The position numbers and the translations under genes are program-made. Below the pieces are notes generated by a model. The model saw only the letters and a program-made list of their open reading frames with translations, did not search any database and was not told the origin of the DNA. Source: Nitrospirota bacterium (lineage in GTDB: Bacteria > Nitrospirota > UBA9217). From it: a stretch of 64,000 bases of DNA. Positions 1 to 64,000 of this stretch are shown piece after piece (the first letter of the stretch is position 1; every line of letters begins with the position of its first letter). Location: NCBI GenBank assembly GCA_963737155.1, contig CAVTRN010000002.1:1952001-2016000 (forward strand), in the 5' to 3' direction.

Positions 1-1211
1 GAGTATATCCTTATATTGCAAAAGAAAATTTCATGGGCAAAAATTGCCTTTCTTGTCACAACGTGAAGGAAGGAACGGTACTGGGAGCCATCAGCATCAA
101 AGTGCCACTCAGTGAATCCTTCGGCAGGATACGGGCGATGCAGTATCTTTATGGTGTGCTGGGGCTGTGCGGCATTATTGTAATGACCATCATTGTCTTG
201 GTTCTTGTCCACTTAAACCTTTCACCCATGAAGGACCTGATCGCAAAGGTGAGGCGGGTCGGGGAAGGATATATCGATACATCACTCTACCGAGAAGGCA
301 AAGACGAAATAGCTCAAATGTCGCAGAATGTGGACATGGTCATCAAACATTTTTCACACATGCTTAATACCATCATTAAGACTTCCGCCAAAATAATGCC
401 GGCGGTAGACATAGTCAGGGGTCATGCTAATGTCACTTCGGAAGGGGCGAAAAAACAGGCGGGCCAGGCACATGCGATTGCGGCGGCTGCCGAAGAGATG
501 AACCAGACCATCGCGGACATAGCAAAAAATGCGGGGGAATCCGCCGACAACTCAAAGGAAGCCTTGGAAATAGTGGAAAGCGGGAAACAGATAACGAACA
601 TTTCCGTAGACACGATCAATGAGCTTAACGGCTCGACACTTGAGCTCTCAAATACAATCGAAAAGCTGAACAAAAGGGCATCGGAGATCGGAAACATCGT
701 GACAGTCATCAAAGGCATCGCGGACCAGACGAATCTCCTTGCTTTGAATGCAGCAATAGAGGCTGCACGGGCCGGGGAACAGGGAAGAGGGTTTGCTGTA
801 GTGGCTGACGAGGTAAGAAAACTGGCGGAAAGGACTATTCAGGCGACCGAGGAGATCTCAACGGAAATCGGCGCTATACAGTCGGAGTCCAGCCAGACAG
901 CAGCTTCGATGGCAGAATCAGCAAAAGGGGTGACAAAGGCCGGTGGACATATCAAGAACCTGAACAATGTTCTTGAGACCATCGTGGAGTCGATTACGAA
1001 GGTGAAGGACCAGATCAATCAGATTGCAACGGCAGTAGAAGAGCAATCGGCAACGGCGGCAGAAATATCTAAAAATATTGAATCCACCTCAACCATTTCA
1101 GGGGACATGGAAAAAATGGCGGACAATGTTGCCAGTGAAGTGCAGCATCTTTCGGATATCGCTGCGGAGCTGGGCAGAGCTACCGCCAATATTAAAACTA
1201 TGAGCAGCTAA
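1..1211 (+). CDS. Methyl-accepting chemotaxis protein with heme-c (CxxCH) periplasmic sensor; 5' truncated by the window edge
   Basis: Frame is open from base 3 ([19 protein letters not shown]). It has CLSCH, a TM helix, a HAMP-like linker and the MCP signature [38 protein letters not shown]. Confidence 0.95.
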
Positions 1212-1882
1212 CATATTTACGATGGCCGGAATGACCGTCGGTGACCTCTACCCTAAGTGATGGCCATAGTTCTGAGTTCACTGGTCACAAATATTATGGT
1301 CTGCGGAGATGTGATAAATCTTCATCCCAAGCTGAATCGTCGGGAATATGCCGGGCCAACATTTGTACAGCCAGCCACGTGATGTGCCCAGTAAGGCGCA
1401 GATACATTCAGGATCTTCTCCGGCAAGAAACCGTTGCACAGTAGCTGCTCGTTACTGCTGATATTTCTTTTCCATGAACACCTCTCTATTGATTCAGTGG
1501 TGTTATGATACTGCAGTATGTGGATACCGATTGTCAAAGAACATTTGTCCGAGATGTCGTGGCACAAAAATGTGTTCACGATGTCGTGACCCTTTAACAC
1601 AGGAAAACTACTGACCATTATTGCTGAAGGTTCGGAAAATGGTATGACATAGAAGGCAAACATCAACGCTGCATTTAGTCGAGCTACAGGGCAATAGAGA
1701 ACCTTCATTCGCAGCTCCTTGCTCAAGCACGAAAGGTAACGTCTGCCCATAGTGCTGGTGATAATGCCCAAGCCGAATGAAAGTATTTGGAAATGAAGGA
1801 TGTTTCTAAACATATTTTGACTCATTTGGCCGCCTTGAAGCAGGAATACAAAAGCTAATAGCGGTGCAATTATAAAAATAGT

Positions 1883-2266
1883 ATGAATGAGAATATAATG
1901 CCAGACCACTCGATTGACGCAGCCATTGTGGACGGCGATAAATTAAAGGAACTTATCGGTGCTTTTAAAACATTAAACATAAGATGCCGACTCTTGGTCG
2001 ATGACAAAGAACTGACTCTGGATAACGCAGGACGGTTTTCTGAATCCATTACTCAGGTGAGAGTATTATTAATATACCTGGAGTCGAATTTGGTGAAGTA
2101 CATAAAAGTAATAAACGCACTGAAAGAAGTGCCAAATAAATTAAATATCGCAAATAATAGCTGTCAAAACATTTTGCTGTCGATCCGAGATCTGAAAGAG
2201 CAATATTCGGAACTTGACGGGATAGTTAAAGAAGCAAGGAATGATCTTCAAAATAACCATTTATAA
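1883..2266 (+). CDS. Hypothetical protein, 127 aa, helical/coiled-coil
   Basis: ATG-started ORF with protein-like composition; no recognised motif. Confidence 0.5.
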   Translation: MNENIMPDHSIDAAIVDGDKLKELIGAFKTLNIRCRLLVDDKELTLDNAGRFSESITQVRVLLIYLESNLVKYIKVINALKEVPNKLNIANNSCQNILLSIRDLKEQYSELDGIVKEARNDLQNNHL

Positions 2267-3092
2267 GAAGAATCAATTGACCTATCAAGCAGCTGTAAAA
2301 AACCTACTTGAAGCTGTAAGTCTGTCTGCTTCAAAATCATTGGCCACTCGACCATCGCCGTTGTACGCACCTGCCGTGGCGACGATAGAAGTGATGATAT
2401 GAAATAAAGCGACAATACAAATGGCGGGATCAGAGAAGAACACAGCACAATAGCTGACAGATATTTCCGTTTTGAAGGCGGAATCATAAGAATGCGCCCT
2501 ACTTTTGTGTGTATAGTTCCGGTGACATGAACTATGAGGCAACACTAGTGCAATTTTCATCTTGTATATTTGACCTTGTTACAAAATAGACTATACAACC
2601 TTGTAGGTGAAGACCGGATGAAAAGTATTGTTGGAGAGGTGATAAAAAAATCTGTTTAATTATGTACATTATCTTATGGTTTTTTTGGCGACAATAACTT
2701 CCTGGTTTATTGTTGTCAAGTATTTTTGTAATAAAATAGCGTTTACTTGATGTATGGTTTTTTGTTCATGTTCACGAAAAGTATACCAGTAAGGGATATT
2801 CCTCCGAAGTGATGGTTTAAGAGGTCCTCAGTCCTTCGGGGTAAAAATTTTCTCTCACAAATGCCCCAGGATCGGTTTCCCACTGGCAGTCCATATCCTG
2901 ATATCCCCCTAAACATTAATCTTGCGCGGCACCTTGTCCAACCCTGGTAATTAGAGGGTCTCAAGAGAGCCCTGACCTTGCTTCATAGGGACAAAGGTGC
3001 AAGCGGGGATTATTGACTCTGTACTGGAAGGTCGGCTTGGCCGCCTTAGTGGAAGGAGAGATATTTCCCCGCCTACACGCCAAGATTTTGAG

Positions 3093-4349
3093 TTATGCAG
3101 CCTCCTTGAACTGAAATGATGTCCTGGAGTAATCAAAAACACTATTATCTCGCACGATGGCAAATATGATCCGGAGAAGCTTGCGTGCGACAGCGATCAA
3201 GGCCTTGGTCCTTAGCATGCCCCGATCAAGGTATCTCTGATACTGATGTTCCATAACGCAACCCTGACGAACCATATTCATCGCGGCAAAATATAAGAGT
3301 TTCCGCATCAGGGGACGACCACGCTTGGAAATACGACGAGTCCCCCGGTATTTGCCGGAGCTGACTTCAAATAGATCCAGACCGGCGAGTTTCATAATTT
3401 CCCCGATGGTGCTGTACTTCCGAAAGTCGCCCACTTCACCAATGAGGCCAGCAGCGGTAACTTCACCGATTCCTTTGATCGAAAGAAGAGAATTGCTGTA
3501 GGGAATCTGTTTAAGATGATGACTCATTTCCTTTTCCAAACCTTCCGTAAACTTTTCAGAGGCTTCCATGGCAGCAAGAATTGCTTGGGTCTCGAGGAGG
3601 ATGCTTGCTTGGCCCTCAACCACGCCTATGGACGCTCCCGCTGCCTCGTAGAGTGCTTTGGCACAGTCTTCCTTCAGTCTTCCCCGGCTCACCTTTCTCA
3701 TTGTTCCGGTCAGATTATCAAGACCGTATGCGACAAGACTCTGAGGTGCCGGGCAGTGCTTCAATAAGTAGTGTGCGGTTGCAGTCTTTACATTTTTCAC
3801 CACTTGGAGAAACTCGGGGAAGATGATCGCAATCAAGCTCTGGAGTTGGTTCACCAACGCCGTATGGCGCTCCGTGCTCCTTTCCCTGGCCTGAGTAAGC
3901 CTTCGAAGCTCAGCAGCAGGCCCTTCCGGGATCACGACCGTAAGGGCACGGCCAAGCTCTATGATATCTGCGATTATCTTTGGGTCTTTCTGATCGGTTT
4001 TGTTCGGAGAATTACCCTGGAGCTCCTTGACTCTTTTGGTATGCATGGGATTCACTTGCACAAGTCGCACACCCCGTGCTTGCATAAAATGTACGAGAGC
4101 CTCTCCATACGGGCCGGTGGACTCATACCCAAAAACAATCTCATCAAGGCGATGAATCTCCTTTGCTCTTGATATCCGCTCCCAGAACTCCCAGCAGCCG
4201 GCTCCGTTATTTGGAAAGGAGAAGGGCTTCACGTCAGTCCCATCTGGGCAGCGTCAGTATCCAAAATGCTTGTCTTTGCTGATGTCTACCGTCACGATAA
4301 GAGCCTTCCCATTGACTATCTGTTGCTTTTTTGTTTTAATGATCTTCAA
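3093..4349 (-). pseudogene. IS110 (DEDD) transposase interrupted by an in-frame TGA at codon 32
   Basis: TTG start at 4349 after AAAGGAG. Reads LIVTVDISKDKHFGY*RCPDGTDVKPF (TGA at 4256-4254), then ESTG, KTDQKD, SIKGIG and SSGK..ISKRGRPLMR IS110 motifs. Confidence 0.85.
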
Positions 4350-4420
4350 GGCTATACTCCTTTCTCTGATTTATTTACCAACTTGCCAGCTGGTTTTAAA
4401 TCAAGAAAGAGTATAGCCTT
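4348..4420 (-). promoter_or_regulatory. Long imperfect inverted repeat covering the IS110 SD and start codon
   Basis: AAGGCTATACTC..TTTCT..TGATTTA..ACCA pairs with TGGT..TAAATCA.AGAAA.GAGTATAGCCTT. Confidence 0.75.
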
Positions 4421-4569
4421 CTAACTAAACTTTTTCTACTCTTCTACAATATAGCAAGCTGTAGCAAACGATATAACATTCTTTGCAACAATGCAATTTT
4501 TAACCTGTATTCGATAACATCTTGTCTGAGAAATAGTTCCCCTCACTCAGAACCACACACGAAAATAAC

Positions 4570-4598
4570 TTGACATGTGTAACTTTAAGGGTTACACT
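4570..4598 (+). promoter_or_regulatory. Sigma70 promoter with overlapping palindromic operator for higBA-1
   Basis: TTGACA-N17-TACACT; GTGTAAC-N7-GTTACAC at 4577-4597; ATG 7 nt after the -10 (near-leaderless). Confidence 0.8.
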
Positions 4599-4605
4599 TC
4601 TATAG

Positions 4606-4884
4606 ATGATAATGGCCTTCACGCACAAGGGACTTGAAGACTTCTTTTTCGACGGAACGAAGAAGGGAATTCAGGCGTCTCACGCTCACAAGCTTGCGGA
4701 TATTTTGGATAGACTCGATGCCTCTCACCTTGTGGAGGACATGAGATATCCGGGTTCAGATCTGCATCAGCTAAAAGGACTGTTAAAAGGCTTTTGGGCT
4801 GTAAAGGTTTCCGGCAACTGGCGTGTTGTCTTTGCCTTTAAAGAAGGCAATGCCTATCAGGTAAGCTATCTCGATTATCATTAG
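4606..4884 (+). CDS. higB: HigB (RelE-like) toxin
   Basis: FTHKGLEDFF..LHQLKG..WAVKVSGNWRVVFAF..YLDYH; toxin-first order. Confidence 0.92.
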   Translation: MIMAFTHKGLEDFFFDGTKKGIQASHAHKLADILDRLDASHLVEDMRYPGSDLHQLKGLLKGFWAVKVSGNWRVVFAFKEGNAYQVSYLDYH

Positions 4885-4896
4885 AAAGGTGAAAAC

Positions 4897-5190
4897 ATGA
4901 GAACGCGAAAGAGAATACCTACCCATCCGGGTGGCATATTGAGAAGGCAGTATATGGAGCCCTTATCCCTCACGGTTTCCGAGCTCGCCAAAACTCTCGG
5001 CGTGTCACGAAAGACTCTGTCGAAAATAGTAAACGAACACGGCGATGTGACGCCTGACATGGCACTTCGTCTCTCCAGGGCATTTAACACTACCCCGGAA
5101 CTTTGGATCAATCTTCAGCGCAATTATGACCTCTGGGAAGCCGCACACAAGTCGAATGACTGGAAGTTGGTTGAGGCGATAGCTATTTAG
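4897..5190 (+). CDS. higA: HigA antitoxin (HTH-XRE)
   Basis: PTHPGGIL..LAKTLGVSRKTLS..VTPDMALRLS..WINLQRNYDLW. Confidence 0.92.
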   Translation: MRTRKRIPTHPGGILRRQYMEPLSLTVSELAKTLGVSRKTLSKIVNEHGDVTPDMALRLSRAFNTTPELWINLQRNYDLWEAAHKSNDWKLVEAIAI

Positions 5191-5283
5191 CCGGGAGTTG
5201 GGTCACCGTTTCCTGCAATAACGAATTATCGGTATTTTAGGTACGGATTTTGTACCTAAAAGGATTTGGTGGATTGGAATGAT

Positions 5284-5540
5284 ATGAAATTACCTAGATT
5301 GAAAGGGGGCAGAAGCTTTTACTCCGAAAAAAGTATTGTGCCCTTGGTGTGAGAAAAACAAGGTATTAGAACCGCACTCTTTTGCCATATTAGGCGGTGG
5401 TGCTTTATTAATGAATAGGTAAGATGATTCAGGCGGACCTGATGACAAAATTGACGGTTTTCTTCACTTGTCTTGGCATGGCGCTCACGATGAAGGCCTT
5501 GGCAAAGACAAGGGATTGGTGCAAGTATTGAAATTTGTCG
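5284..5540 (+). pseudogene. Degraded small hypothetical gene with a CPWC motif
   Basis: Stitching frames gives MKLPRLKGG..KKVLCPWCEKNKVLEPHSFAI/LGGGALLMNR*DDSGGPDDKIDGFLHLSWHGAHDEG; protein-like but with frameshifts and a stop. Confidence 0.4.
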
Positions 5541-6024
5541 TGACCTTTATTTGTGTGCACGATGTCCTGTCCTTTATCACCTAATGCCTATTTAAATGAA
5601 TAACGTGGTTTCGGGGACCTGACCCGAGAACACAGGACTCTCAAGTCAGTTAATGTCTGCGTTAAAATATCCCCGCCACCTGAAATTCCAGCTTTACATT
5701 GACTTCATATTATACAGTGATAAACTTTACCTATATAGTAATCGTTTATATCCTTTAACAGTTACTCATCTTCATAATATATATATCTCTCTCTTAAAGC
5801 ATAAGCTAAGAGTATAATTCTGATCCTAAATACAGCTAAAGAGATCTGTATTCAGTCTTTGTTAACGGTTTACGGAGATGCACCGATTTAGAGAAGTGCT
5901 GCCGTTGTTGTAATCTGTATTAACTCTGTAGGCCATATATGAAGACACAAGTGCATGGTGCCTTGCTGAACCATTCGGAATGCGAGACACCCTATTCACG
6001 GCACTATGGATAAGGAGGAGCATT

Positions 6025-8433
6025 ATGAAACAGTACTACATGCATTTGACCGTCTTTTTTCTTGCTGTGACTCTTGTAGCTGTAGGGTATCCTGCTTCCG
6101 CGCAATCGAAGGTTCTATATAACTCTGACCCTCCCTTCGGACATAGCCTCGCTCAGCAGGTGACAGTCAAGGACGGGGCAGGAAAAAGCGAGATGTTCTA
6201 TGATCCTAAAGACCCCTATGCCATATTCATTAATTACGAGCTTGGGATGCACTGCGTGGGGTTTGATATTTCCTACTGCTGCGTGATTCCGCCTTACAAC
6301 AGCATCCAGGCGCAGGCGGTCAAAACAGGAGAACAGGGCCGGATGCCAAGTCTGCTCTCACCCGACGACGGGATAAGGCTTGTCTACTCAGTCGAGGACA
6401 ACAGCTACAGTGAAGGGAACAAAATGCGCTACTGGCAGGTGAGCAAGGACGTCTACGGAACGGGCAGGAGCAATGATCCTGGCGACACCATGGCGAATTA
6501 CGTCTGGACCCACCTTTTCATCTATAAGGATCTCGAGGGCACGATCCCCCCTGGCGTGACCGATGCACAGCGGCTCTTTGTGGGGAAGCAAATTCAGGTA
6601 CCCATCGACTCCGGACCGACGGGGAAAAATCTTTCCGGCGGCGATCTTAGCTACGCTGGCAGCGCGGGCAGCAACAAAGTTTTCACCGACTCTCTCATCC
6701 CCGAAGTCAAGAACATTCAATTGACGCTTACGGCATCGTACCTGTGGGATGCGCTTGGTCTTCCCCTAACCGCGTTTAACGACAGCAGGAGGAGAGGGAC
6801 CATACGCACCATATCAGATCTCGATTTCCAGCCCTACCAGCACTCCGTGGTCCGGTTGCAGGATAAGGACGGTAAACCAATTCTTGCCAAGGGAAAAACG
6901 GTCGAGTTCTTCGGCACAAACCCCATTGATATCCCTAACTGCTATGTGTGCCACTCGGGTGATGGCAAGGCGGCGAAATTGTCCCGGCAGGAAGGGTTGC
7001 CCCTTTTTGATAAGGAATACACCTACTGGAAGAAGAATTATTCCGATATGTCGGAATTCATGGCGCGGTCGTCGGCTGCGACCATCAACGTTCTTGAATT
7101 GCATGACCGGCATTACGGCACCGTATTCCTCAAGGATTACCGGTCCGATGCTTCCACGAACCGTCTCGGGTCCGTGGGCCCCGTGTACTGCGCTGATTGC
7201 CACGGCGACAACGTTTCCGGCAACCTGCAGTCCCCGCGGCCGACGGCAACGGGGTACAAAACGGTAAAAGCAAAGGCGCTGTCTGTTGCGATCCATGGAG
7301 TGCACGCCAAGTTTATCTCCATGCCCGATAAGGCGGGTAGAACGCAGAGCTGTCAGGCATGCCACCCGACTCATTGGCAGCCTGAGAAAATGAACAACCT
7401 GTCTGCAAACCCCTATGTCATCGTCGACATGGAAGGGAACCCGCGATTTTCGAACGCCGATGTACGTACAGCAGGCGGCGGGTGCTACCTGCGCCGCGAT
7501 GCCCATACGAACCCGAACGTGAAACCTCCCTTCTTCCTGAACAGCATCGGGAAATGGTATCTTCGTGAAGTAAGCATGAAAGACGAACTGGGGAAGCCAG
7601 TCAGGGGAAAAAGGGGCCTCTACTGTTCCAATTGCCATAATCAGCTGTCGCGCGAGCTGTACAACAATGATGATCTGCAGAATGCAGCCACCCAGGAAGG
7701 GGCTTCTCTCAGGAATAAAACCCTTGCTGAGGTCGTCACGACTGTGGCAAACGGAGATGAGAAAAAGTTCAGACAATACTATGCCGATCCTGTCGTGGGC
7801 GCGGAGGGGGACCCCCTTTACGCATATTACGGGAAACATACCGGCGCAACGCTCGTGAAGGCCTCAAAGGACAGCACAGGTAAGTTGCAACTTCTTCCCT
7901 GGAACGCAAAGGAGGGCGATGCTGTGCCTTATGATGGGGCTTCAGCAGGCCAGGATTGGTGGCTCGCGGCAGGGGAGCCGCACTGCGCCGACTGCCATAT
8001 TGCGCCTTTTGTCGAGAGCGAGGGAGGAGCTTATTTTCCCATCGACCAGCCAAACAAGTATTCTCTATATCGTTATTCGAAGGCGCATGGGAATTTTGCT
8101 TGCCAGTCATGTCACGAGTCGATTCATGGACTCTATCCGGTGCGCTTTGAAGGAGAGGATGGCACCGTGGACAGAACGACTCATCAGCAGGCTCTTCAAT
8201 TTAGTCCTGATGGGAAGTATGCCGGGCCGGTTACCTGCGGGGCATGCCACCGGGTGAATAAAAAAGGAGTGCCGATTCAGCTGAAAAATACGGCGTACTA
8301 TAACGATTACTGGGCATCGGTGGCGCTGCTCCATTTCATGCGGGCCGGAGACGAGAAGATACCGATCGCCAAGCTGATGGAAAAGTTCCCCTATCAGCAA
8401 ACCAGAAAGATCGTGCAAGAAGGATGGGAATAA
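6025..8433 (+). CDS. Exported multiheme c-type cytochrome, 802 aa, 7 CxxCH motifs
   Basis: AAGGAGGAG SD before ATG 6025; signal peptide ending ASA; CYVCH, CADCH, CQACH, CSNCH, CADCH, CQSCH, CGACH. Confidence 0.92.
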   Translation: MKQYYMHLTVFFLAVTLVAVGYPASAQSKVLYNSDPPFGHSLAQQVTVKDGAGKSEMFYDPKDPYAIFINYELGMHCVGFDISYCCVIPPYNSIQAQAVKTGEQGRMPSLLSPDDGIRLVYSVEDNSYSEGNKMRYWQVSKDVYGTGRSNDPGDTMANYVWTHLFIYKDLEGTIPPGVTDAQRLFVGKQIQVPIDSGPTGKNLSGGDLSYAGSAGSNKVFTDSLIPEVKNIQLTLTASYLWDALGLPLTAFNDSRRRGTIRTISDLDFQPYQHSVVRLQDKDGKPILAKGKTVEFFGTNPIDIPNCYVCHSGDGKAAKLSRQEGLPLFDKEYTYWKKNYSDMSEFMARSSAATINVLELHDRHYGTVFLKDYRSDASTNRLGSVGPVYCADCHGDNVSGNLQSPRPTATGYKTVKAKALSVAIHGVHAKFISMPDKAGRTQSCQACHPTHWQPEKMNNLSANPYVIVDMEGNPRFSNADVRTAGGGCYLRRDAHTNPNVKPPFFLNSIGKWYLREVSMKDELGKPVRGKRGLYCSNCHNQLSRELYNNDDLQNAATQEGASLRNKTLAEVVTTVANGDEKKFRQYYADPVVGAEGDPLYAYYGKHTGATLVKASKDSTGKLQLLPWNAKEGDAVPYDGASAGQDWWLAAGEPHCADCHIAPFVESEGGAYFPIDQPNKYSLYRYSKAHGNFACQSCHESIHGLYPVRFEGEDGTVDRTTHQQALQFSPDGKYAGPVTCGACHRVNKKGVPIQLKNTAYYNDYWASVALLHFMRAGDEKIPIAKLMEKFPYQQTRKIVQEGWE

Positions 8434-8556
8434 CATTCCGCCGGGCCGCGATACGTGCCCTGTTGTCGAGTGCGGGTTATTAAGAATGGCTGATGACTTC
8501 GAGAAGGAGAGGAAACATGTGTTGATGCAAGTCCAGGGTTTACTAATACAAACACA

Positions 8557-9093
8557 CTAGGTCATGTTACAAAGTCGTTTGATTTTATGCTTTGACCACG
8601 AATCGATCGTTTTCTGGACTGTATCCCAGATTGCATCAAGATTATCAAACCATCCGTTGGTGGTTGATTCATAGCGAATCTGTCGCCATATCCTTTCCTG
8701 CATATTCAAAGCAGGCTGATATGGAGGTAAGTACGCTATCCGGAGTCGTTCATGCTTTTTTAGAAACTCCCGGATCGGATCACCCCTATGCCAACGTGCT
8801 CGGTCAATATACAACCAAATAGTATAGCCACGAAGCCTGCTATACAGGTGCTGCAACACCTTGAGGAAGGCCTCTCGGTTGCCACGTTCCGTTTGGATCA
8901 CCCCTGCGCGCCCCAGAAGAGGCGCTACCCAGCCGGAAACATTCAAGTGTTTCTGATGCTGACTTGTTGTAGGGATATTCAACCGCTTTCCAATGAGCGC
9001 CCAACCACGACCAAGCCGAGGATGGAGGGTAAAACCGCTTTCGTCCTGAAAAACAACCGTTTCCCTAGGACCCAGCGTTTTGAGTTTTTTTTT
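8557..9093 (-). CDS. IS630 transposase, DDE ORF (entered by a frameshift at the A9 run)
   Basis: FQDESGF, YIDRARWH and YLPPYQPALNMQERIW catalytic motifs. Confidence 0.88.
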   Translation of the reverse strand, partial: KKKLKTLGPRETVVFQDESGFTLHPRLGRGWALIGKRLNIPTTSQHQKHLNVSGWVAPLLGRAGVIQTERGNREAFLKVLQHLYSRLRGYTIWLYIDRARWHRGDPIREFLKKHERLRIAYLPPYQPALNMQERIWRQIRYESTTNGWFDNLDAIWDTVQKTIDSWSKHKIKRLCNMT

Positions 9094-9589
9094 GGCTCTT
9101 GGCGAACTTCTTCGCGTCTTCTGCCTTTGCCTGGAGATACACATGACTGGCCCGCTTTAACCGATACCCGAGTCGATGCATCCAATACTGGGCTTGACGG
9201 ACTCTCAACTTTATTCCGAACTGTCGCTGTAAGTGAGTCGCCAAGGTGGGGCCATCCCACCGGACACGGTTCAAACCGAACTTCTGGGGCGATTCCTCCA
9301 GATGATGTTCCAATTGAGCTGCGATCTTCGGCGTCATGCGTGCCGGACGTCCCGGCTGCCTTTTCGGGATCAGGGCGTCTACCCCATCCTTGTTTACCGC
9401 TCGTGTCCAGCGGTTTATGTTCATCCGGTTCTGGCCCAGAACCTCAGAAATCCAGCCAGGGCGTTGACCCTCCAAGACCAAAAGAAGAGTGGCGATCTTT
9501 ACGCCGACCCAAGCGCCTGGGATTCTCTCGGCCAGAGCCAAGAGCCGTTCTTTCGAAGCTTTATCAGGGTTCAACGGGAAGGTATTCAT
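9065..9589 (-). CDS. IS630 transposase, N-terminal HTH ORF
   Basis: NRWTRAVNKDGVDAL..PGRP..PQKFG..RWDGPTL..MHRLGYRLKR; ends just past an A9 run. Confidence 0.88.
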   Translation of the reverse strand: MNTFPLNPDKASKERLLALAERIPGAWVGVKIATLLLVLEGQRPGWISEVLGQNRMNINRWTRAVNKDGVDALIPKRQPGRPARMTPKIAAQLEHHLEESPQKFGLNRVRWDGPTLATHLQRQFGIKLRVRQAQYWMHRLGYRLKRASHVYLQAKAEDAKKFAKSQKKTQNAGS

Positions 9590-9890
9590 GCCTCCTAGTA
9601 TAGCACAATGCCAGCTAAATTGTAACAATATTTAGCGCGTTTGTATAAATTAAGTACGCTTTTGATAAAATATTCAAAAGTTAATAACTTTATTATTAAT
9701 TCGAGACTTTAGACCGTACTTCGCCTCTCATTCTTTGACGGTGCTTGAAGCACTGATCCAACTCGAAAAGTCAGGACGCATAGCTTCCCTTCCCCCGATC
9801 CCCAAAAACTGTGTTTTCAAGGAAAGAGCACCTCTTGTTGAGGAAACCATTTCTTGAGAAATTCCCTCAAGGCTCTCACATGTCAATAGA

Positions 9891-10496
9891 TCACGATGTG
9901 GCATGAAGTATTTTTTTTACCATGGCGCGCTGTTTCTTGTGCTCATGCCGCTCCATTGCATAGAACATGATGCCGGCCAACACATAGGCGAGAGCAAGTA
10001 GCGCCCAGTGGTCCACATTTAGCAGCCCCGGCAGGGTGGATGTTCCCATATCGCCCGTTTTGTAAAAACCTTCAAGCTCGGGGTAGAAGGCGGAGAACAG
10101 CAGTGTCCCACTTCCCATACCGGCCATCGTAACCAACGCATCCAGCCTGCCTGACGCCAAGCCGACAACGGCTGTACCCGGGCAGTATCCGCTGACAAGG
10201 TACCCGAGTCCAAACAGGGCGCCTCCGACCAACTGGGGCCAGAGGAATGTAGGAATGATCCAAACCCTGCTCATGTCGAGGACCTTGAGATCGGATAAAA
10301 GGCAGAGCCCGGTTGCGGCCACCAGGATTGCGGAGAACATCATCTTGGGCACGGCAAAATCGGTTCGATAGAATACGCCAGTGAGCCTGTGGGGGTTGCC
10401 CATTCCTCCCCGTTCAAGGAAGAAGCCGAAGAACAGGCCGATGACTACGGCCATTGCAAGATTAACGGTATCGCTCAAGACAAGGGGTGTGCTCAT
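9891..10496 (-). CDS. YeeE/YedE-family sulfur-compound transport membrane protein
   Basis: GLFFGFFLERGG, VGGALFGLG..SGYCPGT motif; its ATG overlaps the TGA of the upstream paralog. Confidence 0.88.
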   Translation of the reverse strand: MSTPLVLSDTVNLAMAVVIGLFFGFFLERGGMGNPHRLTGVFYRTDFAVPKMMFSAILVAATGLCLLSDLKVLDMSRVWIIPTFLWPQLVGGALFGLGYLVSGYCPGTAVVGLASGRLDALVTMAGMGSGTLLFSAFYPELEGFYKTGDMGTSTLPGLLNVDHWALLALAYVLAGIMFYAMERHEHKKQRAMVKKILHATS

Positions 10497-10999
10497 GACC
10501 ATAACCTCCTGAACAGCGCCGCGAACAGAAAACCACTCGTGAACATGGCAATCACAAAGACCCATCCGGACAGGGCGAACTGGGCGCCACCGGTCAGGGC
10601 AACGCCGCTTGTGCATCCGCGCGCGAGTCTGCTGGCAAACCCGAGGATAATGCCGCCGCCGAAAGATGTTATCACCCGAATCCCCATAGACATTGACGAT
10701 CCGCGGTCAAATCGAACCCTGAAACCGCGCGATATGAGCACGCCGATCAGCGCTCCGATCAGGACCCCGGTGACTTCGAGAAAGGTCCAGTCCTGAAAAG
10801 GAGGGCGCTCAAGATATTTCGACAGAGAGGTGAGGGTCGCCGTATATCCAGGGGCCAAGTTGTTTAGTGCCGTCCCTGCAGCCACTGTAAAGGCCCGTGA
10901 TGCACCGAGTCCCTGTCCCGCAATGATGAACGATGCGAGAAGCGTGAGCCCGAGACCGGCTCCCGCAAGATAGGGAGACCAGAAACCATGTTTATTCAT
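10493..10999 (-). CDS. YeeE/YedE-family sulfur-compound transport membrane protein
   Basis: WSPYLAGAGLG, GGIILGFASRLARGCTSG motif; GGAGG SD. Confidence 0.88.
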   Translation of the reverse strand: MNKHGFWSPYLAGAGLGLTLLASFIIAGQGLGASRAFTVAAGTALNNLAPGYTATLTSLSKYLERPPFQDWTFLEVTGVLIGALIGVLISRGFRVRFDRGSSMSMGIRVITSFGGGIILGFASRLARGCTSGVALTGGAQFALSGWVFVIAMFTSGFLFAALFRRLWS

Positions 11000-11186
11000 A
11001 ACCACCTCCGCGTTGAGGACTTAATAGCCGCCATCACAACGTTGGTTCTTATATTGTAAGACTCGTGCCCCGAGACACAGCGAAAACATCCGGAGGGAAA
11101 TCAAGAATTGCTCCCTTCTTCGTTTCTTGATCGAAAACACATGAGCCGTGCTTCGTGGTTATTTTGTTAGTAAACTTCTTACTTAA

Positions 11187-11215
11187 ATTGTCGCGCCCGC
11201 TCTTTCCTTTGTCAA
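11187..11215 (-). promoter_or_regulatory. Probable sigma70 promoter of the yeeE/yedE pair
   Basis: TTGACA-N17-GACAAT on the minus strand. Confidence 0.5.
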
Positions 11216-11635
11216 GAGTAAACTTATTACTCGACGGGGTGCAGCAATAAATCGTTGTGTCCATTAGCTGCGTGTGCATGTTTATTTACAAGCCGTAATC
11301 ATTGATAGTGTCAAATGGTGGAAAGTACAAGTTTGTAGGTGAAGAGTTGGACGCAATCCGATTATTACATACTCATCTATGGGTTGAAACATGCAACACC
11401 AAAACATGATTTTTTTGCCTAAATATTATTTGCGCGATAAATTTACCTGATTCACTGGTAAAAAAAAACCGAAATTGGTGGATGATTTCAATCAGAATCA
11501 ACACTGGTAAAATTGAATCGGAATGATTGGAAGAAATCATTTGTAACGTGTGGTAGATTTACTGGATTGACCGGAAGGAATCACCCGGAATGAGTGGAAG
11601 GATTCATCGGAATGTGCAATATGCGTGGTGGGTTC

Positions 11636-12346
11636 TCGGCCCGGCTCTGCACCATGAACCTGATGCTACACAGCATCGGGACCGATAAAGACCTTCCTAT
11701 CATCGTTTCGGACTCTCTTGTCGCCGATCCTGGAGACCGATTCGATATCGTGCTGACCAATCCTCCCTTCGGCAAGAAGAGCAGCACAACCATCGTAGCC
11801 GATAACGGTAAGATATCCAGGGAAACCGATTTCATCGAGCGCGAAGACTTCTGGGCCACGACATCGAACAAACAGCTTAATTTCATCCAGCATGTAAAAA
11901 CTCTTTTAAAGCAGAATGGCCGTACAGCAGTTGTTGTCCCGGATAACGTCTTGTTCGAAGGAGGAGCAGGGGAGACGGTCAGGCGAAAGCTCCTGCACGA
12001 GTGCGACGTGCACACGCTCCTGAGCCTGCCCACGGGTCTGTTCTACGCTCAGGGCGTTAAGGCGAACGCGCAGTTCTTCGACAAGAAACCGGCAAGCGAA
12101 ACGCCCTGGACAAAGATGCTCTGGATCTACGATCTCCGCACGAACATGCACTTCACGCTCAAAACCAACTCCCTCCAGCGCTCCGATCTTGACTAGTTCG
12201 TGAAATGCTTCAATCCCGGGAATCGCCATCAGCGCAACGCCACGAGGTCCGAAAAGAAACCCGAAGGCCGCTGGCGATCATACAACTACGATGAACTTGT
12301 TGCCCGAGACAAGGCAAGCCTCGACATCTTCTGGCTCGATCTCTAA
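11636..12346 (+). pseudogene. hsdM: Type I restriction-modification methyltransferase (HsdM), C-terminal relic
   Basis: ARLCTMNLMLH..DIVLTNPPFG..QLNFIQH..VVVPDNVLFEGG..LPTGLFYAQGVKAN. The N-terminus is missing, there is a TAG at 12194-12196, and the frame continues to DKASLDIFWL; no hsdS or hsdR. Confidence 0.88.
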
Positions 12347-12651
12347 GGCAATAATCTAGGAATCTGGAAGGTTGTCGGAAGCTTCGAGGGATTTGTCCTT
12401 GTAAATGACCATATCATCATCAGCAGCATCAGATCAGATCAGCAGCAGCAGTGTAACCTTACCAATAAGTTTGCCGGATCTGGAAGCATAAGATTGCCGG
12501 AAAAGCCGCTTTAACGTGTTCCTTTATTATCATTTTTTCGATCACTGTGGAACCATAAGATTGCCGAAAGTGCAGAATGGAACCATAAGTCTGCCGAAAG
12601 TGCAGCAATTGAGAATTAATAATTTTAAATGACCGGGTAAATTATTTTAAC

Positions 12652-12680
12652 TTGTAATATATCGAATATCGGCATATAGT
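12652..12680 (+). promoter_or_regulatory. Promoter/operator for higBA-2
   Basis: TTGTAA-N17-TATAGT with an imperfect palindrome in the spacer; ATG 8 nt downstream. Confidence 0.65.
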
Positions 12681-12688
12681 ATATATTA

Positions 12689-12979
12689 ATGATTCAGAAC
12701 ATTTCCAGCAAAACAGCGCAGGATGTATATGATGGAGTAAACAGTCGGAATGCTCGCAGGCTTCCACGGGAGCTACATGCTAAGGCACAACGGCTTCTCG
12801 ATCAATTGAATGCTGTCATTATTTTGGAGACTTTAAAAACCCCACCAGGAAACAAGCTGGAAAAAATGAAAGGCAACTTAGATGGGTACTGGAGTTTGAG
12901 GGTTAATGACCAGTGGCGAATCATCTTCCGATGGGAGAAAGGTGACGCTTTTGACGTGGATATTGTCGATTACCATTGA
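12689..12979 (+). CDS. higB: HigB toxin (second locus)
   Basis: AQRLLDQLN..LKTPPGNKLEKMKG..WSLRVNDQWRIIFRW..IVDYH. Confidence 0.92.
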   Translation: MIQNISSKTAQDVYDGVNSRNARRLPRELHAKAQRLLDQLNAVIILETLKTPPGNKLEKMKGNLDGYWSLRVNDQWRIIFRWEKGDAFDVDIVDYH

Positions 12980-12990
12980 GGAGAAATACT

Positions 12991-13281
12991 ATGCTGCCAA
13001 AGAAAAGACCACCTACACATCCGGGAGAGATGTTACTCAAGGAGTTTTTAGAACCAATGGGCATGACTCAAGTAGAGCTTGCCAAACATCTTGGTTGGAC
13101 CTGGGCTAGACTAAACGAAATTGTCAACGGCCGAAGAGGGATGTCCGCAAACTCAGCACTCACTCTCGGAGAGGCTTTCGGCACAGGTCCTGAGTTCTGG
13201 CTTAACCTTCAGCGGGATTGGGATCTGTGGCAGGCACTGCGGAAACATAAACCCGTAATGGCGCTGAAGAAAGCAAGTTGA
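12991..13281 (+). CDS. higA: HigA antitoxin (second locus)
   Basis: PPTHPGEMLLKEFLEP..RLNEIVNGRR..FWLNLQRDWDLW; GGAG SD. Confidence 0.92.
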   Translation: MLPKKRPPTHPGEMLLKEFLEPMGMTQVELAKHLGWTWARLNEIVNGRRGMSANSALTLGEAFGTGPEFWLNLQRDWDLWQALRKHKPVMALKKAS

Positions 13282-13675
13282 GATTTGTGAAAAATAAAGT
13301 TAATTCACCGTTAGAGCTAATCGTTGGCTTATCCAATAATGGTTCAATAAAAGGATCGTCAATAGGAGGAACTACTAGTTATTACGAATTTACAGCTGCA
13401 ACATCAATTGGTGATCATAATAGGTAAACTTACAATACTCGTGCTCAATCGCATTTCCGCTCAATTTTCTGGAAGTATAAGCTTGCCGCTATCGTTTTCG
13501 ATTATTGCAATTAAAGTTATTTCAAGCCCTTACAACTTACCCTGAGCGAACACATACTAATTGGAAGCAAAAGTCTGCCGGAGGGGATTGGAACCATAAG
13601 CCTGCCGCAGCGGCAAACTTATGGTTCTAGTCACAAGCAGCAGCAAAACAGGATTGAAAGCATAAACCTGTCGTA

Positions 13676-13703
13676 ATTTGACATAATATACATTATCAGA
13701 CAT
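13676..13703 (-). other. dif: XerCD recombination site (dif)
   Basis: Minus strand reads ATGTCTGATAA-TGTATA-TTATGTCAAAT, versus E. coli GGTGCGCATAA-TGTATA-TTATGTTAAAT. The spacer is identical, the XerD arm matches 10/11, and the site is intergenic. Confidence 0.88.
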
Positions 13704-13899
13704 TATAATATTTATACAATTACTTTATAATAACTATATATATATTTGATTTTATTAATTTAAATTAAATTTTTTTATAACCAGCGCACTACCAATTTTT
13801 ATCGGCTAATTTATGTTTCCAACCGATATTCTTCTGGATGAAAATGACGAGAAATAATTAAGTCCGGATGGGTACCCACCAAAAAACTTATGCTTCCAT

Positions 13900-13959
13900 A
13901 AAAAATGAACCCTCCCGCCACTAAACCGTAAGAACGGTTATAGTGGCGGGAGAGTTCAT
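13900..13959 (-). terminator. Strong hairpin, probable intrinsic terminator for minus-strand transcription
   Basis: ATGAAC.CTCCCGCCACTA.AACCG-loop-CGGTT.TAGTGGCGGGAG.GTTCAT, followed by a T6 run on the minus strand. Confidence 0.7.
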
Positions 13960-14321
13960 CGTAAGCTGTCCGAAGCCCCTAGGAAGTTCGGCGAATAATT
14001 AAAAGGCAAATACAAAGGTTTTTGGAAACAGAAAAGACGTGTACCGATAACTTTAAATGACCGAGGGCATAAGCATGCATAGCTGCCGACATCGATCCCA
14101 CGGGACCCTGTTATGATCGCTTCAGAGCCTCGATTCGGAATGGATGATAATGTTCCCGTATTGTCTGGCAGGGATGAATCGGAAATGCTGATCGGTATAT
14201 ACTGATAAATAAAGAGTATGCCCTTGACCTCACCTATTTCATCAAGAACACTCCGGGATCCGGAGTTATTACCCATTTCCGGATGAATTTGAAGGAATAA
14301 TCTGATCAGTGACTGAAAATA

Positions 14322-15221
14322 TCAGAATTTCAAGCTTGTCATTGCTATAATTCGATTGGAATTGTTGTATCCTTCGTTTTGCTTGTCCAAAAATTGTGTT
14401 CCGACAGTCAAATTAAGCCTTTCGCTAACCATCCTGAAACCATAAGTAACTCCGTAATAATCGCCTCCGGTGAGCGTTGTTACATTCATTCCGTGAACCA
14501 TTGAATATTCGAGAAACATCTGAAGGTTATTTTCTTTACTTATAGGAAACAGGATTCCGGCATTGAAGAGTTCATATACGTCGCGTAGCCGTTTTTCAGA
14601 TAGATCATCGCCGGCCAGTTGACCATCGGCGTAAATCCCGAGAATCTGATTCTTCACGTAGAATTCTGTCCCGATCGATATCCCGGCACGCACGCCCCAG
14701 TAAGTCGCACTGTTGATACGCACATTGGAATATTGCTCAATAGGAACAATACCGGTAGAGAAAAACGACACAGCGGGCAGCAGTGAATCTTCCTGCTGAA
14801 CTAATAATGTCCTTTTGTAAGAAAGCTCTACGTTCCCCGCCTGTCTCGCCGTCTGTGCTGTTAGGGTTGGGCCTTCCTTAATGCTTGAAAAAGATCCTCG
14901 CAAGGCCAGTTCCGACTTCGGCGAAAGACCAGTTGTTATGACGATAGGATATTCCGTGATCGTATAGTCTGGAATGGTACTGTTTTCAGACAGTACGGCA
15001 ACGCCTATTTCAACAGAGCCCGTCTGGAGCGTATAAGGCTGCGTGGTAAAAAGGAGGCCTGTCAAGCCGTTCGTGTTGACTGGATGATTGATCATGTCAG
15101 TCTCATCACCAAATGCGATTTGAGAAAGGAAAAGGAAGAGAACGATGAATAGGGCAAGGATACAATGATGTACGACCGAGTTGATTTTATGGTGAGGCTT
15201 CGAAAATGCGGTTTGTTTCAT
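14322..15221 (-). CDS. Hypothetical exported protein, probable outer-membrane beta-barrel
   Basis: N-terminal hydrophobic signal (..QIAFG), alternating strands and C-terminal Phe (MTSLKF). Confidence 0.7.
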   Translation of the reverse strand: MKQTAFSKPHHKINSVVHHCILALFIVLFLFLSQIAFGDETDMINHPVNTNGLTGLLFTTQPYTLQTGSVEIGVAVLSENSTIPDYTITEYPIVITTGLSPKSELALRGSFSSIKEGPTLTAQTARQAGNVELSYKRTLLVQQEDSLLPAVSFFSTGIVPIEQYSNVRINSATYWGVRAGISIGTEFYVKNQILGIYADGQLAGDDLSEKRLRDVYELFNAGILFPISKENNLQMFLEYSMVHGMNVTTLTGGDYYGVTYGFRMVSERLNLTVGTQFLDKQNEGYNNSNRIIAMTSLKF

Positions 15222-15246
15222 TCCGGCCTTCTCGTTTTCGGTTATT

Positions 15247-15672
15247 TTACCGGGAAAGATAATTTTCTATTTCGAAAATATAATTCGAGTACAATTCTTC
15301 AGCCTGTTTCGCCGCGTTGAGGATCAAATCATGATCTAAAGCGTCGTATTCGTGAACCAGGCGGTTTCTTAATCCCGCCGACGGGGCGAGTTTCTCGGCT
15401 AGGCCGGCCGGAATCACGGCAAGCTCGCCAGCCTTTATAAAGCTCTGGAAATAATCGTCTGGTGCATCATTTCCGGTTTGTACTATGATATGGGTATTGA
15501 TGTCTATGGCCGCTTCTATCATTTCCTGCAAAAGCCTTTCAGATGCTTTTCTTTTATAGACATCTCTATCGTATTCTTCCCTGCTGATACCCCGGTACAG
15601 TTCAAGAGCTTTGAGGTTTTCAATAATAACCCCCATTTTTTTTCTGATAACGCTTTTTTCCAAAGGGCTCAT
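15247..15672 (-). CDS. hepT: HepT/DUF86 HEPN RNase toxin
   Basis: GLRNRLVHEY matches the RX4HXY motif; overlaps mntA. Confidence 0.9.
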   Translation of the reverse strand: MSPLEKSVIRKKMGVIIENLKALELYRGISREEYDRDVYKRKASERLLQEMIEAAIDINTHIIVQTGNDAPDDYFQSFIKAGELAVIPAGLAEKLAPSAGLRNRLVHEYDALDHDLILNAAKQAEELYSNYIFEIENYLSR

Positions 15673-16091
15673 CGCATTCCCCTTGCGTCAAGAAAAAGCT
15701 TGATTGAGTGGGCACGTGCGTCGCGCAATTTCTTTGTATCGACATACATCCTGAATGCGAGTGAATAAAACTCATGAAATATTCCGGGGGTCTTCTCATA
15801 AAGGACTAGTCCGTGCTTTACGGCGGAATATTTCAAGATAGGACTTGCCGTTCTAAGGTCAACCACATCAACATGATCGGTCCGTAACAACACTGTAACT
15901 CTGTTGGTAAGGACCAAAACATCCGCTAGGCCACTAAATAGAAAGGCAAGGTCGATGTCGCTTCGCCTGTGTACATTTCCCGTCGCAACCGAGCCGAAGA
16001 GAAGAACAAGATAGAGTTCACGGTCGAGAAAAAGAGGCGCAAGCTTCAATTTTAAGGCATCAGGCGGCGGGAAAGATACAATTTGTTTCAT
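15669..16091 (-). CDS. mntA: MntA minimal nucleotidyltransferase antitoxin
   Basis: FGSVATG..SDIDLA (GSX10DXD) and VDVVDL. Confidence 0.9.
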   Translation of the reverse strand: MKQIVSFPPPDALKLKLAPLFLDRELYLVLLFGSVATGNVHRRSDIDLAFLFSGLADVLVLTNRVTVLLRTDHVDVVDLRTASPILKYSAVKHGLVLYEKTPGIFHEFYSLAFRMYVDTKKLRDARAHSIKLFLDARGMR

Positions 16092-16242
16092 GCAGATATA
16101 TTAGTATAAGCTAGTAGGAAATGCAAGGAGGGAAATAAGAGGCAGGTGAAAAATAAACGAATTCCTAATAATAAGTTTTAGGTTGTGAGTATAGACAGTT
16201 CCCAAACAGCATAATAAGATATTAAATATTAGAAAACCGAAG

Positions 16243-16989
16243 TCAAGTAGTGCGCTTTTTATGCTTCGCAAGGAATTCAAGAAAAAATGCGAAAAAAATG
16301 CTGATAAATAGGCTTGTAATGCCAGCGAACATCATATTCAGGCTTGTCTTGGGGCGGTATTTCCGCTCCGCAGGCACTGCGCGATCTACTACTTGGACGG
16401 TGATGTTTATGGATTTATCTTTAAGAAATTCTGTGAGGGCATATACATAATAGTTAGCTATTTCCGCAGCGAGCTTAGGGTCTTTCCATTCAACAGAGAT
16501 TGTGATAGCCCCCTCCTTACTTTTAGTAAATTTTACAACGTCTTTTACAAGGTAATTTACGGCATCTTCAAGATAAGGATGTTTATTCGGATTTATCCAG
16601 GCACCTTTTTCTGAGTCCCACTGTTTGTCATAAAAAACCTTCATCAGGTCGAATTTGCGAATTATATCTTCAGATATGGTCCTACTATTCAATAGCATCA
16701 CAAGTTTATCCGCTGGGCTCTGAATGCCAGCACCGACACCAAGAGCTCCGGCAAAAGGCAGTGCGGAGAGGGCTGAGGCCAACCCCCCCGCCTCTGAACC
16801 AGTAGATATGAACATAGTCTCGGACTTGTAGAATTTAGGCGATCGAATACTAATTACCATTGTCGTAGCGACAGCGACACAACATATAAGAATAATCATG
16901 ACCTTCCTGTGCCAGAGAACGCTCCAGTAATCGAGGAGATTTATTTCGTATTCTTTTTTTTGTATTGTTTCATGTGGTTCTTGAGACAT
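16243..16989 (-). CDS. Wzz-type chain-length determinant / polysaccharide co-polymerase
   Basis: EINLLDYW, TM1, DPKLAAEIAN, VVDRAVPAE..RP, TM2; no kinase domain. Confidence 0.88.
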   Translation of the reverse strand: MSQEPHETIQKKEYEINLLDYWSVLWHRKVMIILICCVAVATTMVISIRSPKFYKSETMFISTGSEAGGLASALSALPFAGALGVGAGIQSPADKLVMLLNSRTISEDIIRKFDLMKVFYDKQWDSEKGAWINPNKHPYLEDAVNYLVKDVVKFTKSKEGAITISVEWKDPKLAAEIANYYVYALTEFLKDKSINITVQVVDRAVPAERKYRPKTSLNMMFAGITSLFISIFFAFFLEFLAKHKKRTT

Positions 16990-17128
16990 GTGGGTTGAAA
17001 TCCTTTGGTATTTCTTAGTTTGTTCCTCTGAGTTTAACGTTAGTGTTATCTTTAATCATCCCCTTCTGATTATTGAAAGTATTTTCTTCATCCCCTGTTT
17101 CGCAGCTAAACATTAAAAAATCCAATAC

Positions 17129-19471
17129 CTAAAACAGAATTCTCGTCGTTGCTGCTATAACCGCGGTCTTGAACAGGATGTCTAGGGTGTCCTTCAGAAA
17201 ACGCATGAAAGCGTGCCGCTCCACTTGCTGTGGGACGAAAACGGCATCGCCGGCCGCGAGCTCAAGATTCCCGAGATTTTTTCCCACTGAAGGCGAGTCT
17301 TTGCTTACTGCGAAACCATTTGCTTTGAGCACGTATATTTCATCTTTGTCTGCGTACTTGGTGATGTTTCCAGAATTAGCGATATAATTATTTACCGTAA
17401 GGCCATCAACATATATCTGAGCGCTCGGATTATGGACTTCGCCAATGACCAGAATATCCTGCGGACGCTTAGGAATTGTAATGCTGTCTCCGTTCTGAAG
17501 CAAAAGATCGTCTTTTGATTTAGCCCATACATCTATGTTTAGGGTGATATTAATGGCAATTCTGCCTTCCGAGGTTTCTTGGAGGGCCTTCAGACTATCG
17601 ATAAGACTTTTATTGGCCATTGCTTCTGTTTTTGCGGCCTCTGCTTCTTCCGCACTCACAGCGGTTGCCACACGTTCAGAACCCACCTGTGCAACCTGGG
17701 TCTCAAGTTTGTTGATAAAGATCTGGAAATTCTTAGCTTGGGTATTTTTTACGGATTTGCGTGCGAATATTGTCCCATAAGGATACGCTTCCGTCGTGAA
17801 GCCTCCGGCTCGTTTCAAGACATCGCTGAGATGTTCTCCATTATAGACTTCATATTCACCAGGCTTGAGGACCTCGCCCGACAGAAAAACTTTTTCCACT
17901 TCACGATAAGTCGTATAGACCCTGATATCGTCTTTTGGCTGGAGCAGAATGTTCTGTTTTGCATCGCCTTTTAGAAGTGCCTCCAAATCTATAGGGATGA
18001 CTTCACGGTCTGTAAAATCTTTAGTAAGGCGGATAATTTCAGCCCTCTGTAGATCGGATGTGGGTAGGAGCTGCCCCTGGTCGATTATTTCTTTGAGCCT
18101 AAGATCAGGTCGCCATTGATAATTTCCGGGATTCCGCACATCTCCTTTTAGGTTTACTGTGTCCCATACTTTGTCGTATATTGGGAATACCGATATAGTG
18201 TCCATGTTATAAATTTTTTCGCTCAGCTCCGGCACTTTTTCTTGCCCAGTAACGGCTGCTGCGGAGAGCTTTACGTCCAGTGCAAGCTTCCTATCATAGC
18301 CGCTAAATCGTGAAATTTGGACCCTGTTCGCAAGGCCGAAAGGCATGATCCCACCCGCGAGTTGAAGGAGATCTCCCAGCGTTTCGCCCTTACTTGTATA
18401 TTCATAAATCGCCGGACGATAAACCGACCCGGAAACGCCAGCAACAGGTCCGATAAGTGGCACAAATATTGTGTCTTCATTCTCAAGTCTGGCATCCTGA
18501 CTGCGGTCACCATTAAGCAAAAAATCGTACAGATCCATATTTTTTATGACCTTGCCATTCCGCAAGATCTGAATCTTACGCATAGTGCCCTTTTTGGTAG
18601 GACCACCAGCCGCGAACAATGCGCCGTAAGCAGTAGTCAGAGAATTCAAAGCATAGCTTCCCGGCTTTACAACCTCACCTACGACATATACAGTGATAGT
18701 CTTAAGTGAACCCATGGCTACGCTTAGGTTGAAATTGCTGTAATACCTCGATAGGTGACGGCTTAGTGTGTTTTCCAATTCCCCGAAGCGTACGCCTGCT
18801 ACTCGCACAACACCCACTTTGGGCAGTGTAATGTTCCCTTCCCGGCTTACTTTAAAATTATATATACCTTCAGCCGTTCCCCATATAGTAACCGTGAACT
18901 GGTCACCTGGACCAATGATATAATCGGAGCCCACTGAAACAGCGGTCAATGGAGTGAAGGAAGAGATTGATTTTAGGAAGAGGTTATAGCCGAATTGTTT
19001 CAGAGGGTTTAAAAGGATATAAGTTGGAAATTCGCCAGACATTGTTCGTTCAAATATGGACTGTTCAGTGACTGTCGGCTCGGTCTGCAGTTGCTGTTTT
19101 TTGAGCGCCTCAGCTTTTTTCTTATTGAAGTCTTCCCAGATTTTTTTAGCAGTTTCAAAGTCACCTCGTTGGATTGCTTCCGACATCTCTTGAGCTAACT
19201 GGGGGTCCAGCATTCGTATCTGCTGAATAGCATCTCCGGCCATTTCCTGCTGCGTTCCGGAGATGCCCTGTTGTGTACCGGAGATGCCCTGTTGCGTTCC
19301 GGAGATGCCTTGTTGCGTTCCCGAGATACCCTGTTGCGTTCCGGAGATGCCTTGTTGCGTTCCCGAGATGCCCTGTTCTTCGGGGACCTCCTGACCGTAT
19401 GCAGGATACGATCCGACAACCGGGATGATGAATAGAGTAAAGCAAATAAAATAAATCAAATGTCGCTTCAA
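17129..19471 (-). CDS. SLBB-domain polysaccharide export protein (Wza/KpsD-like)
   Basis: LKQFGY, DYIIGPGD, repeated V.GEV..PG.Y SLBB units and a C-terminal amphipathic helix. Confidence 0.9.
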   Translation of the reverse strand: MKRHLIYFICFTLFIIPVVGSYPAYGQEVPEEQGISGTQQGISGTQQGISGTQQGISGTQQGISGTQQGISGTQQEMAGDAIQQIRMLDPQLAQEMSEAIQRGDFETAKKIWEDFNKKKAEALKKQQLQTEPTVTEQSIFERTMSGEFPTYILLNPLKQFGYNLFLKSISSFTPLTAVSVGSDYIIGPGDQFTVTIWGTAEGIYNFKVSREGNITLPKVGVVRVAGVRFGELENTLSRHLSRYYSNFNLSVAMGSLKTITVYVVGEVVKPGSYALNSLTTAYGALFAAGGPTKKGTMRKIQILRNGKVIKNMDLYDFLLNGDRSQDARLENEDTIFVPLIGPVAGVSGSVYRPAIYEYTSKGETLGDLLQLAGGIMPFGLANRVQISRFSGYDRKLALDVKLSAAAVTGQEKVPELSEKIYNMDTISVFPIYDKVWDTVNLKGDVRNPGNYQWRPDLRLKEIIDQGQLLPTSDLQRAEIIRLTKDFTDREVIPIDLEALLKGDAKQNILLQPKDDIRVYTTYREVEKVFLSGEVLKPGEYEVYNGEHLSDVLKRAGGFTTEAYPYGTIFARKSVKNTQAKNFQIFINKLETQVAQVGSERVATAVSAEEAEAAKTEAMANKSLIDSLKALQETSEGRIAINITLNIDVWAKSKDDLLLQNGDSITIPKRPQDILVIGEVHNPSAQIYVDGLTVNNYIANSGNITKYADKDEIYVLKANGFAVSKDSPSVGKNLGNLELAAGDAVFVPQQVERHAFMRFLKDTLDILFKTAVIAATTRILF
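19247..19378 (-). repeat. In-frame 21-bp tandem repeat, 6 copies, encoding (GISGTQQ)6
   Basis: Unit CTGTTGCGTTCCGGAGATGCC on +, with only synonymous variation. Confidence 0.97.
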
Positions 19472-19798
19472 CGTATTATCAACCTCGCTTTTTGATTGAT
19501 TTTATTATAGAAAACAGGTGTGAGTATAACAAATAACCGATCGATTTGCAACGCAAATTCAGGTTGGGACAGACGTTGTCCTCACGTGGAGGCGCATAGA
19601 CAGCAGAATAAATCATTTACGATAACTAGGTATCCTTGCATTTTTTTGGAAAAGTCACGGGATTCCGGATCAAGAGAGTCTGGAACGGAGGATGAGGAAT
19701 TACTAATGTTATTCTTGTTCGTGGTGTTATAGCTAAAAAGTTACATTATTTCGTTTCTTTGGATTGCATTCCGGTTTGACTAGAATTTCTATCGTAAA

Positions 19799-21748
19799 TC
19801 ACGGATGCTGATAAGGGTTCTGCTCGCTCGGAATATCTTGAATAACCCCGTAGTTTGGATCTTGTATATCCCGTACGTCGGCTAGTCGACCGCCTTTTTC
19901 GGGTTCAAAATCAGGAACGATTTCTTTCACTTTCTCAACTATTTTGAACGTGAAACCATCTTCTTCCAAAATATGTGACAACTGATCCAGTTTTGCCATC
20001 AAAGTCGTTTCATCAACCTCTTCCCTTCCCGCTACATATATTTTTTCATGTAAGGTTGACTTTATTTCCTCACTATCGGTTAAAAGCTCTTCGTAAAGCT
20101 TTTCTCCCGGTCTAAGGCCACTGAAGATGATCTTAATATCGCGATCCGGCTCAAGTCCGCACAGTGTTATCATATCCCTAGCTAGATCGACTATCCTAAC
20201 CGGTTCACCCATCTCAAGAATAAATATCTCGCCACCCTTTCCCATAGCTCCTGCCTGCATAATGAGCTGGACCGATTCGGGAATTGTCATGAAATAACGA
20301 TATATTTCGGGATGTGTAACTGTTATCGGTCCACCTTTCTCTATTTGGCGTTTAAACAGCGGGATTACGCTGCCAACACTGTTCAGAACATTTCCGAACC
20401 TGACCGTGACGAATTGGGTCTTGCTGTGATTTCCAATGCTCTCACAAATAATCTCGGCAATCCGTTTGCTTGCACCCATGATGTTTGTTGGACGGACTGC
20501 CTTGTCCGTGGAAACCATCACGAATTTATTGACACCATAAGCTCGTGCAGATTTAGCAACTACCAATGTGCCGAAAATGTTATTTCGGATTGCCTCACCA
20601 GGGTTCATCTCCATAAGTGGTACATGTTTGTAAGCCGCTGCATGAAAAATGACTTGCGGCATAAAACGACCGAGTGTTCTCTCCACACGATTCCGGTTCG
20701 TAACATCTCCAATGACCGGCTGAAGGTCGAGATCAGGAAACAGTTCCTGCAGATTCAAGTGGATCTGGTAAAGATTGTATTCTGAATGATCGAAAAGGAC
20801 GAGTCGTCTTGGAGAAAATTTTGCTACTTGTCTGCAAAGTTCAGAACCGATCGATCCACCTGCTCCTGTAATCATGACGGTTTTATTACGCAAATAAGAT
20901 TTTATCGCTGCGGTGTCGAGCTTTGCGGAATCTCTCCCGAGCAAGTCCTCGATCTGAAATTCTCTGAGCGCGCTAACCTTCACCTTGCCGTCGAGAATAT
21001 CACCTACTGTGGGCAACGTCTTAAATGTAATCTGTGCACGTTTACAAATTAATGCGATTCTGCGTTTGGCTTTGGCGGAAGCAGAAGGTATTGCAAGAAA
21101 TATTTCTTCAACCTTGTGTTCTTTTACAATAATCGGGATAATTCGAGTATTTCCAAATACACGATAGCCATGAATTGTCATGTTCCGTTTGTTTCTATCA
21201 TCGTCGACAAAACCAACTGGTGTATAACTCAAGCGGTAATTTCCGAGGATCTCTCGAAGAATCGCTTCACCGGCCCTTCCTGCTCCTACAATAAGTATCT
21301 TTTTGTTCGGATCTTCAATCGTTTTCCAAAGCTTAAATCCACCTTCACGATAAAGCCTGTAGCCAAAACGGCTTCCTCCCACGAGAACGATCATAATAAA
21401 CCAGTCGATGATGAAAACAGAACGAGGATATTCGTCAAAACGAAGGAAGAGCACCAGCATGCCTACAATGAACAACGAGCCAAACGTTGTCGCTTTGATA
21501 ATTACGACAAGATCTCGAACACTCACAAATCTCCACATTCCCCTGTATAACCCATGGGTCTGAAACATAAATAGTCTTACGATGACGACCAACGGCAAGG
21601 TGAATAGTATCTGTCTCATGTGTGAATCTAGCTGCACAGTGTTGAATCGAAGTACATAGGATATAAACAAGGATATTGATATCAAAACAGTATCGTTTAT
21701 AACCACAAGGATTTGTTTAAAGCGTCTTTCAATTAAAAATGATAACAT
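19799..21748 (-). CDS. Membrane-bound UDP-GlcNAc 4,6-dehydratase (PglF/WbpM/CapD family)
   Basis: N-terminal TMs, IEDLLGR, TGAGGSIGSELCRQ, HAAAYKHVP, STDKAVRPTNIMGASKR, VRFGNVL, GLRPGEKLYEEL. Confidence 0.95.
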   Translation of the reverse strand: MLSFLIERRFKQILVVINDTVLISISLFISYVLRFNTVQLDSHMRQILFTLPLVVIVRLFMFQTHGLYRGMWRFVSVRDLVVIIKATTFGSLFIVGMLVLFLRFDEYPRSVFIIDWFIMIVLVGGSRFGYRLYREGGFKLWKTIEDPNKKILIVGAGRAGEAILREILGNYRLSYTPVGFVDDDRNKRNMTIHGYRVFGNTRIIPIIVKEHKVEEIFLAIPSASAKAKRRIALICKRAQITFKTLPTVGDILDGKVKVSALREFQIEDLLGRDSAKLDTAAIKSYLRNKTVMITGAGGSIGSELCRQVAKFSPRRLVLFDHSEYNLYQIHLNLQELFPDLDLQPVIGDVTNRNRVERTLGRFMPQVIFHAAAYKHVPLMEMNPGEAIRNNIFGTLVVAKSARAYGVNKFVMVSTDKAVRPTNIMGASKRIAEIICESIGNHSKTQFVTVRFGNVLNSVGSVIPLFKRQIEKGGPITVTHPEIYRYFMTIPESVQLIMQAGAMGKGGEIFILEMGEPVRIVDLARDMITLCGLEPDRDIKIIFSGLRPGEKLYEELLTDSEEIKSTLHEKIYVAGREEVDETTLMAKLDQLSHILEEDGFTFKIVEKVKEIVPDFEPEKGGRLADVRDIQDPNYGVIQDIPSEQNPYQHP

Positions 21749-22446
21749 AATGAGACCACCTTATCAGCAGAATTTGTAAAGGGTTTTCGGTTCTTTCGTT
21801 TGATATAAAGCAATTTGTAGAGTATCCATGTTCCAAAAACCATACGCTTTACTCACGGCGAGATTCGCTTAAAGGTTGTACCCTCAAACGTACCCTTTAA
21901 GACCTCACCATTTAGCTGGAACCACTTCAGAGTAAGCTCCCCATGGTTCCGCATCATCTGCAACACTATTTTCACAGTCTCGATATTCGTGGACATCACC
22001 CGCTTAATTCAGTAATCAGGATATTTCTCCGCACTTCCTATACTATATACTATGCATAGTATAATACTTATAAACAACGGAATAAAATATATGATCAATG
22101 CCGATCTATTCGATTTTTTCCTTCCTGCACTGGGCTAGATCATATTCCGCTACACAAGCGACGACCCGATGCACACTGTCGCTACTGTCTTGATAATATC
22201 AGATACTTTCTTCCACGATAGCAATCGTTCCCAATGTGCCAGTTACATCTTCTCCTGAGTCGTCTGATGCCATTCCCTTCCTGACCGAAGTAAATGCTAT
22301 TCTATTGGCCGTTGAATCGTACAATCCGCATAATGCAACGCATAAAGAACAGACGTCTTTAACGACTAGATCGAAATTATACCCTCTGCCGATGTTTTCT
22401 ATTTAACATTTCTACTAAATAACAGCATCCAAAAATCATTACGTTG

Positions 22447-23007
22447 TTAATGTGCCACTCCCTCTCTCATCAGCACTTTAAATAAAGTCATAAAAAGAAT
22501 CTTGAGGTCAAGCAGGAATGAGCGATGTTTAAGATAATAGGCATCGAATTCTACTTTAATAGGAATCGGGAGTTCGTCTCTTCCGTTAATTTGTGCCCAA
22601 CCAGTGAGGCCGGGAACGAGCTCGTGGATGCCCTTCTGCCTTCTCAATGAAATCAGATCATCCTGATTAAACAATGCTGGCCGTGGCCCTACAAAACTCA
22701 TGTCCCCTTTCAAGATACTGAAAAGTTGTGGCAATTCATCCAAGCTCGATTTGCGCAGATATTTACCTATGGTAGTCACATACTTCGCAGGGTTCGATAT
22801 TAGATGCGTAGCCACTGCCGGGGTATTGATCATCATAGTCCGGAATTTGGGCATTCTGAAGATGGTATTATGCCTTCCTACCCGGTCGGACCAGTAGAGC
22901 GCTGGTCCACGCGAGGTAATTTTCACTAGAACAACAATAAATAACATGGGCAGACTAAATAAGGCGATAAACAATAGCGATATGCTAAGATCAAATAATC
23001 TTTTCAT
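22447..23007 (-). CDS. Small phosphoglycosyl transferase (Bac_transf; initiating sugar transferase)
   Basis: MKRLFD, KFRTM, SLDELPQL..GDMSFVGPRP, PGLTGWAQINGR. Confidence 0.93.
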   Translation of the reverse strand: MKRLFDLSISLLFIALFSLPMLFIVVLVKITSRGPALYWSDRVGRHNTIFRMPKFRTMMINTPAVATHLISNPAKYVTTIGKYLRKSSLDELPQLFSILKGDMSFVGPRPALFNQDDLISLRRQKGIHELVPGLTGWAQINGRDELPIPIKVEFDAYYLKHRSFLLDLKILFMTLFKVLMREGVAH

Positions 23008-23055
23008 AATGGCTTGTGGAGCGAACCCAGCCGACTACTCCAGAATATCAGCAAA

Positions 23056-23835
23056 TTAATATATTTTCCAGCCCCATTTGTTAAAATATCTAAACATACT
23101 TACAATCATTACAAAAGCCATTCTGTAATTTTTATGTGGTTCTCTGCCCCACTCATGAGTTACAGTTGCCCCCGGAAAATAAACAGTTCTATAGCCAATA
23201 CTCTGGACCATGCGTCCAAGGTCGCAATCTTCAAAATGAAGGAAATATCGTGGATCAAATCCCCCAACCCGCTTCAATACATTTGTCCGGCAAAACATGA
23301 AGCATCCCGTTGTAAACTCTATGTCACAAACCGAAAGATATCCGACATCCTTCATTTCATAACGATCTAATCGTTTTTGAAATAAAGGTAATAACGACTT
23401 TGGCAAAAAGCGTCTAATCAATAGATCAAATACTGTCGGATACCGCTTGTTCAGGTGCTGCGTAGTCCCATCAGGATTCAAAACCTTAGGACAAGCTATA
23501 CCTATATCAGGATTCTCATCCATAAAAGCTGTCAACAGCTGAATAGCCGAAGATGCAACTATGATATCGGGGTTCACAATAATGTGGTATTTACTATCTG
23601 AAGACTTACTAAGTGCTTTATTATGCCCTCGTCCATACCCTGCATTACGACCATAAAAATGGTACTTGATCGGTAAATCAAGAAGTGATGACTTAATCGA
23701 CTGCGTTTCGGAATTATCTACGATGTGAAGTTCTATATCGTGCGAGCACAATAATAAACTATTTATTGCACGTTTAATCATAGCAGATGGGCTATTATAA
23801 ACAACGATTGATGCGCTGCATTCTATGGTTTTCAT
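23056..23835 (-). CDS. GT2 glycosyltransferase (rhamnosyltransferase-like)
   Basis: IVDNS, NAGYGRGHN, VNPD, GCFM, GGFDPRYFLHFEDCD. Confidence 0.9.
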   Translation of the reverse strand: MKTIECSASIVVYNSPSAMIKRAINSLLLCSHDIELHIVDNSETQSIKSSLLDLPIKYHFYGRNAGYGRGHNKALSKSSDSKYHIIVNPDIIVASSAIQLLTAFMDENPDIGIACPKVLNPDGTTQHLNKRYPTVFDLLIRRFLPKSLLPLFQKRLDRYEMKDVGYLSVCDIEFTTGCFMFCRTNVLKRVGGFDPRYFLHFEDCDLGRMVQSIGYRTVYFPGATVTHEWGREPHKNYRMAFVMIVSMFRYFNKWGWKIY

Positions 23836-23867
23836 GAAGTCATCCGGTTTTAGATAATCAATACATA

Positions 23868-24455
23868 TTAAGGCGATGTCTTTTTATAAATTGCTACTAA
23901 GCAGTATTGCCTAACAGAATTTGATAGCTTCTTGTTTGCTAATAAAAATGGCAACGAAAATAAATTAATCAATGACCAACGATCATCAAGCCGTTTTAGT
24001 TTATCCTCATCATAGTAAACTTTATGATCAGGGTCTAAACTAAATCCCATAATACCAGGTACTGCAACAACAAGTCCTCCTCTTCGACTAGTAATTCGAT
24101 AGCACTCATCTAAAGTTTGCTGTGGATCAACAACATGCTCCAAAACACTATCAAGAATGCACGAATCAAATGTATTGTCCGCTACAGGAAATGAACCATT
24201 GTCGTTAATAAGTTGAGCATTTAACCCGATGCTCCTGCAATATTCTACTGTAATTGGATTTACATCCAATCCACTCACAAACGAAGGGAAAGTCCCCAGC
24301 ACTCCACTTCCGGTACCAGATCCAACCTCAAGAATACGCGGGCCAAAACGACGCGCGAATAAAAATAATATCGGTGAAGAAATAAGTCGCTTATACGCAC
24401 GTCCAGCAAAGCTTATTTTTCTCAGATGGTGGTAATAATCTTTAAATTTGTCCAA
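23868..24455 (-). CDS. Class I SAM-dependent methyltransferase
   Basis: ILEVGSGTG, FD..VLEHVVDP. Confidence 0.88.
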   Translation of the reverse strand: MDKFKDYYHHLRKISFAGRAYKRLISSPILFLFARRFGPRILEVGSGTGSGVLGTFPSFVSGLDVNPITVEYCRSIGLNAQLINDNGSFPVADNTFDSCILDSVLEHVVDPQQTLDECYRITSRRGGLVVAVPGIMGFSLDPDHKVYYDEDKLKRLDDRWSLINLFSLPFLLANKKLSNSVRQYCLVAIYKKTSP

Positions 24456-24493
24456 GACATGTCCTTTTTATCAATTTGATCTAATAATTAGGG

Positions 24494-25603
24494 CTAAGAT
24501 AAGTATGATTTCAGAAGTGAATCTCCCAAATATCGGCAGGGCTCGATTGCAGCTCCTTCTGACCACTCGTTCCAAGCATTACACAACAACGGGAGATTAT
24601 CCGAATAAACTGAATCAGCAAGCGACGTACTCAGCATAACTGAAAATTGTTCTTGAGTTGGAACCTCAATCGCCGTAAAACGATCACGATATCTCGGAGC
24701 ATTATTCCAGCCACATGTCAATACGTTTTGAACTGGGCACTTCAATGTATCAGTTAGACGTTTTCGATCTGGCGAGTGGAAGTAGTCTAAAAAATATGAG
24801 AATGGATATGTTTTCGAAGTGATATTTAATAATTTGCCAACCTTATCTGACAAGTATTCAGCTTTTGTGTACGGCATTGAGTGAATAATGCGTCTAAATA
24901 CTGAATGTATGAGCTTGTATTTTCGTAATCCATGATAATTTAAGAACAACCTCGGCTCAAACAGGTAACAAAAATCGAAAATATCTGAGTATTCAACATC
25001 TGAGGCACTCTTTAGACAGTAACCAATTAATGCATTAACTCCAACTCGATTAAACTCATCGCGATAACAATTTATTGTTTTAACAGGGTCGTGAAAAAAT
25101 TCTGGGCGATAGATAACAAAAAGCGGACGATTCATAACCGTGGTATAAGATACTGACTCCATAAATGGCTTCAAATAGTTCACATGGCCGCGTATTTGAT
25201 CATTACTTGGCGATGTAGAAACAAATTTTAGAATCTCAGTATCTTTTCCAGCCCAACGTTTTGACCAACTTTCATTTGCCCAAATAAAGAAGTAATTAAA
25301 TTTCTCTGGTGTCCGAGAACATTGTAAATAACGTTCAACAGCATTCAATTCAGGTCCTTCTTCAAACCAATAATGATAGATACCAAAACCATCTAATCCG
25401 GCATTGGCAGCTTCTTCAAACCTTGCTGCAATATCATTGGTTTTAGATAAATCATAAAAACCAGCAACAGGAGAACGCCGTCTCCAATAATCGAACGCAT
25501 TTGCTGCAGAAACTAATGTCCAATCTGTAAAGCCGTAACCCCAAGCAATATCATTAACTTGGATTTGATGGAATTGAGGAAAAAAAATAGCATATCGCTT
25601 CAT
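24494..25603 (-). CDS. WbsX / GH99-like domain glycosyltransferase
   Basis: AIFFPQFH, GFTDW, GFYDL, YHYWF, WANESW, GWNNAPR, NAWNEWSEG..IEP. Confidence 0.88.
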   Translation of the reverse strand: MKRYAIFFPQFHQIQVNDIAWGYGFTDWTLVSAANAFDYWRRRSPVAGFYDLSKTNDIAARFEEAANAGLDGFGIYHYWFEEGPELNAVERYLQCSRTPEKFNYFFIWANESWSKRWAGKDTEILKFVSTSPSNDQIRGHVNYLKPFMESVSYTTVMNRPLFVIYRPEFFHDPVKTINCYRDEFNRVGVNALIGYCLKSASDVEYSDIFDFCYLFEPRLFLNYHGLRKYKLIHSVFRRIIHSMPYTKAEYLSDKVGKLLNITSKTYPFSYFLDYFHSPDRKRLTDTLKCPVQNVLTCGWNNAPRYRDRFTAIEVPTQEQFSVMLSTSLADSVYSDNLPLLCNAWNEWSEGAAIEPCRYLGDSLLKSYLS

Positions 25604-26337
25604 TTAGTTGACAACCTTCCTTTGCACATTCTCCAAGACTTCAACAACACTCTGCGAAATATCACAAGACAATAGGAGATAAAGCCGATCTGCTTCAGTA
25701 CAATTGCAGGATAAGCTTGTCTAAATATAAGATCCGGCGAGCGAGAAGATAAACCATCCGCTGAATACCAAGCTACACAGCCATTATATTTCGTGAACTT
25801 TAAATGAGGAGTTGAACTAAAATAAATATTAACATAATGATCAGCCTGTGTTTTGAATTGAACGGGATATTTACCGATCTCTTTCAGAAATCGCAAACGG
25901 TTGTAAAAAAGGCCTTGGTGGCACCAATTTGTCCATGCAAGACTCTTTCTGAAAATATTGTTCTTAAATATTCTATTCTTGCCCCAAAATACATCGGCAA
26001 GAATAAGATCCGCTTCATTTTCCTTGCCCTGTATTATGGCATTAGCAGCTACTGGGAGTAATATATCATCTTGACCAATAAAGTAAAGATAACTGCCCCT
26101 AGCCTTAGTAATGCCGATATTCATAGCTTGATAGATTCCGGGTACGTCTTCACCATAAATTTGCAGGTTATCAATACAAGCAATATCACTAAAAGATAAC
26201 ACATCTGGTGTTATTATAATTATTTCGTATGCTATTTTTCTGTTTAGTGCGCTCCTAATTGAATAAATGCATCTTATGAGGTCATCATTTAGCCGAAGTG
26301 CTGGTAATATTATTGATAAATCAGGAGGTAAGTTCAT
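25600..26337 (-). CDS. GT2 glycosyltransferase (WcaE-like)
   Basis: GIYQAMNIGI..A.G.YLYFIGQDD, CHQGLFY. Confidence 0.85.
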   Translation of the reverse strand: MNLPPDLSIILPALRLNDDLIRCIYSIRSALNRKIAYEIIIITPDVLSFSDIACIDNLQIYGEDVPGIYQAMNIGITKARGSYLYFIGQDDILLPVAANAIIQGKENEADLILADVFWGKNRIFKNNIFRKSLAWTNWCHQGLFYNRLRFLKEIGKYPVQFKTQADHYVNIYFSSTPHLKFTKYNGCVAWYSADGLSSRSPDLIFRQAYPAIVLKQIGFISYCLVIFRRVLLKSWRMCKGRLSTK

Positions 26338-26352
26338 AAGATAATCTGTCGG

Positions 26353-27648
26353 TTAAGAAACGATAGTATGAATAGCTTTATGGGGTACATTACGTACCGA
26401 TGTAACTATTAGCTTACTTGAAAATATAATGAGCATCCACACAAACAGGAGTTCAGCTGTTAGCACAAATGCCTGAAAGTCTTGCACAAAAGTTAATAAC
26501 ATCGTAAATAAAAAGGAAAATGAAATTAACTTCCTGAATGGACCTTGAGATATATAAAGTGTTAGATAACCAACAGCAATAACAACGACGATAAAGAGCA
26601 TGCAAAAAAAGATAGCAAATAAATCTGATAAATTTCTGTAGTAAGTTAGAATATGGGAGCTAAGACCTGCATTGGCTCCGACAAATAAGTCTATGGAATA
26701 TGCAGCTGCGTACTGTGCTCTCCCGATGGGTAATTCTGAAACTTGGACACCTAGTTTATAAGAAAACCCCTTAAAGATTTCTGCCAGCAAATTGCCGTGA
26801 ATGTTTGTCATCATTGCATTATTAATTAATGAATCGCTGGCAAGGGCACGACCATCTGCCGACAAAACAAACCTTGATAGTGCAAGATTGATAGATTGTT
26901 CAAAAGAAGAATTTAGAAATACACTCATCAAATAAATATATGCAATGATAGAAGCACTAAAGACAATAAATGAAAGGATTTTTACGGTCAAAGAGATTTT
27001 GTTTAATTTATACCCTAAACCAAAAGCCAGGATGAATATTGTCAGAATAATCATAAAAACATTCCCCTTCGATCCTGATAAAAGGCTTATCATAAAAGTG
27101 ATAAGAAATGCTAAGATGTCCAGCCATGAAAATTTATTTTTATACAACCTAGTACTTATTACTATTATAATTGCATTTTGAACAACAGCAGAAAAGTATG
27201 TCAATAATAGCGGTAAACCACCATTTGAAAGATAATCAATCCGTGAACCCCCTGATAATAATCCAAAACTATTTGGATTCGATAATAATAAATAAAGCGA
27301 TATGCTAATAGAGAGAAATAATAGTTTTTTTAATATTCCATCTGAGATAAATGCATTGATTGATGAAATGATTCTATAGATTAAATCGCAAAGAAAATAG
27401 GTTGTGAAGAACAGCAATATTAGTTCAAGTGCTATGACAAATAGTATTAACTTGCTGTTAGATACTGTGTCGCTGTATATTAAAATATAAATTAGGGCAG
27501 ATACTCCAACCACTGACGTCCAGTTTATCAATATTAAAGAGGCTGCTACTTTTCTATAATTAAAGAAAAACAATAAAGCCATGCCAATAAGCAAACTAAT
27601 TGCATAGATTGAGAACTGATTAGCTAATATCAAGTCAATGTTATTCAT
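26353..27648 (-). CDS. wzy: Probable Wzy polysaccharide polymerase
   Basis: About 10-11 hydrophobic helices, LLSGSKG motif, AT-rich, located inside the Wzx cluster. Confidence 0.72.
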   Translation of the reverse strand: MNNIDLILANQFSIYAISLLIGMALLFFFNYRKVAASLILINWTSVVGVSALIYILIYSDTVSNSKLILFVIALELILLFFTTYFLCDLIYRIISSINAFISDGILKKLLFLSISISLYLLLSNPNSFGLLSGGSRIDYLSNGGLPLLLTYFSAVVQNAIIIVISTRLYKNKFSWLDILAFLITFMISLLSGSKGNVFMIILTIFILAFGLGYKLNKISLTVKILSFIVFSASIIAYIYLMSVFLNSSFEQSINLALSRFVLSADGRALASDSLINNAMMTNIHGNLLAEIFKGFSYKLGVQVSELPIGRAQYAAAYSIDLFVGANAGLSSHILTYYRNLSDLFAIFFCMLFIVVVIAVGYLTLYISQGPFRKLISFSFLFTMLLTFVQDFQAFVLTAELLFVWMLIIFSSKLIVTSVRNVPHKAIHTIVS

Positions 27649-28152
27649 TATTTATTGATGTTCTTTATTGTTTTATTTAAAGTTCGATAAGAACGAAAAG
27701 ATGTTTCCAAGCACGATTCTGGAAAGTGTTTCCACTATCATTATTACTTCGTAGATAAGTCATTCGGCCTACGTTTATGTTCTCATTTCCATCTGGGCGT
27801 ACCTTCGACTCCAGCACTACATGAATGGCCACAACTGTCTGGCATCAAAACTAATAAAACCGATGATTTCCTCTACTTTTGGGAATAGCTATTCTCTCTA
27901 GAGACAATTTATCCGAGGCCTAGAAGCCTTCCGACGCAGGATTAGCCATTAGAAATACATCTGTAATCACACAATTGCTGAATATATGATACGATGTTTT
28001 AGTAATAAGTTTTAACCAGCTTAAGAAGATTATTATTCTTTACTTACTAATGCATTGTCTTATAACCAGCTGATGTCCCTCGCTTTTATTTACCCCTGCA
28101 CGAAGTTACAGCCATGCTGATAATTCTCCAGAAAATACACTTCACTTAAAAA

Positions 28153-28641
28153 CTATAAAAAGCGATTTGGGGCATCGTTTATAAAATAATACTTGGTAAA
28201 ATTGTGCACAGATGGATCTGAGAGAAGGTCCTCTATAGGCATGAATTTCATTTGCTCATGCTGATCATCATTGTGCGCCGTCCATTTCCCACATACAGTT
28301 ACGCGACATGCAACTATGATGTAATGAGTATTGAATGTCGGATCTCCAAAAACATTATCGTCATATATATGGTCATATATTCCATGTAACGCAATGTCTG
28401 ATATTTTTTTCGAAGGCAAATTAATTTCATCGTTTAATATTCGATTAAGAGATTCATGCAGCCGTTCATTCTTGAAAACTCGTCCACCAGGAACGAACCA
28501 TAAACCTTGTGCCGGTGGATTTTTTCTCAGGCCTACTAAAACCCTGTTATCTTTATCTTGTACAATTAGGTCAAGGGCAATGAGATTCGTCGTCCGCACT
28601 ACTTTCCTAAATTCTTCGGTAGATAAATAAAACTTCAACAT
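28153..28641 (-). CDS. gmm: GDP-mannose mannosyl hydrolase (Nudix)
   Basis: F..VV..T.LIALDLIV..LVGLR.N.PAQG.WFVPGGRV.KNE, YDHIYDD, THY, QH. Confidence 0.9.
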   Translation of the reverse strand: MLKFYLSTEEFRKVVRTTNLIALDLIVQDKDNRVLVGLRKNPPAQGLWFVPGGRVFKNERLHESLNRILNDEINLPSKKISDIALHGIYDHIYDDNVFGDPTFNTHYIIVACRVTVCGKWTAHNDDQHEQMKFMPIEDLLSDPSVHNFTKYYFINDAPNRFL

Positions 28642-29810
28642 AATATCCTTGTATTAATAAAGTCCAAATAACGCAATGCTGCATTGTCCCAACTATAATA
28701 TCCAACAGCTTCGTGGTTATGAGAAATGTGTTCAGAAATCAATAAATTATCATCCCAGACACGCAATAGTAGCTCAGCAAGATCCTTGTCATCTAATGGT
28801 TTAAATAATTCGCATTTAAGCAGTTGTGACATCTCTCTGTTAGGAGAAGTATCCGATGCGAGAACCGGACAGCCAGCAGCGGCGGCCTCCAAGAATGGAA
28901 GACTGCTTGATTCATAAAGTACAGCCGTTATTAAAAATTTGGATCTTTGATACAGGGCAATCATATCTTCATAAGGTACGATCCCCAGATAATGCACATG
29001 CGACAAGTCGTGATCGGTAATATATCTGAAAATTGGGTCAGAACCAGAATATTTTGCACCAGTAAGCACTAGTGGAATGCTTAGTTTGTGCTCAAACTTC
29101 AGGCGTTTAATTGCCTTAAGCACAGTAATGTGATTTTTGTGTAACCATAGCTGGGCCGGATAGAAAAGAAATTCAGATGGTAAACCGTATTTATCTACAA
29201 CATCAATATCAGTTGGTGTTGAAAATGTTTTAATATCAACACCTTCATGAATAACCACTATCTGCTCTGGTTTTAGATGCGTAAAATGAGAAAGAAGGTC
29301 CTCTTTAATAAATTGACTGCTTGCTTGTATGTATGTTGCCAACTCAGCACTGAGATTAAAGCGCACATTACGATTGATACGTTCTCGCCAACGGAAATAT
29401 TGTGGGTAGTGCACTTGTTGGATGTCGTGCATGGAAAGTAACGTGGGCTTCAAAAATGTATATGGAAAGAGAGTTGTAGTAGGGATATATATTAAGTCAG
29501 AACACTCATTCATAATCTTGGAATATGGGCTAAAAGCTAAATCTGAAATTACACGATGAAGGATTTTGCCAATGTAAATAGATCGTCCTACCGCGCGATT
29601 CAACTTTTCCGTTACTGGGAAGGATATTATTTCAATACGTGGATCGAATTTAAATGAATCAAATAAACCACGATTATATTCCGTAACATATAACTGAATT
29701 TTGTTGTTGTGGCTTACACTGGCGAGTCCTTTCAATAAACCAAGCGTGTATGAGTTTACCCCGCCTCTATACGTTGGATCTGTTGCTATGCAGTTAATTC
29801 CTATGTTCAT
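28635..29810 (-). CDS. GT4 glycosyltransferase
   Basis: HDIQQ..YP, FYPAQLWLHKNH, YESSSLPFLEAAAAGCPV. Confidence 0.9.
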   Translation of the reverse strand: MNIGINCIATDPTYRGGVNSYTLGLLKGLASVSHNNKIQLYVTEYNRGLFDSFKFDPRIEIISFPVTEKLNRAVGRSIYIGKILHRVISDLAFSPYSKIMNECSDLIYIPTTTLFPYTFLKPTLLSMHDIQQVHYPQYFRWRERINRNVRFNLSAELATYIQASSQFIKEDLLSHFTHLKPEQIVVIHEGVDIKTFSTPTDIDVVDKYGLPSEFLFYPAQLWLHKNHITVLKAIKRLKFEHKLSIPLVLTGAKYSGSDPIFRYITDHDLSHVHYLGIVPYEDMIALYQRSKFLITAVLYESSSLPFLEAAAAGCPVLASDTSPNREMSQLLKCELFKPLDDKDLAELLLRVWDDNLLISEHISHNHEAVGYYSWDNAALRYLDFINTRILC

Positions 29811-30900
29811 AGAAAGCTTTTATCTCCTGAATGACAGTATTTTGTTCATTATCTGTCAATATGTACGATGATGGCAGAGATAATCCCCTGTGATAGATAT
29901 CTTCTGTTACAGGAAATGGGCATGAGTTATTCGCTAATATGAGGGGATCTTTTATATAACAAGGCTGCCAATGTAATGGATAGAAGAAGCGACGAGTCTG
30001 AATCTGGCGGTTTTGTAGCCAAGTGGCAAGCTCGTCTGTTGTATCACTTAGAAATGATGTAAACCAAAATACCGGTTCAGTCCGTGGATCAATCTTACAG
30101 GGAACCAGTCCTGCAATGCCAGAGAGCTCCGAAACATATCGATCATGGATTTCTCGCTTGCGTGGAATAATGCGTGATAGTTTTTTCAATTGCGCAACTC
30201 CAACGGCAGCTTGCATCTCGGTAAAGGAAAAATTGAAACCAATCTCTTCATGGACAAAGACACCTTTACGTTCACGCCCATGGTTCTTGATTCGATAGCA
30301 TGCCTTAGCAAGTACATCATTATCAGTTAGGACCATACCACCTTCTCCACAGGTAATAGTTTTATTGCCGTAGAATGAAAGAATCCCCAATTCTCCAAAA
30401 GTGCCGACATGGCGTCCGTTGAAACGAACACCCACTCCCTGGGCTGCATCTTCTACGACGGCGAGCTTGAATTCCAATGCTAGTGCCGTAACCGCTTCCA
30501 TATCAGCACTTTGACCATAGAGGTGTACCGGCATAATTGCCTTTGTCTTAGGCGTTACTCGACTTCGCGCCGAGGCTGTATCGATACAAAATGTGTCTGT
30601 TAAAACATCACAGAAGATTGGTAGTGCTCCCGCCAAAATTACGGCGTTGGCAGTAGCCACGAATGTCAAATCTGGAACAAGTACCTCGTCACCTGGCCCT
30701 ACGCCAAGTGCTTTTAAACATGAGTACAGCGCTAACGTGCCATTGATCATAGCTATTGCGTGTTTCGCACCAGTTAGTTCACGGCACATATCCTCGAACT
30801 GCGCAGTCATAGTGCTTTCAGTGACAAAAGTGCTCGTAATTACCTTTTTTAATTCGTCTAATTCCTCGTGGTCAATCCACGGTTCAATCTGAATGATCAT
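29794..30900 (-). CDS. DegT/DnrJ PLP aminotransferase, GDP-perosamine-synthase-like
   Basis: VHLYGQ, VVEDAAQ, SFYGNKTITCGEGG (catalytic Lys present). Confidence 0.88.
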   Translation of the reverse strand: MIIQIEPWIDHEELDELKKVITSTFVTESTMTAQFEDMCRELTGAKHAIAMINGTLALYSCLKALGVGPGDEVLVPDLTFVATANAVILAGALPIFCDVLTDTFCIDTASARSRVTPKTKAIMPVHLYGQSADMEAVTALALEFKLAVVEDAAQGVGVRFNGRHVGTFGELGILSFYGNKTITCGEGGMVLTDNDVLAKACYRIKNHGRERKGVFVHEEIGFNFSFTEMQAAVGVAQLKKLSRIIPRKREIHDRYVSELSGIAGLVPCKIDPRTEPVFWFTSFLSDTTDELATWLQNRQIQTRRFFYPLHWQPCYIKDPLILANNSCPFPVTEDIYHRGLSLPSSYILTDNEQNTVIQEIKAFYEHRN

Positions 30901-30920
30901 AAATATCTCCTTAATAAACC

Positions 30921-31631
30921 TTAATTCAGATCCGTTTTCTGCGGTTGAAAATAGAAGAGCACCTGGTTCCCTACTCGCCTTCTCAGAAATCTTAAATGAT
31001 TTGTAATATAATAGATCCCCGGAAGATATGTATATCGATGATTGCGCAGGTTTAGAACCTCGATTGCAAATAGTTTATACCTCCCCACACGTTGGAACAT
31101 CTCGAGAAGTCTTTCTTCGGTGAAATACGGGGATCCAGTAATAGGACCTGATACAGCTATTGATGCGTTCGGCAGTAAAGTGACTAAATTTAACAATGCT
31201 TGGTCTTGCTCATGCTCTTTCAGGTAATAAAGACACTCTAATAGCAAAATTACTGATATATTATTTAACACGTTATTGCCAAAATCATTTTTTGAGATGT
31301 GCAGGGAATCTTTTAATATAAACTGTGTTCTTTTTCTGAGCCCAGGACAGAGAACAACTGCCTTTTGGGCTTGCTGTAAAGCAACAGCAGAAATATCATT
31401 TACAACAACTGTCGCATTCGGAAATGCTCCGCCAAGCTGTGTCGTAAAACTGCCGTCATATGCGCCGATTTCAAGAAAGCCCCCTTTAAAATCAGAGCCA
31501 AGGTGGTTTAACAGGAACTTGATTGTTTTTCGTAGTCTATTCAAAACCGTTTTTTCTTTATATGCCCATGGATCTCCAACTTTGTTGAACCATGAATCAA
31601 AATCTTCCGCAGTTCTCGGTCGGTTTGCCAT
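30921..31631 (-). CDS. SAM-dependent methyltransferase, NodS-like
   Basis: DPW motif near the N-terminus, LEIGAYDG, DISAVAL, ECLYYL. Confidence 0.75.
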   Translation of the reverse strand: MANRPRTAEDFDSWFNKVGDPWAYKEKTVLNRLRKTIKFLLNHLGSDFKGGFLEIGAYDGSFTTQLGGAFPNATVVVNDISAVALQQAQKAVVLCPGLRKRTQFILKDSLHISKNDFGNNVLNNISVILLLECLYYLKEHEQDQALLNLVTLLPNASIAVSGPITGSPYFTEERLLEMFQRVGRYKLFAIEVLNLRNHRYTYLPGIYYITNHLRFLRRRVGNQVLFYFQPQKTDLN

Positions 31632-31737
31632 TAATTATCCTTTAATTCTGAAACAGAAGTTGACGCGGCCATTTATTACTAAATCAATAAGATACTGCAG
31701 TTTATCATTAAGCCAATGGAGATAATTTAAAATGTTA

Positions 31738-32839
31738 CTAAGAACTTCACAAGTAAAGCCTCATATGCTATACTATGAGGCATGAAATGCAAAAAAACTA
31801 CCGACGGACGAGCGTACTCTCACACGACTTTGGAAGAAATGCGACTGGGCGCGGTAAAGCGCATTGAAGCCGGGGAAAGCCCAGAGTTTGTTGCGTTGGG
31901 GCTTGGTATCAACCGCAGAACAATCTATCGATGGCTTTCGGGATACCATTACCAGGGTGAAGCGGGGTTGAGAGCCAAACCGATCCCTGGTGCGCCGACG
32001 AAGGTAAATGCCAAGCAGATGGCGAAGCTTGCCAAAATAGTACGCGAGAAAAATCCGCTGCAAATGAAGTTTGAATACGCCCTGTGGACTCTGGCAATTA
32101 TCCGTGAGTTGATACGACGTGACTTTGGCATCAAATTGAGTGAGGTCTCGGTGGGGCGACTGATGAGACGGCTTGGCTTTACTCCGCAACGCCCCCTGTA
32201 TCGGGCTTGGCAGCAGAATCCTGTGCTGGTGGATCAATGGAAGACGGAAGAATACCCCAAGATCGCTGCGCGTGCCAAGCGAGAAGGCGCGCTGATATTC
32301 TTTGCTGACGAATCGGGCGTCCGGTCGGACTACCACGCCGGTACGACGTGGGGAACCAAGGGGCAAACACCGATCGTGAAAGCTACTGGAGCACGCTACT
32401 CGATGAATATGCTTTCTGCGGTGAATGCCTTGGGACATTTTCGTTTCATGACAGTCGACGGTCGTGTCAATGGCATCGTGTTTCGAGAGTTTTTGGAACG
32501 GCTGATTACTAATATGGACAGAAAGGTTTTTTTGATTGTGGATAGCCATCCTGCCCATAAGTCCAAGTTGGTAAAACAGTTTATTGAGGATAACAGCAAG
32601 AAAATCGAACTGTTCTTCCTGCCGCCTTATTCGCCAGAACTGAATCCTGACGAATTGGCGTGGGCTCATGTGAAGGCAAAAATTGCCAAAGCGACTACAC
32701 AGACCAAGGTCGAGATGAAGTCCATGATCGGACGAGTGATGCGTCGATTGCAAAAGATGCCGGAAATTGTTGAGAGTTTCTTTCATGTGCCTACTTGTGC
32801 GTACGCAAAATTATGAGGTTATACTAACGTAGTTCTTAG
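31738..32839 (+). mobile_element. Intact IS630-family element
   Basis: IRs CTAAGAACT..CCTCATA at both ends; TA duplication at 31736-31737 and 32840-32841, in a TGTTAACA target. Confidence 0.92.
31782..32816 (+). CDS. IS630 transposase, single ORF
   Basis: TIYRW HTH; FADESG, IVDSHPAH, LPPYSPELNPDE. Confidence 0.95.
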   Translation: MKCKKTTDGRAYSHTTLEEMRLGAVKRIEAGESPEFVALGLGINRRTIYRWLSGYHYQGEAGLRAKPIPGAPTKVNAKQMAKLAKIVREKNPLQMKFEYALWTLAIIRELIRRDFGIKLSEVSVGRLMRRLGFTPQRPLYRAWQQNPVLVDQWKTEEYPKIAARAKREGALIFFADESGVRSDYHAGTTWGTKGQTPIVKATGARYSMNMLSAVNALGHFRFMTVDGRVNGIVFREFLERLITNMDRKVFLIVDSHPAHKSKLVKQFIEDNSKKIELFFLPPYSPELNPDELAWAHVKAKIAKATTQTKVEMKSMIGRVMRRLQKMPEIVESFFHVPTCAYAKL

Positions 32840-33597
32840 TAACACAGTAATTATAACTGGCGATAATGAGTTCCTTTTAAACGACTAATTTATTTTTAAC
32901 TGTGAATTAAGATTTCTTAATGGTCTAAAAAGTCTGAACAATTCACTGCGTACTGGGTTGTTTCACCATCTACCTATTGCCGATGCTAAAACCGTCAGCG
33001 AGCCGGCCATCCTTTTACAACTATGGCGTAAATTATGTAAAGGAGATATGATTCTAGTTACGATCATTAAATGAAGGTTCGGTCGTTGGACAAGCACCTC
33101 TTTCGCTAAATATGTGGATTTTTTTTGGATAACGAATCCATATTTTTTCTTTGAGATGCAATTCCTGTAGCTTGCTACAAGGTCAAATTAGAGAGAGGAG
33201 AGCACGAGAAGCCGCAGGCTTTCATATGATAACCATTTCATGGATGCCACGCAGCTCGCTGTGAGGATATTTTTTACGTATGGTTCCAAGGTTTAATCCT
33301 TATTGAATTGGCTATAAATATCACATCAGACTTATCGAATAAGTTGTAAACAACGATGAGTGAAAATAGCAATTGAAAATGAGCCGTCGATGCAACTCTA
33401 AATCAGCGTAATGGCTATGCCAGCATGCGAGACATTTCTTTAAAAGCTGATTTTTCATCCACAGATTCAGATGAGGAGCCTTATAATTTATCTTATTTTA
33501 TCCGGCGAAACTGCAAATTCCCATACTAAAAGCTATAGCGCATAGGTTTTTATTAATATGCGGTCATAGATCATAATGGTCTAAATATATCTAGTTA

Positions 33598-34794
33598 TTA
33601 TAATACTGTTAACAATAGACTTGTAATCCGGTCAATCTCTTCTTCGGTCAATTCTGGGTTATTGGGAAAATAAAAACCATGATTGTGGATAAAATCTGCT
33701 TCAGGCAGATTCCATGTGGAATCATTATACTTACTGAAAAAAGGTTGCCTTGCCATGTTGCCACCAACTATAGGACGAATTTCAATACCGTTCTTTTTAA
33801 ACGCTTCTCGACATTTTATGAAATCATCAACCCCTCTGCAGATAACAGGGTAGGCGAAATTAGAAATAACGTCTAGGTGATCGCATTTGAAAGGCAATAT
33901 ATGCGGATTTCCGATGGCGGCATTGTAAAACCGACCAAAATTGGATTCTCGTTTATCAATGATAGTCTGTGCTACTTCCATCTGTAAAAGACCTAAAAAT
34001 CCGGTAATCTCCGTGGGGCGCAAGTTGAAACCCAAATCATAGAACGTATAGAGATCATAAAAGGAATCAACTTGAAAGCGTTCACGCAATTGATTTTGAA
34101 CTTCCGGGGTTGAACTGCGATCCCACCCATGGGCCCGAACAATTTTCAACATTTCGTATAACTGCTGGTCGTTAGTGCAGACCATGCCTCCTTCAATAGT
34201 TGAAAGATGGTGACCAACATATGTAGAGAAAGTAGAAGCAAACCCAAAGTTACCTAATTTCCGTCCCTGATAGATTGATCCAAAAGATTCACAGTTATCT
34301 TCGAGCAAGAGAATTCCCCGGCTGTCGCAAATAGCAGCAATCGACTCCAAGTCGCTACAGAAACCAAGTATATGTGAGATAAAAAAAGCCTTAATATCTG
34401 GTTGTTGGCGAAGCGTTGCCAAGAGGTTCCCCGACCCGACGTTCAAAGTCTCTCGCTCAATGTCTACAGGTATAGGCACGAGTCCTAGTTGCATAAGCGG
34501 CATAACGTTTGTAGACCACGTGACAGCAGAGAAGGCAACTTTGTCTCCTCGGTTCAAATGACCCAAATTAAGAAGTGCTTGGATCAGAGCAAGATTCGCT
34601 GAGCTGCCACTATTGTAAAGAGCAGTAAAATTACGTCCTTGAAAAGAGGAAAAGGCATCTTCGAAAGTACTACACTGTTCTCCCATACTGAGACGGGTAG
34701 AACTCATAATAAAGTCTGCCAAGCGTCTTTTAATTTCATGCTCACCATAAAATGTTGATTTGATAAGGCTGATCGTTTCCAGGTTTGTTTTCAT
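33598..34794 (-). CDS. PLP/PMP-dependent sugar 3-dehydratase, ColD-like (DegT family)
   Basis: NSGSSANL, LEDNCES, STYVGHHLSTIEGG (His where aminotransferases have Lys), RAHGW; lacks the Fe-S Cys cluster of E1/RfbH. Confidence 0.82.
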   Translation of the reverse strand: MKTNLETISLIKSTFYGEHEIKRRLADFIMSSTRLSMGEQCSTFEDAFSSFQGRNFTALYNSGSSANLALIQALLNLGHLNRGDKVAFSAVTWSTNVMPLMQLGLVPIPVDIERETLNVGSGNLLATLRQQPDIKAFFISHILGFCSDLESIAAICDSRGILLLEDNCESFGSIYQGRKLGNFGFASTFSTYVGHHLSTIEGGMVCTNDQQLYEMLKIVRAHGWDRSSTPEVQNQLRERFQVDSFYDLYTFYDLGFNLRPTEITGFLGLLQMEVAQTIIDKRESNFGRFYNAAIGNPHILPFKCDHLDVISNFAYPVICRGVDDFIKCREAFKKNGIEIRPIVGGNMARQPFFSKYNDSTWNLPEADFIHNHGFYFPNNPELTEEEIDRITSLLLTVL

Positions 34795-35741
34795 TGGCTC
34801 CCTCTATCGTCATGACAAGCTTTTATATTTTTTATCCTGAATAATAATTTTATATATTGTTTCAATTTGGCTCTAAAGGAATAGGAAAATAGTTTTCGCG
34901 TAGCATCAACTATTCTAGGGTCAACTTTCAAGTTAGATGGTAAAGTGAACGTATTTTCCCATTCAGTAAGTTTGCTCTGCAAATATTCGTTTTCTGTACC
35001 GCAGTGAACGCCGGTGCCATCAAAACCAATATTTATAACTAAGTTACCGACAGGGGCGACTGAAAGCAATCCCAGTTTAAAACAAGAATAGTCGAAGCGT
35101 ATAGACCAGGAATCCATTGCTCCTGCCATTTGCATGTCCAACATCGAAGACATGTCTGGACCTGCAACGTTAAACTCCCTTCGTGCTCTACGATCATTCC
35201 TGAAATGATTATAGTCTTTTACATCCCAATCAATGCCACGCCACACTCGCCTCCATGTCCCCCACCCCCAGCTGCTATGACGATAGGTCAGATAGACTCG
35301 TTCCAAATAGTCAGGCGGTATAGAAAGCGGTAGGCTGTAACCAGAAACAGAGCTAATCTTTGGATTATCTTGGTAAATATTGAGCGCCTTATTCATAAAC
35401 GTCAGAAAACTTGGTGATGTGATAAGGTCGTCTTCAATGACAATTACTTTGTCGAATCTGTCTAAAATGTCTGATACTCCACTTATTATGGAATTTGCCA
35501 AGCCAAGATTTTGAACTTGTTCAACAATGTTAACTTGCGCGAACCCATTGACCGCTTTTAAGTATTGGCGAACCTCAGTAACCTTCTCCATATTGCTGGC
35601 GTTCTTCGGGCCATCGGAGAAAACAAAGAGTTCGCTCTGTTTTGCAAGTTGATTTTTTTGGAGTTCTTCTAATACCTTACGAATATGATCAGGACGATTA
35701 TATGCAAACAGTGCAATGGGCGCAATATTTTGCATATTCAA
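34791..35741 (-). CDS. Glycosyltransferase (GT-A fold)
   Basis: APIALFAYNRP, FSDGPK, NLGLANSII.GV, IVIEDDL, SWGWGTW. Confidence 0.88.
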   Translation of the reverse strand: MNMQNIAPIALFAYNRPDHIRKVLEELQKNQLAKQSELFVFSDGPKNASNMEKVTEVRQYLKAVNGFAQVNIVEQVQNLGLANSIISGVSDILDRFDKVIVIEDDLITSPSFLTFMNKALNIYQDNPKISSVSGYSLPLSIPPDYLERVYLTYRHSSWGWGTWRRVWRGIDWDVKDYNHFRNDRRARREFNVAGPDMSSMLDMQMAGAMDSWSIRFDYSCFKLGLLSVAPVGNLVINIGFDGTGVHCGTENEYLQSKLTEWENTFTLPSNLKVDPRIVDATRKLFSYSFRAKLKQYIKLLFRIKNIKACHDDRGSQ

Positions 35742-36349
35742 TTCTTAAATGCATCAACAATCAGTGAAGTATAGTTGAGATTACCATCTTTGTTTCTTTC
35801 ATCAAAGCGGCTTGAACGTATAATCAAACCGTCAGTTGAATCCCATTTTTCATAATGGAAAAGATGGTTTTCATCAAAATACTCTAATAACCGTACCTCA
35901 AATCCGACTGATTGCAGCAATTTGGTTAGCGTTAAATAGTTGTACAATACTTTATGATCATCAGAGCCAAGCCCTGAACCACCAGGATTTACTGATTTTA
36001 TGTAATTGTCAGAAAAATGATACCCGTCAGGAACCGCAATACGTAAATATCCCTTCGGTTTAAGGAACCGGAAACAGTTCTGCGCCGCCAGAAAAGCATC
36101 TTCCTTTGTGAGATGTTCCCAAACGTGTTCAGCAAGTATTGCGTCTATCGAGTCTTGACAAAAATACTTCTCCCAATTTCTACGGATTAATAAATTGAGA
36201 TTTTGAATATCTGTCGGATACCATCCTTGTTGATACACACCAGATGCACCAATTACGAGCTTAATCGATCTATTCCGAATAAATAATCGTAAGTTAATAT
36301 CCTGACAAACAACATTTAGTCGATGCTTTACTGAAGCTAAAATTGACAT
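35738..36349 (-). CDS. Methyltransferase-domain protein
   Basis: LAEHVWEHL, LKPKGYLRIAVPD. Confidence 0.85.
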   Translation of the reverse strand: MSILASVKHRLNVVCQDINLRLFIRNRSIKLVIGASGVYQQGWYPTDIQNLNLLIRRNWEKYFCQDSIDAILAEHVWEHLTKEDAFLAAQNCFRFLKPKGYLRIAVPDGYHFSDNYIKSVNPGGSGLGSDDHKVLYNYLTLTKLLQSVGFEVRLLEYFDENHLFHYEKWDSTDGLIIRSSRFDERNKDGNLNYTSLIVDAFKN

Positions 36350-36354
36350 ATTAA

Positions 36355-36829
36355 TATCCCTATATACCCAGTATATGGTTTTTATCTCTAGAAAATGGAG
36401 GTTTCCGATTTAACATTAATAATGGGGCACATTCCAATGAACTCTATTTTATTAAAACCATTTGCAGAAGATATTCAATGCTTTCTCCATATTATTCTTG
36501 ATCACAGTTATCTAAAATTATGACATCTCCTGATGTCAAAGTCGCAAACGAATTTTTAACAAATTATTAACGGTCTCAAAATAGTCTGAACATTAAGCAG
36601 CGTACTTTGTTGTTTCGCCATTAAAGTAGGCTTGCACACGATCCCTCTTTTTTTAGGTAATCGATGGCGGATAAGTTATCCAAGGTAAAGGCTTACCTTC
36701 AGAATCAACGAAAATATTTTTTTGGAAACTTTTAAACCAGCCATCTTCTCTGAGAGACAGCGAATAAATTCCTAATTTATTCGCTATGATATTTATAGAT
36801 CACTTAATAGTCTTTTGAAAATAACTCAT
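36355..36829 (-). pseudogene. Degraded methyltransferase-like gene with its centre replaced
   Basis: 5' part EDGWFKSF..VDSEGKPLPWITY..IDYLK and 3' part GDVIILDNCD..GFNKIEFIGMCPI..TSIF, with stops and frameshifts; a foreign ~55-bp motif sits in the middle. Confidence 0.65.
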
Positions 36830-38187
36830 TACCAGATTTTTGGATAAATAATAGATTTTGTCAGCATAACACCCGTCCTGAACATCGGCTTATACAGAAA
36901 ACAAGAACCATGAGCAGCAAACCAATAGGCTACGCACGTAGCAATTGCGGCTCCCATTCCGCCGTAGCGTGGGATAAGGACAATGTTGAGCAATACATTC
37001 ACAATAGAACCTAAAAAAACAGTTAAAAAATGCACACGTGTCCAGTTCATCGATATAAGAAAGGAGCTTCGCGCGACGCCTAAATTAACAAATAGTCCGG
37101 CCCATATAAGCACTGCCAGCATAGGCCCAGCTTTCGAATATGAAACACCAAAAAGAATTTCGACTAATGGAACAGAAAAAAAGGTTACCGGGATCGCAAT
37201 AATATACCCAAATAGTGACATTGCATTATAAAGTTTTTGTAAACGCTCAAAAAAGAGTGTTTGGTTTTCATGAAGAACAGACACTAAACTTGGGAAAGTA
37301 GAGGATACAATAGCCATGGGTATAAAGTACCATAGCTCGGAGAGGCGGACAGCAACAGAATAGACTCCAACTTCACTTGGCCCAACTATTTCACCAATCA
37401 TTATCTGGTCTATCCGCATATATACCATTATGACTATTCCAGAAAAAATAAGGGGCCAGCTATCTAGAATTAGTTTTTTACCTACTTCATAGCTTCTTCT
37501 CCAAGAAGAAACCAATCCGCCACTTATACGATAAGCAAGCAAAAGCCCTAGTGATCCCATCACTATTTCAATTGTCGCGACCCATGCAAAATAAATGAGC
37601 GGTGCTTTTATAACAATTAACACGATCTTAATTAATGAACTAGCAATATAGGCGCTATTTTTTGCATAAACAGTATACTTAGATCGTACTTGAGACTGAA
37701 AAGACAAGTCAATGACATCAACAGCCTGAAATATTGTGCCTAGTGACGTTATTCCCACGAGCCAATGCATAAGGTGGTCGTTTGGTCGTAGAACCAGGAT
37801 TGCTGTCATAGTTAATATAAAAGCAGCCAATCCACCGCACAATTTAAGAATAAAGGCACTTCCAAGGATTACTTCTTTGTATTCTGGTTCTTTAACTATA
37901 TCTCTAATAACGATGCCATCAAGCCCAAGTGATGCAATTGCCGAGAAAAGAGCAACAAAAGCTCCAGAATAGCTTAAAAGGCCATACTGTGCAGGTTTTA
38001 AATATCGGGCAACCCAAACACCAATAAAAAGGCCACCCACCAAACGCAGAAACCGATCAAAAAAAAGCCAGCCTGTATTTGCGATGATATTCTGCAGGCC
38101 GCGACGTCCTTTCAATCGTTGAAGGAGAAATGATGGCAAATATTGATCAACCTGCACTTTGAACCGTCCTTCGCCTCTTTTCGACAT
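36829..38187 (-). CDS. wzx: Wzx flippase
   Basis: NTGWL, VARYL..YGLLSY, LGLDGIVIR, YMRIDQIMI, GVYSVAVRL, LIPRYGGMGAAIAT. Confidence 0.93.
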   Translation of the reverse strand: MSKRGEGRFKVQVDQYLPSFLLQRLKGRRGLQNIIANTGWLFFDRFLRLVGGLFIGVWVARYLKPAQYGLLSYSGAFVALFSAIASLGLDGIVIRDIVKEPEYKEVILGSAFILKLCGGLAAFILTMTAILVLRPNDHLMHWLVGITSLGTIFQAVDVIDLSFQSQVRSKYTVYAKNSAYIASSLIKIVLIVIKAPLIYFAWVATIEIVMGSLGLLLAYRISGGLVSSWRRSYEVGKKLILDSWPLIFSGIVIMVYMRIDQIMIGEIVGPSEVGVYSVAVRLSELWYFIPMAIVSSTFPSLVSVLHENQTLFFERLQKLYNAMSLFGYIIAIPVTFFSVPLVEILFGVSYSKAGPMLAVLIWAGLFVNLGVARSSFLISMNWTRVHFLTVFLGSIVNVLLNIVLIPRYGGMGAAIATCVAYWFAAHGSCFLYKPMFRTGVMLTKSIIYPKIW

Positions 38188-38752
38188 TTCGATGGTGTAT
38201 GAAGCACCGATTTAACATTCTATCTTATTGTTAAATAGCAAAAAATGCGGTTTTCAATAGTTTTCTCGTCGATTGGTCTGTTTCAATCTATTTCAGCGGC
38301 CCGGTTTTTGGGACTTCGCGGTTCACCACGTCCTCACCGGGAAGTGGCTTCAAATCCTGAAATCCTGATCAGTCCGGATTACACTCGGCCTGCGTTGATC
38401 GGCTTTTTCTTTCGTCGTGGCATTACTGAGGCAAGGTGAGTCACTCCTCCACCGCCCTTGATTGCTAAAAGCAGCTTTCTCGCATAACCGCTGCTCAGGA
38501 TCTAAAACAAGCGATGAAGAGTTTGCCTTGACTTCTGCCAGATGTCTTTCCAACCCCAATTGTTCTTAGCCTGATTGAGCATGCTCTCAATCGGCGCTCA
38601 CCTAGCATATATCCAGATGGCGCCAGATGCCGAGTCAAATTAGAGGCAAGGATCAGCCGGTCCTTCGGCATGCTATCCCTATCGTCTTCGATGGACGATT
38701 AGACTGCGATGACGTGTTGTTCAGATACTGTAGTTGGTGGATTAGTGGCATT

Positions 38753-39025
38753 TCATCGGTAAACCAGATAAGTCTGAATGACAAACTCGGTCTCGTCGAG
38801 CATGATGCTAATCAAGAGTTCAATGAATATGGGCACCAACCGAAGCGGTAACACCTCGACCAAATACGTGCTAACGTGGAACAGAACATGACGAATGTCG
38901 GTGCATTCTAACGAGTTCAAAATGGCAGCCTCCGGAAGATTTAAATGAACATCTATTTCCGGATGCCCATACTGACTGTCATGTAAAGTATTTTTTATAT
39001 TTTTATAAACTTTTTTTGAAAACAT
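38753..39025 (-). CDS. Possible small hypothetical protein
   Basis: 90-aa ORF; GGAGG lies very close to the ATG; no motif recognised. Confidence 0.25.
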   Translation of the reverse strand: MFSKKVYKNIKNTLHDSQYGHPEIDVHLNLPEAAILNSLECTDIRHVLFHVSTYLVEVLPLRLVPIFIELLISIMLDETEFVIQTYLVYR

Positions 39026-39715
39026 TTCCTCCGCGTGAGGATTATGACAGTCTAACGTATATCTCTTGTTTGTAATTTATTGTTTTGATATGGCTCCGCC
39101 CCGTCAGTCACATTCAACAAATCAAGAATATGCCGATGAACGGTATGCGATGGCTTCTATTGAATCGCTTGGTTCTAAACGCGCCTGTCTAAATTCAGGT
39201 GCATCTTAATCATGGTGCTTTAAAAACTGATACTCTTCATATTTGTATTGATAGTCAATTCTTCCCAGATTGAGTGGTATAGCAATTACGATTTGAATGC
39301 GCGAGATACTCGCCTATGCTGGAGGACTGTAGCTGGTGTGGACGAAGAGATAGCAAAGGAAGAGGGAAATTGGTATTCGTTGCTGTCTGTTCTAAGCGCA
39401 CTAATACGTTCCATCGAGGGAAGACTGCATCGTGCCGTTACCCTCGTCATCCGTTCGAACACCAGAAATTTTGGTAGTCCATGCACACAGGCGGGACGCC
39501 GACGTTTCTGATCATAAATGTTTTCGTTTTGAAGATTTTAGATAATAAAGCAATACCTTTTTATTATCCGTTATTATATAGAATGACAATTAAAATGTAA
39601 AGAAAATAAATTAAAATATAGACTTGCAACTCTCCAAAAGATTTGAGGAAAAATGGAAGCAGGCTCGATTATTCAATTGGATAACTGTTATTGGAATAAG
39701 ATCCCAATGCCTACG

Positions 39716-41074
39716 TTATAAACGGACTTCAATACCTAATCCTGAGATGATTTCATCCCGTCTGGTTCCGGGATGGATGTCGAACAGCGTTGGGTCGGTG
39801 CTCAAATTCAAATTCCGGTAATGGTTATAAATCAGGTCGGCGAAAAGTGTAAGGGTTTTTGAGAATCTGTACGATGGCTTTATGCCGACTTCGTATCTAA
39901 ATTGCGGTGGTGGAAAAGCAGCAGCATCATTTTGCTGTTCACCCTGCCGCTCCTGGTCATAGAATAATTTCGTATTCCATGGATTATCATGAACATCAAA
40001 TTCAAAATACAGATCGTCGGCCAAATTACCGGCAGAATCGCCCATTATAACTCCTTCCCGGACATTTGTTATATTGTACCAAGGTACAGTGTTAATATTA
40101 TTGGCATATTCAAAATGAAATTCTGTGTTTTCCGTGCTCAATGCTAGTCCGGCACGCCACGCTGTATTCATTAATACAATCCCCAATCCTTTCCATGCGA
40201 GACCTCGGTCGACAGTCTTCCACCAAGCGTAATAATCGTCGAATGCATACTCGCCATAGATTTTTCCGCCTGTAAAGAAAGAAATATCGGCCAGAAACGG
40301 CATATCAATGGCAAGATCGAAGCTACACTTCGTGGAGCTAGTTCCCGCTTCGGCTCCGGTCGTAGAAAAAAATACACCAGGATATTCGTATAGAGCATAG
40401 TGTTTCGTTTCCGGGATATAGACGACTTCATTGAATCCCAATTGGACAATGGACGTTGGTAACCAGGTCAGGCTCTGGCCGAGCAGGCTTGAATTATCCG
40501 ACCATCCGCGAAATATGTCGTACTTAAAATCACCGAGCGACGATAAAAACCAGGGAAATCTGAATGGTTCATCCGTCTTGACCCTGGCTAAAAGGAAGTC
40601 GTCGGCATTGTCCGACAGCAAAAAAGATCCGTGATATCCCACCCCGACCCAGATCGAGTCCCGACCGACTTCCCAGGACCAGATGCCCGTCTTCAGTACT
40701 CCAAAGACTTTCTTGATCGTGGGCTCAGCGTTCAGAAATTCCGCCTTGTAATAAACCGAAAATCGATCGTCGTATTTCGCGCCGCCTTCGATATCGGTAA
40801 ATAAATTGTAATCTTCTTTCAGGCATCTGCCTTCCTCATTGGCAAAGCAATAGACGTGTTTTGACGCGTCGGGATCGTAAATTCCTTCAATGGTGATTTT
40901 ATCGATTGGTTTTATGACAAAAGGACTGCTGACCGGCATTGATTCTCCTGTGACATTAATATTTTCAATGGGTTCATCGGCGCGAGCAGTTGGCGGCACC
41001 ATAAGCAGGATAAGTACGACTAACATTGATAGAAAGACTGACCGAGCAGGTGTTATCTTATTCTCTATCTTCAA
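39716..41074 (-). CDS. Wzi-family capsule-assembly outer-membrane protein
   Basis: Signal peptide (TARA); EVGRDSIWVG.GYHGSFLLSDNA and YGEYA..D motifs; beta-strand C-terminus. Confidence 0.75.
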   Translation of the reverse strand: MKIENKITPARSVFLSMLVVLILLMVPPTARADEPIENINVTGESMPVSSPFVIKPIDKITIEGIYDPDASKHVYCFANEEGRCLKEDYNLFTDIEGGAKYDDRFSVYYKAEFLNAEPTIKKVFGVLKTGIWSWEVGRDSIWVGVGYHGSFLLSDNADDFLLARVKTDEPFRFPWFLSSLGDFKYDIFRGWSDNSSLLGQSLTWLPTSIVQLGFNEVVYIPETKHYALYEYPGVFFSTTGAEAGTSSTKCSFDLAIDMPFLADISFFTGGKIYGEYAFDDYYAWWKTVDRGLAWKGLGIVLMNTAWRAGLALSTENTEFHFEYANNINTVPWYNITNVREGVIMGDSAGNLADDLYFEFDVHDNPWNTKLFYDQERQGEQQNDAAAFPPPQFRYEVGIKPSYRFSKTLTLFADLIYNHYRNLNLSTDPTLFDIHPGTRRDEIISGLGIEVRL

Positions 41075-41257
41075 AACTTTCTCCGTGGTCCAAGTTTCTT
41101 ATTAACCGTTTGATCCATCTGAAAAGTCGATATTTCAGCTTGTTCAAAGCGTTATTGTTGAATAATGCCTTTAAAAAAGATAGATTCCGAACAAACCGGA
41201 ATACTGACAATAAAAAAGAAAAACACGGTTTTATCTAATAAAGTTGGCGAAAAATAC

Positions 41258-41866
41258 TTAATGATTCCGCCCTATTTTCGACTCCGTGCCGGCCAGCAGT
41301 CTTTTGATATTGTCGCGATGACGGTAATAGATCGTGGCGAATACAAACAGGGAGAGAGCACGATAAGGAATGTCTTCCTGCGATGATGTCGCGAATGTCA
41401 TGAGCGGGTATGATGCAAAAGCGATCAGCGCAGCCAATGAAGAATAGCGCCAGATGACTGCAGCCGCAAGCCACACGAGGAGTGCGATCAAGCCGATCAA
41501 GGGCGCAATCGCAAGCATGACTCCGAAGCCAGTGGCTACGCCCTTTCCACCTTTAAACTTCAGATAAACCGGATAGTTATGCCCTAGGATCGCGGCGGCG
41601 CCCGACAGCGTAGCTAGCGTTACATTATTGAAGTGAGAGCGAACGATGAATACTGGAAGAAACCCCTTGAGCCCATCGGCCAACAGGGTCAGGACGGCCG
41701 CTTTTTTCCCGGCTGCGCGAAGAACGTTCGTCGCCCCGATATTCCCACTTCCGACCGTACGAACGTCCACCCCCGATAATATTTTGGAAAACAGGAGTCC
41801 AAACGGCACGGCGCCGATAAGATAGGAAAGGAAAACCACGGAAATCGCGTTTAGTTCGAAGTTCAT
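41258..41866 (-). CDS. plsY: Glycerol-3-phosphate acyltransferase
   Basis: GSGNIGATNVLR, GHNYPV..FKGGKGVAT, RHRDNIKRL. Confidence 0.97.
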   Translation of the reverse strand: MNFELNAISVVFLSYLIGAVPFGLLFSKILSGVDVRTVGSGNIGATNVLRAAGKKAAVLTLLADGLKGFLPVFIVRSHFNNVTLATLSGAAAILGHNYPVYLKFKGGKGVATGFGVMLAIAPLIGLIALLVWLAAAVIWRYSSLAALIAFASYPLMTFATSSQEDIPYRALSLFVFATIYYRHRDNIKRLLAGTESKIGRNH

Positions 41867-41923
41867 AGTTCAGGGTAGTGAATTCAGGTTTTCAGGCCCA
41901 GCGTCAAAAGTCCGAGAGGAATC

Positions 41924-42478
41924 TCATTGATTATCCAGTTGGGTCCAATAGCGCATAAAATATGTGACGGCCGAGTAGACCGCCAGAACCATTGCGACCC
42001 AGAGGGCGATGATCCCCAGATATCTCAGCAATTCATGGGACATATAATAATCCAGAAGCAGCGACAAAACCGCCGTGATCTGTGCACCGACTTTATATTT
42101 GCCCACGGACTCAGCCGGGATGACGATGCCTTCGCTGGATGCTATCGCTCGAAGACCGGTTACTGCGAATTCCCTGCCGATAAGCACGATAGCTATCCAG
42201 GCGTGTACCTCCTTCGGACGAATCTCAACAAGAACGACCAGTGCGGCCATGATCAGTATTTTATCGGCGATCGGGTCGAGCAGCTTGCCAACTTTAGTCA
42301 CCTGACCCCATTTCCGTGCGAGGTATCCATCGAGCCAATCAGTGGCGGAAGCAAGGGAAAAAACGATTCCGGCGGCTAGCGCGCGGATGGGGGTGGGTTC
42401 AAGCATGAGCACAATGAACACTGGCACCGATAAAATCCGGCTAAGGGAGAGCATATTCGGAACGTTGAAAATTTTCAC
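41924..42478 (-). CDS. pgsA: Phosphatidylglycerophosphate synthase
   Basis: PNMLSLSR, TDWLDGYLARK..GKLLDPIADK; GTG start after GGAGGAGG. Confidence 0.95.
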   Translation of the reverse strand: MKIFNVPNMLSLSRILSVPVFIVLMLEPTPIRALAAGIVFSLASATDWLDGYLARKWGQVTKVGKLLDPIADKILIMAALVVLVEIRPKEVHAWIAIVLIGREFAVTGLRAIASSEGIVIPAESVGKYKVGAQITAVLSLLLDYYMSHELLRYLGIIALWVAMVLAVYSAVTYFMRYWTQLDNQ

Positions 42479-43377
42479 GGTTGCCTCCTCCACCGTCGGT
42501 GCATCCAGACCCATTGCTCCGGCTCATTCAATATACAGTCCCCTATTTTCTTCGTCAGCATGGCGGTATTGTCGATGATGTCCTTTTCCCTGTTTCCGGT
42601 CAGAATGAGGTCCAGTGGACCCTCGATAGTAAACGTATGCCGGCCATTCTCATTGCGCTTGATATAACCGAAGAGCACCGGTGCGTCGAACTTGATGGCC
42701 ATGGAGGCCGCTGCAGTTGGTGTCCAGGCAGGCCTGCCCAGGAAGTCGACAAATGCGCTCTCGACATCGGTGTCCTGATCGATCAGGATTGCCAGCGCCC
42801 GATTTTCCTTGAATACCCGAATTAATTCCTTGGCTGCACCGGGTCGGCTTCGCAGAATAGTCCTGACCCCGAGCTTTTCCCGGAGACGGACTATCATGTC
42901 ATTAACCTGTTCCGGCTCAAGAGGTGCGGCGATCACGCTGATTGGATATTTTTTTGATGCAATAGCATAGGCTGCAAGCTCCCAGTTACCGATGTGACCG
43001 GTAACGTAAACCACTCCCCGTCCCCGGTCAAACGCTTTATCAACATTATCAAGCCCCTCGATATCGACAATGCGCGATGCGCGCCAGGACGACATCATCA
43101 TGACTTCGAGCAGCGATTTGCCCAGGTGAACAAAACTGCTTCGTGCCGTTTTCCGTATCCAGGAACGGTCCTTATCTCTGAAAACTTGGGTCAAATGCTC
43201 AAGTGCCCTGCCCCTTTCCCGGGGAAGCAGGTAAAACGCCATATAACCGACCATCCCGCCTGCCAGGACACCTGCACGGTACGGAACGAGATGGGCGAAA
43301 AGCTGAATGAACCTGGCCAACCATAACAGGGAAGTCCGGGAAATGCGCTTTCTCATTTGACGGACCCAATTGTTCAT
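42475..43377 (-). CDS. lpxL: Lipid A late acyltransferase (LpxL/HtrB family)
   Basis: TGHIGNWE, LIDQD, FLGRPA, PEQWVWMHRRW. Confidence 0.88.
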   Translation of the reverse strand: MNNWVRQMRKRISRTSLLWLARFIQLFAHLVPYRAGVLAGGMVGYMAFYLLPRERGRALEHLTQVFRDKDRSWIRKTARSSFVHLGKSLLEVMMMSSWRASRIVDIEGLDNVDKAFDRGRGVVYVTGHIGNWELAAYAIASKKYPISVIAAPLEPEQVNDMIVRLREKLGVRTILRSRPGAAKELIRVFKENRALAILIDQDTDVESAFVDFLGRPAWTPTAAASMAIKFDAPVLFGYIKRNENGRHTFTIEGPLDLILTGNREKDIIDNTAMLTKKIGDCILNEPEQWVWMHRRWRRQP

Positions 43378-43889
43378 GAGGCGGGTTTGCCACGGTTTTT
43401 TAAGATAAGGTTGATTAACTCCCGCACCGCGCCCCTTCCTCCTTCAGCCTTGGTAATCAGATCAACGTGGGGTTTGACCGCAGGATCGGCATCCGCGACA
43501 GCCACTGCAAATCCGGCGCGTTTGAAAATACCCAGATCGACGATATCATCGCCCATATAAGCGACCTCATCGTCCTGCACGCTGTATTTCGTAATAAGAG
43601 ATTCATAGACGACGATCTTTTCAATGGCTCCCTGGTGAACTTCATGGATGCCAAGTTCCCGTGCGCGGATATTGACAACCTCCGATTTCCTCCCGGTAAT
43701 GATCCCGATGACAATACCGGCGCGCTGAGCCAGTTTGATTCCATGACCGTCGCGGACATGAAAAGCCTTGAGTTCATTCCCCTGGTTGTCCAGGAATATT
43801 CTGCCATCTGTCAGAACTCCATCGACGTCAAGCAGAAGTAGTTTTATCTTTCTTGATTTTGTAAGGAGGCTCGTTCTTGTTTTACGCAT
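43374..43889 (-). CDS. kdsC: KDO-8-phosphate phosphatase
   Basis: LDVDGVLTDG, FHVRDG.GI, MGDD..D, GG.GAVRE; the start could extend to 43937. Confidence 0.95.
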   Translation of the reverse strand: MRKTRTSLLTKSRKIKLLLLDVDGVLTDGRIFLDNQGNELKAFHVRDGHGIKLAQRAGIVIGIITGRKSEVVNIRARELGIHEVHQGAIEKIVVYESLITKYSVQDDEVAYMGDDIVDLGIFKRAGFAVAVADADPAVKPHVDLITKAEGGRGAVRELINLILKNRGKPAS

Positions 43890-43933
43890 GATAAGTAAAT
43901 CCGTGACTCGAAATGGAGAACTTTGTACTTTTT

Positions 43934-44902
43934 TCAAACTACGCCTGACTTCAACAGATCGTGGAGATGAATCACTCCCTCCGGTTTCGCGGACGTATCG
44001 GCAACGATAAGGCAGGTAATGGAGTTTTTTTCCATGATGGCGACTGCTTCCGCAGCGAGGGAATCCTTGTTGGCAATTTTCGGATTTCTGGTCATAATAT
44101 CTCCGGCTTTTTTGGCGAGGAGGTTATCACCCGTTTTTTCCGTTTTTTCCATCCAGCGCCTGAGGTCTCCATCGGAGATCACGCCGATCAGTTTTCCTTC
44201 GGTATTGACAACGGCAGTGACGCCCATCTTTTTTGATGATATTTCATAAATCGCATCTTTAATCAACGTTGTTGCCGAGACAATAGGAACAGCATCTCCC
44301 ACATGCATCAGATCCCTGACGCGGAGCAACAATTTTTTGCCAAGAGTTCCGCCAGGATGAAAACAAGCAAAATCCTCCTCTTTGAATCCCCGCTTATCCA
44401 GGAGCGAAACAGCCAGGGCGTCTCCCATGGCAAGCTGCGCTGTCGTGCTGGCCGTTGGCGCCAGACCGAGCGGGCATGCTTCCTCTTTCACCCCGACATT
44501 GATGATTACATCGCTATTTTTGGCGAGTGTTGAATCGGGATTCCCGGTTAAAGCGATAATTTTTATCCCGAGCCGCTTAAGCGAAGGCAGCATCCTCGAC
44601 AGTTCCTCGGTCTCACCGCTGTTCGAAAGGGCAATGACCGCGTCTCCTCGCGTGACCATGCCGAGGTCACCGTGGATGCCCTCTGCGGGATGGAGGAAGA
44701 GGGCCGGCGTACCCGTTGATGCGAGCGTTGCGGCAATCTTTTTCCCGATAAGGCCTGACTTGCCCATGCCGGTTACGACTACCCGCCCTTCGCATTCCAG
44801 GATTATCTGGACGGCCATTTCGAAGCGCTCATCTATCCGGTCGATAAGCGCCGCTACAGCCTCTGATTCTATTTTGAGAACTTTTTTTGCCCGATTTATC
44901 AT
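43934..44902 (-). CDS. kdsD: Arabinose-5-phosphate isomerase
   Basis: [32 protein letters not shown] pair. Confidence 0.96.
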
Positions 44903-45720
44903 TGTCGTATAATCCGATCTATTTTTATGACTTGCCTCAGCAGCCCGGGTAATTCGTCAAGGCTTAGCATGTTAGGCCCGTCGCACAAAGCTTTGTCCGG
45001 GCAAGCATGAATTTCCATGAACAGTGCGTCGATGCCGACTGCAACGGCAGCGCGCGTCAAATGCGGAACGAACTTGCGATCACCCGATGAAGCTGTTCCG
45101 CCGGCGCCAGGGAGTTGAACGGAATGAGTAGCATCAAAAACCACAGGATAGCCGAATTCCCGTATAATTGGCAGGGATCGCATGTCTGCAACAAGGTTGT
45201 TATAACCGAAGGACACTCCACGCTCGGTGATGATAATTTTGTCGTTGCCCGTGGAAGCCGCCTTCTCGGCCGCGTTTTTAATGTCCCAAGGTGCGAGGAA
45301 TTGCCCTTTCTTGATATTCACCACCCTGCCGGTTCTGGCCACGTCCAGGATGAAATCGGTCTGTCTGCACAAGAATGCCGGAATCTGCATAATATCCAGG
45401 ACTTCCGCCGCTGGTCCAATATCCTCAAAACGATGCACATCGGAAAGGACAGGAAGGTCCAATTCTCGTCCGACGCGACCGAGTATCTTAAGACCCTGCC
45501 GCAAACCAGGCCCCCGAAAGGATGTCAGGGAACTCCTGTTTGCCTTGTCATAAGATGATTTAAAGATAAATGGTATGGAAAGTTCAGTGGTTATTGTTTT
45601 GAGACGAGCCGCTGTTTCCAGCGCAGTCTGTTCCGATTCAATGACGCAGGGGCCCGCAATGAGGACAAGAGGATTGTTCCCGCCTATCCTGATTCCGCGA
45701 ATATTGATTTCCCTAGTCAA
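44899..45720 (-). CDS. kdsA: KDO-8-phosphate synthase
   Basis: [45 protein letters not shown]. Confidence 0.97.
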
Positions 45721-45722
45721 AG

Positions 45723-47378
45723 TTATTTCCCCTGTTCCTCATGTTTCAAGGCGGCAGCGATGAAAGCAGTGAAAAGAGGGTGAGGTGTGCGCGGATTCGA
45801 TTTAAATTCCGGATGAAACTGGCACCCGAGGAACCAGGGGTGGTCCTTAAGCTCAACGATTTCGACCAGCGTTTCATCAGGAGAGACTCCGCTGATTACG
45901 AGGCCGGCATTTTTTAACGATTCAAGGTATTTATCGTTGAATTCATAACGGTGGCGGTGCCGCTCCGATATCTCCTCTTTGCCGTAGGCCTGGTGGGCGA
46001 GTGTTCTCTTCTCAATCTTGCACGGATAAGCGCCTAGACGCATACTGCCGCCTTTGTCGCTCATAAGGTCCCTTTTTTGGATGGTCTTGTTTCGATGATC
46101 GTACCACTGTTCGATGAGATAGATGACCGGATGGGGCGTCTGTTGGTTGAACTCAGAGCTGTTCGCGTTCTGAAGATGGGCCAAGTTTCTCGCTATTTCG
46201 ATCACGGCACATTGCATGCCCAGGCATATTCCGAAGTACGGGACTTTGTTTTCGCGGGCAAACTTTACCGTTGCTATTTTCCCCTCGACGCCGCGGATGC
46301 CGAATCCTCCGGGGACCAATATCCCGTCCATCCCCTGGAGCATCTCTTCCGCACCCTTGACTTCAATCTCCTCGGAGTCTACCCAACAGATATTAACTCT
46401 GGCATCATTCGCGATACCGCCATGCGTAAGCGCCTCACACAGGCTTTTATAAGCTTCCTTAAGGTCTATATATTTCCCGACCAGCGCTATGGTGACTTCC
46501 CGGGATGGGTGCTTGATCCGATGAATGATCGTTTCCCAGGGTTTTAAATTATTTACGGAAACTTTGAGGGCGAGAGCTTCGACTATGCGGTCATCGATCC
46601 CCTCTTCATGGAGATGGATCGGCACCTCGTAAATCGTTTCCACATCCTGGGCGGCTATTACACAATTCTCCTCCACGTTGCAGAACAGCGCGATTTTTCG
46701 TTTCATCTCCTTCGGAATGAAGCGGTCGCTCCGGCAAACGAGAATGTTCGGCTGGATTCCTATGGACAAGAGTTCTTTGACACTGTGCTGCGTGGGTTTG
46801 GTTTTCAGCTCATCCGCCGCCTTGATGAAAGGCACAAGGGTGAGATGGATATAGAGGACATTTTGTCTGCCCATGCTGTGTTTCAACTGCCGGATGGCTT
46901 CCAAAAAGGGCAGACTTTCAATGTCGCCTATGGTCCCGCCGATTTCGACGATAACGACATCTTCATCGTCGGCAAGGTCAGTGATCGCTCGTTTTATCTC
47001 ATCGGTTATATGGGGCACGACCTGAACCGTGCCGCCCAGGTAATCGCCGCGCCGCTCCTTGGTGATTACGTTGTAGTATATCCTGCCGGAGGTAAAATTA
47101 TTTTTCTGGCCGGTGGTTACGTTTGTATATCGTTCATAATGTCCTAAGTCGAGATCGGTTTCTGCGCCGTCGTCGGTAACGTATACCTCGCCGTGTTGAA
47201 AGGGGCTCATGGTTCCCGGATCTACATTGATGTAGGGGTCGAGTTTCAAGAACGTGACCTTCAGTCCTCTGCTTTCGAGGAGAGCACCGATCGATGAGGC
47301 CGCAAGCCCTTTACCCAGCGACGAGACCACACCGCCAGTGACAAAAATATACTTTGTTACCTTTTCCTTTTTTTCCAT
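45723..47378 (-). CDS. pyrG: CTP synthase
   Basis: [33 protein letters not shown]. Confidence 0.98.
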
Positions 47379-47386
47379 GCCTACTC

Positions 47387-48160
47387 TCAACTTTCTTTTA
47401 GTCGTTGCAGTATTTTACTCAAATCATCAGGGATGTCAACACCAAAGGATTCATGCGCAGTCGGGGTTACCTTGATCCTGCGGCCGTGTTCAAGCACGCG
47501 GAGCTGCTCCAGCTTTTCCGCAGCCTCAAGCGTTGTTTGCTGCATTCTGGAATAGTCTAACAGAAAGTCCCGTCGGTAGACATACAAGCCGATATGCTTG
47601 TACATGACGCCGTCAAGCGACAGATCGGAAAAAGACTTTTTCCCCGCCCAGCTGTCCCGATTCCACGGAATAGGGGCGCGAGAAAAATAGAGTGCAAAGC
47701 CGTTACTGTCAAAAACGACTTTCACAACGTTCGGATCAAAAGCCTCCTCTTTTTTCTCTATTTTCTTACAGAGCGTGGCCATAGGTACTGACGGATCTAG
47801 TACCAGCGGCAATATCGCTTCATCGATCATGGAAGCCTGTATAAGAGGTTCATCACCCTGCACATTTACGACAATGTCGCAATCGAGTCTTTGAGCTACT
47901 TCGGCAATCCGATCAGTGCCGGTGACATGCGATGACAACGTCATGACCGATTCACCGCCAAATGAAGAAACAGCTTTCATGATGCGCTCATCATCAGTGG
48001 CAACGATTACACGGTTTACCAGGCGGGACATGCGGGTTCGTTCATAAACCCACTGGATCATCGGTTTATCCTGTATAGGGACAAGCGCTTTTCCTGGAAA
48101 TCTGGTGGAGCCAAAACGGGCGGGAATAATCGCTATGATCGTATTGCTTTTTTTCCCCAT
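47387..48160 (-). CDS. kdsB: CMP-KDO synthetase
   Basis: [46 protein letters not shown]. Confidence 0.97.
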
Positions 48161-48197
48161 GGGAAGACTGTTACCTCGTGTGCCGTATTCGAGGATG

Positions 48198-49130
48198 CTA
48201 ACGGGACAACTCCTTTTTAAAATACTCAATGGTCCTGGTCATCCCGTCGGTTACGGAAACCGCAGGCTTCCATCCCAGCTTTTGTCCGGCCAGCGTGATA
48301 TCTGGTTGGCGCTGAGTCGGATCGTCCGACGGTAATGGTTTATATTCAATTTTCGATTTCGAACCGGTCATAGCGATGATTTTTTGTGCTAGCTCTAAGA
48401 TCGTATATTCTTCGGGGTTTCCCAGGTTTACAGGCCCAGTGAAGTTTTCCGTATTCATCATGCTCACCATGCCTTCGATTAAGTCATCGACGTAGCAAAA
48501 TGACCGTGTCTGGGACCCTTTACCGTATACCGTGATGTCCTGCCCTTTCAGCGCTTGGATGATGAAGTTGCTCACTACACGACCATCATTGGGCAGCATT
48601 CGGGGACCATAGGTGTTAAAAATCCGGATGATCTTGATATCCACATTGTTCTGGCGATGGTAATCCATCATCAGGGTTTCTGCAACCCGCTTTCCCTCGT
48701 CATAACAGCTTCTGATCCCTATGCAGTTTACGTTGCCCCAGTAATCTTCTTTTTGCGGATGTACAACGGGATCGCCGTAGACTTCCGATGTGGAAGCGAA
48801 CAGAATTCTCGCTTTCACTCTCTTTGCCATGCCAAGCATGTTGATTGTGCCGAGAACATTGGCTTTGATTGTCTTTATTGCGTTGTACTGATAATGAATT
48901 GGAGATGCAGGACAGGCCAGATGGTATATCCTGTCAACTTCGAGCAGGATGGGATTAGTTACATCATGGCGGATCAACTCAAAGTCCGTATTACTCAGCA
49001 GATGACGGACGTTTCCTCTCTTGCCCGTGAAATAATTATCCAAGCATATTACTTCATTTTTTTCACGAAGCAATCGTTCACATAGATGAGAACCTAAAAA
49101 GCCTGCGCCGCCGGTTACGAGATACCTCAT
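48198..49130 (-). CDS. uxs: UDP-glucuronate decarboxylase (UDP-xylose synthase)
   Basis: [38 protein letters not shown]. Confidence 0.93.
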
Positions 49131-49232
49131 AGCTTCTCCTTATTTAAAAGCGCAAATGCCGAAAGGTGGAACAGGTATGGATCGAAGCATTCCGGTCCTG
49201 ATTCTTTTCTTTTTCGAGCGTTGTTCTATGCG

Positions 49233-50564
49233 TTATTTTCTTCCAATACCGTAATAGGTGAATCCCAGCTTGCGAAGTTCAACTTTATTGTAAATATTTC
49301 TGCCGTCGAAAATGACCGGCTTGTTCATGAGCCGCTTTATTTTCCGAAAATCGGGCGTATGGAATTCACTCCACTCGGTCACTACAGCGAGTGCGTCAGC
49401 ACCTTTCAGGGCGTCGTAAGCAACCGGCAAATATTTTAATTTGTTCTTGAATATTTTACGAGCTTCGTCCATAGCTACCGGGTCATGAGCTCTGACCGAG
49501 GCGCCAGCGCGAAGAAGGTTTTCTATGATAACCACCGAAGGGGCTTCACGCATATCATCGGTCTTCGGCTTGAACGAAAGACCCCAGACTGCTATCGTTT
49601 TGCCAGCAAGAGGCTTTTGAGTATTTTTGCTCCTTCCGGCTCCTTTGCCGAAATGATTGAGGATCATAGTGGAAAGAAGATTTTTCTGGCGTTCGTTAAC
49701 TGTCTCCACAGACTTCAGTACCCTGGCATCAACGCCATGCTCCTTCGCAGTCTGGACCAACGCCTTGACGTCCTTAGGGAAACATGAGCCGCCGTACCCC
49801 ACCCCCGGGAACAGGAATTCAAATCCGATCCTGCGATCGTAACTCATTCCTTTGCGAACGCTGTCGATATCGGCGCCAAGGCTGGCACAGATAATCGACA
49901 TTTCGTTGATGAACGATATTTTGGTGGCAAGCATCGCATTCGAAGCATACTTGGTCATCTCCGCGCTCCGGATGTCCATGATGAGAATCCTGTCTCCTTT
50001 CCGGACAAAGGATGCATAGAGGTTCTGCATGAGCACGGCAGCTTTGGGATTGTCAACACCGATGACCACTCGGTCAGGCTTCATGAAATCCTCAATCGCG
50101 GCCCCTTCCTTGAGGAATTCAGGATTTGAAACAACGTCGAATTTATGGCGGGTGTGACTCTTGATAGCTGCTCTGACTTTATCTGCCGTCCCAACAGGGA
50201 CCGTGCTTTTATTGATGATGACCCTGTATCCATTCATGTATCTTCCGATTTCCCGGGCCGCGCCGACTACATATTTGAGGTCGGCCGAGCCGTCCTCTCC
50301 TGGTGGCGTACCAACTGCAATAAATATTAAATCGGATATACTCACTGCTTTGGCCATATCGGTAGTGAAACTCAACCGTCCGTGACTGGTATTCCGTTTG
50401 ATGAGTTCTTCCAATCCTGGCTCATAAATAGGCACAGTGCCGCTGTTAAGGGAAGCGATTTTCTGTTCATCGATGTCCATGCAGATTACCTCATTGCCGC
50501 TTTCCGCCAGACAGGTGCCGGTCACAAGACCAACGTAACCGGTTCCAATAACCGATATTTTCAT
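49233..50564 (-). CDS. ugd: UDP-glucose 6-dehydrogenase
   Basis: [33 protein letters not shown]. Confidence 0.96.
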
Positions 50565-50579
50565 GTTTTCGTTTTTCTC

Positions 50580-51698
50580 CTATTTTCTCATTGTATAGTT
50601 ACGTTCAATCCACTTTGTATATTCGCCGCTTCTAATTTTTTCCACCCAGTCCCGGTTGTTGAGGTACCAGCTAATCGTCTCACGCAAGCCGGATTCAAAC
50701 TGGTGATTCTGTTTCCATCCCAAATCGCTCTTGATTTTATCACAGTTGATCGCATAACGTCGGTCGTGTCCAGGACGGTCAGGAACAAACGTAATAAGAT
50801 CCCGATAGTTTCCAGTGGAAGAATCCTTTCGAGGATGAAGTTCCTCAAGCACATCGCAAATCGCGTGAACTACTTCGATGTTTTTTCTTTCGCATTCACC
50901 ACCGATATTATAGGTATCGCCGGACCTTCCCTTTGCGAGAATGAGCCAAACTGCCTCGCAGTGGTCTCCCACATAGAGCCAGTCACGTACATTATTACCA
51001 TCGCCATAAACCGGCAACGGTTTTCCTTCGAGTGCGTTCAAAATAATCAATGGTATCAATTTTTCCGGAAAATGATAAGGACCATAGTTGTTCGAGCAGT
51101 TCGAAATGGTGGTCTGCAGGCCGTAAGTATGACCATAAGCCCTCACCAGATGGTCCGAAGCTGCCTTAGATGCCGAATAAGGACTGCGTGGATCGTAGGG
51201 TGTCGATTCAAAAAAGTATCCCGTATCGCCGAGAGAACCATAGACCTCGTCCGTACTGATGTGATGAAATCGAACGTCCTTCCTGCTTCCCCATACCTGG
51301 CGGGCAACTTCAAGGAGGCTGAAAGTACCGTTGATGTTCGTCTCAACGAAATCCTTCGGACCGAAAATGGAGCGGTCTACATGACTTTCCGCTGCGAAGT
51401 GAACAACGATGTTTATGCTATATTTATTGATCGTTTTATGGACTTTTTCAAAATCACGGATATCCCCTTGTTCGAACACATATTGCCTGCCGCCGAATTT
51501 CTGACTGATGTCGACGAGGTTCATAAGATTGCCTGCATATGTAAGCTTGTCGTAATTGATCAGAGTGCCATTGAAGTTTGTTTTATTAAAAACATATCTG
51601 ATGAAATTTGAACCGATAAAGCCGGCCCCGCCGGTTACTAGAATGTTCGCTGAGTGGAGATGGAACGAAGCTGATTTATTTTCGATCATACTATTCAC
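50580..51698 (-). CDS. rfbB: dTDP-glucose 4,6-dehydratase
   Basis: [32 protein letters not shown]. Confidence 0.97.
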
Positions 51699-52548
51699 CA
51701 GAGAGTCCTCCCTCGCTCATGAATGAAGCAACCGCATCTTGCCACGACGGAATATTCACATTTAACAGCCGTTCAAGCCTGCTGTTACTCATTGCGGAAA
51801 ACTTGGGCCGTCTTGCCGGGAGTTGAAACGCATCCATGGAGACGGGTCTGATGAATTTGTTGACACCCAAGACGTTAAGAATCACTTTCGCCCATTCATA
51901 TCGTGAACAATATCCGCCATTCGTGAGATGATATCTCCCGACTATTCCTGCCTCGATCGCTTTGAACGTTACATCCACTACCGTATCGGTATAAGTAGGA
52001 ACCGAAAACTCATCGCAGGCGATCTTGAGATACTCATTGTTTTTGGACCACTCGCCCAATTTATAAATAAAATTTTGTTTACCAGGACCGAAGACCCAGC
52101 TCAGTCTGAGCACCAAGCAGCGTGTACACTCCTCGAGAACGTACTGTTCACCGGCGAGTTTGCTTTTCCCGTATTCGTTTAAAGGATTTACAGAATCGTC
52201 CTCGGTGTACAAGCCGGACTCCTTGAGCCCGTCGAAAACATAATCGGAGCCGAAATGCACAAGAAGGGCTTTCTGTGCAGCAGCGGCGCGCGCGAGATTT
52301 TTCGGCCCTTCTGCGTTCACTCTGAATGCCGCTGCGCGATCCTGTTCCGCTTTGTCCACAAGATTATAGGCTGCACAGTTGATGATAACATCGGGCCGGT
52401 AAGCATCGATGGCAGCGGAAACAATTCCGGGGGCTGTGATGTCAAGATGTGATTCATCGGGAGCATGGAAATCGATATTTTGCCGCTCAAATCGACGGAT
52501 GAACGCCCTGGCCAGTTGCCCTTTTTTCCCCGTAAGCAGATATTTCAT
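51691..52548 (-). CDS. rfbD: dTDP-4-dehydrorhamnose reductase
   Basis: GKKGQL, NCAAYN.VDKAE, SDYVFDG, YGKSK, ARRP. Confidence 0.95.
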
Positions 52549-52556
52549 AGCACCAC

Positions 52557-53111
52557 TCATAGTTTAAAATTGTTGTCGGCATCCCGCAGTCGGGGATGGA
52601 CCGTATCCTTGGCGGACAAGATCGGGCTGTCGAGCGGCCAGACTATATCGATATCCGGGTCGCTCCAGATGATACCCCGATCATCGGCCAGGGAATACTC
52701 GTTTGTGCATTTGTATAAAACCTCTGCAGTGTCGCTCAGAACCTGAAACCCGTGGGCAAAACCGGGAGGCACGTAAAGCATATGTTTATTGTCCTCAGTC
52801 AGGTTGACGCCCACCCATTTGCCGTATAGCGAAGAGCCTTTGCGGATATCCGCCGCGACATCAAATATTTCCCCTTTGATGCACATAACCAGCTTGCCTT
52901 GCGCCTTTGGCGTCTTCTGGTAGTGTAGGCCCCGAAGGACTCCCCTTGACGATTTAGAATAATTGTCCTGGACCAGATGTTCCTGAATGCCTCCACGCAC
53001 GAAGTCTGAGTGCTTATATAATTCAAGAAAATAACCGCGATCGTCTTTGAATATCTTTGGTTTCACGAGAACGAGACCGGGAATCTCAAGTTTTTCAAAC
53101 TCAAATGGCAT
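52557..53111 (-). CDS. rfbC: dTDP-4-dehydrorhamnose 3,5-epimerase
   Basis: [29 protein letters not shown]. Confidence 0.97.
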
Positions 53112-53994
53112 TCGGCACCTCTTGCTCTGCTACCATTCTGAGATAGGCTCCATAGGCGTTCTTGTTATGGTTTTCTGCAGCCTTAAGAAGTACTTTTTTG
53201 TCTATGTAGCCCAGCCTATAAGCGATTTCCTCGATGCATGCCATTTTAAGCCCCTGTCGCTTTTCGATTGTCGCAATAAATTCTCCAGCTTCAAGCAGGC
53301 TTTCATGTGTTCCCGTATCGAGCCACGCATATCCTCTGCCCATGAGTTCCACACGAAGTTCTTTCTTATTCAGATACTCCCTGTTCACATCAGTAATTTC
53401 AAGCTCGCCTCTTCCAGACGGCTTGATGCTTTTCGCGATACGGATCACATCGTTATCATAGAAATAAATCCCAGTGATGGCATATTTGGACTTCGGCTGT
53501 TTTGGCTTTTCGTCCACGGACAACACAGTGCCGTCCTTGTCGAATTCCACAATGCCGTAGCGTTCGGGATCGTTTACATAATAGCCGAAAACCGTGGCGC
53601 CGCCGAGGGTTGTTACATCGCGAACGGCCTTGTTTAAAAGTCCTGTGAGTCCCTGGCCAAAAAAGATATTGTCGCCCAGTACCAGACATACCGTATCGTT
53701 GCCGACGAAGCCATCGCCGATCAAGAACGCCTCAGCGAGACCGTTCGGATGCGCCTGTTCCTGGTAGGTAAAACGAAGCCCCAGATCGTCGCCGCTGCCA
53801 AAAATGTCTTGGAACCGGGGAAGGTCGACAGGTGTAGAGATTATTAGAATATCCCTGATTCCGGCCAACATGAGCACCGAGAGGGGGTAATAGATCATAG
53901 GCTTGTCATAGATCGGCAGCAGTTGCTTGCATACACCCCGAGTAATGGGATAGAGTCGCGTACCGCTTCCACCTGCAAGAATGATCCCTTTCAC
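53101..53994 (-). CDS. rfbA: Glucose-1-phosphate thymidylyltransferase
   Basis: [40 protein letters not shown]. Confidence 0.97.
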
Positions 53995-54166
53995 TTGTCA
54001 CCTCCTGAATTTATTTCGCTGATAAAGTTCTATCTACTCTTACTGTCTCACGTGCATTCTTTGGGTGTTTCCTGATTTACCGAGGTTTCAGAAAAATGTA
54101 CATCTGATAAGATTTGAATGATGACGTTAAAATGCAAAAAGAACATGTTTTATGTCCTGCGCCTGC

Positions 54167-55162
54167 CTAACCCAGAAGTATTCGTTGTTTAAGCTGATCC
54201 GGCTTAACCACGGCAGTGCCGACGATACCTACGACAATTCCCGCGGCATAATTAGAGATCCGAGCTGCCTCGGTCATGCTTGCTCCGGAAGCCATGGCGA
54301 GGGTGAGCGTGGCGATGACTGTGTCGCCAGCGCCGGTGACGTCGAAAACTTCCCGGGCTACGGTGGGAATGTGAGTCACCTTTCCCCCGTGTTCGAAGAG
54401 GCTCATCCCCAGCTCACCACGGGTGATAAGAACCGCAGCGCAATTAAGGCGCTTCAGGAGCAGAGTCCCGACCCTCAAAAGGGATTCGTCATCCGTAATT
54501 TCAACCTTTGATCCGATGGAAGCCTCGCTGACGTTCGGCGTAAGGATAGTGACACCCCTGTACATGTTAAAATGACTCACTTTTGGATCGACGGATACGA
54601 TCACATTGTTTTTCCGTGCTATCTTAACGATTTCATGTACCAGTTCATTGGTGACCACCCCTTTACAATAATCTGAAAGCACGATCCCATCAAGCCCGAC
54701 TGCGATGTGCCGTTTTATCTGATCGAATATCCGACGGTGAAGATCCTTCCCGATCCGTTCCTTGGTCTCACGGTCGAAGCGAACGACCTGCTGGCTATGT
54801 GCGATAATCCGTGTTTTTATGGTCGTCGGTCTTCCCTCATCCACAAGAAGTCCGTCAGTCTGAATATGCTGCGAATGGAGAAGCTGCATAACCTTGCTGC
54901 CGGCCTGATCGCTGCCGATCACGCCGCATACATTCACAGAGCCTCCGAGAGCATGAATATTCTGTACCACGTTCGTAGCGCCGCCAAGGAGCAGATTTTC
55001 CTTGGTGACATTCACCACAGGGACCGGCGCTTCCGGAGAAATACGGGAAACGTTGCCCCAGATATAATGATCGAGTACGATGTCTCCGACGACGAGTATT
55101 CTTGTCGCGGGGAACCTGTCAATACGGGCATTCAGCCGCTTTCGTTCTTTTGCAGATATCAT
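54167..55162 (-). CDS. hldA: D-glycero-D-manno-heptose-7-phosphate kinase (stand-alone RfaE domain I)
   Basis: RISPEAPVPV, SDY.KGV, TPN..EA, VFDVTGAGD. Confidence 0.93.
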   Translation of the reverse strand: MISAKERKRLNARIDRFPATRILVVGDIVLDHYIWGNVSRISPEAPVPVVNVTKENLLLGGATNVVQNIHALGGSVNVCGVIGSDQAGSKVMQLLHSQHIQTDGLLVDEGRPTTIKTRIIAHSQQVVRFDRETKERIGKDLHRRIFDQIKRHIAVGLDGIVLSDYCKGVVTNELVHEIVKIARKNNVIVSVDPKVSHFNMYRGVTILTPNVSEASIGSKVEITDDESLLRVGTLLLKRLNCAAVLITRGELGMSLFEHGGKVTHIPTVAREVFDVTGAGDTVIATLTLAMASGASMTEAARISNYAAGIVVGIVGTAVVKPDQLKQRILLG

Positions 55163-55953
55163 GGTTTATCTTGGACTCCTTGCATATCTATGAGTGTTGC
55201 GACGATGGACCCGATGGATACGATGCTCTTCATGAGCACCGGGATTTTCCGAGTATCATCGGTGAACCAGATGTAAATTTCTCCCTTGTTCATGAATACA
55301 CCTTCATATTTGGGGTGGGTCCTGACTTTGATGGTGTCGAACACGCCAGCCGGCGTGGTGATTTTTTCCTTGGCCAGGACTTGGACGTCAACTGCCCAAT
55401 TCTTTTCGCTATCGTGTACTTTAACGACAATTGTCTTACCGAGGGTCAAATCCGGAAGTGTACGCAAGTAATAAAGCGAGGAGAATGCATCCTCCTCGCG
55501 TGGCGGTATCGCGAATTGTTTTGGAGGATCTTGATTGACAATATCACGTACTATCCCGTTAGTCTGATCGAAAATTATCCTTCGCGAGCGGATCTTCTTT
55601 CCATGATGCTCCCGCAGGTCGAAGGACAGGCTGTAAAGCCTCTTGGCGTCAACGATGCTGACGATTTTATCTTGAACAGGAAAAACAAGGTTGAGCACGC
55701 CTACGGAATGGGTAGTCGAGACAAGAGTGTACGTCTGCCTGCCGTTTATCGTGTCTCCGGATTTCACTTCCATAATGGAAACGCCTGCATCTATGATCTT
55801 GGACCAACTAATGTTGTAGGTGAGTTTTTCACCCGGAGCAAACGCCTTTTTAATTTTGGAGACGGAATCATGCGTAGACTGAGTGGGGGCAGCCCATGAC
55901 GGTTGGCTTAAAAACAAAACCGCGCAAAGCACGAAAACAGCCCCTTGCCACAT
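55159..55953 (-). CDS. DUF3108-like exported protein
   Basis: Signal peptide; GEKLTY, D.FS.LYY.R, TPAGVFDT, IWFTDD.RKIPV. Confidence 0.82.
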   Translation of the reverse strand: MWQGAVFVLCAVLFLSQPSWAAPTQSTHDSVSKIKKAFAPGEKLTYNISWSKIIDAGVSIMEVKSGDTINGRQTYTLVSTTHSVGVLNLVFPVQDKIVSIVDAKRLYSLSFDLREHHGKKIRSRRIIFDQTNGIVRDIVNQDPPKQFAIPPREEDAFSSLYYLRTLPDLTLGKTIVVKVHDSEKNWAVDVQVLAKEKITTPAGVFDTIKVRTHPKYEGVFMNKGEIYIWFTDDTRKIPVLMKSIVSIGSIVATLIDMQGVQDKP

Positions 55954-56966
55954 TAAGCGATCGCCTTTTTTACTGCTTCAAAAACATCATCAACGGTAAT
56001 AGCATCCATGCACGCACGGCTCTCAATTGGGCAATGTTTGGCCTCACAATGAACACAGGAAAGCTCCTTGAATAATACCTGGTGACCTTTGCCCAAGGGA
56101 CCGGTACGATCCGGATCAGTTGATCCGAAAAGACCTACGACAGGCGTTTGAACGGCTGCCGCAAGATGCAGCGGGCCTGTATCGGAGCTTACGAGACAAG
56201 CGCAATGCGCCAAAAGAGCGGCGGACTCCGCAATAGAAAAAACTCCGGCTGCTGACAATGCCTTCTCTTTCATCATCTTCATGACACTGCCGACCAGTTC
56301 CTGGTCTTCCTTTCCGCCGATGAAGATAACTGCTGCGCCAAGTTCTCTGATCAACCGGTCACCGAGGGTCGAGAACCGTTCCGGGAACCAATTCCTCGCA
56401 GGTCGTGCCGCGCCGACGCTGCAGTTTAGTGCTATCAAAATCCTGTTTTTTTCGTGTTTTTCCCTTAACAAGAAAAGATCAACAGACCGTCTGGCTTCCT
56501 CATGAATTGACAGTTCGATGTTTTGAACAGCGTCGGCAATGCCGAGGGGTTTGAGCGTTTCCATGAAGTTTTCTGCGGCATGTAGACGGCGCCCACCGGG
56601 TCTGATTTTTTTTTGTTTTCGATAAACAAGACGTCGCTTTGCGCCGCTTAACTGCCGTAAAAGGAACGACCGTATTGAGGGCTGTAGGTCGATGAACAAG
56701 TCGTAGTGACACTTACGAAGCTGCAATCCAAATCTGAAAAAGTCTTTGAAACTTTTTTTGAGTTTCGCTTTATCGAATACGAGAACTTGATCTGCAATAG
56801 ACGTATCCTGAATAAGAGGTTTCAGTTCAGGTGAGACTACGACAGTAATATGCGCAGCGGGGAATTTATGCTTTAACGCCTTCAATGCCGGAAGCGTATG
56901 GAGGAGATCGCCGATTGCCCCTGGCTTGAAAAAAAGTACCCTCTGTATGTCCATTTTCCTGGGCAT
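55953..56966 (-). CDS. GT9 LPS heptosyltransferase
   Basis: GAIGD, ARNW..ERF, SSDTGPLHLAAA..PVVGLFGST. Confidence 0.92.
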   Translation of the reverse strand: MPRKMDIQRVLFFKPGAIGDLLHTLPALKALKHKFPAAHITVVVSPELKPLIQDTSIADQVLVFDKAKLKKSFKDFFRFGLQLRKCHYDLFIDLQPSIRSFLLRQLSGAKRRLVYRKQKKIRPGGRRLHAAENFMETLKPLGIADAVQNIELSIHEEARRSVDLFLLREKHEKNRILIALNCSVGAARPARNWFPERFSTLGDRLIRELGAAVIFIGGKEDQELVGSVMKMMKEKALSAAGVFSIAESAALLAHCACLVSSDTGPLHLAAAVQTPVVGLFGSTDPDRTGPLGKGHQVLFKELSCVHCEAKHCPIESRACMDAITVDDVFEAVKKAIA

Positions 56967-57435
56967 TATATTCCAATGTACTTAATTTGTAAAGAAAATA
57001 TTCCTGAACAAAAATCTGGCAGGGAGCAGGTCAGCTTTGAGGAATAGCATAGAAATGATCCCAAACATGGTGTAAAAATAGGCTTATGAAACCGTCATAA
57101 ATGACGATGTCAGTGACTCAATTACCAATACATCCGCAGAAAACTCCCTACTTTTAGCCATGGGAGGAATACGGGCAAGCAATGATGATGATAATACCCG
57201 CGACTACCAGCAGGCAGTCGATAACTATCCGGTAACAGCAATATTATTGGAATCACAAGCTGAGATCTTTTGCGAAGCGTGTTCTCCCCCGACACTTTAT
57301 TTTTGTCTTTTTTCTTTTTCAACCTTGCTTAATTGTCTTTTCGAGCAGGCGGTCCCTTTTTTGAATTGACATTTTTCTTGACAATTTGTCTCGATTCTAT
57401 AATATTCATTATCGAATCCATTTATCTTTTCTTAA

Positions 57436-57521
57436 GCCGCTGTGGCGGAATTGGCAGACGCAAGAGACTTAAAATCTCTCGACGGGCAACTGTCGTACCG
57501 GTTCAATTCCGGTCAGCGGCA
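57436..57521 (+). tRNA. tRNA-Leu(UAA); CCA not encoded
   Basis: Acceptor stem GCCGCTG/CAGCGGC, D-arm TGGCGGAATTGGCAGACGC, anticodon arm AGAGA-CTTAAAA-TCTCT, long variable arm, T-arm GGTTCAATTCC. Confidence 0.96.
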
Positions 57522-57759
57522 CTACAAAATCAACGGTTTATCCACTCTCATCCAATATGGATATGGATCTTCCTCAAACCCACACAATGTGGCGCGCAGG
57601 TTAGGCTCGGTGGTTTTATTCGGCGTCCTCAACCCTAGCTTGAAGACATCTGATTATAATCAGTCAAATATGAGCGAGCACTGGTAATCTTTTTATCTTT
57701 TTAATCTCCTTTGCACTTGGTGAGTGTGTTACATGATATAGATCCCAAGCTAACTGCAA

Positions 57760-58824
57760 GTCATGACCACCGGCGTAGCCGGTGGCTTGCTTAAGCCCCA
57801 TAGGGGCAGTGTTACTTGCACCCCTTAAGGGGTTATCTTCTTTTTCTGTCCATCGTGGTGCACTTGGCTGTTCCGATAGCCATTTGTAGGCGACAACCGG
57901 AACGGGGACGATTCTGACGATGATGTCCCCGCTGAATTTCAGAAAAAGGCGCACTTGAATAGTGAGTACGTTCCCTGCGGCCACGATCTCTATTAGGCTG
58001 ATTTTTAAGGTTGTAGTGGGTCTGAAGCCAAATAGACGCGTTCTTCGATAGAACCTCCAAGATTGAGGTAAAGGAAATATAGCATAAATTCACAAGAAAA
58101 GGACAAAATTGGCTTTTAAGGTAAGGTCAAAAACATCGAAAGCCTGTTTCCAACACCGAGGACACGGCCGCTATAATCGTCCCCGAAATCACCGATGCTA
58201 ACACCATTCGCGTCACGTGGTTTATTGCTGCTAATTGCTCTTGCTACGGGCACCCCTAGAAGGGGTCATGGACATCCCGATCATACTTATCCACAATTGC
58301 TTCGTTGATTTCCTGATCCTTGATATATTTCCGTATTTTCGCTTCATCCAGCCCCACCGTACTGACATAGTACCCGCGTGCCCAAAAACTATGACCTTTG
58401 AAATTCCGCTTGTGTTTGCTGTACCGTTCAAACACAATCATCGCGCTTTTTCCCTTTATATACCCCACAATGGTCGCTACTGCATACTTGGGCGGTATCG
58501 ACAGACACAAATGGATGTGGTCTATACAGGCTTTCCCTTCCAAAATGCCCACCCCTTTGTATTCGCACAACCGACGCACAGTATCGGGCCAACTTCCTGT
58601 CGAAGCCGTCCGTATATGACTTTTCTCCTGAGCTTCGGCACAAATACAATATGGTATTTACATTCATGGACTGTGTGTGCTAAACTTTCCTTCACCTGGT
58701 TGCTCCTTTCTTACGATGACCATCGGAACAGCGGTCTTATTGTAGGAAAGGAGCTTTTCTTTTTCAAATACTACAGCATAGCTTTTTCTATTCTCCCCGG
58801 CGAAGCCGGGGGTTTAGCTTTGGA
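57760..58824 (-). mobile_element. IS200/IS605-family element with extra internal DNA
   Basis: Inserted 3' of TTAAT with no target duplication. Left-end hairpin CCCCGGC-GAA-GCCGGGG (58795-58811); right-end hairpin CCACCGGC-GTA-GCCGGTGG (57767-57785); SD-sequestering hairpin at 58702-58753. Confidence 0.85.
58256..58695 (-). pseudogene. tnpA: IS200 TnpA (HUH Y1 transposase), frameshifted near 58579
   Basis: SLAHTVHECKYHIVFVPK..GPIL / RRLCEYKGV..DHIHL..PPKY..FWARGYYVSTVG..YIKDQ. Confidence 0.9.
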
Positions 58825-59064
58825 ATTAAGCCAAAACTGCGCCTCCATGCCGAACAGTTTTTCTAAGCGAAGTGCGGTATCTGGGGTATACCCCGCTTTC
58901 CATGAATTAACTCATTAACACGGGGATATGAAACCCTGAGTTTATCTGCCAAATCACTCTGCGTTATCTTAAGTGGTTTGAGAAAATCTTCCAATAGCAT
59001 TTCGCCAGGATGCATCGGCGGACCATTTTTAGGTATGCGAATCATTTTTTACCTCCTTACTTAT

Positions 59065-59361
59065 TCAGTGGCAATCTGTAATTTCTACGTTTTCTGCACC
59101 ATCATCTGTCCAAACAAAACAAACCCGGAATTGATCGTTAATCCGTATGCTGTGTTGACCTTTTCTATCTTCCTTTAAGGGAGTCCAAATAGTTTCCTGG
59201 CGGAATTTTCAACGATTCTAAGGAAACGACACAACATTGAGCTGATCAAGTTTTCGCTGTGCCACTCGCCAGATTTGCTGCGAGCAGGCCTGACGCGTTT
59301 CTCTGGTATTTTTTCTGTCGAAAATATCTTCTGTGCCTTTGCATCGCAACGATTTTATCAC
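59065..59361 (-). pseudogene. higB: HigB (third locus), frameshifted
   Basis: KGTEDIFD..VAQRKLDQLN../LKIPPGN../GQHSIRINDQFRVCFVW..VEITDCH*; upstream palindrome TATAACGTTATA at 59409-59420. Confidence 0.85.
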
Positions 59362-60300
59362 CAGCCATCCCCTCTTTGGAACATCTTCTTATCATAATAT
59401 TTATAATGTATAACGTTATATATAGCAATATAAATCTCTGAATCGGAAATCTTTAGCGCTCAGGGCCACCTAATATTAAGATATTCATAATAGTAATATT
59501 TTCATTCCCTATCTTAAGATTAACAAGAGTAATTTGAAATATGCAGAGACAGTTATATCCGAAGATCAACTGATAAAGGACGGTTTATGCACTGAATGAT
59601 TTCCGGGTAGACCTACAAAAAGAATAGATTTATGAAACTCGATACCACTTGTTTCATTGCGAAGTTTTTTAACAGCAGATAAAAAATTATTTATCTTATT
59701 TAAATAATCATGATCATAGATGTCCTGAACTTTGTCAGTTAGCTCTTATTGGTCCGAATCATTATTTTTTACGATATTTCTCCAAAACCCATTTTCATCT
59801 GCAGAGCAACAGAGCTTAATGCCAACCGCGATCTGTCGTATTTGACGGTTCTGTTAAATACGACAGGTTCTCTTGACGGCTTTATCTTGGCCTCTGCATC
59901 TCACTTTCCCTCTTAATTCAAAAGATTCAATGTTCTTCTCTTCACCATAGCCGAAGTTTATTTCTGGCATGTTATTTGTGTTATTCCTGAGGAGTAAGAC
60001 CATTATTATTGCAGATTGTTGGTTTTCAAAATTTATTTTAATGAAGAGAAATGACTCACATGTAGCAGATAGCCTGTGGGCTGGTGTTAGCGTTGGAGCG
60101 GACACATGATGCAGGTAAGGCTGGGGAATTCTATCTCAAATCTGTGTTGTTGTTTTACGGACTTAAGTAGCATTGACATTGTGTAAATAGAAGGTACTCT
60201 TAATCAAACTTTTAATTAATAAAAAAATGTGAGCAACGCAATCTTCGTGTAATGATAGAAACAGGAGACGATAAAATGCCGGCCGTGAAGGAGGTCGAAA

Positions 60301-60855
60301 ATGCTACCCAATTTGTTTAATCAACATGGAGTCAGAGATTATTCGGTATGGCAGCGCGGCTACGATGACCATCTACCAAAACGGATCGAGGCAGGGCTCA
60401 CTGAGACGCATCTGTTTCGCGATAAAATTGGTACAATTAAGGTGCTTATACTGTTTGCGGCAGGAGGCCTCGTACGCAATTATTTAGCAACGTTCTTTTT
60501 CGTAATATTCTACACTTCTTCTTTCGCGGCAGCAACTGAACTGAACATGCAGTCTGATAATATTAGTCAGACTATGCACTCAACAAATGATTCGCAAATA
60601 TATTTATCTCCAGGGTATAACATTTATGGAATCATTGGAGATTTCAAAAACTACAAGAGCGAGGCCACTGCTTTGGAAGGTAAAGATGTGCCTATCGGTT
60701 CGATAAAGGATTTCATTGAAAAAGTTGCTTTTATTGCACTGCTCAAAGACGGCGATAAGGTTATATGGAGCCTTGCTCCAGTGCTTAATCGGTTCACTCT
60801 CCATCCTAGAGACGATATCAAGAATCTCCAAGTAGTGTTGAGGTACAGGTTCTAG
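60301..60855 (+). CDS. Hypothetical protein, possibly chimeric or degraded
   Basis: GGAGG SD before the ATG; a second internal GGAGG precedes a signal-peptide-like segment; C-terminal YRF. Confidence 0.4.
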   Translation: MLPNLFNQHGVRDYSVWQRGYDDHLPKRIEAGLTETHLFRDKIGTIKVLILFAAGGLVRNYLATFFFVIFYTSSFAAATELNMQSDNISQTMHSTNDSQIYLSPGYNIYGIIGDFKNYKSEATALEGKDVPIGSIKDFIEKVAFIALLKDGDKVIWSLAPVLNRFTLHPRDDIKNLQVVLRYRF

Positions 60856-61047
60856 AAAAGAATCTCATCTGCTTCTCTTTTTCGGATTATTACGGAGGAT
60901 AGACGGCGTATTTTGGTATTCCCGACTGGCAATTTCTTGATGTATACTGCAATTTCAGCAAGACGAAATAGTCGCATAATTCAGGAATGCGATTGTAATT
61001 TCAAAAAAGATTGACTCTTTGTGACTCCGATCAAGCGAAGTGCCTAG

Positions 61048-61731
61048 TTAATTAAACGTTTGCAGATCTATATCACTGGCTCGTCTATTATAAACTTTCT
61101 TGACAATCGCTGGAACACCTGCAACAAGGGTTTTTTCTTTCACATCCCTGATAACGACTGCTCCGGCCGCGACCACAGCGCCTTTACCAATAACGAGTTC
61201 TTCTATTACGTTTGCGCCAAGCCCAATTATCGCATTGTCAAATATCTTAACGTGGCCGGCAATATTGCATCCTGGATTCAATCGCACGTAGTCATGTAGG
61301 ATTGTGTCGTGTCCCACGGTTACTCCGTGGTTGATGAATACGTGGTCCTTGATAAAACATCCCGGGCTAATAACACTATTGGCGCCAATAAAGACACCTT
61401 GTCCAATCTTTGCAAAGGGAGAAACATATGCTGTCGGATGAATTAGTTGCGCGAATTGCAGCTGATAATTTCTTTTAAGGAACTCTACAAGAACGGACTT
61501 TCTTGATGTGGTTGGCACAACGGAATACTCTTCACCTTTCTGAGGACTAAACTCCTCCAAGGGCATGATCAGTGGTCGCTCACGGAACTCACTGAGCCGT
61601 GTTTCAAAGTCCTTTGTGCGCTCACGCTTCAGTTCCGGCGCGTTTAGAACAATTTTTGTGATTTTCTTATTCTGCAAGTGTACACACTCGTATATGTCAC
61701 TAAGCATGTTGGAAACACCGAATAATATCAT
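61048..61731 (-). CDS. NeuD/PglD/PerB-family sugar acetyltransferase (left-handed beta-helix)
   Basis: LIHPTAYVS..IGQGVFI, VGHD, hexapeptide repeats, AGAVVIRDV..VAGVPA. Confidence 0.92.
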   Translation of the reverse strand: MILFGVSNMLSDIYECVHLQNKKITKIVLNAPELKRERTKDFETRLSEFRERPLIMPLEEFSPQKGEEYSVVPTTSRKSVLVEFLKRNYQLQFAQLIHPTAYVSPFAKIGQGVFIGANSVISPGCFIKDHVFINHGVTVGHDTILHDYVRLNPGCNIAGHVKIFDNAIIGLGANVIEELVIGKGAVVAAGAVVIRDVKEKTLVAGVPAIVKKVYNRRASDIDLQTFN

Positions 61732-62525
61732 GCAATCCTCCAGCTTAGATATTTTCCTATTTTCATCTTCAGCAATTATAGCTCGTTAAGTAAAAATATC
61801 TTATATTTATAGGGTCTCATATGTCGAGTACAAGTTGTAATAACTTTAACAGCTTCAAGTCGGATCTCGCAACATATTGCGAAATCCCACCTTCGCGATA
61901 GCCCAAACCTGCCACCCGTAAGAGGGCTACAGATTTAGGGATTTCTCAACGGTGCCGTTTGGCGATAGTTTTGGTTTGCTGGACATCATGATAATTGACT
62001 CCCTCATCAAGGGCGGTCATCTCCCCGAGTTTTCGGGTCAGATCAAGAATTTGGATGGCGGCTGGTGAATCCCTGTTTATTTCACTCCCTGCTGAATAAA
62101 GTGCCACCATCTACCGGGAATTTACAATGAATGTCAACAATTCAGATGTTGTATTTAAGAGTAACTAAATGAACTCTCCGGTTCCCAAATTTACTGTAAC
62201 TCTCAATTGTTTCAACAAGCCGTATATAACCTTATTCCTTTCTTGCAGTTGTCATTTTAGATAAAATTGGGAAACCCCTTAGCTCAAGGAACCCCTCTAT
62301 CTAGAATCGTATCCCAGATAGACCCACTCGGGCATGGGAGCCTAGATTTACACTGCGTCTCACTACATGAAAACCGTGCGCCGTCAGGATCCAAGTCATC
62401 AGAAACTAAGGCGGAACCACTTTATCGTGAGCGGGGCTATGCCCCCGCCCACGAAGTCGAGTACTGCGAATTGAACGGTATGAGCTTACATACTCTTTTA
62501 TTGTTGTTCAATGTAGTAAGACACA

Positions 62526-62693
62526 TTAATATCTGTAAATCATTTGCCCAGGTCTTCGTCCCTGGATAATGCTGATCAGAATCATAACAATTGCGAGCAC
62601 AAGCAAAATATGGATGAACCCTCCCATTGTGTAACTGCTCACCAGCCCGAGTGCCCACAGAACCAGCAGTACCACAGCAATTGTCCACAACAT
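62526..62693 (-). CDS. Small membrane protein, lmo0937-like (absent from the ORF track)
   Basis: MLWTIAVVLLVLWALGLVSSYTMGGFIHILLVLAIV..IIQGRR; GGAGGAG SD. Confidence 0.85.
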   Translation of the reverse strand: MLWTIAVVLLVLWALGLVSSYTMGGFIHILLVLAIVMILISIIQGRRPGQMIYRY

Positions 62694-62770
62694 TGCTCCT
62701 CCTTACGGATTGCTCTGGCCCGTTGCTCAAGCCCGCATCGATCCAGCAATCTATGTGTATCTGAACTCAA

Positions 62771-63526
62771 TTATTCGACGGTCATCTGGTTTTTTACGCT
62801 CTTCACGCCCTTTACATCCTTGACGAGTTTGGCCGCTAGGTCTTTTTCGGACGCGTTCCTAGCCTTGCCGCTCAAGGTGACTACGCCCCGCTTCGTCGTG
62901 ACCGTGGTGTGTAAAGCGCTGGTCGAGCGATGATTTAGCAGTGTCATCTTGGCCAGAGCGGTGATGGAAGCATCGTCGATCTTTCCACCAATTGTTTGGG
63001 GTGTCTTTTTCGAGGCCTTAGACACAGTCATCTCATTATTGACGTCTTTGACCCCTTCAACATCCTTGGCGTATTCAGCTGTCAGATCCTTTTGCGCCTG
63101 GCTCGTTGCGTTGCCCTGCAGCGTAACGATTCCATCTTTGGTGGTAACTTCCGTCATGGCGCTCACACTCCGGTGAAACAGGAGCATTGTTTTCACTTTC
63201 ATACTAATCCACGCATCCGAGTTTTCGGCAGGTGGCATACCTTTTACTTCAAGGCTATTGTCAACGCTTTTGACTCCGGGCAGGCTTGCCACGGTCTCTT
63301 GGGCCAATGATTTATGGGACTCTTCTGAGACGGTTCCCGTCAAGGTGACAGCGCCATTTTTGGATTCTATTTTAATATCATCGTCCTTGAGATAGGTCTT
63401 GAATACATACGACTTTTTGGCTGATGATTCGATGCGGTCATCCGTCTTGGTCGCGTACGCAGGCACACCAAGCGCCAGCACAACCACAACTGCCGCCATT
63501 AGTGATTTAAAACATATTGCTTTCAT
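62771..63526 (-). CDS. BON-domain periplasmic protein (OsmY-like, 3 BON domains)
   Basis: Signal peptide; three repeats of D..I...K..L....V....G.VTL.G......A..V.GV..V.N. Confidence 0.92.
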   Translation of the reverse strand: MKAICFKSLMAAVVVVLALGVPAYATKTDDRIESSAKKSYVFKTYLKDDDIKIESKNGAVTLTGTVSEESHKSLAQETVASLPGVKSVDNSLEVKGMPPAENSDAWISMKVKTMLLFHRSVSAMTEVTTKDGIVTLQGNATSQAQKDLTAEYAKDVEGVKDVNNEMTVSKASKKTPQTIGGKIDDASITALAKMTLLNHRSTSALHTTVTTKRGVVTLSGKARNASEKDLAAKLVKDVKGVKSVKNQMTVE

Positions 63527-63673
63527 AGTACGTTCTCCTTTTATTGATGTTACTGTTTTTATTGAATACGTTCACTCTGACGACCTCATGCCTTTCGGAG
63601 TCCTCGTTGTGGTGTATCACTGCACCAACAATCGAACCCAAAGGACACGCCGATGCCTGATACACCAGTCTCA

Positions 63674-63853
63674 CTATTTTTCTAGAACCCTCTTGACTTG
63701 ACCGATCTTTTTCTGCACCTTACCGACCATCTTTTCGCCTTTTCCTTCTACCTCCAACCTGGGATTATCGGTGATTCTCCCGGCAATTTCCTTGACCTTG
63801 CCGTGAACCTCGTGATAGGCGCCTTTCGCTTGGTCCTTCATGCTGGATTTCAT
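63674..63853 (-). CDS. CsbD-family stress protein (absent from the ORF track)
   Basis: MKSSMKDQAKGAYHEVHGKVKEIAGRITDNPRLEVEGKGEK..GKVQKKIG; GGAGG SD. Confidence 0.88.
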   Translation of the reverse strand: MKSSMKDQAKGAYHEVHGKVKEIAGRITDNPRLEVEGKGEKMVGKVQKKIGQVKRVLEK

Positions 63854-64000
63854 AACATTCCTCCTTTAATTTCAACGTCTTTGTTCTTGAGATGTCGTGC
63901 TTTCTTCTACAGCATATCCGCCAATTCGATCTGTCTGGAACTCGTTGTGTTGCGAAGTTTCCAGATCGCCTGGTTCTCAATCTGGCGGATCCGTTCGCGG

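Follow-up and report, generated by a model that had tools for sequence, protein, structure and literature searches.

A 19-bp motif array beside dif in a Nitrospirota genome reads as the ends of small Tn7-like elements

A dense, apparently polarised array of a 19-bp motif next to dif raises the question of whether it belongs to the replication terminus or to something that has collected there. The array was noticed in a 64-kb window (the whole stretch of Nitrospirota DNA that was analysed; genome G000), and the original prediction was of a terminus-organising system, with about 11 copies near dif and no full copy elsewhere in the window. These counts hold. Ten copies of TGGAASCATAAGNYTGCCG with three or fewer mismatches were found in the window, compared to 0.13 expected, and none of 100 shuffles gave ten in the same scan. 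They span 12481-13898, the scan gave none outside this cluster, and an eleventh, more degenerate copy (five mismatches) can be read from the sequence at 12458-12476. Eight of the nine copies to the left of dif are on the + strand, the exception being 13611-13629, and the two to the right, starting at 13803 and 13880, are both on the - strand, with three mismatches each. A 30-bp tandem (12548/12578), a 41-bp palindrome (13589-13629), and a copy (13655-13673) ending 2 bp short of the dif-like 28-mer at 13676-13703 were likewise confirmed.

The clustering expected of a genome-wide scan was also seen, at one locus. With up to two mismatches, all 11 matches lie inside C2:1913244-1965629, and with up to three, 15 of 25 lie inside C2:1913244-1965898; some copies are just beyond the window edge. 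REP-like scatter was rejected because the motif is confined to this single locus in the G000 genome. The idea that the motif points at dif from both sides takes its right-hand half from the two degenerate far-side copies, present in G000 only. No copies were found on the XerC side of dif in any of 11 other dif loci, four of which have 510 bp or less past dif. The 13803 copy itself sits in about 520 bp that are extra in G000 relative to its relatives, between dif and a conserved 299-aa gene. The likeness to a Xer half-site that had been suggested for the start of the motif (11 bases) goes no further than CATAA.

The arrangement of the copies points in another direction. Judging from sequence comparison, the 19-bp motif is very probably a repeated, putative transposase-binding site found in both ends of a family of Tn7-like transposons, whose autonomous members have a TnsA-TnsB fusion transposase, the AAA+ regulator TnsC, and TniQ/TnsD selectors. 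Cluster A (12452-12596) has the layout of a right end, with TGTAAC followed by four direct sites. Cluster B (13470-13635) has that of a left end, with three direct sites, one inverted terminal site, which accounts for the 41-bp palindrome, and GTCACA. Together they bound a non-autonomous element of 1184 bp, whose sole cargo is a higBA toxin-antitoxin pair. The features of the window are as follows.

12447-12451, no strand: left copy of a putative 5-bp target-site duplication, AGCAG, identical to 13636-13640; in a CAG-repeat tract
12452-13635, + strand: mini-transposon, non-autonomous, Tn7-like, 1184 bp (right end, higBA, left end); TGTAAC/GTCACA termini, ends collinear with the Calothrix element, no tns genes
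12452-12457, + strand: right-end terminal hexamer TGTAAC (5'-TGT type); aligns with TGTGAC of G001 and Calothrix
12458-12476, + strand: site a1, terminal type, CTTACCAATAAGTTTGCCG; the a1 type of relatives is T[TA]TACCCATAAGnTTGCCG
12481-12499, + strand: site a2; 0 mismatches; 23 bp after a1, as in Calothrix
12548-12566, + strand: site a3, followed by AAAGTGCA; 0 mismatches
12578-12596, + strand: site a4, followed by AAAGTGCA; 0 mismatches
12689-12979, + strand: higB cargo gene, RelE/HigB-like toxin, 96 aa; Pfam PF05015, E = 8e-18
12976-13281, + strand: higA cargo gene, HTH antitoxin, 101 aa; NCBIfam TIGR02607, 103.7 bits vs. a cut-off of 47.7; Pfam HTH_3
13470-13488, + strand: left-end site b1, pointing to the terminus; 1 mismatch; a conserved island in alignment A1
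13562-13580, + strand: left-end site b2; 1 mismatch
13589-13607, + strand: left-end site b3, inner half of the palindrome; 0 mismatches; conserved in 7/7 sequences of A1
13611-13629, - strand: left-end terminal site b3', outer half of the palindrome; 1 mismatch; conserved in A1
13630-13635, + strand: left-end terminal hexamer GTCACA (ACA-3' type), read from the sequence
13636-13640, no strand: right copy of the putative 5-bp target-site duplication, AGCAG, read from the sequence
13655-13673, + strand: degenerate copy of the motif, lying between the left end and dif (spacer); 3 mismatches
13676-13703, - strand: dif, 28 bp (XerC arm/6-bp centre/XerD arm); XerD-type arm at the left on the + strand
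13803-13821, - strand: degenerate relic site on the XerC side of dif; 3 mismatches; G000 only
13880-13898, - strand: degenerate relic site; 3 mismatches; 77 bp from the 13803 site, matching an a2-a3 spacing

The comparison behind these assignments is with a complete autonomous element from Calothrix (G406:C53:37025-65261), 28.2 kb in length and with GTGAC on both flanks. It encodes an 898-aa TnsAB fusion (TnsA_N, TnsA_C, rve, and Mu-transpos_C domains), a 383-aa AAA_22/TniB protein as TnsC, and TniQ proteins of 496 and 335 aa as TnsD and a second TniQ. Its right end consists of TGTGAC and sites at offsets of 23, 77, and 30 bp, with which cluster A is collinear (alignment A2), and its left end closes with the same palindrome and GTCACA as in the window. 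From a2 to a3 the offset is 67 bp in the window, vs. 77 bp in both G001 and Calothrix; from a3 to a4 all three have 30 bp, and so does G015. Termini are of the 5'-TGT...ACA-3' form (TGTAAC at 12452 and GTCACA at 13630-13635 in the window, TGTGAC and GTCACA in G001 and Calothrix). The ends are asymmetric, with four direct sites at the right and three plus one inverted at the left, and the mixed-orientation end is the one turned to dif here and, in 21 of 56 loci elsewhere, to a tRNA or tmRNA gene. The 1184-bp element has AGCAG on both sides, but within a CAG repeat, so that the match is weaker evidence than the usual 5-bp one. Pfam and homologue scans found no tns genes inside it (12452-13635). 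It was classed as non-autonomous rather than autonomous because none are present in the element, in the 80 kb around dif, or in congeners.

Within a tandem pile-up, this element is the one nearest to dif. The variable DNA (~62 kb) between the conserved lipA gene and dif contains two more right ends, 48 and 51 kb upstream. Tandem junctions, in which a left end is followed after a few bp by a right end, are found in G001, L061, L063, and L081. A second complete mini-element near dif, at locus L106, is only ~190 bp long and has no cargo; its flanks (ACAAC vs. TATAT) do not form a 5-bp duplication. Tn7-like elements can evidently be very small non-autonomous derivatives, with nothing but a toxin-antitoxin pair or with no cargo at all.

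If the established behaviour of Tn7-like elements applies here, the 19-bp sites would be bound by a transposase acting in trans, the asymmetric ends would set the orientation of insertion, and a TnsD-type selector would put the left end at a fixed distance from an attachment site, leaving a 5-bp duplication. With the left end of every insertion turned to the attachment site, nearly all sites would point one way, and the “polarity” of the motif would thus come down to the end asymmetry of orientation-specific Tn7-like insertions.

The same palindromic end was found in 58 stretches from other phyla, including Bacillota and Cyanobacteria, and the motif is present on 190 plasmid records. In the 21 loci mentioned above (of 56 stretches scanned), the RNA gene ends 27-32 bp from the terminal hexamer; six are tRNA and 15 tmRNA genes, and dif is not in the neighbourhood. 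For the Calothrix left end, ARAGORN gave no adjoining tRNA, and a tRNA reading there comes from a T-arm-like sequence together with a published remark that the tRNA-Leu carries an intron. TniQ or TniB genes abut the palindromic end in L065 and L091; these and a neighbouring element in L058 were the only cases with tni genes within reach among the 58 loci. TnsB-like genes in G061-G065 are far from the motif, and no tns gene is annotated within 9 kb in a B. mycoides plasmid region (H1). The motif picks up many orphan ends that would be overlooked in surveys based on genes and, going by record titles, the 19-bp end motif and two-end layout identify the transposon family in at least five phylum-level groups.

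A cognate transposase was also sought closer to home, and none turned up in G000 or 14 congeners. Neither TniQ nor TnsAB homologues were found in any of 14 other genomes of the genus, and there are no tns remnants in the 80 kb around dif or in the dif loci of relatives. The sole Tn7-like element of G000 (C1:1469884-1474796) has TnsA and TnsB as separate genes, the latter 23-28% identical to Calothrix TnsAB. Its end repeats are AT-rich and unlike TGGAASCATAAGNYTGCCG, apart from one resemblance at 13-14 of 19 positions, and on this sequence evidence it is unlikely to be what mobilises the window elements. A TnsAB element in G020, of the same family as that in G000, was set aside: it has another site motif, and neither dif nor a tRNA adjoins it.

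The remaining question is why these ends should lie at dif. The G000 dif, at C2:1965676, is a good match to such sites and belongs to the terminus, where the GC skew switches (cumulative plateau at C2:1952000-1972000), and XerC and XerD of this genome both score above the NCBIfam cut-offs. The dif 28-mer is identical in G011, G004, G002, and G005, with one mismatch in G009. Nine distinct loci have the left end on the XerD side of dif. Their spacers measure 40, 38, 39, 67, 37, 36, 42, 65, and 47 bp, i.e., a class of 36-47 bp from left end to XerD arm but 65-67 bp in two loci. No counterpart of the degenerate 13655-13673 copy was found in the spacers of the other dif loci compared. In alignment A1 (seven sequences), conservation is limited to the 19-mers and dif, and the spacers around the 19-mers are saturated. 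Two relatives differ: no copy of the motif lies near the dif of G005, and in G002 dif is kept and the left end absent. Ends linked to dif are present in three of 401 genomes of the phylum, all of genus g1. A metagenome scan for a left end with dif gave eight stretches, of which six are true (L101 and L103 having the same sequence); L102 and L104 were discarded as false positives within a coding gene. The six true contigs, all short, have no tns genes.

These positions suggest that dif probably is the attachment site in this genus, with the left end about 40 bp away on the XerD-arm side, an arrangement that would be new. The fuller reading, to which we give a probability of about 0.5, is that a Tn7-like lineage adopted dif as its attachment site. 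Its selector, of the TnsD/TniQ kind, would recognise either the 28-bp site itself or the XerCD bound to it, and elements would insert left end first, about 40 bp from the XerD arm. An island of toxin-antitoxin and accessory genes would build up at the terminus, mostly of tiny elements mobilised in trans.

The ends might instead be genuine and their place by dif historical, the result of one chance insertion in the ancestor of the genus, with cargo turnover since then by homologous recombination and local events. The spacing at dif is looser than that at tRNA sites and could descend from a single ancestral insertion; lengths from 36 to 67 bp, syntenic genes flanking dif, the restriction of all dif-linked cases to one genus and its metagenomic kin (3/401 genomes, six contigs), and the lack of a dif selector gene in congeners or the 80 kb around dif all fit such a history. 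It is harder to reconcile with several elements piled up at this locus in one orientation and nowhere else in a complete genome, with the tandem left-end/right-end junctions, or with the occurrence of two terminal site types (TGGAACC and TATACCC) and two spacer classes. The conservation of 19-mers amid saturated spacers would further require continued selection for mobility or repeated arrivals. Overall a purely historical placement seems unlikely, if well worth keeping in view. Much more doubtful is a domesticated relic, a dif-proximal left end now kept by the host for some role at dif such as Xer or FtsK access. Sites conserved between diverged spacers in species without a transposase, and a constant position ~40 bp from the XerD arm, could be taken that way, but G002 and G005 have kept dif without the left end, the same site arrangement occurs at tRNA/tmRNA left ends without dif, and no candidate binding protein is known.

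The original prediction, in which the motif binds a lineage-specific terminus protein or is an extra Xer half-site, acting in termination as a fork trap, in SMC (condensin) unloading, or as a scaffold for Xer recombination, is largely refuted already and now very improbable. It has in its favour that the copies cluster at dif and mostly point to it, that arrays next to dif are conserved in G011, G009, and G004, and that no resident transposase explains their retention. Against this, the same motif and layouts bound the Calothrix transposon, with its transposase genes and 5-bp duplication; the motif adjoins tRNA and tmRNA genes without dif in other phyla and occurs on the 190 plasmid records; the G005 dif has no motif and G002 no dif-proximal array; and far-side copies were found in none of 11 other loci. 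Pfam models for Ter (PF05472) and RTP (PF02334) had no match in G000, with positive E. coli and B. subtilis controls. A polarised array at dif, tempting as a new terminus-organising system, would thus be mobile-element anatomy, and a false lead is removed. The alternative that had been offered, iterons or integrase arm sites left by an element integrated at dif, came close in kind, as a mobile-element relic, and was wrong in type, as these are transposon end repeats. Motif copies mainly beside plasmid or phage rep or integrase genes had been named among the observations that would speak against a terminus system, and in spirit the Calothrix tns genes are that observation. Iterons of a replicon and integrase arm sites were themselves rejected, with no rep or integrase gene adjoining (39 ORFs scanned). 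As improbable as the terminus system is a role of the copies in recombination at dif, as accessory or arm sites of the kind known from IMEX or cer/psi-like systems. Xer-dependent modules of other bacteria, such as the Acinetobacter dif modules, gather at dif and often carry toxin-antitoxin cargo, and the modules here, too, lie directly beside dif with such cargo. Those modules, however, are bounded by dif-like sites and moved by XerCD, whereas here the borders are TGT/ACA site arrays and a direct repeat of 5 bp. A search at up to seven mismatches to the 28-mer, in window positions 10001-16000 and ten relatives' loci, gave one dif per locus and no second dif-like site. The accessory sequences of cer flank the XerC side; the arrays here are on the XerD side. 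A Pfam scan of 39 selected ORFs from C2:1902000-1972000 found no integrase or Rep, and none of 11 genome-wide Phage_integrase matches falls in that interval.

How a dif-homing Tn7-like lineage would compare with known systems can be considered for several of them. The tRNA-targeting Tn7-like clade with a TnsA-TnsB fusion includes type I-B2 and I-D CRISPR-associated transposons, and its left end, the one next to the attachment site, contains sites of either orientation; about 20% of the clade depart from TGT/ACA termini (PMC9881144). Shared features are TGT/ACA termini, several copies of a site of roughly 19-22 bp set asymmetrically in each end, and a target-facing, mixed-orientation left end; the putative AGCAG duplication would correspond to the 5-bp duplication of the clade. 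The window elements differ in having no transposition genes, in their tiny size (1184 bp, and ~190 bp for L106), in lying by dif rather than tRNA, and in their host, Nitrospirota rather than Cyanobacteria. Tn7 at attTn7 (glmS) inserts in a specific orientation at a set distance from the site read by a TnsD-type protein, keeps the site intact, and can accumulate in tandem (PMC11406308 and general background). Oriented insertion at a set distance and pile-up at one attachment site would apply here as well, with a different binding-site sequence and end layout, a probable target in dif rather than at a gene 3' end, and no resident tns genes. In the Tn7 relatives Tn5053/Tn402, the “res site hunters,” TniQ steers insertion to a plasmid res site (PMC11406308). 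A site-specific recombination site would be the target in both cases, making a dif-homing lineage their chromosomal analogue, although those elements have no TnsA, carry their own resolvase, and use serine-resolvase res sites on plasmids instead of the chromosomal XerCD site proposed here. Insertion sequences of the IS1202 family target dif/pdif, also at a short fixed distance from Xer sites and in one orientation (abstract of PMC10132070); as described there, they are single-gene, 1.5-kb elements 5 bp from the XerC arm, in contrast to Tn7-like ends ~40 bp from the XerD arm. No description of dif as a Tn7-like attachment site was found in print, the main texts of PMC10293859, PMC11406308, PMC9881144, and PMC8649781 included; the last has no Xer term, and dif only within words such as “different.” If dif does serve in this way, the universal dimer-resolution site would join the known “safe harbour” repertoire (glmS, tRNA, comM, res, and others), and it would have to be asked how FtsK-driven Xer recombination can go on alongside insertions ~40 bp from the XerD arm.

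Some other contents of the region may be mentioned. A structured RNA was considered and rejected, an Rfam search (E ≤ 1) of 11500-15000 giving a chance match to a miRNA family only. The Pfam matches among the 39 ORFs of C2:1902000-1972000 were to IS110 (two copies), an ISL3 fragment, chemotaxis and signalling genes, and toxin-antitoxin pairs.

The 19-bp motif TGGAASCATAAGNYTGCCG has 10 matches at up to three mismatches in the window, where 0.13 would be expected and none of 100 shuffles reached 10. All lie within 12481-13898, and a further degenerate copy can be read from the sequence at 12458-12476. The strands of the copies, a 30-bp tandem, a 41-bp palindrome and a copy ending 2 bp from a dif-like site are as in the original prediction, and the motif also extends beyond the 1.4 kb covered there. 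Across the whole host genome (G000, contigs C1 and C2), all 11 matches at up to two mismatches fall in C2:1913244-1965629, and 15 of 25 at up to three fall in C2:1913244-1965898. With matches concentrated in this one region, a scattered REP-like repeat is therefore rejected. Window stretch 12451-12604, a block of 153 bp containing four direct copies, has an 81%-identical counterpart at C2:1916103-1916255 and a truncated one at C2:1913222, adjoining an ISL3 transposase fragment. The motif (up to one mismatch) is found in 10 of 61 genomes, G000 among them, and within the genus it is present in six of the 14 others; the reversed pattern, used as a control, has no matches in any of the 61.

The motif builds two types of array, A and B, which in the window bracket higB and higA:

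12452-12596: type A array (right end, sites a1-a4). Type A starts with TGT(A/G)AC and a terminal-type site (in relatives, T[TA]TACCCATAAGnTTGCCG), followed after 4 bp by another three direct sites, whose starts come 23, 67-77 and 30 bp after that of the preceding site.
13470-13635: type B array (left end). In type B, two or three direct sites lead to an inverted one at a distance of 3 bp, which forms a palindrome, and (G/A)TCACA closes the array.
13655-13673: motif copy inside the spacer between left end and dif, not accounted for by the array layout.
13676-13703, minus strand: 28-mer with an 11-bp arm, 6-bp centre TGTATA and 11-bp arm (TTATGTCAAAT), a canonical dif layout.

The 1184 bp from 12452 to 13635 look like a transposon with termini of the TGT...ACA type and a putative 5-bp target duplication; AGCAG is present directly outside both termini, a match weakened as evidence by its position in a CAG repeat. 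In a second genome, G001, a type A terminus follows 17 bp after a type B terminus, as expected for tandem insertions, and in metagenomic locus L106 the element is ~190 bp long with no cargo. Just left of the mini-transposon is a broken hsdM-type type I restriction-modification methylase gene (Pfam N6_Mtase, 11594-12345), whose open frame stops at 12196, with coding sequence going on past the in-frame stop. An older element probably carried it as cargo that has since decayed.

A species-representative genome collection contains the palindrome core in 58 stretches, by title from Bacillus and relatives, Sporomusa, Syntrophomonas, many cyanobacteria, Acidobacteriota and others. A tRNA/tmRNA scan covered 56 of these, leaving out two matching on the other strand only. 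In 21, the terminal hexamer is 27-32 bp away from the end of a tRNA (6) or tmRNA gene (15); in two more, a tRNA lies at 13 bp and at 914 bp, respectively. Neither gene type is present in the remaining 33 loci, many of them lying at contig ends or in tandem arrays. TniQ and TniB genes adjoin the palindromic end in two loci (L065 and L091), and the Calothrix genome from which L065 comes carries a complete element (G406:C53:37025-65261), with the following features:

Right end: TGTGAC and sites at offsets 23, 77 and 30.
Left end: the same palindrome, then GTCACA as terminus.
Flanks: GTGAC at both sides.
898-aa protein: domains TnsA-N, TnsA-C, rve and Mu-transposase-C.
AAA_22/TniB protein: inside the element.
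TniQ-domain proteins: two, of 496 and 335 aa.

The type A array of the window is collinear with the Calothrix right end site for site, and a tRNA-like 3' end lies 31 bp past the Calothrix left end, where ARAGORN calls no tRNA. Just before the terminal palindrome (L108 9160-9216; G406:C53:65160-65216), a second end-like structure consists of two sites with small sequence differences and, after them, GTCACA and TTAT; it suggests a nested or ancestral end. In Acidobacteriota locus L073, the palindromic left end is a few bases past a 196-aa gene read, from its first residues only, as dcd (dCTP deaminase); L048 and L086, also Acidobacteriota, share left-flank sequence with it. The 3' end of a dcd-like gene would add to the attachment sites that the family uses. 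In a plasmid collection, 190 records match the Bacillus-type palindromic left end, 182 of them from Bacillus, so the family also travels on plasmids; no tns genes are annotated within 9 kb in the single plasmid region examined.

The 28-mer is accepted here as the chromosomal dif of G000. It is identical in four other genomes (G011, G004, G002, G005), differs by one base in G009, and is located on the cumulative GC-skew plateau at C2:1952000-1972000. G000 encodes XerD (382.9 bits vs. a cut-off of 329.6) and XerC (349 vs. 335.15). Gene order in the genus is Lon, lipA, (family-2 glycosyltransferase), a variable stretch, dif, a conserved secreted protein of ~290 aa, and plsY. The variable stretch is the dif-proximal array alone in G011, one toxin-antitoxin module each in G004 and G002, and ~62 kb in G000, bounded by a truncated glycosyltransferase (C2:1903192) and dif (1965676). 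The G000 stretch also contains two IS110-family transposase genes (L001 16870-18126, C2:1916870; L003 15093-16232, C2:1955093) and an ISL3 fragment (L001 12715-13050). One IS110 directly follows the second right end and may explain the missing left ends.

A left end is found on the XerD side of dif in nine distinct loci, from four genomes and five metagenome contigs (ten rows, with L101 and L103 the same sequence and counted once), with spacers to dif of 40, 38, 39, 67, 37, 36, 42, 65 and 47 bp. The reading we favor, at a probability of about 0.5-0.6, is that dif is the attachment site of these Tn7-like elements in the genus. Its rival, a single ancestral insertion beside dif rather than targeting, seems less likely, though not negligible. 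Against dif-homing, all examples come from one genus and its metagenomic kin (3 of the 401 genomes sampled across the phylum); spacing is looser at dif than at tRNA sites, G005 has dif without the motif and G002 dif without a left end, and no selector gene was found. Counted for dif-homing, on the other hand, along with the nine XerD-side left ends, are an alignment of these ends in which only the 19-mers and dif are conserved islands, the shared orientation, at the single locus, of three G000 right ends and no fewer than three G001 arrays, the existence of two terminal-site kinds and of two spacer classes, and the use of other sites by other lineages (tRNA genes, tmRNA genes, the 3' end of the dcd-like gene in L073).

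In this Tn7-like family all right-end sites and most left-end sites point from right end to left end, with the left end facing the attachment site. Insertions stacked at one side of dif would thus give a run of sites pointing at dif, inverted terminal site excepted, and the observed pattern matches, that site being the sole exception. Right of dif, both minus-strand copies are degenerate, with three mismatches each, and lie 77 bp apart, the a2-a3 spacing. They sit in ~520 bp between dif and a conserved 299-aa gene, a stretch that relatives do not have. None of 11 other dif loci, four of which hold at most 510 bp there, has a copy on the XerC side. At a guess, these copies could be what is left of an inverted element on that side. 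The 20-mer GAAATAATTAAGTCCGGATG has exactly two copies in G000, one between these relic sites (window 13851-13870) and one just outside the right end at 1916103 (C2:1916066-1916085), which hints at a past rearrangement joining both places.

No tns remnants were found by tblastn in 80 kb around dif or in relatives' loci. The single Tn7-like element of G000 (C1:1469884-1474796) has separate TnsA-like (224 aa) and TnsB (652 aa) proteins, a TnsC-like protein (302 aa) and TniQ (365 aa); its end begins TGTCACA, with AT-rich AATTAAC-type repeats different from those at dif. The dif elements are therefore non-autonomous. TniQ-domain genes were found in 4 of 61 relatives and Calothrix TnsAB homologues in 3 of 64 family genomes; neither was found in the 14 other genus genomes, and with many relatives being incomplete assemblies this is no proof of absence. 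Sites are intact while spacers have diverged, which argues either that mobility, through a transposase provided in trans, has stayed under selection, or that copies have arrived repeatedly from some outside pool. A host role in their upkeep is conceivable but seems unlikely. By analogy, the dif-side elements would be mobile, bound by a transposase and directed by a selector.

The terminus-protein reading of the original prediction conflicts with the transposon context seen elsewhere, with the existence of array-free dif loci, and with the failure to find Tus or RTP homologues in G000. Its iteron alternative fails as well, no rep gene having been found among 39 ORFs scanned between C2:1902000 and 1972000. 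An IMEX or cer/psi-type origin was rejected: no second dif-like site (up to seven mismatches) was found in window 10001-16000 or in relatives' loci, the 39 ORFs include no integrase, none of 11 genome-wide Phage_integrase hits falls in that interval, and the borders are TGT/ACA termini. An Rfam search around the arrays (11500-15000) returned only a chance miRNA-family match. Tn7-like transposons of this kind are already described (PMC9881144); dif as their attachment site was not found in print, including the main texts of PMC10293859, PMC11406308, PMC9881144 and PMC8649781, whose supplements may list attachment sites. The nearest precedents are the Tn5053 "res hunters" (PMC11406308), IS1202-family elements, which at dif and pdif stand 5 bp away from the XerC arm (PMC10132070), and Tn6022 elements, which carry a dif-like site inside.

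In sister-genus locus L017 (about 3900-4085; G015:C93), ATTTGAC, the first seven bases of the XerD arm, stands ~93 bp after the left end; beyond it the sequence diverges, which would fit loss or replacement of dif at this locus. Cumulative GC skew in G000 is flat over C2:1-500000, and its replichores would be unequal (about 3.0 vs. 1.9 Mb) if C1 and C2 are joined end to end, which suggests rearrangement or a wrong contig order. Across dif from the mini-transposon, a HepT-like ribonuclease (Pfam PF01934) and an upstream partner ORF (window 15247-16091) form a second toxin-antitoxin-like pair, adjoining polysaccharide export genes. A 46-bp GC-rich hairpin-like repeat at window 13904-13949 has at least five other copies at 85-93% identity (C2:1745445, 2134782, 1185922, 1377546 and C1:1466510) and resembles a REP or terminator element, with no apparent relation to the 19-bp motif.
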